From a virus (lineage: Duplodnaviria > Caudoviricetes): a stretch of DNA of 56,987 bases. Positions 1 to 56,987 of the stretch are shown here, piece by piece (within the stretch, counting starts at the first letter, position 1; each line of letters opens with the position of its first letter). Where the stretch lies: the IMG/VR virus record IMGVR_UViG_3300021964_000079, positions 1 through 56,987 of that record; one strand, given 5' to 3'. The translations under genes were made by a program, and so were the position numbers. Below the pieces are notes generated by a model. That model ran no database searches. It was not told the DNA's origin and saw nothing but the letters and a program-made list of their open reading frames with translations.

Positions 1-1290
1 ATTGTAATTTGTGATAGTAGATTGTACAAGTGTCTCTAACGATTCTCTAGAATTTGTTGTTTTGTTACTATCGAATTTAAAATTGACGTTAAGGATAATG
101 TTTAGAGTTTCTGCATCTACGACTACGGGAGTAATAGACGCTACAGTGTACGGAGACAAATCTGTTACTAACTGTGCCTTTTGAATTTCATTTAGATTTA
201 GTCCTGTGGTTGACTTAACACTAATGAAAATTTTACCATACTCTGCAACATCAGACACACCAGTAACCGGATTAAATGAACCATCCTCGCCACCCCAAAC
301 AGAAACCGCTTGAGTGTTTGCGAACAACTGTTTAACATATGTCTTATAATCTTCTGTTGTAACACATCTTCCCTGCGATGCATAATCCAGAGGTGCGTTG
401 TACTTGATGGACTCAATACTTTCTGGTTCTGATCCACCATCAGAAATTGAAACAGTAACAACATTAACACTATTGACCGTATCGATTGCAGAAGATGAAG
501 TAAACGTACTTGCACCGTTAGCTGCGCCCTTATTAGTCACAACATATTGCATGATAATAATATTACCATCTTCTATCGCAGAACCCAGAATACCGTCACC
601 AAAATAAATTTCATACTGACCATCCTCAACCTCTTGAATAAAATATACATTCGATGTAGAGGTTAGTCCAGAAATATCTGTTGCTTGAGTAAAGGTTGTC
701 TGTATGGTATCCGTTGCAGAGTTTTGAACTATAACCGAAAGGGTTGTTGTATCTGCACGATCATCATTGATTAGAAACCTCTGTTCAACATTCTGAGTAT
801 CAGCAACGTATCGACTTGAAACATAACTTCCCTCATAAATTCTAACGTCATCAAAGACAATGTTTGAACCACTGTTAGATGAAGTTACATCAGATATGGT
901 TACAAACTGATAAGATACATCATCAACACTAGCACTGAACACTGTTCCTGCTGGCATAGTTGCACTTACATTCGTTGTGTTAAGAAAAATGTCAACAACT
1001 GCGTTAGATGCTGTTGCAGAACGAGTGGTGTATCCCAAGGTCTTCGCATGAGAAACTACACTTGACCTCAGTTGAGAAGAGTCAAGGAACATTTCATTTG
1101 CAAGCATGTTCGCATTGAAACCAAGATAGTGTGTATTATATGCAAGAACATCCAGAAGGGCAGATAGACCAGAGCCTTCGAAGTCATAGTCCTTGAACTC
1201 TGTCTGATTTCGCATGAAAAGTTTTAGGTTATCCTTAACCTCATCAAAGTCAAATTCTGTTACACTGAGTCTTTTTCTAGTCGCTGCCAT
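1..1290 (-). CDS. gp6: Baseplate wedge subunit gp6 (3' part runs off the window)
   Basis: Manual translation from ATG 1290: MAATRKRLSVTEFDFDEVKDNLK...DYDFEGSGLSALLDVLAYNTHY...EMFLDS, the typical T4 gp6 N-terminus; follows gp25. Confidence 0.9.
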   Translation of the reverse strand, partial: MAATRKRLSVTEFDFDEVKDNLKLFMRNQTEFKDYDFEGSGLSALLDVLAYNTHYLGFNANMLANEMFLDSSQLRSSVVSHAKTLGYTTRSATASNAVVDIFLNTTNVSATMPAGTVFSASVDDVSYQFVTISDVTSSNSGSNIVFDDVRIYEGSYVSSRYVADTQNVEQRFLINDDRADTTTLSVIVQNSATDTIQTTFTQATDISGLTSTSNVYFIQEVEDGQYEIYFGDGILGSAIEDGNIIIMQYVVTNKGAANGASTFTSSSAIDTVNSVNVVTVSISDGGSEPESIESIKYNAPLDYASQGRCVTTEDYKTYVKQLFANTQAVSVWGGEDGSFNPVTGVSDVAEYGKIFISVKSTTGLNLNEIQKAQLVTDLSPYTVASITPVVVDAETLNIILNVNFKFDSNKTTNSRESLETLVQSTITNYN

Positions 1291-1733
1291 TATCGTAATC
1301 TCTCTAATAGAACTTCCATATTCACAAGTTCTGTTGGGGCGTTAACAACATAAAACTCAATAGTAACATTATATGCATTGTTGTCAAGATTAGGTTGAGC
1401 TCGAACTCCAACGAGTCTAGCTCTTGGTTCAAAGTTCTCAATCACCTCTTCGATCTTCATAGTTAGAACATATGCAGTGATTGGCGTCATAGGTTCAAAT
1501 AGAATATCTCTTACACCAGAACCAATCTCTGGGTGAAAGGGTTTCTCATAGAAGTTAGTTAGAACAAGATTTCTGACAGATCGTTTGACGGCCGTAAAAT
1601 CTGTTACCTTGTTGATATCATTTGTTCCCGTCTTAGGTCCAAAAAACAAATCTATATCGGAATACAGTTGAGCAGCTCGTTCTTGTCCCTGATATGTACC
1701 GTCAGTATATGCGTCTTTAGCGCTCATGAGCAT
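1290..1733 (-). CDS. gp25: Baseplate wedge subunit gp25
   Basis: YSDIDL...AVKRSVRNLVLTNFYEKPFHPEIGS...LFE...ENFEPR, gp25/GPW motif. Confidence 0.9.
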   Translation of the reverse strand: MLMSAKDAYTDGTYQGQERAAQLYSDIDLFFGPKTGTNDINKVTDFTAVKRSVRNLVLTNFYEKPFHPEIGSGVRDILFEPMTPITAYVLTMKIEEVIENFEPRARLVGVRAQPNLDNNAYNVTIEFYVVNAPTELVNMEVLLERLR

Positions 1734-1746
1734 TCCTCTTTATTAT

Positions 1747-1754
1747 TATTTATA
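1747..1754 (-). promoter_or_regulatory. T4-type late promoter TATAAATA
   Basis: Exact consensus just upstream of gp25. Confidence 0.75.
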
Positions 1755-2031
1755 CATTTTCTGATGTATTATGTTTCATAATAAACTTATTATTAAACTT
1801 CCAAACGTCCTTTGCATTGACTCGAAGAAATCGTTTGTTTGTTTCATTTGTATTTGGGTTAGGAATAGTCACCATGACATTCTTACCCCTCTTAAAAGCA
1901 TCAATCTGATTATTCAACCGTGCAAGATCATTCTGCAAGTAATCTCTACGAAGTGCTTTACTCACATCTTTGCTTACGTTATTGCGTTCACCCTTTGATG
2001 TTTGTGTAGCCCTTGATTTTTTCTTTCCCAT
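1750..2031 (-). CDS. Conserved basic hypothetical protein of T4-like marine phages
   Basis: 93-aa ORF with VTIPNPN..ETNKRF motif; AAAGGAG RBS. Confidence 0.7.
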   Translation of the reverse strand: MGKKKSRATQTSKGERNNVSKDVSKALRRDYLQNDLARLNNQIDAFKRGKNVMVTIPNPNTNETNKRFLRVNAKDVWKFNNKFIMKHNTSENV

Positions 2032-2067
2032 AATATAACTCCTTTATGTGTGTTTGTATTTATGTCT

Positions 2068-3336
2068 TTAAGTTTGTGGTTCTGGGTCATAGTTATCTAA
2101 GTATTCATATTCTATGAGTGCTGCAAAACCCCCGAAAGCTTTATTCAAAGATTTGTCTTCCAGAAATCTTCCGGGCCCAAATACGCTATCTTTTCTTACA
2201 GATGCGGGAAATCGTCCATAACATCGAAATACGCCTTTTACGTTGAGAATTTCATTATCAACACTAACAATATTGCCGGGGTGATCTTCCAATAATGATC
2301 CCGGCATAGAGAATATCAATTCTTTCCCATCAACTTTTACGTTTTGAGAACCTGTGCCACCCCCAGATGTATTAATCCACGGATACATATGTGGTCCATA
2401 ATAACTATTATAATGTGTACCGATAATTTTTTGATTAGTCGAACCCTCCTCTGGTACTACGAGAAGGTTTTTCATATTATCTCCAAGGTATAAATAAATA
2501 GCAATTTTGTCTATTGGTTGATTCTTTAATGTAACTTTCAATGAGAATAGTTCACCAAAGCTTCCATCTTTACCAAGATTTGTTATTTGAGATAATTTAA
2601 TCTTCTCTAACACAGATGCTCTTCTATTAGGTATGCCCCCATCAGGAGAAAAGGTTTTTCCTGATCCAACTGGCGCAACATTTACATCTCCTCCAGCTGG
2701 ACTTTTGATTGTTTTATCTGCCTTTACAACTGTTATTGCACCACTATCTTCAGTTGGTGCTTTATTAGTAACCGCATAAGCTTCCGTCTTTTGTTTATTA
2801 TCGGCAACTGCTGCTGTAACAGTTGCATTATCGTTTGATACCGAGGCGGCTTCAGTTACGGCAGGTGCAGCTGCTTGTTTTGGTGCAATAGGTTTTTGCA
2901 CTGCTGGTTCAGTACTCCCCGCATCTTTCTCAAGATTAGGAACGATAGCACAAATATCACCACCACCTGATATTGCCGAGGTAGCACTACTAACAAGACT
3001 ATCCAATTCTAAACCCGCAGCCTTGATGTCATCTTCAAACTCTGTTTTAATTTTTGCAAGAGCAGAAAGAAAAGATGGAGTGCCGGGTATCTGTGAGGCA
3101 AGCCCTGCTATCTCTGCTTGTAAATTTAACTTCGGTAGAGTTGGTATCTCAATTGATTGAAGTTTATCCTTCAGACCCGCAAGTTCATTCTGAGCTTCTC
3201 CAAACGCAGCTGCAGCAGTAGATGCAGCTTCATCAAGTTTTGCCTTTGCGTCTGCTTTCGCATCAGCAAGTTTAGATAGAACATCATTCAGTTCTGGACT
3301 AGCACCACATATATTTGGAATTTTAAAATCAACCAT
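2068..3336 (-). CDS. Hypothetical protein, probably virion-associated (helical N-terminus, Ala/Pro-rich linker)
   Basis: 422-aa ORF directly after PAAR in the baseplate operon. Confidence 0.6.
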   Translation of the reverse strand: MVDFKIPNICGASPELNDVLSKLADAKADAKAKLDEAASTAAAAFGEAQNELAGLKDKLQSIEIPTLPKLNLQAEIAGLASQIPGTPSFLSALAKIKTEFEDDIKAAGLELDSLVSSATSAISGGGDICAIVPNLEKDAGSTEPAVQKPIAPKQAAAPAVTEAASVSNDNATVTAAVADNKQKTEAYAVTNKAPTEDSGAITVVKADKTIKSPAGGDVNVAPVGSGKTFSPDGGIPNRRASVLEKIKLSQITNLGKDGSFGELFSLKVTLKNQPIDKIAIYLYLGDNMKNLLVVPEEGSTNQKIIGTHYNSYYGPHMYPWINTSGGGTGSQNVKVDGKELIFSMPGSLLEDHPGNIVSVDNEILNVKGVFRCYGRFPASVRKDSVFGPGRFLEDKSLNKAFGGFAALIEYEYLDNYDPEPQT

Positions 3337-3337
3337 T

Positions 3338-3601
3338 CTAATCTCCTACCGAAACTGTGCTGGAACCACTTGCAGCATGACCACACGTTGCAAGGTCACC
3401 AGCATTACATACCGCAATACCACCAATAAAAACACTATCAGAACCAGCAATCATAGTTGGTGCATCATGGGGCGAGTCGCCATGTGCTGTGACAGAATCA
3501 CCATGCACAATTACATTTTTACCATTTGCAAACACGGTTGATTGAGATTTAATCAATGCTCCTCCAGCGGCATCGTCTGCATCTCTACATATACCCGGCA
3601 T
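3338..3601 (-). CDS. PAAR-domain spike tip protein (gp5.4-like)
   Basis: 87 aa with repeated TVF.NG..V..GD / CGH PAAR pattern, downstream of gp5. Confidence 0.85.
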   Translation of the reverse strand: MPGICRDADDAAGGALIKSQSTVFANGKNVIVHGDSVTAHGDSPHDAPTMIAGSDSVFIGGIAVCNAGDLATCGHAASGSSTVSVGD

Positions 3602-3610
3602 CGTTGTCTC

Positions 3611-5149
3611 CTATGGGTTCATCTGAATTTCAGAACCAACAATTGTTGCAATACCTGTAGATGTATGCGACCATGTTGTTCCTGTGGTGCTTGTCCATGA
3701 CGTACCGACGATTTGACTCAAAGTATTCTTAGATTCTATTTTCATTAATGCGTCCAACGGTCCGTTCGATGGAGAAACAGCGTTCTCCATCACGATTGTC
3801 ATATCCGCAGCTGATTTTATGTTCAATGTGTCACCAGATTTAATAGACATGATACCTGATATAGTTGTCTGCGATATATTGGTCTTTGCAAGCACGGTGT
3901 AGTTAGAATTAGTTGATATGAAAACACCATCACCACCCTCGTTTGAACCCATCTCCTTACCCGTAACATCCAAATCATATCCACCACCAACAATTTGAAT
4001 TTTAGATTTCTCAAAGGTGACAACCGAATCACCACCGACTCTACCTTTGATATCATCGTTGATATTGAAAGAATGATTGCCGATAATCTCTTCTTCACGA
4101 TTACCGCCCGGACCTTTTGGATGTGCATCGTTTGCAGCACCTACCTTGACACGATGGTTCTTATGAATCTTCTGAACGAAGTCTCCTTCAATCTCCTGTA
4201 TGTAGTCACCCTTAATGAGCTCTCTTACTGAACCCTCAACTGTGATGTTCTGAGAACCCTTGATGACAATGTTCTCACTACCAATCACAATCTCGTAGTT
4301 ATCACCGACAATCTTGGTGACAACAGAACCGTCAGGGTGAATCTCTTCAAATGTTCCTGCCATGTGCTGGCGAAACATTCTTTCTGCGCCGGGGCTATCA
4401 TCAACTTCCGTAATGTGACCAGACTCAGATTCAAATACATGGTTGTAGGGATAGACACCAGAAATATATGGGTTTGCATCTTCAATAATACCCTTGGGAT
4501 GTGGCTCTTCCCAGAATCCCCGTGTTTCATCTTCTTTTAATTCATCGCTGACAGTTTTTATGTTTGGTTTGGTTGCAGTAGGAATACCCGTATTGCTATC
4601 ATCTTCGTCATTAGACTCGACAGGATCACCACGCAACCGGCTCAGTCTACGAGAAATAAGAGACTGATGTGATTCTGATGCTCTACCCCTAGCTAAACGA
4701 CTAGTATCTGATTCACCGATACCATGACCAGAGTGAGTTATAGTGCCGGGATATGGACCATATTTTGGTTCAAACTGAAATCCTTTTTGGGATGAACCTT
4801 TTCCTCTTGGATCATTAAATCCTTCAGATGTACTAGCACTTTCTTCTGGAATACCCGGCAATGTACCCATGATAACAGGTTGCTGTGCTTCAGTGTCCCT
4901 AAAGAACCCAACAACCCACGAACCCTGTGTTAGAAATGACGGTGTGTGACCTAACCCCTGCATAGAAGGATCAGTTACAGGGTGCATCACATGCGCCCAC
5001 GGTAAGTCAATAGTCTTAACCTGAGTCAAGTCATCACTGTGCCGTCCAAGCACACGAACACGAACCCTACCCAATTGAGCAGGATCGTTCCTGTCTTCAA
5101 CCACACCAACGAACCAACTGAAACCGTCTTTACCCATGAAATCTTGCAT
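3611..5149 (-). CDS. gp5: Baseplate hub/spike protein gp5 (no lysozyme domain evident)
   Basis: WFVGVVEDRNDPAQLGRVRVR OB-fold, YPYNHVFESESGH..E.DD.PG.ER, C-terminal beta-helix repeats. Confidence 0.92.
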   Translation of the reverse strand: MQDFMGKDGFSWFVGVVEDRNDPAQLGRVRVRVLGRHSDDLTQVKTIDLPWAHVMHPVTDPSMQGLGHTPSFLTQGSWVVGFFRDTEAQQPVIMGTLPGIPEESASTSEGFNDPRGKGSSQKGFQFEPKYGPYPGTITHSGHGIGESDTSRLARGRASESHQSLISRRLSRLRGDPVESNDEDDSNTGIPTATKPNIKTVSDELKEDETRGFWEEPHPKGIIEDANPYISGVYPYNHVFESESGHITEVDDSPGAERMFRQHMAGTFEEIHPDGSVVTKIVGDNYEIVIGSENIVIKGSQNITVEGSVRELIKGDYIQEIEGDFVQKIHKNHRVKVGAANDAHPKGPGGNREEEIIGNHSFNINDDIKGRVGGDSVVTFEKSKIQIVGGGYDLDVTGKEMGSNEGGDGVFISTNSNYTVLAKTNISQTTISGIMSIKSGDTLNIKSAADMTIVMENAVSPSNGPLDALMKIESKNTLSQIVGTSWTSTTGTTWSHTSTGIATIVGSEIQMNP

Positions 5150-5154
5150 GGAAC

Positions 5155-5162
5155 TATTTATA
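5155..5162 (-). promoter_or_regulatory. T4-type late promoter TATAAATA
   Basis: Exact consensus 5 nt before the gp5 ATG. Confidence 0.75.
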
Positions 5163-5167
5163 ATAGT

Positions 5168-5344
5168 TTAGTGAAGGTCTGGATCACGCCCCATGCGTTT
5201 TTCAACATGCGACCAGTTGTATTCCTCTATGTCATAAAGGATATCTGGATTGTTTTGTCTTAATATTTCAACACAAGTCAAGGCTTCTTCTTGATCCATG
5301 TTATCAGCAATTACTTCTTTTGAAAAGACTCTGTACTTAATCAT
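5168..5344 (-). CDS. Small hypothetical protein (58 aa, ends GRDPDLH)
   Basis: Manual translation MIKYRVFSKEVIADN...; AGGAG RBS. Confidence 0.6.
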   Translation of the reverse strand: MIKYRVFSKEVIADNMDQEEALTCVEILRQNNPDILYDIEEYNWSHVEKRMGRDPDLH

Positions 5345-5898
5345 GATGAACTCCTTTTTGAGATCACCAAATGCGTTCTGTCAGGTCCACAGTTAACAAA
5401 ACTGTGGAGAATTGTAGTATCAACCTCATAGAGAAAACCATCAGCGGGTATATGCATTATCTCATTCAACGTAGGAAATATAAAGTAAGCATTTGGATTA
5501 GTTATAAGAGCCAGATGATAACGAGGCGCTTGGTCTTTGTGTACGGAATATGCAGTGCAAGAATTCATATGCATAATCCTAGCACGTTCACCATTTACAT
5601 CCTGTATTATGTCAGCAAAAACTGTGCCTTCATAAACTTCATTTAATACTGTATATTCTGACTGATCCTTTATGATACGGTCTTTCTTCTCACGGTGTTC
5701 ACCAGCTCCATCTGTATATGGATTAACAACAGACTTGTTACTACGTTGTATACAAGTCTGTCGCCTTTGTCCATATATACCAGTGCCTTCAAGTTCATCA
5801 TTGTCATACAGTGCATCTCCTACACGCAGCTGTATGAGTTCCCACTCAACTAGACATCTATTCATATCATAGCAGTGATTTGTTTTTCTTATTGTCAT
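5341..5898 (-). CDS. Asp/Asn beta-hydroxylase-like 2OG-Fe(II)/cupin protein
   Basis: RARIM...YSVHKD...RYHL...H.F.N.G...R.HLV (HxD...H) pattern. Confidence 0.65.
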   Translation of the reverse strand: MTIRKTNHCYDMNRCLVEWELIQLRVGDALYDNDELEGTGIYGQRRQTCIQRSNKSVVNPYTDGAGEHREKKDRIIKDQSEYTVLNEVYEGTVFADIIQDVNGERARIMHMNSCTAYSVHKDQAPRYHLALITNPNAYFIFPTLNEIMHIPADGFLYEVDTTILHSFVNCGPDRTHLVISKRSSS

Positions 5899-5908
5899 GG
5901 TGGGTTAT

Positions 5909-6178
5909 TTAGACAGTTCCAATCAACTCATTAGGAAGAATGTAATCAAAATTTGCAAGACCAGCAGTATTGCCCTTGGTAATTTCAATATAGACAGAGT
6001 TCAAAGACTTCTCCTTGAACTCAACATACTTCTTTAGCTTCTTGGATTTGTACATAAACACCCCATCCTTCAACTTAATGTCATCATACGAGTCTTTATC
6101 AGAACCAACAGCAGTCAAAATCCCCGTAAGGATTTCACCAAAGTCACCGTTATATACAACTTCATCACCGATATTCAT
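5909..6178 (-). CDS. Hypothetical protein
   Basis: 89-aa ORF, co-oriented, RBS present. Confidence 0.6.
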   Translation of the reverse strand: MNIGDEVVYNGDFGEILTGILTAVGSDKDSYDDIKLKDGVFMYKSKKLKKYVEFKEKSLNSVYIEITKGNTAGLANFDYILPNELIGTV

Positions 6179-6189
6179 TTTTTCGTTCC

Positions 6190-6393
6190 TTATAGATATT
6201 CAAACTTAGTTGTTACAATGGGTTCAATCTTTTCACCCACTGGCCTTCCATGACGATCAATCAATCGTGTCTCAGTCGTCACCATTCGTATTCGCCTTGA
6301 CTTTCGACGGTCAGCACCTGTAGTGTCGTAGTCAATCTCTTCGAAATACTCAGTCGTCACTATCTTGAACGGTTTCGTCATTTCCTGCTCCAT
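6190..6393 (-). CDS. Hypothetical protein
   Basis: 67-aa ORF overlapping the uvsX 3' end. Confidence 0.5.
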
Positions 6394-7396
6394 ATTTAAA
6401 CTCCGTTTCGGCTGCGAGGTTCAGCTTGTGCATGATATCCTCAGTGAAGTAGGTTTCTGGGTCATTGAGTATCGCTTTACCAAACTGCTTTGACCCGTCA
6501 GGCAGTTCATACCGTGTTGATACCTTCTTAAATATCTCATACTTCTCTGCCAGTTCCAGCAGACCGTAGTATCGATCCAATCCCCTGTCATAAGTCAGTC
6601 GCACATCCACCATCTTGTTCTCTTTGGTGAGTCGGGACTTGTGGTTCTTACAATGAATGATATTACCGATAACCTCTGTACCATCTTTCTCTTTCTTCTT
6701 GCTGAGGTAGATGATACTACTCGCCGCATACTTCAGACCAGAACCACCACCCATCTCCTTGGTAGAGAACAGGCCCATACTCTCATAAGTATGATTAGTT
6801 ACGACCATCGGGACTTTCGCTCGCCCGAGTTTCAGCGTCAGAACTCGAAACGCCGCTTTTAGCACTTGAGCTCTGGTCATGTCTCTGGTTTCTTTACCAT
6901 CCGTGGTGTCTTCGACTTCCTTCGTGGTAGATAACATACCCAGAGAGTCCAGACAGAGGAACAACGGCTTACGGTCACTCTCAGGCTGCGCCATGTAGTC
7001 GTCAATCACTCGAATTGCCTGTGTACGAAACTCCTGTACGGTTGTGACAGGAAAGATCACCATGCGTTTCGGATCAATTCCACGGTCCACCACCATGTTC
7101 TTGGTAATCGCACTTTCACTTTCGAAGTATATGACACCAGCGTCTGGGTCTGCATCCAGAAAGTTCTTTACGATACCCATAAGGAAATACGTCTTACCAG
7201 TTGCACTCTCTCCTGCAATCGCAGTAATCTTATTCGAGGGAAGTCCCCCATATATGGAACCACTCAGTAGTCCATTGAAGATATATGAGCCAGTATCAAT
7301 GAAACTGTCAACATCTCCTGCTTCAACACCGTCATCCACGATAGCTGCGTACTCATTACCAGCATTCTTGATAACGTCTCTTAGAAAATCACTCAT
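6350..7396 (-). CDS. uvsX: RecA-like recombinase UvsX
   Basis: Walker [30 protein letters not shown]; likely start MSDFL at 7396 after AGGAG. Confidence 0.95.
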
Positions 7397-7557
7397 ATAT
7401 TCGCTCCTAGTAAATAAAAGAATAGTATTGCTACCACTATATACCCTATTGCAAGAAATGTCAAGGTATAAAAGATATATTTTAAAGAAATAAGTGGATG
7501 TCTCACAAAGAAACAAACACAGAACCCGATTAGTAGTACTATTAGTATCGCTTCCAT
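7393..7557 (-). CDS. Small two-TM membrane protein (54 aa)
   Basis: Manual translation [54 protein letters not shown]. Confidence 0.5.
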
Positions 7558-7573
7558 AATATGTCCGGTTAAG

Positions 7574-7747
7574 TCAATCAGAGTCGCTCAGTTTTGGGGG
7601 TGGGGGTGTTTTAAACCAATTCGGGGTATGCCATGCATTGGTGTAGTTATTCTTGTACACCCTGTTACCATTACCATCATACATCCATTCCCTCTTATCA
7701 GGGTCAAGGTCGATTAGGTCAGGCCTGCGATATGGTTCATTATTCAT
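7574..7747 (-). CDS. Small hypothetical protein (57 aa)
   Basis: Manual translation MNNEPYRRPDLIDLDPDKREW...; coupled to the upstream ORF. Confidence 0.5.
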   Translation of the reverse strand: MNNEPYRRPDLIDLDPDKREWMYDGNGNRVYKNNYTNAWHTPNWFKTPPPPKLSDSD

Positions 7748-7892
7748 TGTTATTCTCTATAGCTTTAATACGAGATTGCATGTAGTCCGTAATCTCTGGG
7801 TTTATATTCAAGTTCATATCGGTAATTCTCTGTAGTTCCATTTTGAATACTGTAAGGGTGGGCATATCTGCACCGTTGATGTTAGCTGACAT
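7740..7892 (-). CDS. Small hypothetical protein (50 aa)
   Basis: Manual translation MSANINGADMPTL...; AAGGAG RBS. Confidence 0.55.
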   Translation of the reverse strand: MSANINGADMPTLTVFKMELQRITDMNLNINPEITDYMQSRIKAIENNNE

Positions 7893-8013
7893 AGGGGGGA
7901 AACTCCTTATAAGGGGTAGATAATTATATAGGGTAGTGCAAATGAAGTGCGCTGAGGTTTAGGGGGGGGGTGTCTGAAATAAATCTAGACGAATACTTGA
8001 CTCTTAATCATCT

Positions 8014-8181
8014 TTATACCAGAATCACCGCATTAATATCCAGAGCGTCAGCAAGCTGAATCACTGCTTCAGCAGCTGCCTTCTCTGCCTCTTCCTCAGT
8101 GCAACCCTTAGCAGCAAAGTCTGCCTTGTATTCAAAGAACTTGTTCTTTAGGAACTCACTCTCATAGAACTCATAACTCAT
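8014..8181 (-). CDS. Small hypothetical protein (55 aa)
   Basis: Manual translation MSYEFYESEFLKNKFFEYK...; GGAG RBS. Confidence 0.55.
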   Translation of the reverse strand: MSYEFYESEFLKNKFFEYKADFAAKGCTEEEAEKAAAEAVIQLADALDINAVILV

Positions 8182-8239
8182 TCATATGTCTCCATTAACT
8201 TATCCAGAGCATCAACAGCAGACTTCTCTGCCTTCACAC

Positions 8240-8629
8240 CTATTGCTTTACACCAGTAGTTCCATATAGGCCTTTTCGCCGTGCAATATCATCTTTAATC
8301 ATTTTGTTCATACCTTCAAGGGTCATGGGATAACCACGCATCTTGAGGATTTTTGCAATATTGGGAGTTACATAACCCTTTGTCTCAAGAACCTTCAGAG
8401 GAGCCATACCCTTGTTCTCCAAGAGATCGAAGTACTCATTCACAGTGAAGTTCTCACGAAGGAACTTCTTGAATGCAACCATTCCACCGTATTTGAACCG
8501 AGCAACGAAACGCTCAAACCCTTCGCCAGGCACCTGATAGAACAGGTATTCGCCGTTGTAGTAGAAGTTCTTGTTCACAAACTTGGTCATGTCTTTCTCC
8601 GTGTTTCTCATTATGTCTAACAGTACCAT
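8240..8629 (-). CDS. Hypothetical early protein (true start probably MTKFVN)
   Basis: ORF track; lies behind a sigma70-like promoter. Confidence 0.6.
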   Translation of the reverse strand: MVLLDIMRNTEKDMTKFVNKNFYYNGEYLFYQVPGEGFERFVARFKYGGMVAFKKFLRENFTVNEYFDLLENKGMAPLKVLETKGYVTPNIAKILKMRGYPMTLEGMNKMIKDDIARRKGLYGTTGVKQ

Positions 8630-8648
8630 ACTCAGAAAGGTTTGTCAA
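8620..8648 (-). promoter_or_regulatory. Sigma70-like early promoter
   Basis: TTGACA-17 nt-TACTGT with TGG extension. Confidence 0.65.
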
Positions 8649-8799
8649 TAAAATAATGCAGGGAAGTGCAAATAAAATGCTCTCAGTTTTAGGGGGGGTG
8701 TCTTGGAAATATTCACAGGAAAATATTACTTAGGGAAGTTATTGCATTTATAGATTAGGTATAGCGTTCCAGTTCTAACCCCCCCTTAGTCATATGAGA

Positions 8800-8965
8800 G
8801 GTAGAGAGAGGGGGAATCGAACCCCCTGTTAGGTAGTGTGAGCTACCTTGATATTGTCTCACAAACGATCCTGGCTTCATCCATCCCACTGTCAGCTTCA
8901 GAGCTCTAGCGCTCTTCAGTAGTCAGTCCAACAGGATATATATCATTCACTCGTCCAGACTCTCC
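8800..8965 (-). ncRNA. tRNA-like structured RNA with an enlarged anticodon arm (candidate)
   Basis: Acceptor GGAGAG/CTCTCT + ACC, perfect T-arm GGGGG-TTCGATT-CCCCC, variable-arm hairpin AGGTAG/CTACCT, nested stems TGATAT/ATATCA, ATCCTG/CAGGAT, CTACTG/CAGTGG, GAGC/GCTC; no ORF. Confidence 0.6.
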
Positions 8966-9043
8966 TCAATAAAAGAGAGAGTGTCAGTCCACCTAGCACT
9001 TCAGCAGTATACGTAAGACCATTCGGGACACTCTCTAAGACAA

Positions 9044-9235
9044 TCAGAAGAACTCTACACCATTAATGGCACGGTCCTCAAACTTATTCACAGCCTCATT
9101 AAAAGAGGCATCAAACACTTCACTCTCAGTGAAGTTCAACTTCTTCACCTCTACCTCATACTTGTAGTTCCCATACGCCCACAGGAAGACAGGAACGCCA
9201 TCAGTGGTATATCCTTTAGCAGCAAGAGTAGTCAT
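9044..9235 (-). CDS. Hypothetical early protein
   Basis: 63-aa ORF with GGAG RBS behind a promoter. Confidence 0.6.
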   Translation of the reverse strand: MTTLAAKGYTTDGVPVFLWAYGNYKYEVEVKKLNFTESEVFDASFNEAVNKFEDRAINGVEFF

Positions 9236-9268
9236 ATCGAAGTCTCCGTTGTTTTCTCAGTATATCTA

Positions 9269-9297
9269 ACTATACCATACGCAGCGGGTAATGTCAA
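9269..9297 (-). promoter_or_regulatory. Sigma70-like early promoter
   Basis: TTGACA-17 nt-TATAGT with TGG extension. Confidence 0.7.
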
Positions 9298-9437
9298 GAA
9301 GAATCTTCACGTTTCTCAAATAACTCTTCTACCCTCTTACGCCATGCCTTGAACTCTCGAAAGCCTCTGTCAGTCATACGCTCACCACTCTCCATGCAAT
9401 ACTCTGCATATATGTCACGATATTCCTGTTCATTCAT
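9294..9437 (-). CDS. Small hypothetical protein (47 aa)
   Basis: Manual translation MNEQEYRDIYAEYCMESGERMT... Confidence 0.5.
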   Translation of the reverse strand: MNEQEYRDIYAEYCMESGERMTDRGFREFKAWRKRVEELFEKREDSS

Positions 9438-9655
9438 TACATCATCCTCTTGATGGCCAGAGTGGTATCAAAGCCACCCTCATTATACTCTTTCACAAAC
9501 CTGTCAGTGAATTCCAGATAGTCGTCATCACCCTTGAAGTCCTTACCAGTGATCTTCTCATACAGCACAGTCATCCAAGTGGCATCCAGAACATACATGG
9601 GGTTCTTATCAGTGCCCACATTCACAATGGGGTTAATGTCAGTGATATCAGTCAT
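9437..9655 (-). CDS. Hypothetical protein
   Basis: 72-aa ORF with AAGGA RBS. Confidence 0.6.
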   Translation of the reverse strand: MTDITDINPIVNVGTDKNPMYVLDATWMTVLYEKITGKDFKGDDDYLEFTDRFVKEYNEGGFDTTLAIKRMM

Positions 9656-9850
9656 TCGTTAGTCCTTTATGTCTTATCAACCATCTACAAGCAGATAGTA
9701 ACACATTGTCAAGGCGTTGTCAAGGACTTTCTGCAATTAAATACAAAAAAACCTCAGATATTTCACTGAGGTTCTTTGATATTGAGCCGATACATGGGAG
9801 ACTTTAATCCCCTCTGCACATCGGTATATTATGTTTATTTTAACCTTTTT

Positions 9851-9890
9851 AATATATGGGGAAATATGGGTATTTATGGGTCTATTTGGG
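9851..9890 (+). repeat. 4 x 10-bp tandem repeat ending in GGG
   Basis: aatatatggg gaaatatggg tatttatggg tctatttggg, intergenic, next to an AT-rich tract. Confidence 0.75.
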
Positions 9891-9908
9891 AGATGTTATC
9901 CGCATCAC

Positions 9909-10442
9909 TCATATATCCTGTGATTTCCTAGTTTTATTGTTATCCCAACTGGTCACTCTTCTTAGATTATCAAGGTGATTATTCGTAGGATCATCATCAA
10001 TGTGATCTATTACAATGGTCTTGCTTATATGGTTATACACACTAGGCAAATCTCTAACCTTCTCCCACTCTTCCCATACTATACCCTCTGGTGGATTGTC
10101 ATATAGTGGTTTCCATGTATCCATTACTATTTTATGCAATTTTATGTTGCGGCGTATTGTATTACCACTCTGAGGTAAACCAGAACCATCTTCCCAAAAT
10201 CCCTTTGGCACCGACATGAAAGTTTTTATACATGTAATATTTTTCGAACCATCTTTTCTCCTGATAAAACACGCCACGCCCTTTATGTGTCTATTAAATC
10301 TTATACTCCATAACTTACCACACTTGCTCACCCCCCACTTGTCATATACCTTACCGAAGCATATAGTTGGTTTCATCTCTATGTCTTTACCATCTATGTT
10401 AATGGTAATGTTATCACTGTTCATATCGAATAGGTTCATCAC
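9909..10442 (-). CDS. HNH homing endonuclease
   Basis: IDHIDDDPTNNHLDNLRRVTSWDN HNH_3 motif; NUMOD4-like N-terminus (GVSKCGKLWS). Confidence 0.85.
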   Translation of the reverse strand: MMNLFDMNSDNITINIDGKDIEMKPTICFGKVYDKWGVSKCGKLWSIRFNRHIKGVACFIRRKDGSKNITCIKTFMSVPKGFWEDGSGLPQSGNTIRRNIKLHKIVMDTWKPLYDNPPEGIVWEEWEKVRDLPSVYNHISKTIVIDHIDDDPTNNHLDNLRRVTSWDNNKTRKSQDI

Positions 10443-10738
10443 GCAAACTTCACCCTGCCTGTCTCTAACTGTTCATCTATCTGATCAGCGAGTATATCAC
10501 CCATGAGGTTCATGAACTCTTCCTCATCTATGTCCTCAAATTCAAGCTTCGCATTATCCAGTATTTCGAACTCAAAGGATAGAACTGCACGGCCATCTTC
10601 TGTTTTTGGTAGATTTATCTTGGTATAACCCCATGCTACACCCTTGTACTTACCTTCTTCCATCATGACAGCCATATGTTCATATCCGTCTTTTGTCACA
10701 TATGAATATGTGTTTGGTTCAATTCTGCTCATTTCCAT
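10439..10738 (-). CDS. Acidic hypothetical protein resembling the small (gp40-like) gene found near uvsX/gp41 in T4-like phages
   Basis: GKYKGV...Y...LSFEFEIL...F...MGDIL pattern, recognised by eye. Confidence 0.5.
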   Translation of the reverse strand: MEMSRIEPNTYSYVTKDGYEHMAVMMEEGKYKGVAWGYTKINLPKTEDGRAVLSFEFEILDNAKLEFEDIDEEEFMNLMGDILADQIDEQLETGRVKFA

Positions 10739-11265
10739 ACCCTCTCTAGTACGTTGTATTCGTCTATTTTCTGCTCTTCATATCTATCTGGTGTGATCTT
10801 CCACCATACTATGCCTATTGATACTCTATTACCCTCATATGGTTGCACTCTATGCGTCAATGTTGCATCGAAGTATATCAGTCGATTGGGTATTGGTTCG
10901 AATGTTGTGGTGCATTTCCAATCTGATACAGGGCCCGGACCACCTATCTCAAGGTGGCCACCACTGTCTGGTGACCTCATATAATAGATGAATGTACTCT
11001 CAGGCAGTGAATTTATGGGATATTCGTCACAATAGGATAGAATGTCACTGTGCCACACGGGGTCCACTGGGCGCACGTTATACCACGCTGTAGCACCCAA
11101 TGCAGGGTCTTTTATATAGTTATACGTTGAATGCACCATCTTTGTCAGTGCATTGGTGTCGGGGTTCGATGCAGCACCCACCCAGTGTACCTTCGCATAC
11201 TCTATGTGCAGGTTATTCAGTGCATCGACATCATCCTGATCCAAATAGTCGTCAATGATTTTCAT
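10729..11265 (-). CDS. 2OG-Fe(II) oxygenase (prolyl-hydroxylase-like)
   Basis: WHSD, GGHL, PIPNRLIYFD..LTHRV...RVS. Confidence 0.8.
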   Translation of the reverse strand: MKIIDDYLDQDDVDALNNLHIEYAKVHWVGAASNPDTNALTKMVHSTYNYIKDPALGATAWYNVRPVDPVWHSDILSYCDEYPINSLPESTFIYYMRSPDSGGHLEIGGPGPVSDWKCTTTFEPIPNRLIYFDATLTHRVQPYEGNRVSIGIVWWKITPDRYEEQKIDEYNVLERVWK

Positions 11266-11425
11266 CCTCTATAATACCTATCTGGCCTATTGTCAACCCA
11301 TTTCTTTGGACCTTCTGTCCAGTATTGTGCGTTTATACTTGCATTCCACCATCCAGCTACAAGTGCAGTGCCTATACTATAACCCTCTTCTCTTAGGTGA
11401 ATATACCATTTATACCATAATGCGG

Positions 11426-12820
11426 TCATACCTTCCAACCCTCTCCAAACTCTGTCTTGTCAAATGTGGGCGACTCGAAGTCATCCTTCTCCTCTGTCTG
11501 GTTACTATCCGCAAGTCCATCCTGTTGGCTCTCATCTAGGTCCATAAGTCGCATCTTTCCACGATCAATACCAATGACAAAGCGTTTGTTCATAGTCGGA
11601 TCATTGTATCGGTTCTTTAACTGTTTCACCGCAATCTGATTTGCGGCCTCTAGTTCTTCGTTACTAATGAGTGCAAACATGAGGTCAGCAGTAGCCGGTA
11701 GTCCAAAACTCTCACTGGTATCTTCAAGGCCCACATCGGAATTGGAGAACCCAGAGCGTGTCGTTTGTGTTGCAGACATAATAGGGACGTTTGTTTCAAC
11801 TGCAAGTCCTCGTAATTCTTCTGCAATCGACTTGATATACATGTACGAATTGACATTTGCTTGTCCCTTGAATCGTGATGATGCACAGATATTCAGATAA
11901 TCTATGAAGATGATATCTGGCTTGAAACTCTTCTTGATAGCGAGTTCCTTGATTAGTCCCCTAAAGTGTGCGGAATGTGCGGATGCAGTAGGATATTCCT
12001 TGATGACCAACTGTCCATTCGTCTCCTTGATGATTTTATTGATCTTGGTATCATACATTGTCTTGGGTAAACTATGCAAGTCTTCCATAGACACATTCAT
12101 GAGGTTTGCATCAATACGTTCTGCAATGCGTTCCTCTGCCATCTCTAGGGTGATGTACAATACGTTCTTACCCTGATTCATACAGTTCGCTGCCATATGA
12201 CACATGAACAGGGATTTACCCACACCAGTACCCGCAAGGGCGATGTTCAGTGTCTTGGGTGGTAATCCCCCCTTAGTGATACGATTGAAGAATTCCAGAT
12301 CAAATGGTATCTTCTCCTCTATCGTATGGTAATACTCAAATCGGGCGTCTGCATCCAACAGGTAATCATGGCCAACAGAATTATCGAAACCCACAGCAAG
12401 GGCATCTGTGAGAATGCTTGGGATAGCGTCTGGGCCTCGTTCCTTATCCTTTCCATCAATGATTTGAATTCCTTCAACAATCGCATTATATACCGCCTTA
12501 TCCTTGCAGAACTTCTCTGTGGTTTCAACCAACCAATCAAAGTTCACATCTTTGTCGTTTTCTAGTTCCTTCACCACCGTTAATACACGCCGAATGTCAT
12601 CCTCGTTCAGATCACGGCGTGAGTCAATCTCAATCTCCAGAGTTGACTTAGTGGGTAGTGCATTGTATCGCTCTACGAACTTCTGTATCTCTTCAAATAC
12701 GATGCGCTCAGTACGGTCAGAAAAATACTCCCCTCGTATAAAGGGAAGCACCTTTCGTGCATACTGCTCATTACCTACCAGCTCTGATAGGGTTGTTCGT
12801 TCAATCGTTTGCATACGCAT
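11426..12820 (-). CDS. gp41: Replicative DNA helicase gp41 (DnaB-like)
   Basis: ALAGTGVGKS, ITLEMAEE, IKEYPT, IDYLNI, TSESFGLPATAD. Confidence 0.96.
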   Translation of the reverse strand: MRMQTIERTTLSELVGNEQYARKVLPFIRGEYFSDRTERIVFEEIQKFVERYNALPTKSTLEIEIDSRRDLNEDDIRRVLTVVKELENDKDVNFDWLVETTEKFCKDKAVYNAIVEGIQIIDGKDKERGPDAIPSILTDALAVGFDNSVGHDYLLDADARFEYYHTIEEKIPFDLEFFNRITKGGLPPKTLNIALAGTGVGKSLFMCHMAANCMNQGKNVLYITLEMAEERIAERIDANLMNVSMEDLHSLPKTMYDTKINKIIKETNGQLVIKEYPTASAHSAHFRGLIKELAIKKSFKPDIIFIDYLNICASSRFKGQANVNSYMYIKSIAEELRGLAVETNVPIMSATQTTRSGFSNSDVGLEDTSESFGLPATADLMFALISNEELEAANQIAVKQLKNRYNDPTMNKRFVIGIDRGKMRLMDLDESQQDGLADSNQTEEKDDFESPTFDKTEFGEGWKV

Positions 12821-13214
12821 TCACCTTTATCATACATTCATTGAGGAAATCCAATCCCTCAGTGTTCTTATAGGGATGTGTATACCACACCTCTATTATA
12901 CCAGATGAGTATAACAGTTTTGCACAGGAAAGGCAAGGGACATGTGTAATAAATGCTGTTGCACCCTCACCTGACTCATTGCTCCTTGCGAGCTTGGTGA
13001 TTGCATTCTCTTCTGCGTGTAGGACTTCTGGTTTGGTAACGAAGTCCTCATCCTCACATACGTTGGTCCACCCAGAGGGCATACCGTTGTATCCTATGGA
13101 TATGATGCGATCATCCTTGACGATCACACAGCCCACCTTGAGTCGTTCTGCTGTGCTGCACTCTGCATAGTTAAATGCAGACTTCATATGTGCTGCAATA
13201 TGTTTATTCTTCAT
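12801..13214 (-). CDS. cd: dCMP deaminase
   Basis: KVGCVIV..RIISIGYNG, HAE.NAI, PCLSC. Confidence 0.9.
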   Translation of the reverse strand: MKNKHIAAHMKSAFNYAECSTAERLKVGCVIVKDDRIISIGYNGMPSGWTNVCEDEDFVTKPEVLHAEENAITKLARSNESGEGATAFITHVPCLSCAKLLYSSGIIEVWYTHPYKNTEGLDFLNECMIKVNAYAND

Positions 13215-13615
13215 AGTGCGTATTCATAATTTCTAGTTGTCTCATTCTGTTTGATCAAAAATGCACCATTCTTGGTATGAAAATTATGTGCCATATCGGT
13301 ATTGGGTGACATGGTTACAAGACGTTCCCAACCATTGTATATGGCCCAATCTCTCAGGTCCATAATTATCTGTCTACCCGCTTTAGGTTTATAGCTCCAT
13401 ACTGTGTAAGGTATGGCATACAACCCTCTTTTAGATAGGGCAATGTCTCTTGTATCTTTGGGAATATATGTTGTCATTGCAACACACACTATAGCGGCAG
13501 GGTCATCCTCTTCACCGATATAATACATTTCACCCACACTCTTACGCCATGCGTAGGATAATGTGGGTCTTACAGGGTCATCTTTGATGTATTCATCACT
13601 TGTCAGTATTTTCAT
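13211..13615 (-). CDS. Conserved hypothetical protein, possibly GNAT-fold
   Basis: Likely start MKILTSD; KDDPVRP...YTVWSY..KAGR...VTMSP.T.MA..FH.KNGA. Confidence 0.55.
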   Translation of the reverse strand: MKILTSDEYIKDDPVRPTLSYAWRKSVGEMYYIGEEDDPAAIVCVAMTTYIPKDTRDIALSKRGLYAIPYTVWSYKPKAGRQIIMDLRDWAIYNGWERLVTMSPNTDMAHNFHTKNGAFLIKQNETTRNYEYAL

Positions 13616-13625
13616 AATCTCTCGC

Positions 13626-13931
13626 TTATACGTTAAAGGACTCTCCACACCCGCAGCTGCTACTCGCAGTTGGATTGATAATCTTGAGGAAACTACCACC
13701 AAGTTCTGATACATAGTCAATCGTTGACCCCAATACGAACATCTCCGCCATAGGGTCAATCACCAGCACATCGTCAATGGGGTCAGACCAATCAACGTCT
13801 GGCCAGTTCTTGGAGAAGTCCCATACATACTGCATACCAGAGCATCCCCCGCCCTTTACGCCGAGGGACACAAAGTCTCCGTCACTCACAGATTTTAGAT
13901 AGTCTCTTGCAGAGTCAGTGAGGGTAATCAT
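13626..13931 (-). CDS. iscA: IscA/HesB-family Fe-S cluster carrier
   Basis: GVKGGGCSGMQY and NPTASSSCGCGESF signatures. Confidence 0.93.
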   Translation of the reverse strand: MITLTDSARDYLKSVSDGDFVSLGVKGGGCSGMQYVWDFSKNWPDVDWSDPIDDVLVIDPMAEMFVLGSTIDYVSELGGSFLKIINPTASSSCGCGESFNV

Positions 13932-14000
13932 GACAGGCGTTGTCCCTGTCGCAGTAGATACGCTAGGACATTAGACCAGTACTGTACGCCCCACTCTGAT

Positions 14001-14279
14001 TTAGTTTGTGTACAATTGTCTAGTGCCGTTCTTGCATTTGCTATAAGACGATCCCAATTCATTAGTTTGCATCTCCTGTATCATGTTTCCGAATAAACTA
14101 AAAATCTCTCTGACTCTTGCACTTTCATCTGCCCGAGGAATACAAAGAGTTTCAGCTGCTGCCATTCCTTGCGATGAAACAATTTTTGCTTGTTCCATGC
14201 ATGTTTGCATATCAGGCATATTTACGTTATACTCTGATCCCGTCATAGTCATTACGACCAATAGTGCTTTTATCATCAC
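14001..14279 (-). CDS. Hypothetical protein
   Basis: 92-aa ORF in a tightly packed early cluster. Confidence 0.55.
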   Translation of the reverse strand: MMIKALLVVMTMTGSEYNVNMPDMQTCMEQAKIVSSQGMAAAETLCIPRADESARVREIFSLFGNMIQEMQTNELGSSYSKCKNGTRQLYTN

Positions 14280-14578
14280 ACTTCACTCCATCCTGTCATT
14301 TCACACTTGTATTTAGTGTTTCCAATTAAAACCATGTCACCCATGCTTGTGCTGCGACATGCACCACCATCAAACATCTTGGTCACACCTTCGTTGTTCC
14401 ACCAGCCATCATTGATGCTGTTGGTCTTCACAAACGCCGCCTCTAACTTCTCGTTGATGGTTGCGTCCTTCTTAACCTCTACAAACGCAACCGTGGTAGG
14501 TGCGTCCTCAAAGGCTGCGTGTATCACCGCAACTTTTTCATAGAGCAGAGTCTTCGTTAGTGCGTCAATCTTATCCAT
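14276..14578 (-). CDS. Hypothetical protein (RSTSMGD motif)
   Basis: 100-aa ORF. Confidence 0.6.
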   Translation of the reverse strand: MDKIDALTKTLLYEKVAVIHAAFEDAPTTVAFVEVKKDATINEKLEAAFVKTNSINDGWWNNEGVTKMFDGGACRSTSMGDMVLIGNTKYKCEMTGWSEV

Positions 14579-14807
14579 AACGTATTTCCCTTAGTTTTTT
14601 CTTAGCAAATTTTCCCTCACCAAACGAGACATCAGAACACATTCTAATTTTCGAACGGAAAGACATGTCATCCTTTTTGCTCATGTCCCTGTCCCTAATC
14701 TTGTTTTTCCTCTTCGCAGTATAACTATTTTTCGATTTCCTTTTCGAAGAGTTGAAAACATCAAACGAGTTTTTACTCATAATATCCATCCTCTGTAAAG
14801 TAACCAA
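14571..14807 (-). CDS. Basic hypothetical protein (start probably MSKNSF)
   Basis: ORF track; coupled stop/start. Confidence 0.5.
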   Translation of the reverse strand: MVTLQRMDIMSKNSFDVFNSSKRKSKNSYTAKRKNKIRDRDMSKKDDMSFRSKIRMCSDVSFGEGKFAKKKLREIRYG

Positions 14808-15048
14808 TTCCTTTATTGGCGTTGATAAAACTCAACTCACACCAAGAATAAGAACCATCGTCCCATTTGATCTTGACTTCTGGAGTCAATGCCGGGCATG
14901 ACGATATCGGGCTGATTGTAACAACCTCACCATTCCAGAGTTCAGTGTAACCACCAAAGTCACCAATAATTTTCGTACCTAATTCCATAACAACCTCTTT
15001 GTTTCTCATCTTATATCCCATATTACCATCTGGAATATGATTTGTCAA
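14773..15048 (-). CDS. Hypothetical protein (start probably MELGTK)
   Basis: ORF track; GAGG RBS before the internal ATG. Confidence 0.55.
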   Translation of the reverse strand: MTNHIPDGNMGYKMRNKEVVMELGTKIIGDFGGYTELWNGEVVTISPISSCPALTPEVKIKWDDGSYSWCELSFINANKGIGYFTEDGYYE

Positions 15049-15060
15049 TAGCTAATTTAG
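15020..15060 (-). promoter_or_regulatory. Sigma70-like early promoter; 20-bp block identical to 16092-16111
   Basis: TTGACA-17 nt-TAATAT; ctaaattagctattgacaaa repeated exactly. Confidence 0.7.
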
Positions 15061-15593
15061 CCCGCAACAGCGAATATTTCTGCATCGCTGTCATACAGGT
15101 CAAACACCTTGCCGATCAACTCACGATTCCCTGCCTTGGGGAAGTCAAATACCTTGGAATAGGGCGACTTCTTGGCATAGACTACAACGCCGGGTGTCTT
15201 GGACAGTTTGTTCCAGACATACCGTCCACCAGCAGACTGGCTGGTTCCTGCCTTGAGCGTGATATCCAGTTTCTTCATGAGGAACTTGTAAATCTTGATG
15301 GCAAGGTTATTACCCTTGTACCGGCTATCGACGCTGAGTAGGTCAACGTGCCATGCACCACGTTCTCTCGACAACTCCACCTTTGCAGCAATGCGGTAGC
15401 GAGTTTCCATGTCACCATAGAGAGTACGAACTCGTTTGGTCACATTGCGGTCATATACCCAAATATCGTTATATGTACTTTCAACCTTATCAACGTAGAT
15501 ATCGTACCCAAAGGCACGACCAACGAGCTCTAGATTGTCTAGATTACCGTATCCAAGAGCAACACCCTTGTTCATCGTAATTCTGTCAACCAT
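15057..15593 (-). CDS. Putative GNAT-fold acetyltransferase
   Basis: HVDLLSVDSRYKGNNLAIKIY (motif A-like), QSAGGRYVWNKL. Confidence 0.55.
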   Translation of the reverse strand: MVDRITMNKGVALGYGNLDNLELVGRAFGYDIYVDKVESTYNDIWVYDRNVTKRVRTLYGDMETRYRIAAKVELSRERGAWHVDLLSVDSRYKGNNLAIKIYKFLMKKLDITLKAGTSQSAGGRYVWNKLSKTPGVVVYAKKSPYSKVFDFPKAGNRELIGKVFDLYDSDAEIFAVAG

Positions 15594-15623
15594 TTGTAAC
15601 CTCTTGATTTCCGATTATACCTA

Positions 15624-15652
15624 AGTATACCATGCGAAAAGGATTCTGTCAA
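15624..15652 (-). promoter_or_regulatory. Sigma70-like early promoter
   Basis: TTGACA-17 nt-TATACT with TGG extension. Confidence 0.7.
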
Positions 15653-15856
15653 CTAAAATCGACTCGGAATCCAAGAAAAATTCACATCATCTAGCCATCG
15701 CCACTCACCTGTTTTCAGTGATTTTATGGGGGGTAATGAGGGTTTTGGGGTCATATCCAGAACGCCGGGGGGAAGCTTTAGGACTTCCCACTTGTCTCCG
15801 TGTTCTCTGATTCGGTTCTTACCCTTGTTGGTGATGCCCTTGAGGGTGAGGATCAT
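15653..15856 (-). CDS. Hypothetical protein
   Basis: 67 aa, LKGITNKGKNRIREHG motif. Confidence 0.6.
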   Translation of the reverse strand: MILTLKGITNKGKNRIREHGDKWEVLKLPPGVLDMTPKPSLPPIKSLKTGEWRWLDDVNFSWIPSRF

Positions 15857-16041
15857 TATGCAATCCCTCTATTGTTCATATTCGGCATCGTCAGACCAGC
15901 CTTCTTGAAGGCTTCAGAGATACGCTTCTCAGGGTCTTTACCATCCTTCCAGACTTCCAGCTCGGAAATGTCAATCCCTGCTTCTCTCATGATCCGCTTC
16001 TTGATCATCAGGTCACGAAATATCCAGTTGCAATTCATCAT
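15856..16041 (-). CDS. Hypothetical protein
   Basis: 61-aa ORF, RBS, behind a promoter. Confidence 0.55.
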   Translation of the reverse strand: MMNCNWIFRDLMIKKRIMREAGIDISELEVWKDGKDPEKRISEAFKKAGLTMPNMNNRGIA

Positions 16042-16070
16042 AACGTCTTCCTTTTCTCAGTGTATAACTC

Positions 16071-16111
16071 ATATTACCATACGGAAAAGGTTTTGTCAAT
16101 AGCTAATTTAG
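16071..16111 (-). promoter_or_regulatory. Sigma70-like early promoter
   Basis: TTGACA-17 nt-TAATAT. Confidence 0.7.
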
Positions 16112-16812
16112 AATCCCTTGGGTTTTTTTGTGATGCCTCTGCGCTTCATCTCCATCTCAATCCACTGATGTGCTGTAGGATTTCGCACCTTTTTCCTGAG
16201 CAAACCTCTGACTTGTCTCAACACACTATTGAACAATGTGCCGTCATCCACTTTTACATCGTTATTATCAACAATAATCAGGTTGCCCCTAAAGTGCTGA
16301 CTGAATTTACCAAGGTTGGACTGAACGTCTTTCCACGATTTTGTTGCAATTGAGGCGTGTACCTTACGTTCACGCTCTGCATTACGAGCAAGTGCAACGT
16401 CCAACGAGGTATTGACATATATCATGTGAGTGTCGTAACCAAGTCTTTTAAGCTCGTTTGATTGTTTTGCAATCTTATCATAGTCACGCCCCGTGCCATC
16501 TATGATGAGTCCAAGGCGACCATCAACATAGTTATCCTGCTTTTTTTGCGTCACCACTTTTGCTCGATCACGCAGTTTGTCTCTAGGTTCCTTCTGACGC
16601 TCAGCCTTTGCCGTTGTCATGTCCATTTCTAGACCAGCATCTTTGAGATACTTCTCAAAGACATCATCAGAGTTGACTATCTTGAGTCCTGTACCGCCGG
16701 TAGACTTTCTGACAACGAAAGACTTACCACTGCCTGGTCCACCGGCGAGAAAGAATGCTTTAAATATATTGGGGTCTTGCAACCCTTCCTGTAGTTCGTT
16801 GTATGTCTTCAT
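16108..16812 (-). CDS. Zeta-toxin-like/AAA_33 P-loop kinase
   Basis: AFFLAGGPGSGKS, VNSDD, LIIDGTG, YVNTSLDVALARNAER. Confidence 0.75.
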   Translation of the reverse strand: MKTYNELQEGLQDPNIFKAFFLAGGPGSGKSFVVRKSTGGTGLKIVNSDDVFEKYLKDAGLEMDMTTAKAERQKEPRDKLRDRAKVVTQKKQDNYVDGRLGLIIDGTGRDYDKIAKQSNELKRLGYDTHMIYVNTSLDVALARNAERERKVHASIATKSWKDVQSNLGKFSQHFRGNLIIVDNNDVKVDDGTLFNSVLRQVRGLLRKKVRNPTAHQWIEMEMKRRGITKKPKGF

Positions 16813-16948
16813 TTGGTGTTCGTCCTTCTCTTCTATATCCGGCCATCTCTATAATATATTTATCATTGTCTGAAAGTGGAGTGCAATCTAACTTGCGCTC
16901 TTGGGTCTGGAATGTCATCTTCTTGATACGATTTTTGGTCTTAGCCAT
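16760..16948 (-). CDS. Small hypothetical protein (start MAKTKN)
   Basis: 3' part of ORF 16760..17080; AAAGGA RBS. Confidence 0.45.
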   Translation of the reverse strand: MAKTKNRIKKMTFQTQERKLDCTPLSDNDKYIIEMAGYRREGRTPNEDIQRTTGRVARPQYI

Positions 16949-17006
16949 TTTAAGTTCCTTTCGCTGTTGATGTTTGGATATAGAGGTGTTATAAATGGAC
17001 TTCTCC

Positions 17007-18431
17007 TTATTGAGTATCATATAGACCGATATCATCAAATTCTTTGATTGTTCTCGGCGGTGATTTTTGTTTTGGTTCAAAATTGTTATCAGGGGATGGA
17101 ATATTTTTTGTCATGCTATCTTTGACAACTTGCATTGACATAGTATGTCTTCTTGATTCTCCCATATCAAAATCGTGACGTAAAGTTTTGACTAGAAAAT
17201 TTCCCTTAAATAAACTGTCTTCAGTATCATTACCCTCTATGTTTGCTGCGGTGTTTGGAATTATTACACCAATTATATCGCCTGCACACACAAGTGTGCT
17301 ACCAGTGACATCAATGTTCAACGACAATCCATCCATCATTACCATCTGTGAAGCTCTAGATTGAATTATGTCAGGGAGTCTCTCTGAGGTAAAATTGTAT
17401 TGATAGGAGTCATCCAAATATGACTGATCATTACCAAAACCAACTGTGGGTTTTAAATATTGTTTTGAGGGAAAGGATGTTAAATTGCCTCCACCCTGTG
17501 TGAGAGGAATATTATTCAAGACCGGCCTCGCTAGTTCTTTGTCTATATGTCTTTGATTATCAAAACTATTAATATAGTTATATGTATGTTTTTTATAACT
17601 TTTAGAAATAATATCATGAACAATCAAACTTGAGGAATACGCACCACTATTATAATTTCTCAATGTATTTGGTGTACCTGTTATTGTAAAGTTTTCTATA
17701 GCAGAAGTTTCTAATGCAACATTCAACTTGCCGTCAGTATATCTGGTGCCCGGTATTGTGTATTGATATGTAATGATAGGAGTCTTAGAATACATGTTTC
17801 CAAGAGTTCTAAAATTAAACCCTCGCATAGATTCCCAAAAAATATATGTTGGATCATTGTGTTTTTTAGATATAGCATGTTTTGTCGCAATTTTTATTAC
17901 ATCAAAGGGGTATATGTTTGGAGCAACAATTTTTTTATTATCTACACTATCCTCGACATAAAATGGTTTACCACTGTCTAGATCAGTTCGCAACATGGTT
18001 TTGACAATATCTGAATAGGTTCCTACCAGAGTTCGACTGACTCGTTGTCTAGCATTCGTTATCAATTCTCTTGATGAAAAACTCAATATGTTTGCTTGAA
18101 CGCCGTTGCCGACATCAACACGTCTTTTTAAAGACGTAATCATAAAAGCATTGTCAGTAAAATCAATATTATATTCTTCATTATTATCTAGTCCGGGCGT
18201 TGCAATTTTAAGACTAAAATATTCTTGTCCAATAATAGGACCGACTGACCCTAAATTTACGGAATCTTGGATTGTCACAACCCCATCTATATTATGGCTC
18301 TCAATATTTTCAAACAAACTAAGCCCCATGATACTATTACCATCAACCAAGTCTATAACTACTCCTGTGGATAATGTCAGTTTAGCCTCAAGAAGATTAA
18401 ACTCACCACCAGTTTTCAATCCAGTTAACAC
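17007..18431 (-). CDS. Putative baseplate hub protein (gp27-like position)
   Basis: 474 aa directly after gp53; PIIGQE, YIFWESMRGFNFR, GNFLVKTLRHDF features of contractile-tail hub proteins. Confidence 0.6.
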   Translation of the reverse strand: MLTGLKTGGEFNLLEAKLTLSTGVVIDLVDGNSIMGLSLFENIESHNIDGVVTIQDSVNLGSVGPIIGQEYFSLKIATPGLDNNEEYNIDFTDNAFMITSLKRRVDVGNGVQANILSFSSRELITNARQRVSRTLVGTYSDIVKTMLRTDLDSGKPFYVEDSVDNKKIVAPNIYPFDVIKIATKHAISKKHNDPTYIFWESMRGFNFRTLGNMYSKTPIITYQYTIPGTRYTDGKLNVALETSAIENFTITGTPNTLRNYNSGAYSSSLIVHDIISKSYKKHTYNYINSFDNQRHIDKELARPVLNNIPLTQGGGNLTSFPSKQYLKPTVGFGNDQSYLDDSYQYNFTSERLPDIIQSRASQMVMMDGLSLNIDVTGSTLVCAGDIIGVIIPNTAANIEGNDTEDSLFKGNFLVKTLRHDFDMGESRRHTMSMQVVKDSMTKNIPSPDNNFEPKQKSPPRTIKEFDDIGLYDTQ

Positions 18432-18435
18432 TCAA

Positions 18436-18978
18436 TCAATCCTTTGTATTAGAAATCAACCTCTGAAAATCCTTAACAAATTGTTCCAGATAGATTGGGT
18501 CTAGGAGTCGTATTTTCCTAATTTCATCCTGTTTTTCTTCTTCATATTCTCTGTTTGTGATCAGTGTTGCATCTGCAATCGTATTACCATCTGTATCTAC
18601 ATTGCTAGTTCCAATATTGATTTTCACATTGGTATCACCCGACTCCTGATAAATCTCATAGTGATGCACTGCATCCACATTGTCATACCTCTCAGCAAGG
18701 TGTGCAAGAAACTGTCGAGTGTTCATTGGCCACTGGTGATACCTGTCTGTGATGTTATTGACTAACAGGATCACCCAATGATAATCTGCTTCACCATAAA
18801 ACTTGTGTGCAATCATCTCTGGTGTCTCACCGTTCCTAACATCATAGGTGTCGTAAAGTCCACTCACAGATTTTGCTTTACTGTGTAAGGCAACACGTTT
18901 GAGTAGATGCGTAACTACCTTATAGTCACCGTTACCAACAGAGTCATATACAATCGCAGGGAATTGAGAAAAATACAC
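18436..18978 (-). CDS. gp53: Baseplate wedge subunit gp53
   Basis: Start GTG-YFSQFP; LysM-like GETPEMIAHKFYG...HWVILLVN...WP, HHYE. Confidence 0.88.
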   Translation of the reverse strand: MYFSQFPAIVYDSVGNGDYKVVTHLLKRVALHSKAKSVSGLYDTYDVRNGETPEMIAHKFYGEADYHWVILLVNNITDRYHQWPMNTRQFLAHLAERYDNVDAVHHYEIYQESGDTNVKINIGTSNVDTDGNTIADATLITNREYEEEKQDEIRKIRLLDPIYLEQFVKDFQRLISNTKD

Positions 18979-18979
18979 C

Positions 18980-20107
18980 TTAGTACCCCCCGACCTGTGG
19001 CGAAACCATATTCTTGTCAATAAGTGTAATTTCACCAAAAGTCAATGATATTGTTGTTTTAACAGGGGCACCGTTGTAGTCATCGCCATCACTCTTGAAT
19101 GTTTGGAATTGATCACCGCCGTAAGTGACATCCATTTTTTTCAGAAAACACTTTCCTATCCTGTGCAAATTTAAATTTGGACCCATTGTGTGATGGTATG
19201 CAATTTCGAATATATCAGGAATTTTTTGTGATCTTGAACCAGCGTTAGCATCAAATTCTGGATGCATTCCTATTTTAAATTCTCTAATTATTTCCTGTAC
19301 GGTCTGAGCATCCTGTTTATCTTCAGGTAAAAAGGTAAATGCAAAAGAGAACTCTCGGCGTGAAACACCTCTAAACATGAGTTCCATCTTAGGTGTTGCA
19401 ATTTTACCCCGTTCCATTGCGATAAGGTCTTTCGCACCACTAAGACCGGGAATACCGTTAACAATCTTTGCTGCTTGTTGTGTTAAAACTTCTGCGGCTT
19501 CGCCTGATTGAAGTCCTTTGATATCTAGCTCACCAGTTGATTGATAAGTCTTAAAAAGACCATAGAGTACAGATGAAAACCCACTGATCTCTGATTCTGC
19601 ATATTCCATTCCATATGATACATTTAATTGTGGTGGCATATATAATGCTATGGTTCTCTGAATTTTGGTAGTGGTGAATTCACGACTGTTCAAATAAATT
19701 GAACTTGTCTTCCCAACACCAGCAGATTGAGCTCGAAGGGCTACATCCTTGGCTTGTACAGCCTCAAGAGATTCGTTGCCGCCGCCCCCTTGGTCAGCGT
19801 CTCGGTTCAATAGGGCGGTCACGTTAGGGCCTTTGCCAAGATTCTTTTTCAATTTAGTGTGAGCTACTGACATAGGTGTAAACATTATGTAATTCAAATT
19901 GCGACCATCTGTTCCTAGTCCAGCTGGATACATGAGAATTGGTTTCGCCTTTGCATTAAATGAACTTTGTAGAGGACTAGATGTAGAACTGGACGATGAA
20001 CCACCCAACCCTGATCTTAGACTACTAGCAGCTCCACTGACCAAACCTGATGCAGCACTAGCCGCTGCATTCTTTGCTATGTTTACAAAAGCGTCTCTTA
20101 ATGCCAT
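18980..20107 (-). CDS. gp48: Baseplate tail-tube cap gp48
   Basis: IALYMP, P.MELMF.G...R.FSF.F.F.P....A, P.IF.I. Confidence 0.85.
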   Translation of the reverse strand: MALRDAFVNIAKNAAASAASGLVSGAASSLRSGLGGSSSSSTSSPLQSSFNAKAKPILMYPAGLGTDGRNLNYIMFTPMSVAHTKLKKNLGKGPNVTALLNRDADQGGGGNESLEAVQAKDVALRAQSAGVGKTSSIYLNSREFTTTKIQRTIALYMPPQLNVSYGMEYAESEISGFSSVLYGLFKTYQSTGELDIKGLQSGEAAEVLTQQAAKIVNGIPGLSGAKDLIAMERGKIATPKMELMFRGVSRREFSFAFTFLPEDKQDAQTVQEIIREFKIGMHPEFDANAGSRSQKIPDIFEIAYHHTMGPNLNLHRIGKCFLKKMDVTYGGDQFQTFKSDGDDYNGAPVKTTISLTFGEITLIDKNMVSPQVGGY

Positions 20108-20136
20108 GTCTAAATATCCTTATACACTGATGGAAC

Positions 20137-20144
20137 TATTTATA
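20137..20144 (-). promoter_or_regulatory. T4-type late promoter TATAAATA
   Basis: Exact consensus upstream of gp48. Confidence 0.75.
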
Positions 20145-20148
20145 ACGA

Positions 20149-20592
20149 ATGTCATACAAAGGTCGATATACGCCGATCAATCCGAAAAAATATAAGGGTG
20201 ATCCACAGAACATAATTTATCGTTCTCTCTGGGAACGTAAGTTTATGGTATACTGTGACAACAGCACATCCATAATTGAATGGGGTAGTGAAGAGATCAT
20301 TATACCCTATTTATCACCCAAGGATGGGCGTATGCACAGATACTTTCCAGATTTCTACATCAAGGTCAAACAGGCTGATGGTCAAATCAAGAAGATGATC
20401 ATAGAGGTTAAACCCAAGGTGCAGTGCAAACCACCCAAGGAACCCAAGAGACGCACCAGACGATGGATGAACGAGGTTATAACCTATGGTGTGAATGATG
20501 CTAAATGGCGATATGCAACAGAATGGTGTGCAGATAATGGTATGGAGTTCAAGATTTTAACTGAAGATCATCTAGGTATTTCGTATAAATAG
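20149..20592 (+). CDS. gp4: Head completion protein gp4 (gp50)
   Basis: YKGRY.P.NP.KY.GD, YRSLWE, WGSEE..IPY, HRYFPDF, IEVKP. Confidence 0.93.
   Translation: MSYKGRYTPINPKKYKGDPQNIIYRSLWERKFMVYCDNSTSIIEWGSEEIIIPYLSPKDGRMHRYFPDFYIKVKQADGQIKKMIIEVKPKVQCKPPKEPKRRTRRWMNEVITYGVNDAKWRYATEWCADNGMEFKILTEDHLGISYK
20584..20591 (+). promoter_or_regulatory. T4-type late promoter TATAAATA
   Basis: Exact consensus upstream of gp2. Confidence 0.75.
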
Positions 20593-20596
20593 ATAT

Positions 20597-21154
20597 ATGG
20601 CAATTAGTAAATACATGCAAGCAGTTAAGGATGAGGCGAAAGGTCGCCCAAAGTCAACTGCATGGTATAGAGAAAAGATCAAAGAATTGGGCACACCAAG
20701 TTCACTTGACCTCTTACGGGATGGTAAGAGGAACAACAAGCCGTTCTATGGTAAATTGAATATGTTTATGTATGACCCAAAGTTCAAGAAAACCCTACCA
20801 TACTATGACACATTTCCACTGGTGTTGCCACTAGAGACATATTCAGATGGATTTCTGGGTATCAATTTTCACTACCTACCTATTCCACTGAGGATCAAGT
20901 TACTTGACCGTTTGGTGGATTTCTCTAACAACACCGCATTTGATGAGTCTACTCGGCTAATTGTTGACTACCAGAAGTTAAAGGGTGTTCGACTTATCAG
21001 ACCAACCATACACAAATACCTTGCTGGACAAACCAAGTCACAGTTTCGTAGGATTGATGCAGATGAATTTACGATTGCAACCCTACTACCCGTGCAAAGG
21101 TTTAAGAAGGCATCTGCATCAGAGGTGTGGAAAGATTCGAGGGCAATGATCTAA
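20597..21154 (+). CDS. gp2: DNA end protector protein gp2
   Basis: YDPK.K.TLPYYD.FPLV, GFLGINFHYLP. Confidence 0.93.
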   Translation: MAISKYMQAVKDEAKGRPKSTAWYREKIKELGTPSSLDLLRDGKRNNKPFYGKLNMFMYDPKFKKTLPYYDTFPLVLPLETYSDGFLGINFHYLPIPLRIKLLDRLVDFSNNTAFDESTRLIVDYQKLKGVRLIRPTIHKYLAGQTKSQFRRIDADEFTIATLLPVQRFKKASASEVWKDSRAMI

Positions 21155-21816
21155 TGGCAACACTAGCAAGTTTTGTAGAATCAACCGCATTTGGCGTATT
21201 AAACAATTTCCTGTCAGAGTTTCACGGTGAAAATGGATATGCACTCCCAAGTCGGTATGAGGTTATTATCACATCTCCCGGTGCAGGGGATGCTAGGAAG
21301 GTTTCTATGAATTGCGAATCAATAGAACTGCCGGGGCGTGCTGTAACGAAAGAAACTAATATCTCGCAATATGGCATTCAGTCAGAACAGGTTAAAGGAA
21401 TGTCCTTTGCAGGCGCAGTCGCAATGTCTTTTTATGCAAGTAGTGATCTTTCAGAAAGAGTATTTTTTGAGAAGTGGCAAGAAGAAATGTGGGATGTCGG
21501 TAGATGGGAAGTTGGTTACTACAAGAACTATATCAAGGAAGTTGATATCTATGTTCTGGATCAGCAGAATACTCGACGTTTTGGAATTCGATTATTTGAG
21601 GCGTATCCAGAATCAATTGGGCCGTCATCACTGAGTTCTACCCCTGCCTCAGATGTTTTACGAATACCTATCACTATGAACTATAGATATTGGCAGACCC
21701 TTGACATTAATAACCAACCACCAAATCTTCTAGAGAAGGTTCTTGATACAGTGATATCGGGTGCAGAAAGATCAATCAATGCAAACATACCGAGGGTGTT
21801 AAGTAAACTAGGATAA
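21154..21816 (+). CDS. Tail tube initiator/tube-like protein (gp54/gp19 family)
   Basis: RYEV, CESIELPGR, FFEKW, YY..Y, L.EAYP. Confidence 0.75.
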   Translation: MATLASFVESTAFGVLNNFLSEFHGENGYALPSRYEVIITSPGAGDARKVSMNCESIELPGRAVTKETNISQYGIQSEQVKGMSFAGAVAMSFYASSDLSERVFFEKWQEEMWDVGRWEVGYYKNYIKEVDIYVLDQQNTRRFGIRLFEAYPESIGPSSLSSTPASDVLRIPITMNYRYWQTLDINNQPPNLLEKVLDTVISGAERSINANIPRVLSKLG

Positions 21817-21833
21817 TTAAAGGATGAAATATT

Positions 21834-22541
21834 ATGGCATTACCTAAACTAAAGACTAATGAATACACACTAACAGTACCATCGACACAGGAGGAAGTTA
21901 AATTTAGACCATTCTTGGTCAGAGAACAAAAGATTCTGATGATTGCTGAAGAATCTAATGATGAAAAACAGATTGCTTCATCAATAGCCAGATTGGTATC
22001 CGACTGCACATTTCAATCAGTGGATGCGACAACATCTCCAATGTTTGATATAGAATATATTTTTCTACAAATTAGAGCAAAGTCTGTTGGTGAACAGGTA
22101 GAACTTGAAGTTACCTGTCCAGATGATGATGAAACAAGAGTTAAGGTTGAGATTAATTTGAATGAAATTAACATTCAGATGAATTTAGAACATTCGAAAA
22201 GTATTAAACTTACAGACGATATTGTTCTCAATTTTCGATATCCAATGATGAAAGACTTTGAAAGCTTAAACAATGATGTAGGAGAATTTGAGCAGACGAT
22301 GCAGATGATTTATAGTTGTATTGAAAGTGTTCAGAGTGGAGAAGAACTTATTCAGAGAATTGATATGACTTATGATGAGATTGTTGAGTTCATCGATTCT
22401 TTCAATACAGTTCAACTAGAATCTGTTGTAAATTTTTTCCAGACAATGCCAAAACTGAGACACGTTATTGATATAGTTAACCCAAAGACAAAAAAGAAAA
22501 GTGAATTATTGTTGGAGGGCTTAGAAAGTTTTTTAGGGTAG
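21834..22541 (+). CDS. gp26: Baseplate hub assembly protein gp26
   Basis: MALPKL...PST...KFRPFLV.E.KIL, FDIEYIFLQIRAKSVGE, FF.TMPKL. Confidence 0.92.
   Translation: MALPKLKTNEYTLTVPSTQEEVKFRPFLVREQKILMIAEESNDEKQIASSIARLVSDCTFQSVDATTSPMFDIEYIFLQIRAKSVGEQVELEVTCPDDDETRVKVEINLNEINIQMNLEHSKSIKLTDDIVLNFRYPMMKDFESLNNDVGEFEQTMQMIYSCIESVQSGEELIQRIDMTYDEIVEFIDSFNTVQLESVVNFFQTMPKLRHVIDIVNPKTKKKSELLLEGLESFLG
22529..22538 (+). other. Candidate -1 programmed ribosomal frameshift site T TTT TTA GGG
   Basis: In-phase X XXY YYZ heptamer two codons before the gp26 stop; the -1 frame is open and encodes gp51. Confidence 0.65.
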
Positions 22542-22585
22542 CGCTGGCTCACGACAGCGTAGTAAATTACTACAAGACAAATTTT

Positions 22586-22732
22586 ATGATGATGCAACAC
22601 CATAAATATAGTTTAACTGAGTTAGAAGATATGTTACCGTGGGAGAGAGAAGTATATATTGGATTGTTGATAAAACACCTTGAGGATGAGAAAGCACACC
22701 AAGAAAAAGAACTTGCAAGACAAAGGAGGTAA
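22586..22732 (+). CDS. gp51: Baseplate hub assembly catalyst gp51 (frame open upstream to the slippery site)
   Basis: Manual translation (AHDSVVNYYKTNF)MMMQHHKYSLTELEDMLPWEREVYIGLL..., the gp51 signature; absent from the ORF track. Confidence 0.85.
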   Translation: MMMQHHKYSLTELEDMLPWEREVYIGLLIKHLEDEKAHQEKELARQRR

Positions 22733-22736
22733 TCAA

Positions 22737-23069
22737 ATGGGCGAAGAAGAAATTAAAGCATCAGGTCATCATCCAGCAGATACGAATGGCGATGGTAAGG
22801 TTGACCCAGAAGAACATGATATGTGGCTTGAGTTCAAACGTAAGGAACTTGAGGATGCAGATGCAATGCGTGATGCACAGCGCACAATGGCATGGTACTC
22901 TCTTGGTGGTATGTTGTTGTATCCTATTATCGTAGTCCTTGCAACAGTCTTCAATATGGATCAAGCAGCAAAGATTCTTGGTGATATGGCGGGTGTGTAT
23001 TTCATCGCAGTTGCCGGTATCGTCGCAGCTTTCTTTGGCGCACAAGCACTCAGCAAACCTAAGAAGTAA
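22737..23069 (+). CDS. Two-TM membrane protein with an EF-hand-like loop (holin-like?)
   Basis: AGGAGG RBS; DTNGDGKVDPEE loop; two hydrophobic helices and a basic C-terminus. Confidence 0.6.
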   Translation: MGEEEIKASGHHPADTNGDGKVDPEEHDMWLEFKRKELEDADAMRDAQRTMAWYSLGGMLLYPIIVVLATVFNMDQAAKILGDMAGVYFIAVAGIVAAFFGAQALSKPKK

Positions 23070-23079
23070 GGAATAAGTC

Positions 23080-25002
23080 ATGGCTGATCTCTCAATTGTA
23101 GCATCTCTTTTAAAAGATACTAATAAAAAACTGGATAAACTTCACTCAGACAATGAGCAGGATGACACCAAGGCTGACATAATCAAGAACGCTCTACCAG
23201 AAATCTTGTCCGATACTCTCAATACACAGCGGCAAATTGCACAGTGGGAAGAGGAAAAAAAGCGTGATGAAGCTACCGATACTCTAATTAAGAAGGAAGA
23301 TGAGAAAGCCGCCAAGCGTGAAGAAACAACACAAAAACTCATAGGTGATATAAAAGAACCTTTAAAAACTCTTGGCCTTGCCATACCAAAATCAGGTTTC
23401 AATGCATTTTCCGAAAAAGCAAGTGATATCAGCGCTGAGAAATCTTTACCATCAGATTTCAAGTTAATGTTGCAAGCTCTTACTCCAAAGGCATTAACAC
23501 AGGGGTTCAAAGTAGGTCTGGGTGATATGTTTAAAGAACTTGGTGGTGGTATCAAGAAGATCGGCAGTGGAATGAAATCTCTTGCTACCAAAGGGCTGAC
23601 CGCAGCACAGAGAAAGTCAGAAGAAAAAGAGAAAGAGAGTAAAGAAAAGAGGAGGGATGGATTCTTTAAAAATCAGTTTGGTAAAATTACCGGCTTCCTT
23701 GGGGGAATACTTAAAACGGCAAAATTAGCAGGTAAAGCTGGATTTCTTGCTTTACTTGGTGCGGGTGCAATATATGCTCTTGCGAAACTAATAGAGAGTC
23801 CATATTGGAATACGGTAGCAGGAATAATAGAGTCTGGTTTCAAAAGAATTAGAAGTCTCTTTGAATTTATGGATGAACAATTTGGGGTGGGGGGAGTAAT
23901 TGCAACTGCACTGGCACTTTACTATGGTCCAAGGGCGGCCACTACACTTGCTGGAATGGGCATCAGAGCTCTGGCCAAAAAGTTATTTTTCAAAGGTGCA
24001 ACCGACACTTTAGCAGGATCAGCAGGACAAGCCGCAACATCATTGGGATCAAAGGCATCTAAACTTGGTTTGCTCGGAAGACTGGGATTGTTGGGCGGTG
24101 GTCTTACTGCGGCGGCCTTGGCGATGTATGGACTAAGCGTAGCTATAGACTGGTTTCATGATCGGTCGGCGAAAGCAGAAACAAAAATATTAAACGACGC
24201 AATAAAGGATATAGATAAACAAACGCCTGCAGAGCAACAGAGGCGGAAGGAGGTCGTCGATGAGATAGCGAGAAAAAGGAGCCAGCAGCGGGCAGATGAT
24301 CCACGGGCCAGAGAACAGCTGAGAAAAGCGAACGAAGCGCAGAGGATAATTGCCGATGCAGTCAAAAAGAGATTAGAACAGAAACCCCCGGTGGATGCAG
24401 CGGTATATGGTGGCAGCCCAGCAGAAATTCGGGCTATTATAGCTAAGTCATTTAAAGAGGCAATCTCCGCAACACATTTCGAGGGAAGTGCGGAAAATCG
24501 ACTTGGCCAATTGAAAGAATTATTTGGTGGTGTTTCATCAAAATTGCTTGGTAAGGAATTTCAAGCTTTAGATGCGGAGAAGAAGAGTGCATTTTTGAAG
24601 CTCTTGCGACTTGAGGAACAGAGTGCGTTCCAATCAATTCGTAGTGGCGGTAAATCAAAGTTTTCCGGCCAGTCAAGTTCAACGGCGTTTAGAGCAGGTA
24701 TAGATAAAAAGGATGAGCGTGAACTTATGCTGGGCTTTCAAGATGTCCGAAAATCCTTGATCAACCTTCGTAAGAGTCAAATCAAAGACCCAAGTTCCAT
24801 ACTTCCAGAGCTTAACGATGAATTGAGGAACAACACTGAACAATTGAAGACACTGAATGATACTCCAAGAGGTTCTGACACCACTGTTGTGAATTCAACC
24901 TCGGTTGGAGGAAACCACAATAGCGTAACCATCCCGCCGCAAGTTCCTATGTATGCACGTTTTCCAAATGGCGGAATCCACCATTATGGAGAGGTTTACT
25001 AA
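23080..25002 (+). CDS. Putative tape measure/baseplate hub (gp29-like) protein
   Basis: 640 aa helical, Gly/Ala-rich hydrophobic core; follows gp26-gp51. Confidence 0.55.
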   Translation: MADLSIVASLLKDTNKKLDKLHSDNEQDDTKADIIKNALPEILSDTLNTQRQIAQWEEEKKRDEATDTLIKKEDEKAAKREETTQKLIGDIKEPLKTLGLAIPKSGFNAFSEKASDISAEKSLPSDFKLMLQALTPKALTQGFKVGLGDMFKELGGGIKKIGSGMKSLATKGLTAAQRKSEEKEKESKEKRRDGFFKNQFGKITGFLGGILKTAKLAGKAGFLALLGAGAIYALAKLIESPYWNTVAGIIESGFKRIRSLFEFMDEQFGVGGVIATALALYYGPRAATTLAGMGIRALAKKLFFKGATDTLAGSAGQAATSLGSKASKLGLLGRLGLLGGGLTAAALAMYGLSVAIDWFHDRSAKAETKILNDAIKDIDKQTPAEQQRRKEVVDEIARKRSQQRADDPRAREQLRKANEAQRIIADAVKKRLEQKPPVDAAVYGGSPAEIRAIIAKSFKEAISATHFEGSAENRLGQLKELFGGVSSKLLGKEFQALDAEKKSAFLKLLRLEEQSAFQSIRSGGKSKFSGQSSSTAFRAGIDKKDERELMLGFQDVRKSLINLRKSQIKDPSSILPELNDELRNNTEQLKTLNDTPRGSDTTVVNSTSVGGNHNSVTIPPQVPMYARFPNGGIHHYGEVY

Positions 25003-25006
25003 AAAT

Positions 25007-25041
25007 ATAAAAAAAGGGGGAACCGAAGTTCCCCCTTTCTC
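25007..25041. terminator. Rho-independent terminator between convergent genes
   Basis: AAAGGGGGAAC-CGAA-GTTCCCCCTTT with A/T runs; UUCG loop on the - strand. Confidence 0.85.
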
Positions 25042-25926
25042 TTACTCGTTTGCCAACTTTTCAAAGTAGGACATTGTGTCCCCATCATCATCAGTATCAA
25101 CAGTAGGCGCTGGAGTAGGTTTTGTATCTACTTTAGGTTCAGCCCAAGGTGCATCTTCCATCACCTCTGTTGCCTTACCTACTGTGGTAGTCCCAGAAAG
25201 AACCATATCCAAACGCTTCTTCAGTTCATCGTAGGACTTGAAGTTAGATTCCCCAGTAAACTCTGATAGAGGATACTGCGTCTTCCAAAGCTCTTCCAGC
25301 TTGTCATCATCATCAAACAACGGACTTGGTGCTTCAAACTCAGACTTGTCATAGTTCCAGTAACCATCAACCATACGAAGCTTCAACTTGAAGTTCGCAC
25401 CTTCCCAGAAATCGAAGGGATTGACAGGACTTTCATCTTGGAATGCAGGCTGCATTGCTTCCATGCACTTGTCAAAGATTTTCTTACCGAAACGATAAAG
25501 CATAACCTTACCCTCGTTCTGAGGATTCGCAGGGTCTTGCACAACATAGATGTTGGCAAAGTACTGCAACTTACGCTTCTGTTTACGGGCAATCTCCTTG
25601 TCAGACTCAACACCAGAGTTCCAATATGCAGAGTTCATCTCTGATACGGGATCATTCTGTCCAATGGTGGTGAGAGAGTTCTCAATATACCACTGTCCAG
25701 TAGGGCCTTGAAACGCATGGTTCCAGACCTTTGCCCAAGGCATATCCTCACCCTCTACTGCGGGTAGGAAACGAATAACAGCATAACCGTTGCCGGTCTT
25801 ATCCATCGTAGGTTTCCAGAGGCGGTCATCCTGATAGGACTTCTTATCTTGGGGGGCGTTTTCTGCTTGGACTGCACCAAGCAGTTTGTCCAACGAATTG
25901 GACTTCTTGAGCGCACTTAACGACAT
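25042..25926 (-). CDS. gp32: Single-stranded DNA-binding protein gp32
   Basis: DDRLWKP..DK.GNGYAVIRFLP, WYIENSLTT, PFDFWEGANFKLK, acidic tail. Confidence 0.96.
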   Translation of the reverse strand: MSLSALKKSNSLDKLLGAVQAENAPQDKKSYQDDRLWKPTMDKTGNGYAVIRFLPAVEGEDMPWAKVWNHAFQGPTGQWYIENSLTTIGQNDPVSEMNSAYWNSGVESDKEIARKQKRKLQYFANIYVVQDPANPQNEGKVMLYRFGKKIFDKCMEAMQPAFQDESPVNPFDFWEGANFKLKLRMVDGYWNYDKSEFEAPSPLFDDDDKLEELWKTQYPLSEFTGESNFKSYDELKKRLDMVLSGTTTVGKATEVMEDAPWAEPKVDTKPTPAPTVDTDDDGDTMSYFEKLANE

Positions 25927-25965
25927 ATGTATTCTCCTTATGTAAATATATGCGATTTCGTATGT

Positions 25966-26751
25966 TTATAGTGTTACCACTTTATCACAAAAATCTGCTT
26001 TTGTCAAGTAACTTAGATTATTTTCTTGAATAAATTCCTCTTTGGCATCTACCCAAGAAAACTGAACATCCTTGAACTCTCTAAAAACAGTTTGCATTTG
26101 GTTCTGCCAGTTCACTGGATTAAAACCTCTTGCATCACTGGGCAGATAATTATCTGTCCCTTTATATATGTTGTTCAACGGCTCATCATATGATGATAGG
26201 TCAAACCCCAATATATAAATCTCTGTTGCACCCTGCTGACATGCAAGGTGCATAGCGGTGTTACCCGCTGACCATCCAATAGGAAAGTCAATCGTATTTA
26301 TGTTGTCATCCTCATAGACATATGTAATCCAAAGTCCAACATCCTTCTCCAGCTTCATCTGAAGGTCTTTCATATCAAGGTGGGGAAACTGTTGAATTGC
26401 AGATTCAATCCTTTCACTGAGTCCCACAGGGTCTTTACCTGATATTACACAACGGTCTGTAATGCCTGTTGTCTTGTGAATGAATGTCTCTGGAATGTCA
26501 TACCCCATAAGCATCATGTCTGCTACATCAGCAGGAAGGACTGTCCAGTTTGCAAACCAGCACTGAATATCTCTCCAATTGTTGGATTCGTAAATCTCCT
26601 GCTGCATACCATAGTCAACTGCAACAAGGTTGTCCACCATCACATCACGCCAGATTGCATTGCAACCCCATGTGACAGCATCCACCTCATACTGTTTATC
26701 ACCGAACCACTTGCGTGACTCACCATTACCAATTACTACTGCCTTAGACAT
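25966..26751 (-). CDS. Conserved hypothetical protein with a DUF115/glycosyltransferase-like Rossmann fold
   Basis: VIGNGESR, GCNA, VAVD, SAG..A..LA, IYILGFD. Confidence 0.55.
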   Translation of the reverse strand: MSKAVVIGNGESRKWFGDKQYEVDAVTWGCNAIWRDVMVDNLVAVDYGMQQEIYESNNWRDIQCWFANWTVLPADVADMMLMGYDIPETFIHKTTGITDRCVISGKDPVGLSERIESAIQQFPHLDMKDLQMKLEKDVGLWITYVYEDDNINTIDFPIGWSAGNTAMHLACQQGATEIYILGFDLSSYDEPLNNIYKGTDNYLPSDARGFNPVNWQNQMQTVFREFKDVQFSWVDAKEEFIQENNLSYLTKADFCDKVVTL

Positions 26752-27409
26752 TACTGATATCCGTCATGAGGGGGAAAATCTTTGCAATCTCACGAGCACA
26801 TGCAATCGCAATATCCTGATGTTCCTTCTGTGTACCATTCGCACTCCGTAGGTCAATGTAGTGTACCCATGAGCGTAGTGTACCGTTCATGTATAGTCGG
26901 GACACTGTGTTGCCCTCTGGAAGAACTGCACGAGCCTGTTCCTTGGCAATACCATTATAAATGGCCCACTCATAGACCTTTTTAGCTTGTCGGATAATCT
27001 CCGTCTGTCTCATTCGAAAATCTTCATTCAGTCGGCGGTTGTCCTCACTCAGATCGATACTGTTCTGCCTGTTCTTAGGGTCTTGCAAACGTGCATCCCT
27101 AGTCTCAAATGACAAATCCTTGGTAGGGTCTGCATACCGCTGGCTGAACTCTTGAAACGAAAAAGATCGGTGTCGTAGAATCTGACGAGCAATGTCCCTC
27201 GTTGTCTCAATCTCCAAACATGCACTAACCATCTCTAGGGGTGACCAGTGCTTATGCTTGATGAGATACTTGATAAGCTTCTCGCTGGTGATCTTGTTGT
27301 TCTGGTTACCGGGATTGGATACCCTCGCACAATATGCGATGAGTTCCTGTGCGTCATCTACACCAATAATGTTATCTGGTGTAGAATGTGATGTCATTCT
27401 TACTTTCAT
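26744..27409 (-). CDS. thyX: Flavin-dependent thymidylate synthase
   Basis: HWSPLE and RHRSFSFQEFSQRY (RHRx7S) signature. Confidence 0.96.
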   Translation of the reverse strand: MKVRMTSHSTPDNIIGVDDAQELIAYCARVSNPGNQNNKITSEKLIKYLIKHKHWSPLEMVSACLEIETTRDIARQILRHRSFSFQEFSQRYADPTKDLSFETRDARLQDPKNRQNSIDLSEDNRRLNEDFRMRQTEIIRQAKKVYEWAIYNGIAKEQARAVLPEGNTVSRLYMNGTLRSWVHYIDLRSANGTQKEHQDIAIACAREIAKIFPLMTDISNV

Positions 27410-27422
27410 AATATCTCCAAAA

Positions 27423-27496
27423 TGGTGCTGGTAGAAAGAATCGAACTCTCAATTAAGGTTTACAAAACCCTCGTTATACCGTTTAACTATACCAGC
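27423..27496 (-). tRNA. tRNA-Thr(UGU)
   Basis: GCTGGTA/TACCAGC acceptor, anticodon loop TT-TGT-AA, TTCGATT T-loop, encoded CCA. Confidence 0.9.
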
Positions 27497-27504
27497 TATT
27501 CCAT

Positions 27505-27702
27505 CTACTTGTTAGAGTTAAACCTACGCTGAGGTTTATAACCCTTTGGCCAAGTGGGTTGGCGATTAGCAAGTGTCTTAACTCGCTCCGACAGTTCGTC
27601 GTTTTTAACCGACATCTCAGCGTTGACAAATTGCATTGCCTTCACTTCTTTTTCTAGTTCCCGGCACCGTGCCTCAAAGAACCCCTCTACTCTATCCATC
27701 AA
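27505..27702 (-). CDS. Small coiled-coil hypothetical protein
   Basis: 65-aa ORF with GAGGAG RBS. Confidence 0.6.
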   Translation of the reverse strand: MMDRVEGFFEARCRELEKEVKAMQFVNAEMSVKNDELSERVKTLANRQPTWPKGYKPQRRFNSNK

Positions 27703-28280
27703 CTGGACTCCTCTATGAGTTTTAATAGTCTTATCTTATACTGTTCTTGATCAATTGTCAAGAACCTTTCGTAATTATTCATCAGATTATCTAAATCAAT
27801 CCATATGATATCATCCTCTAATTGTTTATTCCAATCTGGTCCAAAGTTGACCAGCTCATCTAGTATGATCAATGTCTCTAATGACACTCGGCCACCTAGA
27901 AACTCTTTCATTAATTTTGGGTGCTGCCCATTCGTTACTGTGAACAAATCCTCAAACGCTTCTACAAGAGGTTTCATCTCTACCTCAAACAGATCAAAGA
28001 AACCCTGTCGTTTTAGTTTCCATGACTCGTAGTTCTCATCATTGAAGTTGGCAATATACCCCTTCTTGTCCTTGATGAAATTTGATACAAAGTAGTTTTG
28101 AATTTCTTGTTCTGTGTTGTACTTGCGTGAAAGTTTTACGAAGAACGATCTGTCCTTACGTTTATAGAAGGTGTCTCTCTTGATACGAGTCTTGCCCTTG
28201 TATGTTACAAAGTCATAGTCACCCTTACCAAAGTGTGCTTTCATAGCACAGTACATTAGATAAACGTCAATCGGTTCCAT
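27699..28280 (-). CDS. gp59: Helicase loader gp59
   Basis: Y..Y.AMKAHF...YDF..Y.GK, F.KRKDR.FF.KLSR, SLETLIILD. Confidence 0.88.
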   Translation of the reverse strand: MEPIDVYLMYCAMKAHFGKGDYDFVTYKGKTRIKRDTFYKRKDRSFFVKLSRKYNTEQEIQNYFVSNFIKDKKGYIANFNDENYESWKLKRQGFFDLFEVEMKPLVEAFEDLFTVTNGQHPKLMKEFLGGRVSLETLIILDELVNFGPDWNKQLEDDIIWIDLDNLMNNYERFLTIDQEQYKIRLLKLIEESS

Positions 28281-28531
28281 TACAGATACGCTTCGATACC
28301 CAATCAGTTAAAATGCAGGGGATTACCCCGTGAATAATTAGAACAATAGCCATCACCCACGCATGAGCAAGGTGCATAAAATAGTTAGTGTTGTTTTCCT
28401 TGAGATGTTTCATCAGTCCATAAACTTCCTGTCTTTAATTAAATGATGCAGTCTATGTTTGACTACAGTGAAGAATAGAACAAATAAATTATTTGCCCTG
28501 TATGTTCCGTTTGGAACTTTCAGTTCATATG

Positions 28532-28750
28532 TCATACTGGAAGCTGTGCCTGTCTTGGAAGAAAGTTTAGTTCCCGTGCGTTTGCTTCAATCTTCTCTTT
28601 GAGACTCTTGGAAATAAGACGGCCCACTGTATCGGGTTCAATCTCTTGACGATGGCAATAGTCAAGGACTGCTTCCAAATGAGTGATATTCTTTTCGTTT
28701 GCAATACGTTCGATTTCCATCGAAAATGTCTTTGCAGTATTCAGTGCCAT
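28532..28750 (-). CDS. gp33: Late transcription coactivator gp33
   Basis: FS.EIE...EAVLDYC....IE....LISKSLKEKIE..A..LNFL. Confidence 0.9.
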   Translation of the reverse strand: MALNTAKTFSMEIERIANEKNITHLEAVLDYCHRQEIEPDTVGRLISKSLKEKIEANARELNFLPRQAQLPV

Positions 28751-28761
28751 GTGTACTCCAT

Positions 28762-28805
28762 TAAAATAAAAAATGGGGGTTTTTGAAAGGAACCCCGTAA
28801 CCTTT
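28762..28805 (-). terminator. Terminator-like hairpin that can also form an H-type pseudoknot
   Basis: GGGGTT/AACCCC stem followed by a U-run; the loop CCTTT is complementary to upstream AAAGG. Confidence 0.55.
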
Positions 28806-28809
28806 AGTC

Positions 28810-29181
28810 TTAGAACTTATATTCAGTCTTAACACCGACAATTTTATCGGCGGTTTCAAAATCATTATTGAAATTGACTTCACCATAAGGTGTAATACCA
28901 AAGGATTCATTCACATCAAATGTATATCCACCCCAAAACTCAACATTAGAAATTTCACTGTCGTCCCAGCTAAACGATGGTTTAACTGACAGATCAAATC
29001 CCTTAATTCCAGCAACCACACCAAATTTTGTAGAGGTTGTTTCCTGAGTTACATTACGCTCAGTATCAGTCACAAAGGACATGTCAATTTTAGGTAGAAC
29101 AGATGAAACTTTCTTCTCTTCTGCCATAGCAACACTTGAAATACAAGTTGCTAGTGCAACTCCGATCATTAGTTTCTTCAT
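28810..29181 (-). CDS. Small secreted/outer-membrane beta-barrel-like protein
   Basis: Signal peptide (AMA/EE), alternating beta-strands, C-terminal YKF. Confidence 0.6.
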   Translation of the reverse strand: MKKLMIGVALATCISSVAMAEEKKVSSVLPKIDMSFVTDTERNVTQETTSTKFGVVAGIKGFDLSVKPSFSWDDSEISNVEFWGGYTFDVNESFGITPYGEVNFNNDFETADKIVGVKTEYKF

Positions 29182-29203
29182 TTGTTTAGTCTCCCTTTAA
29201 AAG

Positions 29204-29254
29204 TTGAGGGGCTAACCGTTGGCCCCTCACGGATGTATTACGGCATCACCCGTT
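29204..29254 (-). ncRNA. Candidate two-hairpin kissing-loop RNA element
   Basis: ACGGGTG/CATCCGT and TGAGGGGC/GCCCCTCA stems; loops contain complementary GCCGT and ACGGT. Confidence 0.55.
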
Positions 29255-29277
29255 AGTAGTGGTATTTAGTCTGTTAA

Positions 29278-29547
29278 TCAGACACCCTGTGCAAGAGCAC
29301 GATAACCAGCAGCAATCACAGCACGGGTTGGCTTACCAATACGATACTTATTGTAAACCTTAGTCTCACCTTCAAACACACTAGTGCGTTTGTTGAGATA
29401 TACAGGATATCCCTGCATACGAAGTGAGCTCATGAGCGCTCGAACATTCTTAACGCCATATCGAGCGCTAATCTGTTTCGCAGTAAGTTCAGTACCGTTT
29501 TCGAGAGCGGCAATAACCTTAGAAGTCTTAGTCGTAGTTTTAGTCAT
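29278..29547 (-). CDS. Winged-HTH-like DNA-binding protein
   Basis: L..G..LTAKQISARYGV.N.RA..S.LR..GY.VY; start chosen at MTKTT. Confidence 0.65.
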   Translation of the reverse strand: MTKTTTKTSKVIAALENGTELTAKQISARYGVKNVRALMSSLRMQGYPVYLNKRTSVFEGETKVYNKYRIGKPTRAVIAAGYRALAQGV

Positions 29548-29588
29548 AGTATAATTCATCCTTTCAAGATGATAAGTTAGACAATATT

Positions 29589-29637
29589 TGTCAGACACAA
29601 AGTGTTTCGTTTGAATTTCACAAACTCATCAGTGACA
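29589..29637 (-). ncRNA. Type I hammerhead ribozyme
   Basis: UGUCA-CUGAUGA-GUUUG(UGAAAUU)CAAAC-GAA-ACAC(UUU)GUGU-C^UGACA: complete core and three stems. Confidence 0.9.
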
Positions 29638-29647
29638 TTATATACAG

Positions 29648-29676
29648 AGTATAACAGGTTATTATATATTTGTCAA
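29648..29676 (-). promoter_or_regulatory. Sigma70-like promoter upstream of the hammerhead
   Basis: TTGACA-17 nt-TATACT. Confidence 0.7.
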
Positions 29677-29691
29677 TACTCTTTTTGAATA

Positions 29692-29863
29692 AAGTGGTGG
29701 GTATTCTGTTGCAAGGAACCCACCGAACCCCGAAAGATTATGCTGCTAGAGCGTAATCTCCATAGTTTGCATTATCGTTTGCATTTAGAAATTTGACCAA
29801 TAACGCAGTCATCCGACAATTCTCCACTCATCTATTCCAGCCTGTCGATCCTATTTCGCCCCC
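29692..29863 (-). ncRNA. ssrA: tmRNA coding piece (permuted two-piece ssrA); tag ANDNANYGDYALAA at 29782-29738
   Basis: 5' GGGGGCGAAATAGGATCGAC; resume codon context TAAAT-GCA; tag ends in ALAA; 3' GGTGGGT..GCAACAGAA.ACCCACC motif; 3' boundary approximate. Confidence 0.92.
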
Positions 29864-29864
29864 A

Positions 29865-29999
29865 TCAAAAAGAGATTTTACCATAACCAAGTAACAAGGC
29901 TATGATACCAGAAATGAGAATAATATCAGCGCATACACTCCAAAGAATATATAACTTAAACATAAATACCGATATTTTTTTTACTAGAGGATTCTTCAT
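29865..29999 (-). CDS. 44-aa single-TM protein inside the tmRNA intervening segment
   Basis: AGGAG 6 nt before ATG; MKNPLVKKISVFMFKLYILWSVCADIILISGIIALLLGYGKISF; stop 1 nt before tmRNA G1. Confidence 0.6.
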   Translation of the reverse strand: MKNPLVKKISVFMFKLYILWSVCADIILISGIIALLLGYGKISF

Positions 30000-30040
30000 C
30001 TGAATCTCCTGATATCATCTCTTTCATGACAATCTCCTTT

Positions 30041-30104
30041 TGGTGGAGGCGGGGGGTATCGCACCCCCGTCCAGTTCTGTATTCAATTCGTATCATCAAA
30101 TTGT
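30041..30104 (-). ncRNA. ssrA: tmRNA acceptor piece (3' half of the tRNA-like domain with CCA)
   Basis: GGACGGGGGTGCGATACCCCCCGCCTCCACCA; CGCCTCC pairs with GGGGGCG giving G3-U70 and A73; 5' boundary approximate. Confidence 0.9.
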
Positions 30105-30110
30105 ATCTTA

Positions 30111-30139
30111 TATATAACACACGGGGATTAATAAGTCAA
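30111..30139 (-). promoter_or_regulatory. Sigma70-like promoter for tmRNA
   Basis: TTGACT-17 nt-TATATA. Confidence 0.55.
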
Positions 30140-30523
30140 GTGCTTTATTGGCATTCCTTTAATTTTTTTTGGTAATGAAAGTAAAGTTCCACCCACTCCC
30201 TGACTTAAAATACACGCCCACTTACCCTGTATTTCTAATACTGTGGCTGTACCCGTGGTTTCATTTATATAGGACATGACAACACTTTTCTGTTCTGCAT
30301 CTACCCAAGCGGAAATTGATTCTTCACCAAACTCTTTGACCTTATCCATAACTTCCTTTACAGGACCGCATAACACAGGTTTCTGTGTTACAATCCAATT
30401 TGGAAATTCTTTTAAATCTTGTGGTTCTGGAATTGTTTCTTGCGCTAAGGTTTGGCTACCCATTAACAGAAACACTGCCAGTACTGCTACTAGAGGTTTC
30501 ATTCTGTTTGCTCCATTCTGCAA
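30128..30523 (-). CDS. Secreted hypothetical protein (start probably MKPLV)
   Basis: Signal-peptide-like N-terminus, KPVLCG...ACIL. Confidence 0.6.
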   Translation of the reverse strand: MQNGANRMKPLVAVLAVFLLMGSQTLAQETIPEPQDLKEFPNWIVTQKPVLCGPVKEVMDKVKEFGEESISAWVDAEQKSVVMSYINETTGTATVLEIQGKWACILSQGVGGTLLSLPKKIKGMPIKHLTY

Positions 30524-31172
30524 CGGTTTCCACTAGAGCATCAAGGTATTCGTGTTTGTCTCTTACAAACTCTTGGACAGTTCCATCCTCTGTTACTACT
30601 AAAATCACTACCTGAGAGATTTCTATGCCAGTTCTTTCTCCGAACATCTCTGCATACGCAGAACCCTGAATGTAATAACTTTCGTTCCATTCGTCTTTAC
30701 GCTCTTTGGTTGATGTCTTGAAGTCGATAATCGACGGTACACCATTGTACTCTGCAATACAATCAACCCTTCCCGCTACCTTATATTTATCACTATAGAG
30801 TCCTGCTTCTTGTGCATATATGTTATCAATATTGCATAATGCTTTGTCTGCAAGTTGACCAAAAAGACAATATGGCAGGAAATTCTTCTTGTGTTTCGCC
30901 CATTCCTTGGGGAAATTGGTCGGCATGTTGTTGAGGTAATCTTCACACATGTGGTGAACCTTAGTGCCACGATTCGCAGCAGTTCGTGCTACATGGTTGG
31001 CAACTTCATTACCTACCCTCTTACGCCACTCCATCAGTCCCTTCTTATTACGGACTGATAGAACTGTTGTGATTGATGGATACTTATTACCCTCTGGTGT
31101 CTCATATAGACGAACACCGTCCTTATTAGTTGCTGTTATGGGTTGCAACTCCACCCCTACATGATTAAACAT
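30456..31172 (-). CDS. PD-(D/E)XK exonuclease (Cas4/RecB-like phage family)
   Basis: YPSITTVL, RGT.VH..CE, AGRVDCIAEY, IIDFKTS, Y..Q..AY. Confidence 0.88.
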   Translation of the reverse strand: MFNHVGVELQPITATNKDGVRLYETPEGNKYPSITTVLSVRNKKGLMEWRKRVGNEVANHVARTAANRGTKVHHMCEDYLNNMPTNFPKEWAKHKKNFLPYCLFGQLADKALCNIDNIYAQEAGLYSDKYKVAGRVDCIAEYNGVPSIIDFKTSTKERKDEWNESYYIQGSAYAEMFGERTGIEISQVVILVVTEDGTVQEFVRDKHEYLDALVETVAEWSKQNETSSSSTGSVSVNG

Positions 31173-31183
31173 TATTTAATTTT

Positions 31184-31531
31184 CTATTCCTCTTCCCAAG
31201 TATTATTAGAGCTATTAAAAACCTTAACTGTACCATCTTCTCCTGTAATTCTGCCAGTTATGTTGTTTGAGGACATATGTGTATTATATTGATCCCGCCG
31301 TTTGATCCAGTTAGGGGCGGGGTTATCTTCACTAGGAAGATTGTTTATATAATCTGCTTTGGATGCCCAAACATAACTACTTGTTTGCACTAGATTATCG
31401 CTATCAAAACTAGTGGAGATGGTAACATTTTCGAGAATGCGACCCTCACCACTTAACCCCAAATCTTCCCTCGGCCATTGAGTTGAAGTGTTAGGTCTTG
31501 TTATAACTCTTGTGACTGTGTAAGTTGTCAT
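31184..31531 (-). CDS. Hypothetical late protein
   Basis: 115 aa, preceded by TATAAATA (31553-31560) and GGAG. Confidence 0.6.
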   Translation of the reverse strand: MTTYTVTRVITRPNTSTQWPREDLGLSGEGRILENVTISTSFDSDNLVQTSSYVWASKADYINNLPSEDNPAPNWIKRRDQYNTHMSSNNITGRITGEDGTVKVFNSSNNTWEEE

Positions 31532-31562
31532 ATTTAATCTCCATTTATCATATATTTATAAC

Positions 31563-31892
31563 CTATGATAACGCACGAATCCTTGTCGCAGAAATCTTTT
31601 CTATTTCTTCACCAAGATGTTCTTGCTCAATATCATACCCAACATCTCTACCATATGTGATATTCACTATATTCGGAACGTGCATAATAATATAATCCTT
31701 ATCATACTCATATCCGTGATTTTTAAGATCAGCAATAACGTCTGGTTGATCAAACCATCCCTCACCAGTGAGTCGAACCATTATTGCAACTTGGCCAGTC
31801 TTTGCGTGAGCTCTCTTGAAAAGTTCTCTGTGTCCTTTATGCCATGGTTGAAACCGTCCAAGCATTTGAACAGTTGGTTTGTATCTATCCAT
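31563..31892 (-). CDS. HxGH nucleotidyltransferase (cytidylyltransferase-like)
   Basis: MLGRFQPWHKGH ... YGRDVGY ... ISATRIR. Confidence 0.8.
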   Translation of the reverse strand: MDRYKPTVQMLGRFQPWHKGHRELFKRAHAKTGQVAIMVRLTGEGWFDQPDVIADLKNHGYEYDKDYIIMHVPNIVNITYGRDVGYDIEQEHLGEEIEKISATRIRALS

Positions 31893-32248
31893 TTTTCTAT
31901 CCTTATATCATAATCTTCGGGTTCTATGAAAATCTTATTGGTATCCTCATATTTACCGACACCTATTGTTGCCATCCATATTATGAAATCTGCGTCAAAC
32001 TCTCGGCGTGTTTCTTCTGTAGGACAAATGAAGTCTGCAATTGCAACTCCACCAGCCATGACCACCCCATCTGAAAGGTGTTTCATTCTCTGTGATTGTC
32101 GAATACGTCCCTTATCAGAGAAGTCCCAATCATCGTATTTCTCTCTTACTTGATCTGCATTTATCCATATACCAAATAAACTTTTGGCCAGAGGTTCAGC
32201 AAATGTACTCTTACCTGATCCCGGCAGACCCATCACTAAAATCTTCAT
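31781..32248 (-). CDS. Adenylylsulfate (APS) kinase-like protein
   Basis: GLPGSGKS, NADQVR, DFS..GR.RQ..RM, DFICP. Confidence 0.75.
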   Translation of the reverse strand: MKILVMGLPGSGKSTFAEPLAKSLFGIWINADQVREKYDDWDFSDKGRIRQSQRMKHLSDGVVMAGGVAIADFICPTEETRREFDADFIIWMATIGVGKYEDTNKIFIEPEDYDIRIEKWIDTNQLFKCLDGFNHGIKDTENFSRELTQRLAKLQ

Positions 32249-32838
32249 TATTCTCCAAACTCATAATTATACATTTCGATGTCTTTCTCATACCACTGAT
32301 GAACTTTCATTATATCTGCATCATCATAGTATTCCCAATAAGGTTTATGGTCTGTCTTGTTATAATGCTTATAATTTTGGGCCCAATCGACACATATTTT
32401 TGGAAACAAATATTTAACTTCTTCATCATAATTCTCAAACCGTGCTATGTAATCTACATCAGTTAGATAATCACATTGAGGTGTGTTATGATCATGAATT
32501 AGTCCGTCTTTTCTTAAATTCATATTTAACCATTCTTTAAAAGAAATATCTTCTGGGGGTTTAAATTTTCCCCCATTGTAAAAATAATTTGATAATTCTC
32601 TATCCCAAGGATTTCTTACAAAACCAAATTTGAAATACTCATCCCATTCCAAACCTAATTTTGGAAATACACCTTCTTTTATCCAAGAAGATTCAACATG
32701 AAAAGTTGCTTGTCCATCTCGAATTCTTTGTATAACTTTAGCACCAGAATCATGATGCAACATTTGTTTAAATATAGTCGTTCCACCAGTTTTCTGCACT
32801 TTAATAAAGAGATATTTTTTAGTCGATAATATCGTCAT
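32248..32838 (-). CDS. Sulfotransferase (Sulfotransfer_2 family)
   Basis: FIKVQKTGGTT (5'-PSB), FVRNPWDRELSNY (3'-PB), RFEN, Y..DIE...YEF. Confidence 0.85.
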   Translation of the reverse strand: MTILSTKKYLFIKVQKTGGTTIFKQMLHHDSGAKVIQRIRDGQATFHVESSWIKEGVFPKLGLEWDEYFKFGFVRNPWDRELSNYFYNGGKFKPPEDISFKEWLNMNLRKDGLIHDHNTPQCDYLTDVDYIARFENYDEEVKYLFPKICVDWAQNYKHYNKTDHKPYWEYYDDADIMKVHQWYEKDIEMYNYEFGE

Positions 32839-33278
32839 GCCAAAGCACGAATCCTGTCAACTAGTCTATTTGCTCGATTGGTGACCTGACGATACCACGC
32901 CGAGTCAACCATCTCATCTGCGGCGGCATTCCAATCACGGGAATCCACACCACGTTTCATACCCTTGAATCTACTCAGGCGAGGTCGGCCCATATTGAAC
33001 ATCATGTTAGCAATCACTTGCTGAGCTTCTTCTGGCAGATCGTCAAAGTCTTCGTAAAGGATGTGGCAGTCTCGCAAGACGTTTTCGCAATCCTGTTCGA
33101 AGGCCTCAATGACTCTGGACTCACTGACGGGAGCGCCGATGGGATCACCGTATTCGGGGTCAGACTCAAGGACCAAATGGCCGACGCCAAAAGTAGCATA
33201 ACCAAGATGGTCATTATATACCTCATATTTAACTCCCTCGTCGATTTCGAGTTGTTCTCTAAATTGTTCTAAATTCAT
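32835..33278 (-). CDS. T4-type lysozyme (GH24) endolysin
   Basis: DEG...Y.D.LGY.T.GVGH, NM.FNMG, AA.EM.DS.W..Q...RA.RL. Confidence 0.9.
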   Translation of the reverse strand: MNLEQFREQLEIDEGVKYEVYNDHLGYATFGVGHLVLESDPEYGDPIGAPVSESRVIEAFEQDCENVLRDCHILYEDFDDLPEEAQQVIANMMFNMGRPRLSRFKGMKRGVDSRDWNAAADEMVDSAWYRQVTNRANRLVDRIRALA

Positions 33279-33991
33279 TATTCCATTCCTATCCCAAGCT
33301 TAATCTTATTAATGAGATAACTACGAACGAAGCCACTACGGACAATATCACCGATAGTAAACTCAGTACAGTTAAACTCTTCCATCTCCTCAAGAATTCT
33401 GAGGAAGTCATGTAATCCATTTTTTTCATTTGTCCTCTGTAAATCAGTCTGATCAAAGTCACCACAGAACATAATCTTTGAGTCTTGACCAACACGGGTG
33501 ACAATAGTATCAAGTTCGTGGAAATTCATATTCTGGCATTCATCTACTATAATGATTGCGTTATCAAATGTCAACCCTCTTAGGAAAGAAGTTGATAGGA
33601 AGTAGAGTGTACCCTGTCCCTTGAGACGATCATACAGATTGCTGAACGCCTGTTCATTTGGTTGTTCAAACATGAACTGTACCATGTTCTGATATGGCAC
33701 CTGATACAGTGCGGCCTTATCTTCTTCATCACCCGGCAGGAAACCAATCTCCCTCGTAGGGATAAGTGATCGAACCAATATGACCTTCTCATATTTGGTC
33801 TTCAAGTCCATCACTGCTTGCAGTGCAAGAAACAATGCACTAAAAGTCTTACCTGTACCCGCAGCACCAAATAGGAACTGGTTCTTACCATCCTTAAATG
33901 ATTTAAAAACCACTTTCTGATTATCAGTGATGGGTTTGACTGATACTAGATTATTGTGATTGATCTCTTTGTTCTTCTTAACACTGACCAT
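33278..33991 (-). CDS. phoH: PhoH-family ATPase
   Basis: GAAGTGKT, IGFLPG, RGLTF, IVDECQN, TRVG, GD..Q.D. Confidence 0.95.
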   Translation of the reverse strand: MVSVKKNKEINHNNLVSVKPITDNQKVVFKSFKDGKNQFLFGAAGTGKTFSALFLALQAVMDLKTKYEKVILVRSLIPTREIGFLPGDEEDKAALYQVPYQNMVQFMFEQPNEQAFSNLYDRLKGQGTLYFLSTSFLRGLTFDNAIIIVDECQNMNFHELDTIVTRVGQDSKIMFCGDFDQTDLQRTNEKNGLHDFLRILEEMEEFNCTEFTIGDIVRSGFVRSYLINKIKLGIGME

Positions 33992-34013
33992 TATATATCC
34001 TTATTATGAAAGT

Positions 34014-34131
34014 AGTGAGAGGGGGGTTCGGACCCCCCTCTGATGCATAGGCGGAGTGACTTCCCAGCTTCCGTTGCCGCTGTGCAGCAGTGCTGAAGTT
34101 TGATTTCTCGCCCGCATCAATACTATTTATA
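34014..34131 (-). ncRNA. Candidate structured RNA between a late promoter and phoH
   Basis: TATAAATA (34124-34131), then nested stems TGATGC/GCATCA, GGGCG/CGCCT, CTTCAGC/GCTG.GAAG, CTGCT/AGCGG, then the GAGGGGGG/CCCCCCTC hairpin. Confidence 0.5.
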
Positions 34132-34431
34132 CTAAACAACACCGTGCTTTTTAAGAACTGCACGAGTTTTTTGTTGTTTGGTAGTCTCACCCCCATAGCG
34201 GTCAGCAAGGGCAGAACCGGGATGTGCCTCAGCAATCCGCTGAAGGTTCTCTGTCATACCACCATCTTGTTTTGGTCCCATACCCATGATATGATCACCG
34301 ACAAAAGCAAACCCACCGGGGATTTGACTGATATGTGGATTATCCTTTAGATACTCTTCACGTTCAGAATTAGGCATCATATCATCCCATTCCTTACCTG
34401 TCTTTTTATCATAAAATGTATATGTTGGCAT
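34132..34431 (-). CDS. Conserved hypothetical protein (FmdB-like N-terminus MPTYTF)
   Basis: MPTY.F....TG.....M.......YL..NPHI.Q. Confidence 0.65.
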   Translation of the reverse strand: MPTYTFYDKKTGKEWDDMMPNSEREEYLKDNPHISQIPGGFAFVGDHIMGMGPKQDGGMTENLQRIAEAHPGSALADRYGGETTKQQKTRAVLKKHGVV

Positions 34432-34563
34432 TATACGTCTAACTCCAGTTGTTTAGGGTCACCACCAAGCAAGGAAACCTTACGTTCTAATTCTTCTACT
34501 CTACTGAGTAATTCTCTCTCCATGCTGGTTAGACCAACCTTACCATACATATAATTTCTCTCC

Positions 34564-35088
34564 TCACGCATTCGTCGCCCCATGTAATCCCAATGACTCT
34601 CTCTCTGCATTAAACCACTCCGGTACTGCTCTACTCTTCCAAGTGGCAAAGCCTGATTTCTCAACTATATAGTACTTCTGATAAGCAAGCACCGTGTCAT
34701 CACCTTTGCACTCTTCGGGCATACACTGGGGTGGATCACTAAAGAATGTTTCAAAATCCATATTCTTGGGAGACTTAAACAATGGTGCAAGCAACCGTTC
34801 TGTAGCATGGTTTTTGCCATACCGATAAGTGTACTCTACCATAAGAGCAACCATGTGGTCGTACAACCATGTGTAATTTTCCAAACTGGAACGAACCCAG
34901 ATAGTGCTTGGATGATTCTTATGAGCCAGTTTATACAGACCCTTACGATCAGCATACTCATCCCCGTCAAGGACACGATGGGCAGTGGAGAGCATCTGTG
35001 CGCTCTCCAGTATCATCTTGACCACATGCTTATCACACATCATCTGTGCAGCAACAACGGGGTCACGGTCTAGGTAGAATATGTTCAT
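34564..35088 (-). CDS. Pyrimidine-dimer DNA glycosylase-like protein
   Basis: MNIFYLD.DP..AA...CDKHVVKMILESAQMLSTAH, YK.AH.NHP. Confidence 0.8.
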   Translation of the reverse strand: MNIFYLDRDPVVAAQMMCDKHVVKMILESAQMLSTAHRVLDGDEYADRKGLYKLAHKNHPSTIWVRSSLENYTWLYDHMVALMVEYTYRYGKNHATERLLAPLFKSPKNMDFETFFSDPPQCMPEECKGDDTVLAYQKYYIVEKSGFATWKSRAVPEWFNAERESLGLHGATNA

Positions 35089-35312
35089 TTCTTGTACATA
35101 TCTCCATAATTATCGTATGCATATTCTGCAATTTCAGCAAACCCTTTAGGGTCATCGATCTTACCATTATTAGGACCACATCCACAGTTCTCAATATAAT
35201 GTTGAGTGCAACCAAATGTAATCCATCTATACCAGTGTTTTGCAAGCCATACTCTGGTACGAATACCATCACCATACCACCGATTAATTTTATTCTCAAG
35301 TCGTTTGTTCAT
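35085..35312 (-). CDS. Hypothetical protein
   Basis: 75 aa with GAGG RBS. Confidence 0.55.
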   Translation of the reverse strand: MNKRLENKINRWYGDGIRTRVWLAKHWYRWITFGCTQHYIENCGCGPNNGKIDDPKGFAEIAEYAYDNYGDMYKK

Positions 35313-35343
35313 TGCATTTCCTCAATCGTATCCATAACAGCGC

Positions 35344-35577
35344 TCATTCTTCTTTCCTTTTCGAATTCAACAATAACATCTTACCTTGTTTTTCATCTAA
35401 TGTCAAGACCCTTTCAGTCTCAATCATGTCAATAATTATAGTTGTGATACCAACTTCCTTATCCAACTCAGCAATCTTTCTTTGTAGTTTTATCAGCGTT
35501 TCCTGATAATACTCAATCTCCTGTTGTTTCTTGAGTCTAGACTCAATCAGGTCTGTCAGTGATATTACCTCTGCCAT
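35344..35577 (-). CDS. Coiled-coil hypothetical protein
   Basis: 77-aa ORF. Confidence 0.6.
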   Translation of the reverse strand: MAEVISLTDLIESRLKKQQEIEYYQETLIKLQRKIAELDKEVGITTIIIDMIETERVLTLDEKQGKMLLLNSKRKEE

Positions 35578-36059
35578 GATAATCTTTCTATCATTGCGCT
35601 TTTAGCATTACATTGAAATACGACGATTGGCCGCAATTCCTGACAATACTTTGAAATTGGTTGTCCTTGGTGTATCTGGTCACAACTGAAAATCACTAAC
35701 CGATCACCAACATATGAAACCAGAGTGTCACCAATCAATGTTCCACCACCCCAATCAGATTGCCAATCCAGTTTTGGATAATATATCATGGTGAAGTCAC
35801 AAGCGTCATAATGAGCTTGTTGTTCCAACCCATGAGTGTGGCCAAGAATATAAGAGGAGTTAACGGAATCTAAACCCTCTAATTGGATTGATCCTACCAA
35901 ATCTTTGAACAGGTCATCAATGAAAGGTTTTCCGTCAGAATACCAGTGCTTGTTGAGTAGTGGTGGAGTTATTGGTTGATACTCGTATGACCATTTTAAA
36001 TGGGATATCTCTTGATCATATTTGTTAGTACCCAGAACATTATCAAATATTTCAATCAT
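35565..36059 (-). CDS. 2OG-Fe(II) oxygenase
   Basis: HYD..FTMIYY...W..DWGGGT, RLVIF....HQG, LR..VVF. Confidence 0.8.
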   Translation of the reverse strand: MIEIFDNVLGTNKYDQEISHLKWSYEYQPITPPLLNKHWYSDGKPFIDDLFKDLVGSIQLEGLDSVNSSYILGHTHGLEQQAHYDACDFTMIYYPKLDWQSDWGGGTLIGDTLVSYVGDRLVIFSCDQIHQGQPISKYCQELRPIVVFQCNAKSAMIERLSWQR

Positions 36060-36592
36060 GGATTTCTCCTACCCTTGGGAACGTCCCACACAAATGTCAG
36101 CCTATCAACATCACCATTGTTATATGACATATGTGGACGTTTGTTGTCAAACCAGAAAAATGTGCCGGGATCAATCTGATGTGACTCATCTTCAACCGTG
36201 TACAGATATGTACCCTGCAACGATAGATGATACCTGTCCCGTGTCAGATAGTAGTCACCTTCATCAACATGCAGACCTAGTGTATCGCCTGGCCTCAATC
36301 TAAAGAACGCTGCTCTTGAATGTCGGTGCAGTTTATAAGACTTCAACCATTTCCTGATACCGGGATAACGATAGTACATAGGAGTGTTCTGTTGAAGTTC
36401 AGTCTTTTTAGGGTCGTCGTCAGGGTGTTTAACCGCAGCCATAGTGAGGGGTAGAAATCCATACGGTTTCGTATCTCCAGAAGCACCTTGTAGTGATCCT
36501 GCTACAGCCCAATCCTCATCCTTTATATCAGCGAGGATATCACTTACGTCAATGTTTCTTTCGATAAACCTAAAGTGACTCATTTTTCCCAA
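36056..36592 (-). CDS. Asp/Asn beta-hydroxylase-like 2OG-Fe(II) oxygenase
   Basis: LRPG....HVDEGDYY..RDRYHL, WFDNK.PH...N.....R...VWD. Confidence 0.8.
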   Translation of the reverse strand: MGKMSHFRFIERNIDVSDILADIKDEDWAVAGSLQGASGDTKPYGFLPLTMAAVKHPDDDPKKTELQQNTPMYYRYPGIRKWLKSYKLHRHSRAAFFRLRPGDTLGLHVDEGDYYLTRDRYHLSLQGTYLYTVEDESHQIDPGTFFWFDNKRPHMSYNNGDVDRLTFVWDVPKGRRNP

Positions 36593-37089
36593 CGATAAAA
36601 AATATGATCCTGTATCTCTACAGTCTTCGTTTTAGTCTTTGCCCAAGCAGGCGATACATAGTCTGCATGGTAATGCGTTGCACCACCAGTGATATCTAAG
36701 AAGGAAATCTCATTACTTAGAATTGCTCCTGCAAGACCATACATCCTATTATATATCTTTTTATTACGAGGCGTATCACTCTTGCCGTCACAGAACCAGC
36801 TGAACTGACACCTATTTTTTATAGGGTATCTCACTTGGGGGTTCTGCCATGATGCTCGTGTAGGCCCCTGTTCTACCACCTCACAGATGGTGTTAGGGTA
36901 TCTCTTATCATTAACACGGTTCAATACGACAGCGGTAACTGCAAGCTCTCCTGCAATACCCTGACCTCTTGCCTCATGATACATGTTAAGTGCAAGACAC
37001 TCGGCAGACCTATCAGGTTCAATTGTCGGGGTGCTTGGTTGAGGGACTGCAATCATCAATCCAATGATTGCTGCTTCAAGGCCGTTCAC
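36580..37089 (-). CDS. SleB/Hydrolase_2 cell wall hydrolase
   Basis: CLALN.YHEARG, VLNRV....YP.TICEVV.Q, CQFSW.CDG, GATHYHA.YV.P.W, H.FY. Confidence 0.92.
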   Translation of the reverse strand: MNGLEAAIIGLMIAVPQPSTPTIEPDRSAECLALNMYHEARGQGIAGELAVTAVVLNRVNDKRYPNTICEVVEQGPTRASWQNPQVRYPIKNRCQFSWFCDGKSDTPRNKKIYNRMYGLAGAILSNEISFLDITGGATHYHADYVSPAWAKTKTKTVEIQDHIFYRWEK

Positions 37090-37271
37090 ATTTCACCCAT
37101 TTGTTCAGTGAGATACTGTTTGGCGTACTTAGATGCTTCGTTGCTCTTGAAGTACATTCCAACATCCTCAACAATCTCATCAACACTGAAGTCATTCGGA
37201 ACAGGTGCATCAAAGAAATATCCATTACAGAAATCTTCGATGTCCATCATCCAGTTATTCATCTTACTCAT
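37086..37271 (-). CDS. Small acidic hypothetical protein
   Basis: 61 aa, MSKMNNWMMDIE. Confidence 0.6.
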   Translation of the reverse strand: MSKMNNWMMDIEDFCNGYFFDAPVPNDFSVDEIVEDVGMYFKSNEASKYAKQYLTEQMGEM

Positions 37272-37693
37272 ATCACATATTCCTCTTTAAATTTTTCCAA
37301 TAGTCCACCCTGCATTGCGTATGCCTCAATCTCCCAAGGCTCATCATCATATGCAGTAGTATCATCATAGACCTTACCCATGTACATCTTACGAAATCCA
37401 TCAAGGTCTTTCATCTTGCGAGTGGCACCCTGCCACACATGCACCATTTCATGACACACAGTCTCAACCAACTCCTCATCGTCAAGTGCTTTATCAACGT
37501 CAATGTAGAAGTCACGATTACCGTCACCTTCATAACACCAACCAGCAACACCTTCATTCTTGAGATTCTTGATGTTGAGTTCAATCTCAAGGGTTCGCAT
37601 ACGAGGCATCAACTCACTGATGCAGAAGGTAACGGCACTCTCAGCGAGAGCACGTTTCTTCTTCGTAGCACCTATGACATTGACGTAGTTCAT
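37268..37693 (-). CDS. HExxH zinc metallopeptidase-like protein
   Basis: TVCHEMVHVWQ and PWEIEAY. Confidence 0.8.
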   Translation of the reverse strand: MNYVNVIGATKKKRALAESAVTFCISELMPRMRTLEIELNIKNLKNEGVAGWCYEGDGNRDFYIDVDKALDDEELVETVCHEMVHVWQGATRKMKDLDGFRKMYMGKVYDDTTAYDDEPWEIEAYAMQGGLLEKFKEEYVI

Positions 37694-37719
37694 ATCTCAA
37701 TCTCTCTTGATTATATCTT

Positions 37720-37748
37720 ACTATAACACACGAAATAGAATCTGTCAA
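37720..37748 (-). promoter_or_regulatory. Sigma70-like early promoter
   Basis: TTGACA-17 nt-TATAGT. Confidence 0.7.
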
Positions 37749-37848
37749 CCCCTAAAATGCGACGAGGGCAAACCACCCTGCCGCAAATAGGGTTAACATG
37801 AACATAGTTTCAATAGCGATTGTTGCAATCTTCTTCATAATCAATCTC

Positions 37849-38199
37849 CTAGAGATAAAGAGGGCCAGTCCAGTTGATGGTGTAACCACCGTCGAGGATA
37901 TTTCCCCGTGCTTTGTTCCGAGCAGGAGCAGCCCAACCAGCGGCTTTCAGAATGTCGCCCTTCTTGAACTTCTTGTCGTTGTCGGTATTGACAACAAAAC
38001 CCCAAACGCTACCACCTTCGGTAAATACCTTGATGTACTTATTACCAATCTTGTAGGTAATTTTCTCGTTGAACTCAGCGATCATCGTGTTATTGATGTC
38101 ACTGAGTCCACCTCGACCACCACTGTTTGCACAGATTGTGGTCCAGTTAAGGTAATCTTCTTTGATGTTCTCAATCAGGGTGTTCATTTCGTTGTTCAT
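37849..38199 (-). CDS. Conserved marine phage early protein
   Basis: KYIKV....SVWGFV...GDILKAAGWAAPARNKARGNI. Confidence 0.7.
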   Translation of the reverse strand: MNNEMNTLIENIKEDYLNWTTICANSGGRGGLSDINNTMIAEFNEKITYKIGNKYIKVFTEGGSVWGFVVNTDNDKKFKKGDILKAAGWAAPARNKARGNILDGGYTINWTGPLYL

Positions 38200-38231
38200 G
38201 TCTCTTCCTTTGTTTTCTCAGTTTATACCTA

Positions 38232-38260
38232 AGTATAGACCAAAAATCAGGCTTTGTCAA
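38232..38260 (-). promoter_or_regulatory. Sigma70-like early promoter
   Basis: TTGACA-17 nt-TATACT. Confidence 0.7.
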
Positions 38261-38310
38261 CAAAAATCGTACATGCTAAGTCATTGATTCTAAACGATTC
38301 TCAAAAAAAG

Positions 38311-38805
38311 TTAGCCTGCGGCAAGTCCTTTTGCCTGTGGATACTGAGTTTGTTCGATTCGGACATAATCATCATCCCAATCAAACGCTTCCTTGACCAC
38401 ATTATCAGACAATCCCTTGTACTTACGATGCAGGGTCTTATCCTTTGCAGCAATCAATAGTTCTGCCTCATCCTTGTGAAGACCCTCAAGCATCTGGACA
38501 AACATCATTTCACGTTTGTTCTGATTTAGAGCAGGATTACCACCCTTAATGAAGTGATACAGTCGGCGTACCTCTTGCTGCAATGAAGTATGCTCTGTTC
38601 CTTCTGGTGCATCATTTGGTGTGTATGGTACATCACCTTCGGGTAGTTCCCATACGATTTTTGGGTCAAAAGACGACTTGCAGATCATGCGAAGTGCATC
38701 AGTCTGGTACTGCCTCAAAAATTGAACTTTCTCTTTCTTTGTCTTTATCTTGGAAACCTGTGTCAAGATTTCAGCAAAGCTGCGTGTATATGTGTCTATC
38801 GCCAT
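38311..38805 (-). CDS. Conserved T4-like hypothetical protein downstream of rnh
   Basis: LPEGDVPY.PN, LY.F.KGG, RE.MF.QMLEGLH..EA. Confidence 0.75.
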   Translation of the reverse strand: MAIDTYTRSFAEILTQVSKIKTKKEKVQFLRQYQTDALRMICKSSFDPKIVWELPEGDVPYTPNDAPEGTEHTSLQQEVRRLYHFIKGGNPALNQNKREMMFVQMLEGLHKDEAELLIAAKDKTLHRKYKGLSDNVVKEAFDWDDDYVRIEQTQYPQAKGLAAG

Positions 38806-39650
38806 TAGAATTCTCCTATCGATTCAACGAGGTTTCTCAACCTCTTCTGTGTAAAATAATTTAGTAGTTTGCTACGGTCACCATCTGGTGCATCTTGATA
38901 CTCTTTCAGTATATCAAAAAATAACTCAGGTGGTGATTCTTTGAGGTCAATCAGTCTCTTGTTTCTTTGAAAGTTTCGTTTGACCTCATCGTTAGGAAAC
39001 TCTCCCTCAACCATAGCCTGAATTTTCTTCCTGCTCAGAGGTTTCTGTCGCAGCCCATCCACGAAAGTATTGTCTGGTGATAACACGTTTGGAATGCCGT
39101 CACTGCTGTCACCCTTTAGAACATGCTCACTCAGATAGATATCTGGGTCAACACCATTAACAAACTTCTTGGTGATGGGGCTGTATTGTGTCACGTTACG
39201 GAACTTCTGCAACTGAATGAAATCCTTGTCGCCTGACAGGATCAACGTCTTACCGTTGTCGAACTCCAACTCACCACATAGGGCAGCAATGATATCATCA
39301 GCCTCTGCACCATACACCTCAAGATGTTTGTAGGGAAAGAACTCTTTCAGTTCTGCCTTGACTGCGTTCAGCACTTCGAAGATGGCATCCCAATCATTTG
39401 TGGATTTTTCTCTACCCTTCTTACGACTGTGCTTGTACTCAGGGTAATAGTCCCGACGCCAGTAGTGCTTGGAGTCATAACATAGAACCAATTCGCCATA
39501 CTCATCGCAAAACCTCATGCGATACATGCGTAGAGAATTGAGGATCATATGACGGACCATATCCTCATCGGGTTTGGTCTGCTTTGTCATGTGCAGATGC
39601 ATCATTACGGATGCAACTGAAATCTGGTTCATATCAACTAAAATAGCCAT
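38805..39650 (-). CDS. rnh: T4 RNase H (5'-3' exonuclease)
   Basis: ILVDMNQ, YWRR..YP.YK, EADDII, SGDKDF.QL, GDSSDGIPN. Confidence 0.95.
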   Translation of the reverse strand: MAILVDMNQISVASVMMHLHMTKQTKPDEDMVRHMILNSLRMYRMRFCDEYGELVLCYDSKHYWRRDYYPEYKHSRKKGREKSTNDWDAIFEVLNAVKAELKEFFPYKHLEVYGAEADDIIAALCGELEFDNGKTLILSGDKDFIQLQKFRNVTQYSPITKKFVNGVDPDIYLSEHVLKGDSSDGIPNVLSPDNTFVDGLRQKPLSRKKIQAMVEGEFPNDEVKRNFQRNKRLIDLKESPPELFFDILKEYQDAPDGDRSKLLNYFTQKRLRNLVESIGEF

Positions 39651-39665
39651 AATTATTCTTTCGTT

Positions 39666-40343
39666 CTATTTATTATTTATAACGGTTGCATTGAAGGCCA
39701 TCATGCGTCGTTCACCTTCTACAGAGAAGGGATACACAAGATGTTTCAACCAAGATGGAAATACTAGAAACTTACCAACCTCTGGTTTGAATTTCAAATT
39801 GTCACACCTAAAAGATTGTGTTTCACCATATGCAAATTCAATCAAACCCTTTGCAGGATAGTGATCTTGCAAATCTTCTGCCCATTCATCGTTCATACCT
39901 TCTGGCACCTTGAGATAGATACCACCAGAGAAATCTCCGTTATGGTGATGAAAAGGATTGAATTCACCAGCATACTGACTAACTACCCAACTGTGATCTA
40001 GATGAATATTAGCTAATGTAGGTTTTTTATTCCAGTTTGCAGAGTCCATTCGAGTCCAAGGATTATTTCTCCCCTTCTGAATCATGTGAAGCAGATAGTC
40101 TAGACATCCCTGTTTTACAGTTTTGAGAAGATATTGTTTGTCTTCTTCACTAGTAAGAGGAATTAGAACTTCTTTACTCACCTTACCAACAAGGTGGTTT
40201 GACCAATCCCACTTCTTACTTTTTTCTTCACTGGAAAGAACATCATCAGATACATCATTAACGATTTTTATAAATCGCTTTGTCACTTCAGTCTCTAGAA
40301 TTGCTGGACTAAATGGTTCATGAAATTTCTGGGTCATCATCAT
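39666..40343 (-). CDS. Putative 2OG-Fe(II) oxygenase
   Basis: W...Q..GEFNP.H.H...SG.IYLKVP, P.VG...VFPSWL.H.VYPF....ERR..AFN. Confidence 0.75.
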   Translation of the reverse strand: MMMTQKFHEPFSPAILETEVTKRFIKIVNDVSDDVLSSEEKSKKWDWSNHLVGKVSKEVLIPLTSEEDKQYLLKTVKQGCLDYLLHMIQKGRNNPWTRMDSANWNKKPTLANIHLDHSWVVSQYAGEFNPFHHHNGDFSGGIYLKVPEGMNDEWAEDLQDHYPAKGLIEFAYGETQSFRCDNLKFKPEVGKFLVFPSWLKHLVYPFSVEGERRMMAFNATVINNK

Positions 40344-40752
40344 CTTCCTCTACTAAATTTGCTAGTTCAGTAATTGTTTCAAAGTCAACTTCTGTCTCAA
40401 AGACATTATCTTCATTAATATTGATATCAACATATTCTTCCATGAACTTTTGTGTTATATGTTCCATTTCCATATCTCTATATATTGAACCGTTCACCAT
40501 CGAAATAACCATTGCCATGTCACGAATAAAAGATTTCGCACCAACATCAATACCATTCTCACTCATGGTGTGAATCATCTGGACCATCAAACTCTGAGTA
40601 AGTTCCTCAGCGAATTGCCTGTCCTGTTGCATAGCAATAACATCCTCATCAGGAAGCTTTACTTTTCTTCCGCTTTTTGCGAGCCACGGTCCCTTTATCA
40701 CGTTCTCCGGCGGTGTCGTCTCTTGGTCGCTCATTTCCATATTCCTCTTCAA
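40318..40752 (-). CDS. Acidic hypothetical protein
   Basis: ORF track; NVIKGPW motif. Confidence 0.6.
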   Translation of the reverse strand: MKRNMEMSDQETTPPENVIKGPWLAKSGRKVKLPDEDVIAMQQDRQFAEELTQSLMVQMIHTMSENGIDVGAKSFIRDMAMVISMVNGSIYRDMEMEHITQKFMEEYVDININEDNVFETEVDFETITELANLVEEDDDDPEIS

Positions 40753-41281
40753 GCATTTCTTGTGTCCACACCAATCCCAAATCAGGATAGAATGTTCCTA
40801 CGTCTCGTTTTGGTTGACCCTTGCGTGGTCCATACCAGTAGTAAGCCATTGCAACACATTTGTTGCGAATCTTACCTTGTTGCTGTTCTCCGTAGAACAT
40901 ATCCACCCAAACACCATCACGAAGGTATTTTTGCATATTGCGAATGTACCCCTCATGATCTGCAAGTTTTGCGTCTGCGCCCTTTACCTTTTGTCTTACA
41001 GCAGCACGTTCAGACTTTGCATAATCTTGCTGAACCTTGATCCACTTCTTAACTCTAGCAGGACTTAGCTGATGTTCATCAGGAAGACCACGCAAACTCT
41101 CATGTATGTTGGTCTTACCATAATCAGGGTTCTTAGCAAGTTTTGCTTCTCTTGCTTTTACAAGACGTTCTGATGCAGCTGCTTTCTGTTCATCAGACAT
41201 GGGTTTGCGGGGTTTGCGTTTCTTAGGTGCTTTCCACTCACTATTATCTGTAGTAGCAGTGATCTTCTTCTTGCGTGCCAT
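40649..41281 (-). CDS. Basic hypothetical protein
   Basis: Start MARKKK chosen; KKRKPRKPMS.EQK.AA.ERL motif. Confidence 0.65.
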   Translation of the reverse strand: MARKKKITATTDNSEWKAPKKRKPRKPMSDEQKAAASERLVKAREAKLAKNPDYGKTNIHESLRGLPDEHQLSPARVKKWIKVQQDYAKSERAAVRQKVKGADAKLADHEGYIRNMQKYLRDGVWVDMFYGEQQQGKIRNKCVAMAYYWYGPRKGQPKRDVGTFYPDLGLVWTQEMLEEEYGNERPRDDTAGERDKGTVARKKRKKSKAS

Positions 41282-41285
41282 TGGA

Positions 41286-41489
41286 TTAATATCCCTGTTC
41301 TTCCATTCGCTTTTCAAGATTACGTTTCTGCCGTCGTTTAGAGGCAGCACGTTCGTGTCGCTTCTTCTCACCCTTCGATGTGTAAAACTCTCGTTCTCGC
41401 AGTTCATTAAAGAACCCATCTTCGGTGAGCTTCTTCTTTAGAATCCTCATCGCCTTTTCAACATTATTATTACGCACTTCAACTTTCAC
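41286..41489 (-). CDS. rpsU: Ribosomal protein bS21
   Basis: V.VRNNNVEKA.R.LKKK...G...ELR.REFY.S..EK.R. Confidence 0.9.
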   Translation of the reverse strand: MKVEVRNNNVEKAMRILKKKLTEDGFFNELREREFYTSKGEKKRHERAASKRRQKRNLEKRMEEQGY

Positions 41490-41878
41490 ACCAATTCTCC
41501 TTCTTTTGAATAGTATACACTCTTTAGGTCAAATAAGTCAATGCACTTTTTGCATCCACTACATGGTTTTGACATACCAGTAATCCATTTTCTGTTCGCC
41601 TTATCTCTCTTTGCCCTTACAATATATAGTTCGCACTTAGACAAGTCTTCTACATCAATTGACTTGAGTGCATTCTTGATTGCATGGACCTCTGCATGAA
41701 AAAACACTGCATGATTGTTCTTGCAAAATTGAGCCTGAAAGGGGTGTGTCTTTTTATGATTGTATCCATAGGAAACCACCTTGCCCTTGCGTACCACTGC
41801 CGCAGCAATCCTTGCACCACGAACAGGTTCTACTGACTGTGCAAGCTTGAAAGTATCATCGAAGATTTCAGTGATCAT
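41486..41878 (-). CDS. Zinc-dependent cytidine/nucleotide deaminase family protein
   Basis: HAEVHAI and KPCSGC motifs. Confidence 0.8.
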   Translation of the reverse strand: MITEIFDDTFKLAQSVEPVRGARIAAAVVRKGKVVSYGYNHKKTHPFQAQFCKNNHAVFFHAEVHAIKNALKSIDVEDLSKCELYIVRAKRDKANRKWITGMSKPCSGCKKCIDLFDLKSVYYSKEGELV

Positions 41879-42252
41879 CCTCGCCTCATCTTTGCAACTT
41901 CTTCAGCAGACTTCTTGTTTCGTACCGGCACAGCATTGGACTTGTGCATCTGTGCGATACCTATAATCTCAGTGCCAGTATAAACATTCTCTTCTTTCTT
42001 TGACATAGAAGAATTGTAAGTAGGTTTGCAGGACTCTAATTTGGCGCACTCGACAGGACTCGAACCTGTGACCCACGGCTTAGAAGGCCGTTGCTCTGTT
42101 CCAGCTGAGCTACGAGTGCCTATACCCATCTTCTTGAGAAACTTTGCGTGTTGACGCTCTGCCTCTAGGACAGAGGCCGACTTCTTTTTCTGTTTGCGCT
42201 TGCGAGTATTCGTAGTCGAATAATACACAGGCAATAAATGCATACCGCTCAT
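41875..42252 (-). CDS. Conserved T4-like hypothetical protein containing a nested tRNA
   Basis: MHLLPVYY... and YTG....GIA.MHKSNAVPV...A.MRR motifs flank the tRNA-coding stretch. Confidence 0.7.
   Translation of the reverse strand: MSGMHLLPVYYSTTNTRKRKQKKKSASVLEAERQHAKFLKKMGIGTRSSAGTEQRPSKPWVTGSSPVECAKLESCKPTYNSSMSKKEENVYTGTEIIGIAQMHKSNAVPVRNKKSAEEVAKMRRG
42042..42119 (-). tRNA. tRNA-Arg(UCU), nested within a CDS on the same strand
   Basis: GCACTCG/CGAGTGC acceptor, GCTC/GAGC D-stem, ACGGC-CTTCTAA-GCCGT, ACAGG-TTCGAGT-CCTGT, G-CCA end. Confidence 0.93.
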
Positions 42253-42258
42253 TATATA

Positions 42259-42287
42259 ACTATAAACTAATTTTTAGGATTTGTCAA
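42259..42287 (-). promoter_or_regulatory. Sigma70-like promoter (gives a near-leaderless mRNA for the tRNA-containing ORF)
   Basis: TTGACA-17 nt-TATAGT; ATG 6 nt downstream. Confidence 0.65.
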
Positions 42288-42519
42288 GGTCTTTTATCAC
42301 ATCTTCAATAAGAACAAGCTCCTTGTCGCCATCCTTATCCATTTTGGTCTTAATATAACCCTCTGATTCGAGAGTTTCAAGCATCGATTCTACAACATCC
42401 TCAATCTTTGGATTCCTAAAATAATTTCCTGCAAAATATGCAGCACCGATAACACCCATTGCAAGGGCTGTGTGAAGGTATACATCCATAATCATATTTA
42501 TATCTTTCCTTAGAACCAA
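42274..42519 (-). CDS. Small membrane-anchored hypothetical protein
   Basis: One TM segment; promoter TTGACA/TATAGT at 42559-42531. Confidence 0.55.
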   Translation of the reverse strand: MVLRKDINMIMDVYLHTALAMGVIGAAYFAGNYFRNPKIEDVVESMLETLESEGYIKTKMDKDGDKELVLIEDVIKDLDKS

Positions 42520-42578
42520 TCTACAAGCATACTATACACTAAAAATTGACCCCTGTCAAGACATTTCTTTGATTTTTT

Positions 42579-44630
42579 TTATTTAGTTGTGGCTATGAAC
42601 ACACCGTTCCAATCTTTGTCTAGTGGCTGGGTCTTCATGAACTCACACCTTTCTATCCACATAGTATAGTAGTTTCTCATTTTACCATCAAATTCATTCA
42701 TCAGATCATTGCATAGACGAATGGCATGGTCAAATTGTTGATTGCTATAATACTCGTGCATTCTTTCATGCTGGTTTTCTGCCATACCCCAATTGGTATT
42801 CTTCATCATCCAATCCATTTCACTCAGGACGGTGTAGATACGAATACCGATGGTCTTACCCTTCACTGCCAGTTCATCAACCTTGAGATAGAAGAAGTCA
42901 TTCTTAGTCAAGTCATATGTGGATTCGCCTACTAACAGCAGACAACCATATTCCTTACACTTGCTCTCAATCCTAGCAGCAGTCGATACTGCATCTCCTA
43001 GAACATCGTAGCTGTGTCGCATAGTAGAACCCATCTCTCCAAGATAACCAAGGCCGGTGTTGATACCCGCACCCATTCCTATAGGTGGTTTACCTTCTGC
43101 AACGATCTTGTCGTTAAACTTTACTACTGCATCTAACATCTGTAGTCCAGTTTTGACTGCGCTCCTTGGATGGTCTGGGTCATCTATAGGTGCATTATGA
43201 ATATGCATACTCGCATCACCGATATATTTGATCACCATGCCATTTGAATCTAAAATAGGTTGTGTGATTGCATCCATATACCCATTCATGATTTCAGTAA
43301 GACCCTTGACATCATCACCAAAACTCTCACCCAACGGTGTGAACCCACGAAGGTCAGAGAAGCAAATGCTGATCTCCTTCTTCATACCATCTTTAATAAG
43401 AGAAGGGTTCTCCTGTAGCATACGCACAACTGTAGGTGATGCATACCCTGCGAACTGTTTCTTGATCTCCATCTTCTCCTTATATTCTTCCATGAACCGT
43501 AAGAACGCAGCAATGGCCCAGACCACAAACATAGTAAGGACGGGATATGACCAATCCACTAGATAACTGTACTCTGTAAAGAGGTAGGACGACCCGTAGA
43601 ACGATCCAACAAGAAAAATGGGTAGTAATACTGCCCCAAAATACCATGCGAGTGTGAGAACCACTGATGCTAAGATCAATGCACCCACTCCACTGACTGC
43701 AAGTTCAGCAAGGTCAGTCCAAAATGGTCTGGTTATATTGCGTCCTGTCATCATGGTAGCAAGTGATGCACCTATAAGATTATGCGACTGTATGACCCCC
43801 ACAGGGGTTGCTACGGGACTTTCTAGACCAGAAGCAGTCATACTCAGTATAACGATCTTACCTGTGAGGTCTGGTAATTTCTCATGTAATGCATACACTG
43901 GTGTCTTCCATTTGAAGTCCAACCAGATATTACCATTAGCATCTGTGTCAATCATTTTGTATTTGGGTATGCGTAGTTTCTCCACACCAGCAATACCTGT
44001 CTTCATCTGAAACGATATATCCCCCGCAGCCATGCGTAGGATTTCCATACTGATAGATGGATACAACTTCCCGCCCACTGCAACAACCAAAGGCATACGA
44101 CGAACCACACCATCTTTCTCTGGTGCGATTACCATCATACCAACCGCATTGGCACTCTTTGCCAGTTCTGGAATAGGACCAACCACGCCGGGGTAACTGT
44201 ATACCCACGGTTGCCAGTCTTCTCCAACAGTTGCAACACCACGAACCACACCAGTGTTACTCTTGTCGTTGCTGGGTATCTGTCCTATAACCGTAGGAGT
44301 CTTTTTGAGTATTCTGGCAAGTGCATCATCTTTACCAAATCTGTCTGGGTCTGCAAATAGAATAGGGACAACCACGATAGAGGCACCAGCCTGATAGAGT
44401 TCTATAATTTTGTTTGCAACCCTGTTTCGATCCCACGGCCACTGACCTAGTTTTCTGATTGTTTGATTATTGATCTCTACCGTAGCAAGGTTAGAGAGAG
44501 TCAGAGACTCCTGATTACGTTGGTGTTGGTCTAGTGCTTTGAGTCGCACCATGTCCAAAAACCACGGGTCTGCAAAACGCAATCCACATAATACTAAAAT
44601 CACTGATAATGATATAATCCACTTTTTCAT
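42579..44630 (-). CDS. CHASE2-domain class III adenylate cyclase
   Basis: GQWPWDR and DGVVRR (CHASE2), three TM helices, FSDLRGFT, KYIGDA, GINTG, YDVLGDAVSTAARIES. Confidence 0.92.
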   Translation of the reverse strand: MKKWIISLSVILVLCGLRFADPWFLDMVRLKALDQHQRNQESLTLSNLATVEINNQTIRKLGQWPWDRNRVANKIIELYQAGASIVVVPILFADPDRFGKDDALARILKKTPTVIGQIPSNDKSNTGVVRGVATVGEDWQPWVYSYPGVVGPIPELAKSANAVGMMVIAPEKDGVVRRMPLVVAVGGKLYPSISMEILRMAAGDISFQMKTGIAGVEKLRIPKYKMIDTDANGNIWLDFKWKTPVYALHEKLPDLTGKIVILSMTASGLESPVATPVGVIQSHNLIGASLATMMTGRNITRPFWTDLAELAVSGVGALILASVVLTLAWYFGAVLLPIFLVGSFYGSSYLFTEYSYLVDWSYPVLTMFVVWAIAAFLRFMEEYKEKMEIKKQFAGYASPTVVRMLQENPSLIKDGMKKEISICFSDLRGFTPLGESFGDDVKGLTEIMNGYMDAITQPILDSNGMVIKYIGDASMHIHNAPIDDPDHPRSAVKTGLQMLDAVVKFNDKIVAEGKPPIGMGAGINTGLGYLGEMGSTMRHSYDVLGDAVSTAARIESKCKEYGCLLLVGESTYDLTKNDFFYLKVDELAVKGKTIGIRIYTVLSEMDWMMKNTNWGMAENQHERMHEYYSNQQFDHAIRLCNDLMNEFDGKMRNYYTMWIERCEFMKTQPLDKDWNGVFIATTK

Positions 44631-45100
44631 AGCGCCGCCACACAATTTCTAAAATATATCATCTCATCGTCTAAATCTTCTTCAAATATGTATATAAAAA
44701 AATTATCCATAATATCTATCCATTCAGATGTTTGTATATTATTTAGGTATGTCCACGGCCCGTGGACATGTTGTGATAAGTCAATTGACAATTCCCCACT
44801 GCCTTTAACTTTTTTTGCAATACCTTCAACCTCTTTTAAAACTCTTTCTTTAGGACAATGTTCAAGTGAAGCATATGAAATCCATTTATCTGCTAAAGGA
44901 ATATCTATGTCATCACTCCAATAATTATAATATGTTTTGTCTACAACTTTAATATATTCTGGTGTGAAATGAAAATCTCGGCTCTTACAGTCTATTGCAA
45001 TTGTTCTATAACCTTCTTTTTTCGCTTTTGTAATACTATATGGGATAGTTTCTAACCCTCTCATATTACATGGGGCGCCAAACTCAATAAATGTTTTCAT
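44627..45100 (-). CDS. Hypothetical protein, possibly a truncated SAM methyltransferase fold; AT-rich
   Basis: IEFGA...IAIDC...SYASLEHC. Confidence 0.5.
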   Translation of the reverse strand: MKTFIEFGAPCNMRGLETIPYSITKAKKEGYRTIAIDCKSRDFHFTPEYIKVVDKTYYNYWSDDIDIPLADKWISYASLEHCPKERVLKEVEGIAKKVKGSGELSIDLSQHVHGPWTYLNNIQTSEWIDIMDNFFIYIFEEDLDDEMIYFRNCVAAL

Positions 45101-45101
45101 T

Positions 45102-45887
45102 TCAATTCCCTTGTGTAACGCTTACACTGCATCCCCCCACTGTCGCACAACTTTGCGATAGACTATACGATTGTGCTGTGCCGCCCTGTTGTTTTAGGTC
45201 TAGAGTTGTTGAGTAAGACCCCGAAACTGTTACTGTAGCACTGTGTGCAGCATTACCAGTTTGTACCATATCAATATTATTAGTATCGTTATTCACAGTC
45301 AAGTTCATTGTTTTACTCACGTTACTATCTTGTCGCATGTAAATATCGTTGCTATCTCCGTATATATAGGTCACCATGCTATGTTCATGTCCAGAGTTAT
45401 TTGACCTTTGACTTCCTAAAAATGTATTGCTTGACCCGTGAATATCAAGTATTATAGAATGACCACCATGTTCTACTGTATCAGACGAAGCAACACCGCC
45501 AGCTGTCACGGTATATCCCTGATAAAACTCAACATCATTACTATCGCCCTTTATGTGAAATTCAAACCTGTCTCCACCACAGGTTGATTGATTGCACAAT
45601 TGTTTTACCAATAGAGAATTACTGTCGCCGTCGAGGTCACCACCCCATGATGCACCAGAGCCCCAAGCAGAAGTATATCCAACGTAACCGTCTTTACCCT
45701 CTTGTGTTATGTTGATGGTATTGTTTCCACCGCCATGACTCATATTAATTTCATTATCATTTCCATCTACATCCACAGTGATACTATTCGAATTACCAGT
45801 GGTAACTTGATTGATTATAACTGAATTGCCTGCAAAAGCAATGTTAGTCAGACTGAGTAATAGTAATGATATTAGAAGCGTCTTCAT
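45102..45887 (-). CDS. Curlin-like secreted repeat protein (CsgA/CsgB-like)
   Basis: Signal peptide; repeated N.I.I.Q.G..N units rich in G/N/S/Q. Confidence 0.75.
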   Translation of the reverse strand: MKTLLISLLLLSLTNIAFAGNSVIINQVTTGNSNSITVDVDGNDNEINMSHGGGNNTINITQEGKDGYVGYTSAWGSGASWGGDLDGDSNSLLVKQLCNQSTCGGDRFEFHIKGDSNDVEFYQGYTVTAGGVASSDTVEHGGHSIILDIHGSSNTFLGSQRSNNSGHEHSMVTYIYGDSNDIYMRQDSNVSKTMNLTVNNDTNNIDMVQTGNAAHSATVTVSGSYSTTLDLKQQGGTAQSYSLSQSCATVGGCSVSVTQGN

Positions 45888-46905
45888 CTCTTGTTGTTAT
45901 CTCCGGCACGGGTGTACCCTGTGTAATGTTGATTGTATATCCATAGTCGTTTATCAAGTCTAGTTCTATTGTATTGTTTCCTACCCTTCGTATGATTCGT
46001 GTGCTGTTTCCGTCTACCAGTGTATTAACTTGTGTTGACTTATTAAATCCACTTGTCCTACCATCTATCAACTCTGACTGAGCCAAAGCAAGAGCAATCT
46101 GGTCAAGAATGTTACCTAGTAACTCCACATCCAAATCGTTAATGTCCAACTCGTTAAACTCAAACAAGTCTTCCTCTAGCTCATTCTTATCTAAAGCGGC
46201 AAACTCAAGAAAATCAATATCAAGTAAATTCTTGTTTGCCTTTGAGTCACTAAGCAATTTGATAAGTTTCTTCTTTGGTGGTTTGATAATCAATAAGTTG
46301 TTAATCTGGTCTAGTGTCAAATCTAGTATCACTGGTTTGGATGGTTTTGCTTCTCCTGTACCAACCACAGTTGACTGAAATGCTTGATTCATTATAACCT
46401 GTCCTACATCAGTCTCCACCGATATCTTACCCACTGTCCCGTCTTTATTAGGTAACAGAATAATTAAAGACTTACCAACCTCATCCACCGTCATACTGAA
46501 CGCCGTTCCCAACACACCAATTCTTGCTGTTGGTGTCCGAATGTCCACGTTCTGATTATTCAACTTCGCAATATTACCACTCGCATAACGCACCGTGCCA
46601 AGTGCAATATTCATAACCAACTTCGACCCCTTTCTAGAGTTAGGGTCATAGATAAACTCATCGATAACCAAGGCACTGTGGGCACTCACTGCTACGTTGG
46701 TGTCATCAACAAACTTGATACCAACATCGCCTTTACCAGTTTTCACCGTGTCCTTGAACTCGATATCAGAACCCTTTTGCAAAACAGAGTTTTCACCTGA
46801 CCGTTCTACAGAAGCATTCCCTTTGTGTTTCACCACATTTCCAATAGCACCATAAGCACTGGTACTAAAGAGAATGATACTAATCGTCCATAGTAATCGT
46901 AACAC
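45844..46905 (-). CDS. FecR-domain secreted protein
   Basis: Signal peptide; D.VKTG.G...I.F.D.T......S.LVID, TPTA.IGV.GT.F. Confidence 0.85.
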   Translation of the reverse strand: MLRLLWTISIILFSTSAYGAIGNVVKHKGNASVERSGENSVLQKGSDIEFKDTVKTGKGDVGIKFVDDTNVAVSAHSALVIDEFIYDPNSRKGSKLVMNIALGTVRYASGNIAKLNNQNVDIRTPTARIGVLGTAFSMTVDEVGKSLIILLPNKDGTVGKISVETDVGQVIMNQAFQSTVVGTGEAKPSKPVILDLTLDQINNLLIIKPPKKKLIKLLSDSKANKNLLDIDFLEFAALDKNELEEDLFEFNELDINDLDVELLGNILDQIALALAQSELIDGRTSGFNKSTQVNTLVDGNSTRIIRRVGNNTIELDLINDYGYTINITQGTPVPEITTRDEDASNIITITQSD

Positions 46906-47563
46906 TGTGATTTGACCCCACTGTTGTCACATCTACAGCTCCATCATAGGCACCACCCTGTGTAATTGAAAATGTGCTAGATGAACCAGTGTGATGAAGA
47001 GTTGTGTCTTGATCAGCAGCACCAGTGTGTGTTGATGTAATCGTATTACTCCCGCCGATAGCTGTGATGTTCGTCACCTTCTTGTCACCAACACCCATTG
47101 TAGCAGTGCTGTTTTCATTTACTGTAATAGTATTGCTATCGCCTGTCGCAGTGATATCAATATCAGCATCATCGGTTGCAGCATTATTACCCACGTTCAC
47201 TGTTGTTGTATTTGAACTGCCAGTGATTGTTTGGATAATACTATTGTCATCAGATGCAGAGTTAGCACCAACAGATACGTTAGACGTATTACTATTACCT
47301 GTCTGATTTATTGTCAATGTCTGTGTTGCACCGACAACAGATGCAGCAATGGTGTTAGTGTTACCAACCTGATCAATGTCTAACGTCTGGCTGTCACCTG
47401 TTAGAGTAACATCAGTTGTATCATCACCGAACTTATTGGTCTGTCCATCTTGATTGATGTTTGCAGTCAGGCTCGCACCAGACTGTGTTATGTATACGTC
47501 GCTCGCATAACTCACACTACACATAACAAAGTAAGCGAGTATTGTAAGTATGCTCGTTCTCAT
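46880..47563 (-). CDS. Curlin-like secreted repeat protein (CsgA/CsgB-like)
   Basis: Signal peptide; I.Q.G..N repeats (INQDGQTN, IDQVGNTN, INQTGNSN). Confidence 0.78.
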   Translation of the reverse strand: MRTSILTILAYFVMCSVSYASDVYITQSGASLTANINQDGQTNKFGDDTTDVTLTGDSQTLDIDQVGNTNTIAASVVGATQTLTINQTGNSNTSNVSVGANSASDDNSIIQTITGSSNTTTVNVGNNAATDDADIDITATGDSNTITVNENSTATMGVGDKKVTNITAIGGSNTITSTHTGAADQDTTLHHTGSSSTFSITQGGAYDGAVDVTTVGSNHSVTITMDD

Positions 47564-48348
47564 TTGATTTTCTCCTCTTTAAATTTCCATAATTCTTTTT
47601 GCTCACCTTCCTTGATTATTTCAATAACTGCTTGTTCAATTGCTTTTCTCACAGCGTAGGTAGTGGACTCATTGTCCGTTATCCCTGCTTCAGTCTCCAG
47701 CAATTTAGTTCCCATATCTAAAAATTTAAACACTGTGGCAGATAACTTTGTACTCAGAATAGTTTTCTGAGAACTGACTGCCAAAAGTACTTCACCTGTC
47801 TGTACAGATATTAATCGTAAAGCCACTGTTACCATGTCCTTACGATATTCATCAGATACACCAATACCCAGATATCTTACCCCCATACCACCTGTACTTG
47901 TATTGGTGTCATACCCAACTATGCCCCCTGTCAGCAATACTCCCGCAAACAATAGGGGTTTAATCTTTTCTGCCGTATCTCCGTCATAGTTCTTTCTTGT
48001 GTTTCGTATAATCTGTCTTTCTTTTAACAGATTTTCCAGTTCCATTCTTTCTATGACTTGAAACCACTCGCCCTTACCTGCTTTCTTTAGGGCTTGGATT
48101 AACCATATATCTCCACCTTGTGTCACTGCACTACTTAGTAATGCAAGTGATGAGCTGGATTTTCTTTGTCCTGTTACGTCATTGAACTTATACACCGCAA
48201 CCGGCACCTTACGTTCAGGTGGTGTTATGTTGTATAGTTCATCTACTAACGGCACAGTACTAGGTACAGGAGCATCCTGTGGTTGGATGCTCGCACAACT
48301 AGAAAGTAAAGTCGCCAACAGGAACAGTGATAACAGTCGTACTACCAT
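47560..48348 (-). CDS. csgG: Curli secretion channel CsgG
   Basis: Lipobox LSSC; VAVY.F.D.TGQRK, SAVTQG, WF.V.ER..L.NL.KERQIIR, GGIVGYD. Confidence 0.93.
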   Translation of the reverse strand: MVVRLLSLFLLATLLSSCASIQPQDAPVPSTVPLVDELYNITPPERKVPVAVYKFNDVTGQRKSSSSLALLSSAVTQGGDIWLIQALKKAGKGEWFQVIERMELENLLKERQIIRNTRKNYDGDTAEKIKPLLFAGVLLTGGIVGYDTNTSTGGMGVRYLGIGVSDEYRKDMVTVALRLISVQTGEVLLAVSSQKTILSTKLSATVFKFLDMGTKLLETEAGITDNESTTYAVRKAIEQAVIEIIKEGEQKELWKFKEEKIK

Positions 48349-48853
48349 TTGCATCCACAATCGTTAAATCTACGGTTTCGCTACTTTTGACATAACTAAT
48401 TGTTGTACCCTCAAAAGTAACTGTACCGGAAGTTGAAGCCTCTTCTCCAAACATACTATCTACTAGTTGTTTTGAAAGTTGTGCATATATTCTTGATTCC
48501 ACATTCTTCATAAATTTAGAAAGGTTTGTATTTGCAGCATCTCGTATTGCTTGACGTTCAGCAGCTTCTTTCTTTTCTCTAATTGCTTGCGACCTTGAAA
48601 ACTCTTGGTTCTCAATGGTCAAAACATGTGCGCTGTATCCCTGACCACTAAATGCGGGTGACTTCCATGTGTGAGTAAGTTCCCCAGCATGTGAAGGTGA
48701 GAGGAATGCACATCCGAAAGCAAAGAGCGCACCGACAAATGCCCCTATCAAGAATGATTTGAGCATATCACTATCGTGCCAGATTGCCTGATTTTTAAAG
48801 AATACATCAGAAGCATGATGACCTGTTTTTAGACTGAAAAAGTTCCTACTCAT
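48299..48853 (-). CDS. csgF: Curli assembly protein CsgF
   Basis: AGEL.H..KSPAFSG mature N-terminus (CsgF F.NP.FGG-like), SRIY.QLS.QL, T.I.VP; adjacent to csgG. Confidence 0.8.
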   Translation of the reverse strand: MSRNFFSLKTGHHASDVFFKNQAIWHDSDMLKSFLIGAFVGALFAFGCAFLSPSHAGELTHTWKSPAFSGQGYSAHVLTIENQEFSRSQAIREKKEAAERQAIRDAANTNLSKFMKNVESRIYAQLSKQLVDSMFGEEASTSGTVTFEGTTISYVKSSETVDLTIVDANGSTTVITVPVGDFTF

Positions 48854-49100
48854 CCTTCTTCTCCTTTTCTATGTCACGAAGTTCCAGAATCGTATTGATT
48901 TTCTGGTCCATTCTTATCATGTCATTATCAAGCATCCTTACTCTGTCAATGAGAGATATAGTTGTCATCGTAGCTTTGTCGAGTGCGGGTAAAATTTGTT
49001 GAGTCACATACTTCCATATAAAAAATATAAAATAACCCATACCAACAGCCATGACAACAGTTATACCTTCGTCTTGAACCGCTTTAATAATATCTTCCAC
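48846..49100 (-). CDS. Small TM + coiled-coil protein (paralogue of the upstream ORF)
   Basis: GTG start after AAAGGA; LIDRVRMLDNDMIRMD. Confidence 0.6.
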   Translation of the reverse strand: MEDIIKAVQDEGITVVMAVGMGYFIFFIWKYVTQQILPALDKATMTTISLIDRVRMLDNDMIRMDQKINTILELRDIEKEKKDE

Positions 49101-49104
49101 ACAA

Positions 49105-49383
49105 CTAATCCTTTCTGGCATCCTCCTTGCCATCGGCCGCAGACATCCTTCTGACATCTGGCTTCACACCCAATACATGGCATACCAAAGAATCTAATCG
49201 TACAATTTCATTATTAAGAGTTTTGACACGGTTATCCAACGCCGAAATCAACATATTCAAATTTGACGCCGCATCCACAACAGAAGCGAGAATATATTTT
49301 AGGAGAATAACAATAAAAACACCACCACCTAGTACAGCAGTGATGGTAAAACCTAACTCAGCAATAACACCAAAGATTTCCAT
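49105..49383 (-). CDS. Small TM + coiled-coil protein
   Basis: AGGAG RBS; LDNRVKTLNNEIVRLD; CTAAATA late-promoter variant upstream. Confidence 0.65.
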   Translation of the reverse strand: MEIFGVIAELGFTITAVLGGGVFIVILLKYILASVVDAASNLNMLISALDNRVKTLNNEIVRLDSLVCHVLGVKPDVRRMSAADGKEDARKD

Positions 49384-49422
49384 ACGGTATTCTCCTATGG
49401 ATATTTAGGTTATTCGATTCGT

Positions 49423-49764
49423 TTAGGACGATTTTTCGTGTAATTTAACGAAATATTCAGCATCAACCACTACAAGAGGTTTTTGGTTGTTGCGTTTAAT
49501 GAACACTACGGGTTCATAATCACCAGAGTTTGACTCTGCTTGTTCGTATGATTTCCACACATTAAGGGATTCTTGGTTCTTACACTCAATAGAATACGGA
49601 AACTTCTCTCTCGCAGCACGGGCCATGATAAGGTCTTCACCCCCTGCACCCATACTGCGAGACTCTACATCCTCTGGATGTACGTCAAGTTGTTCAATCA
49701 GCTGATCACGAACCCACTGTTGGAATCTACGACCTTTTGCCTTTGCTGAACTCGTTTTCACCAT
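49423..49764 (-). CDS. PD-(D/E)XK nuclease, Holliday-junction-resolvase-like
   Basis: SAKAKGR..Q, SMGAGGED, SIECKNQE. Confidence 0.7.
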   Translation of the reverse strand: MVKTSSAKAKGRRFQQWVRDQLIEQLDVHPEDVESRSMGAGGEDLIMARAAREKFPYSIECKNQESLNVWKSYEQAESNSGDYEPVVFIKRNNQKPLVVVDAEYFVKLHEKSS

Positions 49765-49909
49765 TGTCTCCAAGCGTTTGCAATGATAGCAAAACACGTT
49801 ACTATATGTAGGATAACCCAGACAGTCCTGATTATTGCAACCCTGTCTGCTTTTTTATCTTCATCAAATGATTTAGACCCAATTGCCTTACACCAATATT
49901 TCCACATGT

Positions 49910-50344
49910 TCATGGTGTAACCGTAATGTCTTTAACTCTATATGGTTGATTAAGAATCCAATCAATCACGCCCACACAATATGATACAGTCATTTTTGGT
50001 GCGTCAATATGAGCAACCCTATCAGTATCAAAACGACCAAACCTTACAATCGTCGTATCTATTCCTAGATAATATAATTGATCGTTAGCAAAGTCTAGTG
50101 CTGCTTTTTCAGTTGGATAAGTTCTAATCCTATTTCCACGTTGATCCGGTGAGTTTGACCCTATGTTGATTATACGTTTGTTGAGTTCAGCAGCCTTATA
50201 TAATAGATCAACTTGTTGAAACCCATCGTGCTTACAATTAATGAACACATCACATTCTTCTAGAGTATCTACTGTGTCATAGAATATACTAAGTGCTTGA
50301 CCAAGACCTCTCCTTGTTCCAGTAATATAAAAATTACTCATCAC
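49910..50344 (-). CDS. Minimal short-chain dehydrogenase-like protein
   Basis: ITGTRRGLG, FINC, IINIGS, Y...K. Confidence 0.7.
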   Translation of the reverse strand: MMSNFYITGTRRGLGQALSIFYDTVDTLEECDVFINCKHDGFQQVDLLYKAAELNKRIINIGSNSPDQRGNRIRTYPTEKAALDFANDQLYYLGIDTTIVRFGRFDTDRVAHIDAPKMTVSYCVGVIDWILNQPYRVKDITVTP

Positions 50345-50486
50345 CGTACTCTTCTACTTCATCTTCAAGTTCTTCTGCGAGCTCACCCCCACAGAATACA
50401 CAAAACTTTATAAAATAATAATGATCATCCATCCCATGTTTAATACGAAACTCAGCTTCACATTCTTCACATACTATAAGTTTCAA
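50334..50486 (-). CDS. Small zinc-ribbon protein (50 aa)
   Basis: Manual translation from TTG: CEECEAEF...FCVFCG, acidic tail. Confidence 0.6.
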   Translation of the reverse strand: MKLIVCEECEAEFRIKHGMDDHYYFIKFCVFCGGELAEELEDEVEEYGDE

Positions 50487-51733
50487 TCTACTGCCTCATA
50501 TGCGTCATCCCAGTTACCTGATAATCCTGCCACCTCATACTCCGTAACACGGTTCTCAAAAAAGTTAGTATGATCTGCACCATTCAGTACCCACTCTAAC
50601 CAAGGTAAAGGATTTTCCTTCACCTTGAAATTGGTTTTCAAACCCAACTGCAACAAACGTCTGTCTGTTATATACCTTATATATGATTTTACTTCAGACG
50701 CATCTAGACCTTCAATCTCACCCATCTTATAAGCAAGGTCAACGAACTTGTCTTCCAACTTGACTGCAAGTCGAGCCATTGTATAAATGTCTCCCTTGAA
50801 ATCATCGTCAACCACCTTGGGGTGTTCAACACAGAACTGACGAAACACCTTTGCGTTTCCTTCGACATGCATAGACTCATCACGGATTGACCACTCGACA
50901 ACCTTGCCCATACCCTTCATCTTACCGAACCGTTGGAAGTTGAGAAGCATAACAAATGATGCAAACAGTGCAACACCCTCGTTGAACACAGACTTTGCAA
51001 GTGCAAGTCCTAGCCCCTTCATGGTAGTATTGTCGGACTCCTGCATGAACTCAATCTTATTGACCATCTCCTTGTATTCAAGAAATGCATGGTACTCACT
51101 GTCTGGTAATCCAAGTGTCTCATTCAGTAGAGCATATGCCCGTTGATGAATACCCTCACGAGCTGCAAAGGAACCAAGCATGTTACGGATTTCATTATTC
51201 TTGAACTTGGGAATGAACTGGTCATAGTAGTTCTGACCCACTGCAACATCTGACTGTGTGAACAGACGTAGAATATTGGTGACGTAATCTTTCTCAACCT
51301 GAGTGACCTTACCGGACTTCCAATCTGATACATCTTCTGACAAATCAAGTTCGTCCTCAATCCAGTGTGCCTTCTCATGTCGTGTGGTAATCTCTACTGC
51401 CCACGGGTAGTGAAAAGGTTTATAGGTTTCACTGAACTGCAATAGTCCACCACCACTACGTTTCTTTAATAGATCATCGCCTACCTTCATTAGTTCATCA
51501 TACCCACCGATACGTTTGTCATCAATGAAGATTTGAGGAACAGAATTAACTCTACGAGTATTCATCTCACCTACCACTTCGGTAGCACCATTGATTGTCT
51601 GATAGAACGCAAGACGTTCCTCTTCATTATCAATCAACTCTTCTTCATACTCAAACGCATGTTCCTTCAACCAATTCTTTGCCATCGAACAAAATGGACA
51701 ATCTGTTTTTGTTACTACTCTTATCCCTGACAC
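50483..51733 (-). CDS. nrdB: Class Ia ribonucleotide reductase beta subunit with N-terminal glutaredoxin fusion
   Basis: CPFC...VPQIFID...IGGY Grx domain, then KPF.YPWA, EGIH, DESMH, NFFE. Confidence 0.93.
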   Translation of the reverse strand: MSGIRVVTKTDCPFCSMAKNWLKEHAFEYEEELIDNEEERLAFYQTINGATEVVGEMNTRRVNSVPQIFIDDKRIGGYDELMKVGDDLLKKRSGGGLLQFSETYKPFHYPWAVEITTRHEKAHWIEDELDLSEDVSDWKSGKVTQVEKDYVTNILRLFTQSDVAVGQNYYDQFIPKFKNNEIRNMLGSFAAREGIHQRAYALLNETLGLPDSEYHAFLEYKEMVNKIEFMQESDNTTMKGLGLALAKSVFNEGVALFASFVMLLNFQRFGKMKGMGKVVEWSIRDESMHVEGNAKVFRQFCVEHPKVVDDDFKGDIYTMARLAVKLEDKFVDLAYKMGEIEGLDASEVKSYIRYITDRRLLQLGLKTNFKVKENPLPWLEWVLNGADHTNFFENRVTEYEVAGLSGNWDDAYEAVD

Positions 51734-53526
51734 GCAACACACTCCTCTTGACTCATAGCCTGAGTCTCATAATCTTTCAGTGCTTCACGCACTACCTTGG
51801 TTGATACGTTCTCTGCTTTGTTTGAAGTTTCTGTTCGTAAGTAATACAACCCCTTACATCCCAACTTCCAAGCATTATAGTGTACTTTATGTAGGTCTAC
51901 CTTCGATGCTCCTGATGGAAAGAATATATTTAGAGACTGACCCTGACATAGATACTTTTGACGATCTGCGGCTTGAGTTACGATTGCGTTCTGGTTAATT
52001 TCAATAGCAGTCCTAAATATACTCTTTACCTCTGGTGACAGAAAACTTAGATGTTGAACAGAACCACCATTGGTGATGATTGAACTCCAAGTTGTCGCAT
52101 CATTCTTATTTACCTTCATCAATTCCGCTTCAAGATACTTGTCCTTGACCAGATGTGAACCAGCACGGGTTCTATGCGTGTATGCATTTGCCTTACTAGG
52201 TTCAATAGATGGTGATGTACCACAGATAATAGAACTGTTAGCATTAGGTGCAATGGCCAATAGATGGGAATTGCGACGACCTGTGCGTTCCATGTCTGGA
52301 CACTCACCACTTTCTGTTGCTAGTTTTAATGTCTCTGCAACTGCCTCTGATTTGATATGTTCAAAGATTTGAATGTTCTTAACCGCAGCAGTATCGGACT
52401 CAAAAGGAATATGATTCTTGTGTAGATAGGAATGCCAACCCATTGCACCCAAACCAAGGGATCGTTCTTGTGAAGCAGAGAAACGAGCACGACTAATCTC
52501 ATCACCAGAATTGTCAATGAAGAACTGAAGTACGTTGTCTAGGAATCGAATAAGGTCACGAATCATTGGTGTGTCCTTCCATTCGTCATACTTCTCCAGA
52601 TTGACAGATGATAAGCAACACACAGCAGTGCGGTCATCATTGGTAGGTAGATGAATCTCATTACACAGGTTAGACCCGTTAATCTTTAATCCTTTGTCTT
52701 TCATGGTCTGTGGTAATGCACGATTAGCAGTATCAATGAAGTTTAGATAGGGTTCACCTGTGCGATAACGAATCTCTAGGATTGTCTCCCATAACTTCCT
52801 TGCCTTCATACTGTCACGGGCATCTTGTTCGTTAGGGTCAACCAAGTCCCACATCTCATCTCGTTCTACAGCTCGCATGAATGCATCCGTGATATTCACC
52901 GCATGGTGCAGATTTAGGTTCTTACGATTGACATCTCCTGTAGGAATACGCATATTAAGGAACTCAATAATATCAGGGTGGGATACATCCATGTATGCAG
53001 CGTATGACCCCTTACGGGTCTTCCCCTGTCGATATGCGGTCATATCAGCGTCCACTGTATGAATGAATGGCATAGGTCCGGGTGCCTTATCTGACACTGC
53101 ACGAACATCACTCCAATGTCCCCCGACTCCACCACCCTTGACTGACAACCACCGCAACTCAGCAGAATGGTCAATCAGTCCTTCCAGTGTATCGGGGACA
53201 TATGTAAGAAAGCAAGAGATAGGAAGAGCTCTTACCTTCTCACCCGGCATAGGAGCATTGGATAACACAGGTGACGCAAACATGAACCACCCGTCACTTA
53301 CATAATCGTAAATGCGTTGGGCAAGGTCCATGTCACCATATGAATACGCAACCGCTGCTCGTGCATATGCCTGTTGTGGTGATACCTCATCCTTTGTCTG
53401 GTAGTAATCTGTAAGTAACTTCTTAGCTTGTTCTGATAGAGATTGATCTTTTGTTCTGTCTATTTTGATTCCAACGTAGTCTTCTGTGGTTTCGAGGTAT
53501 ACAACTTCAGCGGTTGCGACTTCCAT
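51721..53526 (-). CDS. nrdA: Class Ia ribonucleotide reductase alpha subunit
   Basis: SPVLSN, PISCF, GSNLCNEI, IAPNANSS, KGLYYLR, C-terminal CVAC. Confidence 0.96.
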   Translation of the reverse strand: MEVATAEVVYLETTEDYVGIKIDRTKDQSLSEQAKKLLTDYYQTKDEVSPQQAYARAAVAYSYGDMDLAQRIYDYVSDGWFMFASPVLSNAPMPGEKVRALPISCFLTYVPDTLEGLIDHSAELRWLSVKGGGVGGHWSDVRAVSDKAPGPMPFIHTVDADMTAYRQGKTRKGSYAAYMDVSHPDIIEFLNMRIPTGDVNRKNLNLHHAVNITDAFMRAVERDEMWDLVDPNEQDARDSMKARKLWETILEIRYRTGEPYLNFIDTANRALPQTMKDKGLKINGSNLCNEIHLPTNDDRTAVCCLSSVNLEKYDEWKDTPMIRDLIRFLDNVLQFFIDNSGDEISRARFSASQERSLGLGAMGWHSYLHKNHIPFESDTAAVKNIQIFEHIKSEAVAETLKLATESGECPDMERTGRRNSHLLAIAPNANSSIICGTSPSIEPSKANAYTHRTRAGSHLVKDKYLEAELMKVNKNDATTWSSIITNGGSVQHLSFLSPEVKSIFRTAIEINQNAIVTQAADRQKYLCQGQSLNIFFPSGASKVDLHKVHYNAWKLGCKGLYYLRTETSNKAENVSTKVVREALKDYETQAMSQEECVACQG

Positions 53527-53535
53527 TTCTTGCTC

Positions 53536-54531
53536 CTATATCCTTCTCCAATCTGCGAACCTCAACTTTGCTGCGACACCGGAGAAGGTGTTATTTGTTA
53601 TGATGTCTTGTATTTCTTTCTTAGAATATCCCGCAATTATCATATCGTTGATATCCTTATATTCTATATTATCAGGCCACAGGCATACGCTTTTCCCCTG
53701 ATCAATCGTCTTCTCTATCTGTTTGTTGATCTCCTTATTTCTAGGTTCATTGTCATAGATGACTGTGAGGTCACCTTCCATATTACTAAAGTCTGCTCCG
53801 GCGACTGCAATGCAGTTATCTAGAAACAGACTATCTAACGGTCCTTCAACAACAAGAATAGGTTTACTCTTATCTACCTTATCCAGACCAAAAATCTTAT
53901 CACGATCTTCATCAATTTTGATGGTGATATACTTAGGTTGTTCATTACCAAAGGCTCTACCCTGATACGCAAACACCTCACCATCTTCACCACGGAACGG
54001 AATAAGCAACCTTGGATGATCACCATCCAAAGAAGGAAACTTACCTTTGATTATCGAATTCGTGAATTTAAAAAATGACTCGCATAGATACAAATCGGAG
54101 AGCGATTCCACAGGGAGTTTTCGTCTTTCAACAATCTGTTTCGCTGGGTGGTCATCAGGTAGGTTCTTAATAGATTTAAGCCCCTCAAGGATACCCTTTT
54201 TGCGAAACACTGGTGCATTGAATTTGAACTCCGGCTGGGGACTACTGCGAGTTTCGACCCCCTTTTTGTATCGTTCCATTATATAGTCTTTGTAGGTTTT
54301 TGAGTCGATTGTCTTGATCAGATTACCTAAAGACGCACCAGTGCCACAATTATGACACTTGAAGAACAGGTCATTCTTCTTACGGAAGACAAATCCCCTT
54401 GCCTTAATTCGTGATTTCTGGGAATCCCCACAATAGGGACAACGGAAGTTCCATAGATTATCGCCCTTCTTCTTGAACTGCTGAAGATAGGGGCTGATAA
54501 TGTTTAGGTATTTTGTATCAATATAAGACAT
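53536..54531 (-). CDS. gp61: DNA primase gp61
   Basis: CPYCGDS...CHNCG zinc finger, EGPLDSLF TOPRIM, DNEPRN, KDIND. Confidence 0.95.
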   Translation of the reverse strand: MSYIDTKYLNIISPYLQQFKKKGDNLWNFRCPYCGDSQKSRIKARGFVFRKKNDLFFKCHNCGTGASLGNLIKTIDSKTYKDYIMERYKKGVETRSSPQPEFKFNAPVFRKKGILEGLKSIKNLPDDHPAKQIVERRKLPVESLSDLYLCESFFKFTNSIIKGKFPSLDGDHPRLLIPFRGEDGEVFAYQGRAFGNEQPKYITIKIDEDRDKIFGLDKVDKSKPILVVEGPLDSLFLDNCIAVAGADFSNMEGDLTVIYDNEPRNKEINKQIEKTIDQGKSVCLWPDNIEYKDINDMIIAGYSKKEIQDIITNNTFSGVAAKLRFADWRRI

Positions 54532-54562
54532 TCATAGACAATAACAGGTCTATGGTAAAATG

Positions 54563-54994
54563 TCAAGTAAGATTCACCATTTTGTGTAAAATAAATCCTG
54601 CGACGATTGATGATCCGATAAGGACATGCCGCCATTTCTCTAGGACGCCCACCCTTGCAGCAAGTTCGTCCTTAATCTTCTGTATCTCTTTGTTCTGTTC
54701 AGTGTGCTGTTGAGCTGCAGCAGTCATAATCTCTTTTGTGTTTGTGGTGATACGAGAGTGCAATTCGTCTATCTTAGCAGTCAATTCTGTGCGACGGATT
54801 TCTAGTTTAGCAGCTGCTGCTACGGTGGCCTCTTCTTGTCGAGCAATCTTCTCTTCATGTACGGCAAGCATACGATGAATAGAGTTGGAGACATCAGTTA
54901 GTTTTTCAATCGCAACATCCAAACGGTCATGTATTTTTGCTTGGTCCTGCAACTCTTTTTTGAGAAGTTTAACCTCTGTCTCCAACTCTACCAT
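54563..54994 (-). CDS. Coiled-coil protein with a C-terminal TM segment
   Basis: MLAVHEEKI..QE, LEKWR + hydrophobic tail. Confidence 0.65.
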   Translation of the reverse strand: MVELETEVKLLKKELQDQAKIHDRLDVAIEKLTDVSNSIHRMLAVHEEKIARQEEATVAAAAKLEIRRTELTAKIDELHSRITTNTKEIMTAAAQQHTEQNKEIQKIKDELAARVGVLEKWRHVLIGSSIVAGFILHKMVNLT

Positions 54995-54999
54995 AATAT

Positions 55000-55164
55000 T
55001 TACTTCTCAGATTTCAACATGGTTAGAACACCCCATGCGATAGCTGCCATTGCAGCATATTTTGCAAATGGTCCAAGGAATAGTACAACTAGTCCAACAC
55101 CGATAAGTGCGCCGCCATCCCAAGAAGTACGTTCCATAATTCTGTTTTTAATCCAATCAAACAT
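55000..55164 (-). CDS. Small two-TM membrane protein (54 aa), holin candidate
   Basis: Manual translation MFDWIKNRIMERTSWDGGALIGVGLVVLFLGPFAKYAAMAAIAWGVLTMLKSEK; AAGGAG RBS. Confidence 0.65.
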   Translation of the reverse strand: MFDWIKNRIMERTSWDGGALIGVGLVVLFLGPFAKYAAMAAIAWGVLTMLKSEK

Positions 55165-55165
55165 A

Positions 55166-55447
55166 TTATTTCTCCTTTTCTATCTTTTCTATTCTCATTT
55201 GCAAATCATCGATTTTTTCAGTAATCTTTGGATACCTTTTTCTCCAAGCATCCTCTGGTTGCTCAAGCCACTTCAAACCCCACTTTGCAACCAAATAATC
55301 TACTAATGCATCAAACTTAGAATAACCCCAAAGACCAATCCTTGTGGTACTTAGATATGCAAGAGCTGCTGCGCCTGCTAATGAACCAATAATACTTGTG
55401 TATAACCAGAGGCGATCACTGGCAAGTCTCTCAACCATTTCCCACAT
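55166..55447 (-). CDS. Membrane-anchored hypothetical protein
   Basis: Start MWEMVE; one TM segment. Confidence 0.6.
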   Translation of the reverse strand: MWEMVERLASDRLWLYTSIIGSLAGAAALAYLSTTRIGLWGYSKFDALVDYLVAKWGLKWLEQPEDAWRKRYPKITEKIDDLQMRIEKIEKEK

Positions 55448-55448
55448 A

Positions 55449-55625
55449 TCAACCCCAATCGGGTATTGAACATTTTGTACAACGACAAGATTTGCAGACT
55501 TCTGTCTGACCCATGATTCCACCATCGCTACTGTAACCACGATGATCAACCATTTTGTTTGTTCCACAATGCGACTCATGACCACAATTTTTACAATAGA
55601 TCACGCCCCATTCTTCTGACATCAT
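55449..55625 (-). CDS. Small Cys/His-rich protein
   Basis: CKNCGHESHCG...CKSCRC..C. Confidence 0.55.
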   Translation of the reverse strand: MMSEEWGVIYCKNCGHESHCGTNKMVDHRGYSSDGGIMGQTEVCKSCRCTKCSIPDWG

Positions 55626-56104
55626 TAGTCTTCTTCCCTTGGAATGATTGACCAACGACCACAGAGAACAACTGCATAGTATGCGGCATACATCTTCCAT
55701 TTAGGAATGGCGGGGTCAGCGTCTTTCATTGCCATCAGAAATACATTGTCTGATGCTTTCTTTGCAGCCTTGTAGTTACTGATAATTTCATATACATTGG
55801 GGTGTTCATCAAGAACACCTTCTTTTTCACGATACTGGCGAATACGTTTGTAGAGAAGGTCATGAATGATAGCAGCACGGGCAATGTCCCACGGAGAAAT
55901 CAACCACCAGATTGCACGGGGTACACTAGCAAGGTCTGTCACAAATCCCTTAGTACAAGTGATCTTACTTGCAGGACATTTCACACCAACTGTCTCTAGT
56001 GCGCCCTCATCAATCTCTTCATTCTGATATGAGAGAGAGCGTTCCAGAATCCACTTCTTAGGTGGATGGAATTCAGCTGAAATTTTATTATTGAACTTTC
56101 CCAT
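55625..56104 (-). CDS. DUF1353-like protein
   Basis: GFVTDLASVPR..W, AAIIHDLLY, A.D..F..AM. Confidence 0.8.
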   Translation of the reverse strand: MGKFNNKISAEFHPPKKWILERSLSYQNEEIDEGALETVGVKCPASKITCTKGFVTDLASVPRAIWWLISPWDIARAAIIHDLLYKRIRQYREKEGVLDEHPNVYEIISNYKAAKKASDNVFLMAMKDADPAIPKWKMYAAYYAVVLCGRWSIIPREED

Positions 56105-56468
56105 CTTCCTCTTCCTTATTCGGTACTACTGCATTTTCGTAGTAGACAATGATCTGCTTCTGTTGTTCTATATATCGTCTCAGTTCAGCAAAGTTTAGAC
56201 TAAGGTTTTCGTAGTCCTTCACTGATAGCGCAATGTACGAATCCGCTCCATTTTTCTTTTCATATGACTTAATAAATTCATCGTAGTTTACCTTTGAAAC
56301 TACATAAATCTTAACGTCATTTAGTTGGACTTGTTTTGGTCTTGCTACTACCGGAATTTCCGTTTTTACTACCTTTGTCACCGTCACCACCTTCGGTGGC
56401 ATTATCCGGCCGCACCCCATTAGGGTCAGTGATAATAGCAAGATCGTCCCATAAACGATTGGTCGCAT
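56088..56468 (-). CDS. Putative o-spanin (Rz1-like lipoprotein)
   Basis: Lipobox LMGC, Pro-containing; overlaps the 3' end of the upstream TM/coiled-coil gene. Confidence 0.65.
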   Translation of the reverse strand: MRPIVYGTILLLSLTLMGCGRIMPPKVVTVTKVVKTEIPVVARPKQVQLNDVKIYVVSKVNYDEFIKSYEKKNGADSYIALSVKDYENLSLNFAELRRYIEQQKQIIVYYENAVVPNKEEEDGKVQ

Positions 56469-56796
56469 TTTGCATCCTCTTCTCTATCAAACCCGGTTTC
56501 TTATTCGCCAAGTGAGTTAGGTTATGTTTTCGCAGAGTGTTACGCAACTGGTCACCATACTGTTCTGCTACTTGTAATTCTTTTTGTAGTTCTCTATTTA
56601 GTTCTGAATTTCTTTGAACATCCTCAATCATCGTATTGATAGTTTCTTCTTGCAGTTGTGCAGCTACTTCTAGTTTCGCATTGTTTTCGGTCAGGATAGC
56701 AATACGCTCTTGAGTGTCCTTGTAATATATGTACCCACCGTAACCTACGCCACCTATTACACCCATGATAATCAGGAACAGATAAACTTTAATCAT
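56317..56796 (-). CDS. Putative i-spanin (Rz-like)
   Basis: N-terminal TM segment followed by a long coiled coil. Confidence 0.65.
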   Translation of the reverse strand: MIKVYLFLIIMGVIGGVGYGGYIYYKDTQERIAILTENNAKLEVAAQLQEETINTMIEDVQRNSELNRELQKELQVAEQYGDQLRNTLRKHNLTHLANKKPGLIEKRMQNATNRLWDDLAIITDPNGVRPDNATEGGDGDKGSKNGNSGSSKTKTSPTK

Positions 56797-56987
56797 TACT
56801 GAATATACATGTTAAGTTCATATCTCTTGTTGTCGAGATTAGCAACTTGAATATGTACCTTCTGTTTTTTGTTAGTATCTAGGATGTAACTGTTCGTCTT
56901 ACCACTGCTTGGTTTTCTTGGACCACTCGCAACCTTACTATCAATCTCATCAGGGTCTACTATCACGCCTTTGCTCTTTGCGAACTT
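56796..56987 (-). CDS. Partial hypothetical protein (5' end outside the window)
   Basis: Open frame ending ...HIQVANLDNKRYELNMYIQ*. Confidence 0.55.
   Translation of the reverse strand, partial: KFAKSKGVIVDPDEIDSKVASGPRKPSSGKTNSYILDTNKKQKVHIQVANLDNKRYELNMYIQ

Follow-up and report, generated by a model that had tools for sequence, protein, structure and literature searches.

A candidate type I hammerhead ribozyme between a promoter and a small regulator gene downstream of a permuted tmRNA gene in a marine T4-like phage

The window analyzed here is the whole 56,987-nt stretch of DNA, a fragment of a virus record with an estimated completeness of 36% (CheckV). Its genes are T4-like, among them a gp59 helicase loader, a gp33-type late-transcription coactivator, and ThyX, and its source is a marine T4-like phage. 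On the minus strand, a permuted tmRNA gene is followed by a promoter-like site, a hammerhead motif, and a gene for a winged helix-turn-helix (HTH) protein. The tmRNA gene (29693 to 30143, minus strand) is of the two-piece, alphaproteobacterial type, encodes the tag ANDNANYGDYALAA, and is matched by the Rfam models alpha_tmRNA (115.1 bits) and tmRNA_permuted (116.9 bits). Its end differs by tool, as Rfam places it at 29693 and ARAGORN predicts a gene at 29647 to 30133, thus running across the promoter. Measured from the Rfam end, the tmRNA lies 16 nt upstream of the −35 element and 52 nt upstream of stem I of the hammerhead, and the ATG of the HTH gene follows 46 nt after the predicted cleavage site; the distances first proposed for this arrangement are borne out.

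The HTH gene (29278 to 29547, minus strand) encodes 89 amino acids, starting at the ATG at 29547, and its product matches PF14090 HTH_39 (25.6 bits; cutoff, 21.3) as well as phrog_4973. The initial annotation had doubted a GTG start at 29598, inside the ribozyme, and rightly so: it is not the start, because exactly that stretch is lost or replaced in relatives while the protein begins MTK.... Homologues of the protein in cultured phages (Melnitz, Pelagibacter phage HTVC008M, and a Stenotrophomonas phage) are 33 to 38% identical. The ribozyme region itself occurs in none of the GenBank phage records, where the tmRNA of the Methylophilales phage Melnitz was the only match (4 of 50,697 records), and no cultured carrier of the hammerhead was found among the records searched. 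At 29196 to 29229 (minus strand), 49 nt past the HTH stop codon, lies a hairpin, UGAGGGGC-CAACGGUUA-GCCCCUCA followed by ACUUUUAAA, which is likely the terminator of the tmRNA/HTH unit; our terminator scan overlooked it because its U run consists of four U only.

The promoter (29648 to 29676, minus strand) is of the sigma-70 type and consists of TTGACA (29676 to 29671), a 17-nt spacer, and a TG-extended TATACT (29653 to 29648), so that 11 of the 12 consensus positions match, in keeping with the near-consensus promoter originally described just ahead of the ribozyme. Both hexamers are kept across 39 distinct related sequences, and the spacer between them is fixed in length and variable in sequence. 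Sites of the form TTGACA-17-TATACT occur three times in the window versus 0.28 expected. The two further sites, at 15624 to 15652 and 38232 to 38260 (both minus strand), are each followed by TAGGTATAA, a short leader, a ribosome-binding site, and an ATG, and by their sequences the three promoters look like members of one early-type promoter family of the phage. From promoter geometry, transcription is predicted to start at A29641, the seventh base after the −10 element and the first base of stem I (Ib), with A29643 as an alternative. A scan of the interval between the tmRNA and the promoter found no terminator-like site, and read-through from the tmRNA gene is therefore plausible.

The hammerhead motif occupies positions 29581 to 29641 (minus strand) and is identified by descriptor, shuffles, and alignment. 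From its 5' end, it comprises the 5' strands of stem Ib (AUAA, 29641 to 29638) and stem Ia (UGUCA, 29637 to 29633); the core CUGAUGA (C3 to A9, 29626 to 29632); stem II (GUUUG/CAAAC, 29609 to 29625), which has 5 bp, a G10.1-C11.1 closing pair, and the 7-nt loop UGAAAUU; GAA (G12 A13 A14, 29608 to 29606); the stem III hairpin ACAC-UUU-GUGU (29605 to 29595) with its A15.1-U16.1 closing pair; C17 (29594), the last base of the GUC triplet (29596 to 29594); and the 3' strand of stem I, in which UGACA of stem Ia (29593 to 29589) and UUGU of stem Ib (29584 to 29581) are separated by the bulge AAUA (29588 to 29585). Every core position is matched (C3 U4 G5 A6 N7 G8 A9, G12 A13 A14, and a triplet whose H17 is not G), the three core helices measure 5, 5, and 4 bp with closing pairs G-C, A-U, and A-U, and the topology is that of type I, with stem I open at both ends and stems II and III capped by loops. 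The hammerhead consensus puts the predicted cleavage between C17 (29594) and U1.1 (29593), the same position as named in the initial annotation; self-cleavage by hammerheads yields 2',3'-cyclic phosphate and 5'-OH ends. That annotation's view of a hammerhead with an intact core and stems I to III also stands (CUGAUGA, GAAA, and GUC are all present), although the span given for it, 29589 to 29676, takes in the promoter as well and has to be redrawn to the limits above.

Such a motif is not expected by chance. Our own type I descriptor finds exactly one site in the whole window, and none of 300 dinucleotide-preserving shuffles of the window contained a site to equal it (stems of 5, 5, and 4 bp), although two contained a site of any sort under looser settings. 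Hammerhead covariance models, the first check suggested for this site, gave the opposite outcome: at Rfam gathering scores, no hammerhead family is called over it. Under permissive settings, Hammerhead_3 (RF00008) reaches 27.5 bits versus a cutoff of 48.5, in the wrong topology; RAGATH-1-hammerhead (RF03152) reaches 20.1 bits versus a cutoff of 56.3; and Hammerhead_1 (RF00163) has no match at an E value of ≤10. We rejected the type III topology of the permissive alignment, in which the outer bases are left unpaired, because stem III is self-closed and stem I is an open helix. Of the Rfam models, RAGATH-1 aligns best over the full length with the correct topology, covering stem I, the core, GAAAC, a short stem III, and GUC, but the features of that variant are missing: whereas its consensus has an upstream hairpin with an A-rich linker and a vestigial, almost absent stem II, the RNA of the window has a normal 5-bp stem II and a −10 element in the place of the hairpin. 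The 5' hairpin of RAGATH-1 was rejected here, the region aligned to it being the −10 element and the hairpin not being kept in relatives. Energy-based folding is equivocal. For the window sequence at 37°C, the hammerhead fold has −5.1 kcal/mol versus −8.4 kcal/mol for the minimum free energy (MFE) fold (z score of 0.44), and this gap widens on cooling to 20 and 10°C. In L013, the commonest relative, the hammerhead is the MFE structure at 37°C. Thermodynamic folding, which favors the hammerhead in one sequence and not in the other, was not accepted as a decisive test either way.

Relatives are more informative. A search of viral contigs with the HTH protein returned 77 related loci, and although these were found through the protein alone, 42 of them carry a ribozyme with an intact core. 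The other 35 are without any ribozyme, and half-decayed or partly mutated cores are absent from the 77 loci, the ribozyme being either intact or entirely missing. In an alignment of 39 distinct long sequences, hardly any change falls in the ribozyme columns; variation is found in third codon positions and in the two spacers, one inside the promoter and one downstream of the ribozyme. A metagenome scan in which the stems were left free recovered 64 stretches (some probably from the same contigs as the viral collection) that reduce to 26 distinct sequences, all belonging to the same hammerhead family in the same context. The core is invariant in 26 of the 26, an outcome in favor of the ribozyme on a point, conservation of the core in relatives, that had been named in advance as a way to refute it.

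In these 26 distinct sequences, 99.6% of 468 helix cells are paired, and sliding the partners by 1 to 3 columns lowers pairing to between 23 and 45% of cells. The third pair of stem II is U-A in 15 sequences and C-G in 11, a compensatory change with no broken instance, and the first pair of stem I is A-U in 25 and U-A in one, which is likewise compensatory. Four further pairs show one-sided changes that keep pairing, including C-G to U-G in stem III. Broken cells number zero in stems Ia, II, and III, and two unpaired cells fall in the outer stem Ib. The support that the helices draw from pairing-preserving variation is modest, amounting to two compensatory pairs, one of which comes from a single distinct sequence; there is little covariation to see in a family this conserved. 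All of the variation seen agrees with the predicted hammerhead fold. These comparisons leave little doubt that the ribozyme is real and that selection on it is strong.

What occupies the slot that separates the tmRNA from the HTH gene differs from phage to phage. Besides the 42 loci with a promoter and an intact hammerhead, 16 have a promoter and a hairpin only, 6 have a tRNA-Ala(UGC) between the tmRNA and the gene (confirmed in L042), 12 have other arrangements, and 1 is truncated. In the 16 promoter-plus-hairpin loci, the whole stretch from CUGAUGA through GUC is absent. Thirteen of them have both strands of stem I joined by a short loop (CUGA in seven, AUAA in three, AUAC in two, and AAUAUC in one) into perfect stems of 8 to 9 bp, the remaining three (L002 to L004) having a shifted hairpin instead, for a total of five different hairpin versions. 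The differences among loops point to independent events, and the hairpin begins at the same base as the predicted +1. All ribozyme-bearing alleles retain a 7-nt loop II and, following the first 5 bp of stem I, a bulge of 3 to 4 nt; this bulge is missing from all 13 stem I hairpins. A tertiary contact between stems I and II is what hammerheads need for fast cleavage at low Mg2+. The distribution of the bulge would fit a need of the ribozyme, such as a contact between stem I and loop II, that is of no use without it.

On the HTH gene tree (76 rows, the distant L077 and L078 being excluded), the hammerhead label requires at least 9 changes, 5 of which are forced by well-supported branches, and one set of identical HTH genes contains both ribozyme and nonribozyme states; the slot has therefore often been exchanged or collapsed. 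That a plain hairpin has repeatedly taken the place of the ribozyme, even next to HTH genes that are identical, shows that self-cleavage is dispensable in nature. The tRNA-Ala(UGC) alleles place that gene about 10 nt past the tmRNA (1369 to 1444 in L042; also L044, L048, L049, L063, and L064), in the slot of the window's promoter and hammerhead. tmRNA is charged with alanine, which makes it suggestive that a phage should have a tRNA-Ala next to its tmRNA. Six of the 12 other arrangements (L007, L008, L022, L053, L057, and L067) have the HTH gene after the tmRNA with a short hairpin (GGAUGGAAUACCUCUAUCC type) and no promoter, and expression of the gene must therefore rely on read-through from the tmRNA.

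The leader left after the predicted cut has structure of its own. The 5' end of the predicted 3' product is self-complementary (GACAA-AUA-UUGUC, 29580 to 29592, minus strand), being the 3' strand of stem I, and farther along, a hairpin with a 7-bp stem, UCAUCUU-GAA-AGGAUGA (29556 to 29572, minus strand), encloses the Shine-Dalgarno sequence AAGGA. Folding of 29593 to 29530 gives two hairpins at −8.0 kcal/mol (z score of −2.38), a value equaled by 2 of 200 shuffles. The stem of the Shine-Dalgarno hairpin is kept in promoter-bearing relatives with loops that vary (GAA, CGAA, or UGAA), and both fold and conservation suggest that it may be a translational control element.

We consider it likely, from sequence comparisons, that the hammerhead is an active leader ribozyme, one that sets the 5' terminus of the HTH mRNA and makes this mRNA independent of upstream transcription. 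Host RNA polymerase would start at the sigma-70-type (early-type) promoter with A29641, the first stem I base, as the predicted +1, and the hammerhead, as the first 61 nt of the HTH mRNA, would fold during synthesis and cut after C29594. The released fragment, 48 nt long if +1 is 29641 (a length of about 45 nt had been put forward earlier), would carry a 5' triphosphate, the whole catalytic core, and a 2',3'-cyclic phosphate end. The HTH mRNA would be left with a 5'-OH 46 nt ahead of its ATG, where the new 5' end may self-fold into a small terminal hairpin, with the Shine-Dalgarno hairpin next. Polymerases reading through from the tmRNA gene would yield RNA that is cut at the same place, so that the HTH mRNA would have a uniform 5' end uncoupled from the tmRNA precursor. 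If the RNA is cleaved in vivo, the stability and the translation of the mRNA may be affected, and each could be raised or lowered. In RNA-library contigs (4 runs from 4 studies), none spans 29591 to 29621; runs X2 and X8 each contain one contig, from a relative with the AUAC-loop hairpin allele, that extends from the HTH gene through the hairpin and the promoter into the 3' part of the tmRNA, although these contigs may contain DNA and are no proof of a single transcript.

A broader reading, which we offer tentatively and with much less confidence than the leader ribozyme itself, is that of a natural ribozyme insulator at +1 that would erase the history of the transcript and hand over to a hairpin made from its own stem I 3' strand on a 5'-OH end. 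It would then be one of three interchangeable, often exchanged 5'-end cassettes (hammerhead, plain 5' hairpin, and a tRNA-Ala cut by host RNase P/Z) that sit between tmRNA and regulator and differ even with identical HTH genes.

Of the competing explanations, the one that fares best, though we think it unlikely, reverses the sign: the ribozyme would be a negative or conditional control, in which cutting off a 5'-triphosphate hairpin exposes the mRNA to decay or alters access to the ribosome-binding site and so lowers or times expression. A 5'-terminal hairpin is the classical stabilizing form, and the ribozyme-free alleles keep a perfect one at the same place; moreover, a conserved hairpin sequesters the Shine-Dalgarno sequence, folds that compete with the hammerhead are close to it in energy, and regulated cleavage has been raised for phage hammerheads by Perreault et al. 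(PMC3088659). Nevertheless, the sequence gives no sign of a sensor for a ligand or a protein, a hairpin can also form at the 5' end created by cleavage, and in the E. coli circuits described in PMC7536230, mRNAs cleaved by the synthetic hammerhead element RiboJ are more stable, not less.

It is improbable that the ribozyme instead serves the tmRNA, with cleavage of read-through RNA freeing the tmRNA precursor from downstream mRNA and the promoter being incidental. Circumstances that speak for this service are the end of the tmRNA 16 nt before the −35 element with no terminator-like site found between them, the promoterless relatives that must express the HTH gene by read-through, and a different type I hammerhead on an unrelated contig (L120, 4554 to 4599, minus strand), which lies about 4 nt past another permuted tmRNA with no promoter in the interval. 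Yet the cut in the window falls about 100 nt beyond the end of the tmRNA and leaves the entire ribozyme on the tmRNA side, so that no mature tmRNA end is made, and 35 of the 77 relatives are without the ribozyme, most of them with an equivalent tmRNA. The promoter, furthermore, accompanies every ribozyme-bearing allele that has enough upstream sequence, and the module of promoter, ribozyme, and gene is intact where the tmRNA is 187 nt (L033), 616 nt (L071), or 897 nt (L029) away; because the ribozyme stays with promoter and gene at such distances, trimming of the tmRNA is probably not its main role. The initial annotation had weighed two functions, and its 5'-OH mRNA end with a short released RNA fits both the anatomy and the relatives, while its trimming of tmRNA read-through, given the position of the cut and the relatives that have the same tmRNA and lack the ribozyme, could be at most a side effect. 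The nuclease resistance that it ascribed to the 5'-OH end would be a further, putative property.

Least probable is the absence of any ribozyme action, with the stem I inverted repeat serving either as a hairpin at the RNA 5' end or as an operator, in the DNA, for the HTH protein, and with the hammerhead-like insert a passenger or relic. The inverted repeat is indeed the sole element common to ribozyme-bearing and hairpin-only alleles, loss of the core is frequent, and Rfam scores stay below their thresholds. Yet point mutations would erode a relic, whereas not one core base varies among the 26 distinct sequences and the coding sequence is less conserved than the ribozyme. Changes in stems II and III preserve pairing although neither an operator nor a stem I hairpin needs these stems, the stem I bulge is kept only alongside the ribozyme, and the ribozyme would split operator half-sites by about 50 bp.

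The leader ribozyme that we favor belongs to a known ribozyme class and is placed in an unusually informative context. With the type I hammerheads of bacteria and phages (PMC3088659; RF00163), as far as these sources describe them, it shares an identical core (CUGAUGA, GAAA, A15.1-U16.1, and GUC), the G10.1-C11.1 pair closing stem II, an open stem I, capped stems II and III, and an intergenic position in a phage. It differs from RF00163 in that stem III has only 4 bp with a UUU loop and stem I is built of 5 bp, a 3- to 4-nt bulge, and 4 bp. Perreault et al. (2011; PMC3088659) reported hundreds of hammerheads in bacteria and prophages, called their function unclear, and suggested processing of long phage transcripts; most of the phage examples described there are thought to lie inside long transcripts, whereas the hammerhead of the window abuts a promoter. 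By title or abstract, we found no paper that links a hammerhead to phage tmRNA or to pelagiphages, and this family may already be listed in the supplements to Perreault et al. (2011) or to later surveys.

Among the systems compared, the closest natural precedent is the hammerhead of haloviruses HF1 and HF2 (HHphage), which, according to PMC3088659, is located 13 nt ahead of an early gene, with a mapped transcript 5' end within 3 nt of the cut. The two are alike in their location in the leader of an early phage gene, and for HHphage the transcript 5' end corresponds to the cut. HHphage is, however, an archaeal-virus variant in core and structure, 13 nt from the start codon, and the hammerhead of the window has a canonical core, a distance of 46 nt, and a promoter directly before it. 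RiboJ, a hammerhead with a hairpin placed after promoters, is described in PMC7536230 as normalizing the 5' untranslated region, uncleaved mRNA decaying faster; the order of promoter, hammerhead, hairpin, and ribosome-binding site is the same in the window, and so is the expectation of a single 5'-OH end whatever lies upstream. RiboJ is synthetic, and the resemblance is one of mode of working only, not of family. In RiboJ, the ribozyme stays on the mRNA after cleavage; the type I topology in the window would, in contrast, discard the catalytic core and leave 13 nt of stem I on the mRNA. Theta (HDV-like) ribozymes are also small, self-cleaving, and found in regions of tRNA-type genes in phages, and a tRNA-Ala fills the slot in six of our relatives, but theta ribozymes, as presented in PMC10879173, are a different class from gut phages that is tied to tRNA processing and recoding, and that of the window belongs to an mRNA leader.

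The roles of bacterial and phage hammerheads are largely obscure, and the context here is unusually readable: a ribozyme at the predicted +1 of a near-consensus promoter, followed by a defined leader and a single small gene for a regulator. Alleles with a hairpin or a tRNA in near-identical phages serve as natural controls, and the contribution of self-cleavage to an mRNA 5' end is therefore testable with respect to stability, insulation from abundant upstream RNA, and timing. The arrangement is also a natural parallel to a widely used part of synthetic biology.

Hammerheads of this kind are not confined to the family of the window. Two pattern scans of viral contigs recovered that family together with, as judged by our own descriptor, 72 other distinct type I hammerheads (loci L079 to L223), many of which are near tRNA genes and many of which have the loop II design GUGAAAUNC. 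Many of the other viral hammerheads have a stem III of 4 to 5 bp with a loop of 3 to 5 nt, and the stem II design G-NNN-G UGAAAUN C-NNN-C recurs, with stem II strands of many different sequences, in a further 41 distinct viral sequences. At 17 loci with descriptor-valid type I hammerheads, Rfam called none at those sites. Simple patterns thus found the family and 72 others where Rfam called none at the sites checked, so phage hammerheads are under-annotated.

A ribosome-binding site and the start of an open reading frame (ORF) of at least 50 amino acids lie within 60 nt after the cut in 35 of the 72, versus a mean of 12.4 (maximum, 20) over 200 trials with random positions, and part of this enrichment is trivial because the control used random rather than intergenic positions. 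A strong sigma-70-like promoter just upstream was found in one of the 72 (control mean, 0.37), and a ribozyme at +1 is therefore a trait of the window's family and not of the class. The one case is L179, in which a TTGATG-18-TATAAT promoter ends 7 nt before stem I of a hammerhead near 7978 to 8005 (minus strand), possibly a second ribozyme at +1 to judge by this spacing. After the hammerhead of L120, about 480 nt on the same strand are without an ORF of at least 50 amino acids. In two of the 17 loci put to Rfam, it called ribozymes elsewhere, a RAGATH-1 hammerhead at 5600 to 5672 of L150 (73.2 bits) and a pistol ribozyme at 2217 to 2290 of L159 (64.8 bits); each lies within 1 to 2 kb of a hammerhead found by pattern, and several self-cleaving ribozymes are therefore close together there.

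Follow-up and report, generated by a model that had tools for sequence, protein, structure and literature searches.

Can the spacer that separates the two pieces of a permuted tmRNA gene carry a gene of its own? Few RNA genes are catalogued as well as those for tmRNA, and the intervening segment (IVS) of their permuted form is regarded as a short throw-away spacer. The window analysed here, a viral record taken at its full length of 56,987 bases (estimated completeness 36%), contains a permuted tmRNA gene with a long IVS. An original prediction described this IVS as a self-contained, stem-closed mini-gene cassette with two ORFs, through which a toxin- or holin-like peptide would be coupled to tmRNA maturation. 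Our reading, to which we assign a probability of about 0.8, is that a genuine peptide gene is nested in the phage IVS and expressed from the pre-tmRNA, that the helix closing the IVS is generic, and that the IVS is a general harbour for small genes.

The gene content and gene order of the window match those of T4-type marine myophages. Its exonuclease shared 63% identity with the one in Methylophilales phage Melnitz and 56.5% with the homologue in Pelagibacter phage HTVC008M, and genes near ssrA matched the gp59 helicase loader, ThyX and phage lysozyme. Judged by these matches, the source of the window is a T4-type marine myophage of the Melnitz/HTVC008M kind.

A permuted tmRNA (tmRNA*) was detected by ARAGORN at 29647-30133 on the minus strand, with the tag ANDNANYGDYALAA. 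The Rfam models tmRNA_permuted (RF04321, 116.9 bits, cut-off 47) and alpha_tmRNA (RF01849, 115.1 bits, cut-off 50) both matched, and in both alignments the stretch between ...CCUCCACCA and GGGGGCGAAAUAGG was an unaligned insertion. The gene has the properties of the permuted alpha type: the acceptor piece with T-arm and CCA precedes the coding piece that begins at G1, the acceptor stem GGGGGCG pairs with CGCCUCC and so places the G:U associated with alanine charging at position 3, and the tag frame ends with ALAA followed by the stop. The 3′-end of the acceptor piece is CGCCUCCACCA at 30041 and the 5′-start of the coding piece is GGGGGCGAAAUAGG at 29863. The IVS of 177 nt between the CCA end and G1 that had been proposed can be read directly from the sequence, and an IVS of identical length is found in many relatives. 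The order of elements in the ssrA unit is promoter, acceptor piece, IVS, coding piece and hairpin (Table 1).

Table 1. Features of the ssrA unit, numbered along the window.
Feature	Position	Strand	Basis and remarks
Sigma-70-type (early-type) promoter of the ssrA unit	30111..30139	(-)	TTGACT (30139-30134), 17-nt spacer, TATATA (30116-30111) preceded by TGT; read from the sequence
Acceptor piece: T-arm, 3′ acceptor strand CGCCUCC, ACCA end at 30041	30041..30104	(-)	Rfam tmRNA_permuted from model position 1 onward starts at 30104; ARAGORN
IVS, 177 nt, between CCA end (30041) and G1 (29863)	29864..30040	(-)	Unaligned insertion in Rfam; absent from the mature tmRNA by the permuted-gene model
Closing helix, 5′ arm AAAGGAGAUU, includes the Shine-Dalgarno AAGGAG of ORF1	30031..30040	(-)	Sequence, folding, viral pairing counts
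Closing helix, 3′ arm AAUCUCUUUU, also codes the (K)ISF end of ORF2	29868..29877	(-)	Sequence, folding
UGAU leader ahead of the RNase P site; its UGA is the ORF2 stop	29864..29867	(-)	TGAT at viral and cellular IVS ends
ORF2, 44 codons, predicted single-pass membrane peptide MKNPLVKKISVFMFKLYILWSVCADIILISGIIALLLGYGKISF	29865..29999	(-)	ORF list, conservation, coding signature, hydropathy
ORF1, 23 codons, overlaps the start of ORF2	29956..30027	(-)	ORF list; led by AAGGAG in the 5′ helix arm
Coding piece: G1 29863, tag frame 29782-29738, 3′ hairpin 29724-29696, then U-rich run	29693..29863	(-)	ARAGORN tag, Rfam alpha_tmRNA alignment to 29693, sequence
Next promoter TTGACA-17-TATACT (11/12), for the downstream winged-helix/gp33-position gene; bounds the ssrA unit	29648..29676	(-)	Promoter scan

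A conserved gene for a predicted membrane peptide between the tmRNA pieces

The ribosome binding site and the 44-codon ORF (ORF2) of the original prediction are present, with GGAG at 30009-30006, 6 nt ahead of the ATG, and a UGA stop (29867-29865) that ends 1 nt before G1. The hydropathy of the encoded peptide reached a Kyte-Doolittle maximum of 2.43 over residues 18-36 when 19 residues were averaged, which fits one membrane span. In the family to which the peptide belongs, members are 38-44 residues long, the N-terminus is basic, there is a single hydrophobic span, and a W-S-x-C/F-A-D core is conserved; the Cys of this core is replaced by Phe in L143-L146. Beyond the span the C-terminus of family members measures 0-7 residues with at most one charge; the 44-residue form has seven (GYGKISF), and the form of 38 residues stops at the span. 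An ORF of equal share of the IVS arose in 3 of 100 dinucleotide shuffles of the window IVS, and the decisive evidence beyond chance is the conservation of ORF2 rather than this count.

The initial relatives were at least 120 viral stretches carrying a 20-base motif of the coding piece, and among the matches listed a homologous peptide was present in several IVSs of 159, 177, 183 or 192 nt. With a profile of ten peptides, viral contigs yielded 443 matches to the pattern, and tblastn confirmed 285 of them. Out of 182 candidates, 164 protein clusters matched this profile at E ≤ 0.01, all of them unnamed or labelled 'hypothetical protein'. Homologues with as little as 44% identity still keep the frame. 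When 49 unique sequences were compared over their first 36 codons, pN/pS was 0.29 in the ORF2 frame (median dN/dS 0.14) and 1.03 and 1.52 in the other frames, and 23, 15 and 31 of the 36 sites varied at codon positions 1, 2 and 3, respectively. For the IVS copies only (41 unique), the corresponding pN/pS values were 0.29 versus 1.04 and 1.53.

The gene also occurs elsewhere. It was free-standing, outside any IVS, in 13 of the 89 loci and there ended with TAA or TAG in all 13 cases; the IVS copies ended with TGA without exception (76/76). Among the best 80 loci, G1 lay 1 nt past the ORF2 stop in 67, the gene was free-standing in 12 and one locus was cut by the contig end. An upstream CCA end was found in 62 of those 67, the upstream DNA was missing in three and two were without a CCACCA hit. 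Because it is conserved, shows purifying pN/pS in its own frame and has free-standing copies with other stops, ORF2 is a genuine, portable and conserved protein gene for a predicted single-pass membrane peptide, and the original prediction was in this respect borne out.

Eleven of the 13 free-standing copies lie within about 1 kb of a tmRNA gene, which may reflect a functional tie beyond a pure harbour or merely local rearrangement. The peptide gene of L184 and L187 is placed directly ahead of the acceptor piece with no promoter between the two, and would therefore still be on the pre-tmRNA.

Homology yielded no function for the ORF2 peptide. It matched no Pfam family at E ≤ 0.01 and no PHROG family, its nearest clusters in the ESM Atlas were unnamed and belonged to no function-giving family, and tblastn detected no copy in 50,697 deposited phage records. 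An early-expressed inner-membrane modulator is our guess for its role, offered with low confidence.

The second ORF that had been predicted, ORF1 with its leading ribosome binding site, does exist, and selection on its protein is not apparent. Over the overlap with ORF2 the pN/pS was 1.04 in the ORF1 frame, and the first nine codons vary freely. An ATG-started upstream ORF that overlaps the start of ORF2 in this frame was present in 45 of 58 unique contexts, in 31 of them at exactly -28 as counted row by row, and absent from 13; some free-standing copies have one too. The neutral ratio, the free variation of the first nine codons and the loss in 13 contexts ruled out ORF1 as a candidate selected peptide, and it is probably not one; at most its translation, and not the peptide, matters. 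A -1 frameshift on the A8 run, fusing ORF1 and ORF2, was also considered and discarded, as the run is missing from the shorter free-standing copies (38-39 residues).

Intervening segments and closing helices in other genomes

The length and the ORF content of IVSs were compared among alpha-type loci, the beta and cyanobacterial types lying outside the sample. The viral IVSs were defined by a 20-mer of the coding piece, which gave 105 unique IVSs among the matches listed. The same 20-mer, with one genome per species, gave a cellular control of 120 alphaproteobacterial loci, with a CCA end found in 103 and none in 17. An IVS of at least 90 nt was found in 51 of the 105 unique viral cases among the matches listed versus 2 of the 103 cellular ones. 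The cellular median was 34 nt and 101 of 103 were at most 71 nt long; the two longer ones (116 and 174 nt) held no convincing ORF. The premise that the IVS is normally short and non-coding thus holds for cellular IVSs of the same type.

Among the 51 long viral IVSs in the matches listed, the longest sense ATG ORF filled at least half of the IVS in 38, compared with 9 on the antisense strand and 8.2 in dinucleotide shuffles, and no ORF filled half in the remaining 13. The 38 peptides, together with a second ORF of L016 and that of Melnitz, make 40 IVS peptides, which formed 18 clusters, and five of these have two or more members. In family B (35 residues) the pN/pS was 0.22 in frame versus 1.15 and 1.46. 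The stops of the 38 ORFs are of three kinds: 16 use the leader UGA, 11 pass G1 to the UAG in GAAAUAGG, and 11 end 7-16 nt before G1. The IVS of L131-L133, about 565 nt long, holds an ORF of 196 aa that is endonuclease-like by its PHROGs matches (endonuclease 8.8e-20, endonuclease VII 1.4e-15, HNH endonuclease 2.3e-13), with none in Pfam at E ≤ 0.01. In these three loci the peptide gene is located upstream of the acceptor piece, behind a duplicated promoter, and in the L131 IVS a TTGACT-17-TATAAA element stands ahead of the endonuclease-like ORF.

Within the loci compared, the ORF-filled IVS is evidently a general and phage-specific arrangement. The best reading of this diversity is that the IVS of the phage two-piece tmRNA would be a tolerant, strongly transcribed harbour for many unrelated small genes. 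In marine T4-type phages the tmRNA spacer is routinely expanded and taken up by small, conserved protein genes from many families unrelated to each other; in genomes as compact as these it behaves like a place where new genes can safely settle.

The helix that closes the IVS of the window was found as predicted in one part and not in another. The first 10 nt of the IVS, AAAGGAGAUU, do pair with AAUCUCUUUU at 29877-29868 in 10 bp with one G-U; the IVS does not end with the 3′ arm, as the UGAU leader comes after it. In the predicted MFE fold of the window precursor, the acceptor stem and the IVS helix stack in one rod with a single mismatch, and the window IVS folds better than shuffles (z -3.05, 2 of 200 shuffles as good). 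Such a closing helix is present in viral IVSs whatever their content. In the 80 unique viral IVSs of at least 30 nt among the matches listed, 84-99% of sequences have IVS positions 2-10 paired with their mirror positions, the last four bases being set aside, with 4-6 pair types per position, and partners slid by one or two positions pair far less. An equivalent helix of about 8 bp was found in 97 cellular alphaproteobacterial IVSs. TGAT ended 71 of the 105 unique viral IVSs among the matches listed and 39 of 102 unique cellular ones, and being common to both, UGAU is a feature of the tmRNA gene that is used by ORF2.

The free-standing copies of the gene indicate to which of the two genes the helix belongs. 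The median duplex energy was -19.0 kcal/mol in IVS copies (z -5.5, n = 33) and -6.5 kcal/mol in free-standing copies (z -0.44, n = 9). The last 13 nt of ORF2, which comprise the 3′ arm and the stop codon, were invariant in 17 unique 44-codon IVS copies, and several of these positions varied in five free-standing 44-codon copies. The helix is found in IVSs of viruses and cells alike, whether or not these contain an ORF, and free-standing copies lose it; it is the generic pre-tmRNA helix. By this comparison both the closing helix and the UGAU leader are parts of the tmRNA gene into which the peptide gene has been fitted. The covariation expected of the stem was found, and the stem is nevertheless no feature of the cassette itself; the notion of a self-contained, stem-closed cassette falls with the weak pairing outside the IVS. 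A hok/mok-like fold-back intrinsic to the cassette, brought up by seeming compensatory changes in free-standing copies, was rejected on duplex energies no better than those of shuffles.

Transcription, processing and alternative explanations

Of 143 unique upstream regions of relatives, 93 have a TTGACN-N16-18-TANNNH element at a distance of 96-105 nt upstream of the CCA end, most often at 99 nt. The ssrA promoter of the window was missing from the consensus promoter scan because position 6 of its -10 hexamer is A. No terminator-like element was found in the window IVS between the tmRNA pieces, the helix arm starting right after the CCA, and the sole promoter-like match within this IVS was CTGATA-16-TATCAT (29929-29902, 9/12), inside ORF2. 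The 3′ hairpin of the coding piece closes the unit, and the next strong promoter lies just beyond it. As ORF2 has no promoter of its own, its mRNA would be the pre-tmRNA itself, co-transcribed from the conserved early-type promoter and presumably early in infection.

Contigs from libraries recorded as RNA bridge the G1 junction in X2, X5 and X6, which come from three studies, and bridge the CCA junction in X1 and X2, both from one study; these are contigs only, with DNA carry-over possible, and are compatible with a precursor. A 171-nt contig of X2 (record 12, 29867-30037) that is nearly the IVS was not accepted as excised RNA, as contigs break at flanks conserved between strains. Likewise, the bins 30126-30173 and 29574-29621, uncovered in all four RNA runs, are contig gaps and were dismissed as evidence of transcript ends.

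A review describes the precursor of two-piece tmRNA as being processed by RNase P together with a 3′ enzyme. On the model of cellular two-piece tmRNA, the events at this locus may be depicted as follows. The IVS would have been colonised by the gene for a peptide of 38-44 residues with a probable location in the inner membrane. The closing helix would extend the acceptor stem and present the RNase P site and the CCA end, and the gene would have been fitted into it, with the Shine-Dalgarno sequence of the leader ORF in the 5′ arm, the last four codons of ORF2 in the 3′ arm and the UGA of UGAU as the stop. With the stop in the leader and this fit to the helix, maturation must cut the message out and leave the stop 1 nt from the new 3′-end; an RNase P cut at G1 and trimming at the CCA end would excise it. 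The RNA that is translated may be the precursor, the excised piece or both.

Two alternatives question the nested gene as such. One holds that ORF2 is not a gene and was kept open by structural constraint on the IVS RNA or by chance in AT-rich sequence, to which the better-than-shuffled fold of the IVS and the appearance of ORFs of such length in shuffled sequence would lend themselves. It is already contradicted by the third codon positions, which hold most of the substitutions, by a low pN/pS in the ORF2 frame only, by a frame kept to 44% identity and by the free-standing copies with other stop codons outside any tmRNA, and we consider it scarcely credible. The other supposes separate transcription units, in which acceptor piece, peptide gene and coding piece each have a transcript of their own and ORF2 is an ordinary intergenic gene instead of part of an excised spacer. 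The 9/12 promoter-like match inside the window IVS and the element inside the L131 IVS, before its endonuclease-like ORF, speak in its favour. Between the pieces of the window there is no terminator, however, and the IVS opens with a helix arm right after the CCA; the helix joining both IVS ends is conserved with covariation, which makes sense only on one RNA; G1 needs a 5′ leader for RNase P anyway; and RNA-library contigs bridge both junctions. Separate transcription, which would have overturned the original prediction, is thus very improbable from the sequence, the window showing no internal promoter or terminator of note.

More was claimed for the peptide itself, namely that it damages membranes or times lysis and is switched when maturation releases or destroys a stem-closed mini-mRNA. 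It is indeed small, hydrophobic and single-span, the Shine-Dalgarno sequence of ORF1 is sequestered in the closing helix, only 1 nt separates the ORF2 stop codon from the RNase P site, cleavage would leave a stop-less message in the 11 of 38 ORF-filled IVSs whose frame passes G1, and the free-standing copies stay close to the tmRNA gene, in L184 and L187 directly before the acceptor piece. Against this, Pfam, PHROGs and the Atlas gave no toxin or holin family. Holins and pinholins are not matched either, as the single span is followed by the short tail described above in place of a hydrophilic charged C-terminal domain, and no lysis cassette with an adjacent endolysin is present. ORF2 lies between the exonuclease gene and the gp33-position gene; the Phage_lysozyme gene (32838-33278) is 2.8 kb away, beyond sulfotransferase, kinase-like, cytidylyltransferase-like and exonuclease genes and ORFs without family match. 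Membership among Hok/Gef-like type I toxins found no support in Pfam (none at E ≤ 0.01), PHROGs (none) or the Atlas (nearest clusters unnamed), nor is there a fold-back between the message's own 5′- and 3′-ends that hides its Shine-Dalgarno sequence, the pairing being strong in copies within tmRNA genes and no better than in shuffles elsewhere. An early-type promoter and a stem that is generic and not retained by free-standing copies also speak against this reading. So does the sharing of the site by 18 unrelated ORF clusters and an endonuclease-like gene, which points to a permissive site more than to a dedicated switch. We therefore regard a processing-coupled toxin or holin as unlikely; neither such a function of the peptide nor a regulatory link with maturation is supported, the link having been an inference.

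An equally doubtful elaboration is that IVS genes form a processing-gated, self-referential circuit in which the peptide is completed only on unprocessed pre-tmRNA. The geometry of the IVS ORF stops means that processing changes how translation can end. In such a circuit an RNase P cut at G1 would leave a message ending 1 nt past the stop in the window's family and the others using the leader UGA (16 of 38 ORF-filled IVSs), and 11 of 38 would lose the stop codon altogether. Ribosomes on the excised piece would be substrates of the newly matured tmRNA, their product being tagged for degradation, and ribosomes translating the precursor through the helix would block maturation. If so, the output of peptide would report the balance of translation load, RNase P activity and trans-translation capacity, and phages would have plugged diverse small effectors into such a sensor. 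The closeness of 11 of 13 free-standing copies to the tmRNA gene, the placement in L184 and L187 and the stop geometry were counted toward more than a harbour. The preferred reading, a peptide gene nested in a general harbour, keeps from the original prediction the real, nested ORF; the stem and the second ORF as parts of a self-contained cassette were wrong.

Comparison with known systems

A full-text literature search found no description of ORFs in a tmRNA IVS, in agreement with the earlier statement that none was known, and an earlier remark in the founding two-piece tmRNA papers is possible. In the available part of the 2025 tmRNA database paper, the only IVS oddities named are a tRNA-Ala gene and a repetitive element, the terms 'ORF' and 'open reading' do not occur, and homing-endonuclease genes are placed only in T-loop introns (23 of 844 founding intron forms). 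The phage tmRNAs named in the available part of 'Ends of the line for tmRNA-SmpB' are those of mycobacteriophage and Bacillus phage G only. The Melnitz paper, in its available part, describes the two-piece ssrA and a glutamine riboswitch and does not use the word 'intervening'.

The ssrA of Melnitz (MZ577097) is the nearest cultured relative. The synteny of exonuclease, small genes, permuted ssrA, late-transcription coactivator and gp59-type loader is common to both phages, and Melnitz too has a long IVS, of 142 nt, whose 54-codon ORF belongs to a third family that also occurs in L042, L082 and L016. Unlike the window, in which none was found at gathering score, Melnitz has a glutamine riboswitch (RF01739) after ssrA. 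The permuted tmRNAs of Alphaproteobacteria resemble that of the window in the order of acceptor piece, IVS and coding piece, the G3:U acceptor stem, the ALAA tag end, the closing helix and the UGAU leader, and differ in the IVS, which is short (median 34 nt) and ORF-free in their case and 177 nt and coding in the window.

No CDS is annotated inside the tmRNA in the Melnitz record, in which the locus tags jump from 86 to 89, and the tmRNA is not annotated at all in the records of HTVC008M and RcXuper. Gene callers and curators drop CDSs that overlap RNA genes, and a whole class of abundant small proteins of ocean viruses would thereby be hidden.

A protein gene inside a removed part of the precursor is also known from the homing-endonuclease genes of group I introns in tmRNA. 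In that form the intron is self-splicing, lies in the T-loop and carries a gene that serves intron mobility, whereas the segment of the window is an IVS left to end-processing enzymes, and the cargo of phage IVSs is mostly small non-nuclease peptides, with L131-L133 as the only endonuclease-like case. The type I toxin message hok/mok/sok encodes a small hydrophobic peptide and an overlapping upstream ORF, as does the window IVS. ORF2 differs in having no Hok/Gef match in Pfam, in an ATG-started upstream ORF that is dispensed with in 13 of 58 contexts, and in a 5′-3′ pairing that is lost in its free-standing copies and so belongs to the tmRNA gene, not to the message.

Dual-function RNAs such as SgrS/SgrT, RNAIII/hld and SR1/SR1P are non-coding RNA and mRNA at once, with both functions in one mature molecule. 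As in the phage pre-tmRNA, one transcript combines a structured functional RNA with the frame of a small peptide. The phage pre-tmRNA differs in that processing would split the two functions, the coding part being the piece thought to be discarded. With small protein genes filling the spacer, one precursor RNA would be both mRNA and tmRNA precursor, and the geometry, with the stop at or beyond the RNase P site and a Shine-Dalgarno sequence in the processing helix, would force an interplay of translation, RNase P processing and trans-translation that is testable in the cultured pair of Melnitz and OM43 strain H5P1. The arrangement joins two known kinds, genes inside excised RNA segments and dual-function transcripts, and is general in marine phages.

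Permuted tmRNAs in phages HTVC008M and RcXuper

Permuted tmRNAs matching the Rfam tmRNA_permuted model (RF04321) were detected in the genomes of Pelagibacter phage HTVC008M and Rhodobacter phage RcXuper, and both are without annotation in their respective records (KC465899.1 and OP186293.1). The HTVC008M tmRNA overlaps two annotated hypothetical CDSs, the end of one and the start of the other, and its intervening segment (IVS) is only 49 nt long with no ORF of note. The RcXuper IVS is GC-rich and 109 nt long, and holds a candidate 25-codon frame which continues through G1.

Features of the window and of compared viral loci
Feature	Location	Strand	Remarks
ORF, 123 residues	window 28810-29181	-	signal-peptide-like hydrophobic N-terminus
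ORF, 131 residues	window 30128-30523	-	signal-peptide-like hydrophobic N-terminus
tRNA-His call, 91 nt	window 8800-8890	-	ARAGORN; anticodon at position 29
Permuted tmRNA, HTVC008M	L323 1321-1662 (KC465899.1 ~145120-145461)		tag ANFNEYALAA; RF04321, 90.6 bits
Permuted tmRNA, RcXuper	L324 1006-1428 (OP186293.1)		tag ANENFAPMEMRLAA; RF04321, 108 bits
IVS with endonuclease-like ORF and duplicated ssrA promoter	L131 1400-2450; also L132, L133

Coding sequences in and around the intervening segment

The IVS of viral loci L131-L133 extends over approximately 565 nt and contains an endonuclease-like ORF of 196 residues whose frame crosses G1 and continues in the coding piece. These loci have two copies of the ssrA promoter, with the membrane-peptide gene located between them, a layout that looks like a rearrangement tied to invasion by a mobile nuclease gene.

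In the window, a run of eight A at 29971-29978 (-) lies within the overlap of the 23-codon ORF1 and the 44-codon membrane-peptide gene, ORF2, and could permit slippage between their frames. The run was not conserved in the examined free-standing copies, outside any IVS, of the shorter form of the peptide (38-39 residues). At L161 655-1000, a free-standing peptide gene directly precedes another small ORF, which has an SD of its own and encodes hydrophobic stretches; the tmRNA gene comes next.

Surroundings of ssrA in the window and in Melnitz

The 123- and 131-residue ORFs sit on either side of the window ssrA region, and neither had a match in Pfam or PHROG. Elsewhere in the window, the tRNA-His called by ARAGORN may be either unusual or a false positive; the Rfam tRNA model scored below gathering at this position.

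The Melnitz paper places curli-pore genes downstream of ssrA and a glutamine riboswitch after it. Whereas no RF01739 match reached the gathering score at window 29640-29740, the glutamine riboswitch aptamer (RF01739, 52.8 bits) was likewise found here directly after ssrA in Melnitz, the nearest cultured relative (L001 1688-1736).

Follow-up and report, generated by a model that had tools for sequence, protein, structure and literature searches.

The closest described precedent for a tRNA gene nested in a phage protein gene is the tRNA-Sec gene (selC) nested inside the selB ORF of Alphaproteobacteria, which its author presents as the first nested tRNA in a protein ORF in bacteria (PMC8124441). 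In that system, an entire tRNA lies on the sense strand of the ORF without introducing a stop codon, the ORF overlaps the start of the next ORF, and remnant tRNAs are retained as coding sequence in some lineages. It was also hypothesized that folding and processing of the tRNA competes with expression of the full-length protein. Fully nested tRNA genes in direct orientation, one transcript serving both products, have also been noted in protein genes of compact animal mitochondrial genomes, where they are ascribed to extreme genome compaction and involve reduced tRNAs (cited in PMC8124441). Here, we describe a marine phage gene for a small protein that carries a complete tRNA gene in frame in its middle, and show that related phages carry one to three tRNAs at the same place.

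A tRNA-Arg(UCU) gene lies in frame within a phage ORF

The DNA analysed here (hereafter the window) is a linear virus record of 56,987 bases (IMG/VR record IMGVR_UViG_3300021964_000079), with an estimated completeness of 36%. On its minus strand, an ORF of 125 amino acids was found at 41875..42252 (-). ARAGORN identified a 78-nt tRNA-Arg with anticodon tct at 42042..42119 (-), on the same strand as the ORF, and the Rfam tRNA model RF00005 scored it 69 bits against a gathering score of 29, at 42045..42119 and over model positions 1-71 of 71. From these coordinates, the tRNA occupies ORF nucleotides 134-211, from codon 45 position 2 to codon 71 position 1. It ends in GCCA, CCA being therefore encoded, and its 78 nt equal 26 codons and add no stop. 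The initial annotation, which had reported an intact tRNA-Arg(UCU) nested in frame within this ORF, was thus correct as written. Nesting is not a general feature of this phage, as the other confirmed tRNA of the window (tRNA-Thr) and a tRNA-His called by ARAGORN only both lie in intergenic gaps.

The flanks of the tRNA belong to a conserved phage protein family

We next asked whether the ORF was a genuine protein gene, since a spurious open frame or an assembly artefact would leave only a tRNA with non-coding flanks. Searches of Pfam, NCBIfam and the PDB (sequence profile) gave no match. However, the ORF matched phage family phrog_27048, of unknown function, from residue 4 to residue 124 against profile positions 3-127 of 127 (E 5.6e-17), the match thus covering both sides of the tRNA. 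The same match was obtained in a search of the genome, with no stops inside (E 2.4e-18). The family occurs in T4-like and other large myophages, namely Methylophilales phage Melnitz (taxonomy line Kyanoviridae), Acidovorax phage ACP17 and Delftia phage PhiW-14. In ACP17 (113 aa) and PhiW-14 (gp114, 131 aa), the protein is encoded as one continuous chain without any tRNA at this place. Four sequenced isolates of Melnitz matched over residues 1-100, and in the one record examined the homologous annotated CDS (locus_tag _124, 147 aa) starts with the same N-terminus and holds a different tRNA, tRNA-Trp(CCA), in frame at the same place. By contrast, tblastn hits to many Klebsiella and Escherichia phages covered only the tRNA-coded residues; these are translated tRNA-Arg genes and not homologues of the protein.

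The N-half of the protein (codons 1-44, 42121..42252 (-)) contains a conserved M-x-x-MHLLPVYY start, a basic KRK stretch and a predicted helix. The C-half (codons 83-125, 41878..42006 (-)) contains a conserved YTG...GIAxMHKSNAVPV...MRR(G) block, predicted as a beta-hairpin plus helix. In a 70-sequence alignment, columns M4, Y91, T92, G93, G98, I99, M102-N106, P109, M122 and R124 were nearly invariant. The tRNA-coded residues and the spacer that follows the tRNA 3' end (42007..42041 (-)) form part of a linker whose length and sequence vary between homologues. AlphaFold2 predicted this linker to be disordered (pLDDT below 50 for residues 50-80), between a helix (residues 26-41, pLDDT about 90) and a hairpin plus helix (residues 98-123), although the model is weak overall (pLDDT 67.6, pTM 0.26). 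In addition, the ESM Atlas returned only virus "hypothetical protein" clusters at 0.80-0.82, Foldseek against the PDB returned nothing at E<=0.001, and BFVD returned only uncharacterised phage proteins, so that no family or fold match gives the protein a function. These results support the initial annotation, which had taken the flanks for a protein family of T4-like phages with a variable linker in the middle. Together with the comparative data below, they refute the possibility of a spurious ORF.

Related phages carry one to three nested tRNAs without breaking the reading frame

To assess how widespread this arrangement is, we scanned IMG/VR with a four-protein alignment, which confirmed 275 relatives, of which the best 80 were retrieved. 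Because a full-length query could favour intact copies, a second scan was performed using an alignment of N-halves only, which confirmed 274 relatives, again with the best 80 retrieved. With the window and Melnitz, this gave 162 loci and 127 distinct ORF sequences. Of these, 41 have no nested tRNA, whereas 86 carry one to three nested tRNAs in 13 arrangements: Arg (27), Pro (14), Arg+Pro (11), Ala+Pro (8), Trp (5), Arg+Met (5), Ala (4), Ala+Thr (4), Arg+Ala (3), Thr (2), Ile+Pro (1), Met+Pro (1) and Ala+Leu+Thr (1). Among the 86, 81 show both conserved halves in one uninterrupted frame, 4 are cut by a contig end and 1 runs through its tRNA into an unrelated C-terminus. None of the 86 has a stop or a frameshift, and in no relative among the 127 distinct ORFs are the two halves separate genes, although broken copies may exist among the relatives that were not retrieved. 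Rfam confirmed 23 nested tRNAs in 14 of the 16 loci submitted, at 34.8-73.5 bits; the two loci without a hit are relics.

One open frame over one tRNA is not rare, and the tRNA of the window itself has 2 of 3 phases free of stops. The comparative pattern, however, is far beyond chance. The 69 distinct nested tRNA sequences, in 10 tRNA classes, have on average 1.41 stop-free phases out of 3, many having only one, yet all 69 are read in a stop-free phase, and all 69 encode CCA. Tandem tRNAs are 2-9 nt apart, with spacer lengths that move the frame from the open phase of one tRNA to the open phase of the next, and the C-half returns to the frame of the N-half in all 13 arrangements. Treating the 10 tRNA classes and 10-13 arrangements as independent gave rough odds of 2e-9 to 8e-11. 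The loci are related and the counts are not independent events, so this is an overstatement, but the direction is clear.

The tRNA and both protein halves are under selection

A tRNA that once landed in the linker could now serve only as coding sequence. Such relics do exist in relatives and stay in frame (loci L030, L032 and L154 of our survey): L030 keeps 62 of 77 bases of tRNA-Pro with a 3-nt insertion and is no longer called by ARAGORN or Rfam, while L032 keeps the last 30 nt of tRNA-Arg. One nested tRNA-Thr also scores only 34.8 bits. We therefore examined 13 distinct tRNA-Arg sequences homologous to that of the window. Over 21 pairs, 99.6% of cells were paired and 4 pairs had changed on both sides; the covariation score was 0.143 against 0.066 in shuffles (0 of 500 reached it), and slid controls gave 20-46% paired. 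Mean column identity across these sequences was 95%, whereas synonymous sites of the flanks differed at pS 0.58-0.64. The tRNA thus keeps its cloverleaf through compensatory changes and is far more conserved than the synonymous sites beside it, making it very unlikely that the tRNA of the window, with its score of 69 bits, is a dead relic.

Both protein halves were found to be under purifying selection, with dN/dS values of 0.147 for the N-half (23 distinct sequences) and 0.103 for the C-half (19 distinct sequences), and third codon positions dominated the differences. These sets were not filtered by tRNA cargo. We also considered whether the ORF avoids the codon read by its own tRNA. While tRNA-Arg carriers used AGA in 0 of 106 N-half Arg codons, ORFs with other cargo also used mostly CGC or CGT (90 of 106), indicating a clade trait that is not tied to the cargo.

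The comparative data favour read-through of the tRNA

We investigated the possibility that the two halves are made as separate small peptides, or that the frame stays open only so that ribosomes keep moving to the downstream genes, through coupling or protection from polarity. An in-frame ATG between the last tRNA and the C-block is present in 57 of 85 tRNA-bearing ORFs, the window among them. In the window, this ATG at codon 83 could start a separate 43-aa C-half, and such a product cannot be excluded for it alone. However, 13 of the 85 ORFs have no in-frame ATG, GTG or TTG in this interval, and another 15 have only GTG or TTG. The C-half is nonetheless conserved as protein, and tRNA-less homologues are single continuous proteins. 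Moreover, transit alone would not require the C-half to be in the frame of the N-half with its protein sequence conserved. This alternative therefore appears unlikely, though less so than the others considered here.

Alternatively, the tRNA could behave like an intron, being cut out and the two mRNA pieces rejoined by an RNA ligase, so that the protein lacks the tRNA-coded residues. The tRNA of the window (78 nt) and the Arg+Met cargo with its 6-nt spacer are multiples of three, as this would require. In contrast, tRNA-Pro (77 nt), Ala (76), Thr (76 and 79), Trp (74) and Leu (85) are not, and precise excision would therefore break the frame, while the contiguous frame is always open, which is what selection on read-through predicts. 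No RNA contig joining the N-half directly to the C-half at the tRNA borders was listed, although contigs are a poor test of this. Excision and rejoining is thus very unlikely.

Marine metatranscriptome contigs cover the locus, and one of them (41975-42174) bridges the tRNA with 55-67 nt on each side. This is weak support at best, since contigs show neither transcript ends nor strand and DNA carried into RNA libraries cannot be excluded. In addition, the high depth over the tRNA comes from tRNA contigs of other organisms, as shown by loose ends at 42051-42056 and 42097.

The tRNA content of the linker turns over quickly

Two loci whose flanks are 98-99% identical in DNA carry different cargo, Arg+Pro in one and Pro in the other, and two sets of identical flank proteins fall in more than one cargo group. 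On a tree built from the flanks, the cargo label needs 32 changes where 13 is the minimum, whereas presence or absence of any tRNA needs only 4. This tree has 114 rows and only 87 columns and is weakly resolved, but it suggests that the slot was probably colonised rarely and then reshuffled often. In a marine clade of Melnitz-like myophages, the linker acts as a slot whose tRNA content changes in multiples of three bases and in a stop-free phase. The tRNA-Arg(tct) that Melnitz carries next to bS21 is intergenic, not nested.

Genomic context and inferred fates of the transcript

A consensus scan revealed a sigma-70-like promoter at 42259..42287 (-) (TTGACA, 17 nt, TATAGT; 11 of 12 matches), whose second hexamer ends 6 nt before the ATG of the ORF, so that the mRNA would be leaderless or nearly so. 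The same arrangement ends 4-9 nt before the start ATG in 44 of 79 tRNA-bearing distinct ORFs, against 1 of 35 tRNA-less ones, while more distant relatives instead have AGGAG-like sites before the same start. The transcription start is inferred only. One metatranscriptome contig ends at 42252, which fits the predicted start, but two others run upstream of it, to 42339 and 42284, and the promoter and leaderless reading is therefore not supported by them.

Downstream, the TGA of the ORF (41875-41877) overlaps the ATG (41878-41876) of a 130-aa cytidine/dCMP-type deaminase at 41486..41878 (-) (PF00383, E 1.1e-11), forming an ATGA that suggests translational coupling. The stop of the deaminase gene in turn overlaps the start of a gene encoding ribosomal protein bS21 at 41286..41489 (-) (PF01165, E 6.6e-14). 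In many relatives, bS21 follows directly and the last codons of the ORF supply an AGGAG-like site. A bS21 gene lies in the retrieved locus of 71 of 86 tRNA-bearing distinct ORFs, against 1 of 41 tRNA-less ones.

Taken together, these data are best explained by a dual-use gene, in which one stretch of DNA on one strand encodes both a small basic phage protein and, inside its predicted disordered inter-domain linker, an intact tRNA-Arg(UCU). We estimate the probability of this reading at about 0.8, given that it rests on comparison, without direct evidence of translation, of the fused protein or of mature tRNA from this locus. From this we infer a transcript with two mutually exclusive fates. 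In the first, ribosomes read through, producing the full-length protein with the tRNA read as about 26 flexible residues, and pass by coupling into the deaminase and bS21 genes. In the second, the tRNA folds and is cut out by RNase P and the 3'-processing enzymes, which yields mature tRNA and severs the message. That one transcript gives either protein or tRNA, and that RNase P cleavage silences the gene and reshapes the deaminase-bS21 message, was proposed in the initial annotation and follows logically from both products being under selection on one strand, but remains an inference. The 3' piece would still carry the downstream genes, and the 5' piece would be a non-stop mRNA, a substrate for tmRNA; this phage encodes its own tmRNA, although the link is speculation.

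More tentatively, the linker could be a dedicated, exchangeable tRNA cassette site whose conserved protein-coding flanks serve as recombination anchors, with in-frame nesting as a regulatory device. Each transcript would be partitioned between ribosomes and RNase P, more transcripts maturing into tRNAs when translation is slow or ribosomes are scarce, and more protein and coupled bS21 being made when translation is brisk, with cleaved 5' pieces feeding the phage tmRNA. Such a self-balancing module for taking over host translation is not excluded by our data but remains doubtful.

Comparison with known nested tRNAs

To our knowledge, based on full-text literature searches, this would be the first phage case of complete tRNA genes kept in frame inside a selected protein gene. 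On this reading, tRNA sequence can double as protein linker under simultaneous RNA-level and protein-level selection, and the locus offers a natural system for studying competition between translation and RNA processing on one transcript. Phage Melnitz and its OM43 host are in culture, making the Melnitz gene an experimental system; its cargo is tRNA-Trp(CCA) and its C-terminal block is a variant (AYNKG type). The Melnitz paper lists this tRNA as gene 125 (PMC9004378), but the passages retrieved, which did not include the supplementary tRNA list (Table S2) where the overlap might be noted, do not mention that it lies inside gene 124. The nested gene points to a blind spot in annotation: pipelines that forbid CDS-tRNA overlaps drop one of the two genes, and the Melnitz GenBank record shows no tRNA feature at this site.

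Compared with the tRNA genes integrated in mitochondrial protein genes, the nested phage tRNAs are full-size with encoded CCA. The phage gene shares with selB/selC the sense-strand nesting of an entire tRNA without a stop, the overlap with the start of the next gene, the in-frame relics and the idea that translation and tRNA processing compete (PMC8124441). In selB, however, a single, fixed tRNA sits in a C-terminal extension of the very factor that binds it. In the phage gene, the tRNA lies between two conserved domains of a protein with no known link to tRNA, and the slot holds 10 tRNA classes in 13 arrangements of one to three tRNAs, with no one-to-one partnership between tRNA and protein and with fast turnover of the cargo.

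Variation in the halves of the protein and in their tRNA cargo

We examined how the two halves of the protein and the nested tRNAs are combined among the related viral loci. A second C-terminal variant of the family, of the AYNKG type in place of MHKSN, was found to occur with several cargos, namely Ala+Pro, Pro, Arg, Trp and none (loci L038, L101-L103, L129, L133, L139, L051-L058 and L154-L164 of the survey). This implies that N-halves, cargo and C-halves are shuffled by recombination. In addition, one ORF (locus L124, positions 1201-1560) has the window-type N-half and tRNA-Arg, but an unrelated C-terminus replaces the conserved block, and this was the only such case among 86 tRNA-bearing ORFs. 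Interestingly, the nested "tRNA-Ile(tat)" called by ARAGORN in locus L037 (positions 2625-2717) is 93 nt long and was scored by Rfam at 57.5 bits over 90 nt. It may hold an insertion or an unusually long arm, and it is still read in frame.

The codon usage of the two halves was also compared and proved to be asymmetric. The N-halves of ORFs carrying tRNA-Arg (42121..42252 (-) in the window, and relatives) use only CGC (56) and CGT (50) for Arg, and never AGA or AGG, while the C-halves use AGA and AGG freely. Long ORFs of the window use AGA for 28% of Arg codons. ORFs with other cargo show nearly the same pattern, so it is a clade trait, of unknown meaning.

Genes and promoter-like sites around the tRNA-bearing ORF

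In the window, the deaminase and bS21 genes together occupy 41286..41878 (-). In many relatives, however, bS21 follows the tRNA-bearing ORF directly (as in loci L016-L019 and L027-L029), and the 130-aa deaminase sits downstream of the ORF in only 26 of 86 tRNA-bearing distinct ORFs. The deaminase thus looks like an insertion into a tRNA-bS21 module. A second copy of the promoter-like site found before the tRNA-bearing ORF (TTGACA, 17 nt, TATAGT) lies at 42531..42559 (-), before the 81-aa ORF 42274..42519, suggesting a series of small early genes, each with its own promoter.

Other RNA genes of the window and comparison with phage Melnitz

The phage encodes a two-piece (permuted, alphaproteobacterial-type) tmRNA at 29647..30133 (-), with the tag peptide ANDNANYGDYALAA. 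It was called by ARAGORN and matched by Rfam models RF04321 at 116.9 bits and RF01849 at 115.1 bits. This tmRNA could possibly rescue ribosomes on the non-stop fragments that tRNA excision would create. ARAGORN also calls a 91-nt tRNA-His(gtg) at 8800..8890 (-), in an intergenic gap, but Rfam finds no tRNA there at the gathering score, and it is either an unusual tRNA or a false call.

Comparison with phage Melnitz showed how such an overlap can be missed. The GenBank record of Melnitz-3 (MZ577098.1) skips locus_tag _125 and shows no tRNA feature inside CDS _124 (positions 3001-3444 of our locus L001), although both ARAGORN and Rfam find tRNA-Trp there and the tRNA is counted as gene 125 in the published description (PMC9004378). 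The annotation has hidden the overlap. A further point of comparison with Melnitz is a 688-aa CHASE2 plus adenylate/guanylate cyclase protein encoded at 42579..44645 (-) in the window. The first ~400 bases of its coding sequence are 66% identical in DNA to the Melnitz cyclase gene, which in Melnitz sits beside curlin-repeat genes.
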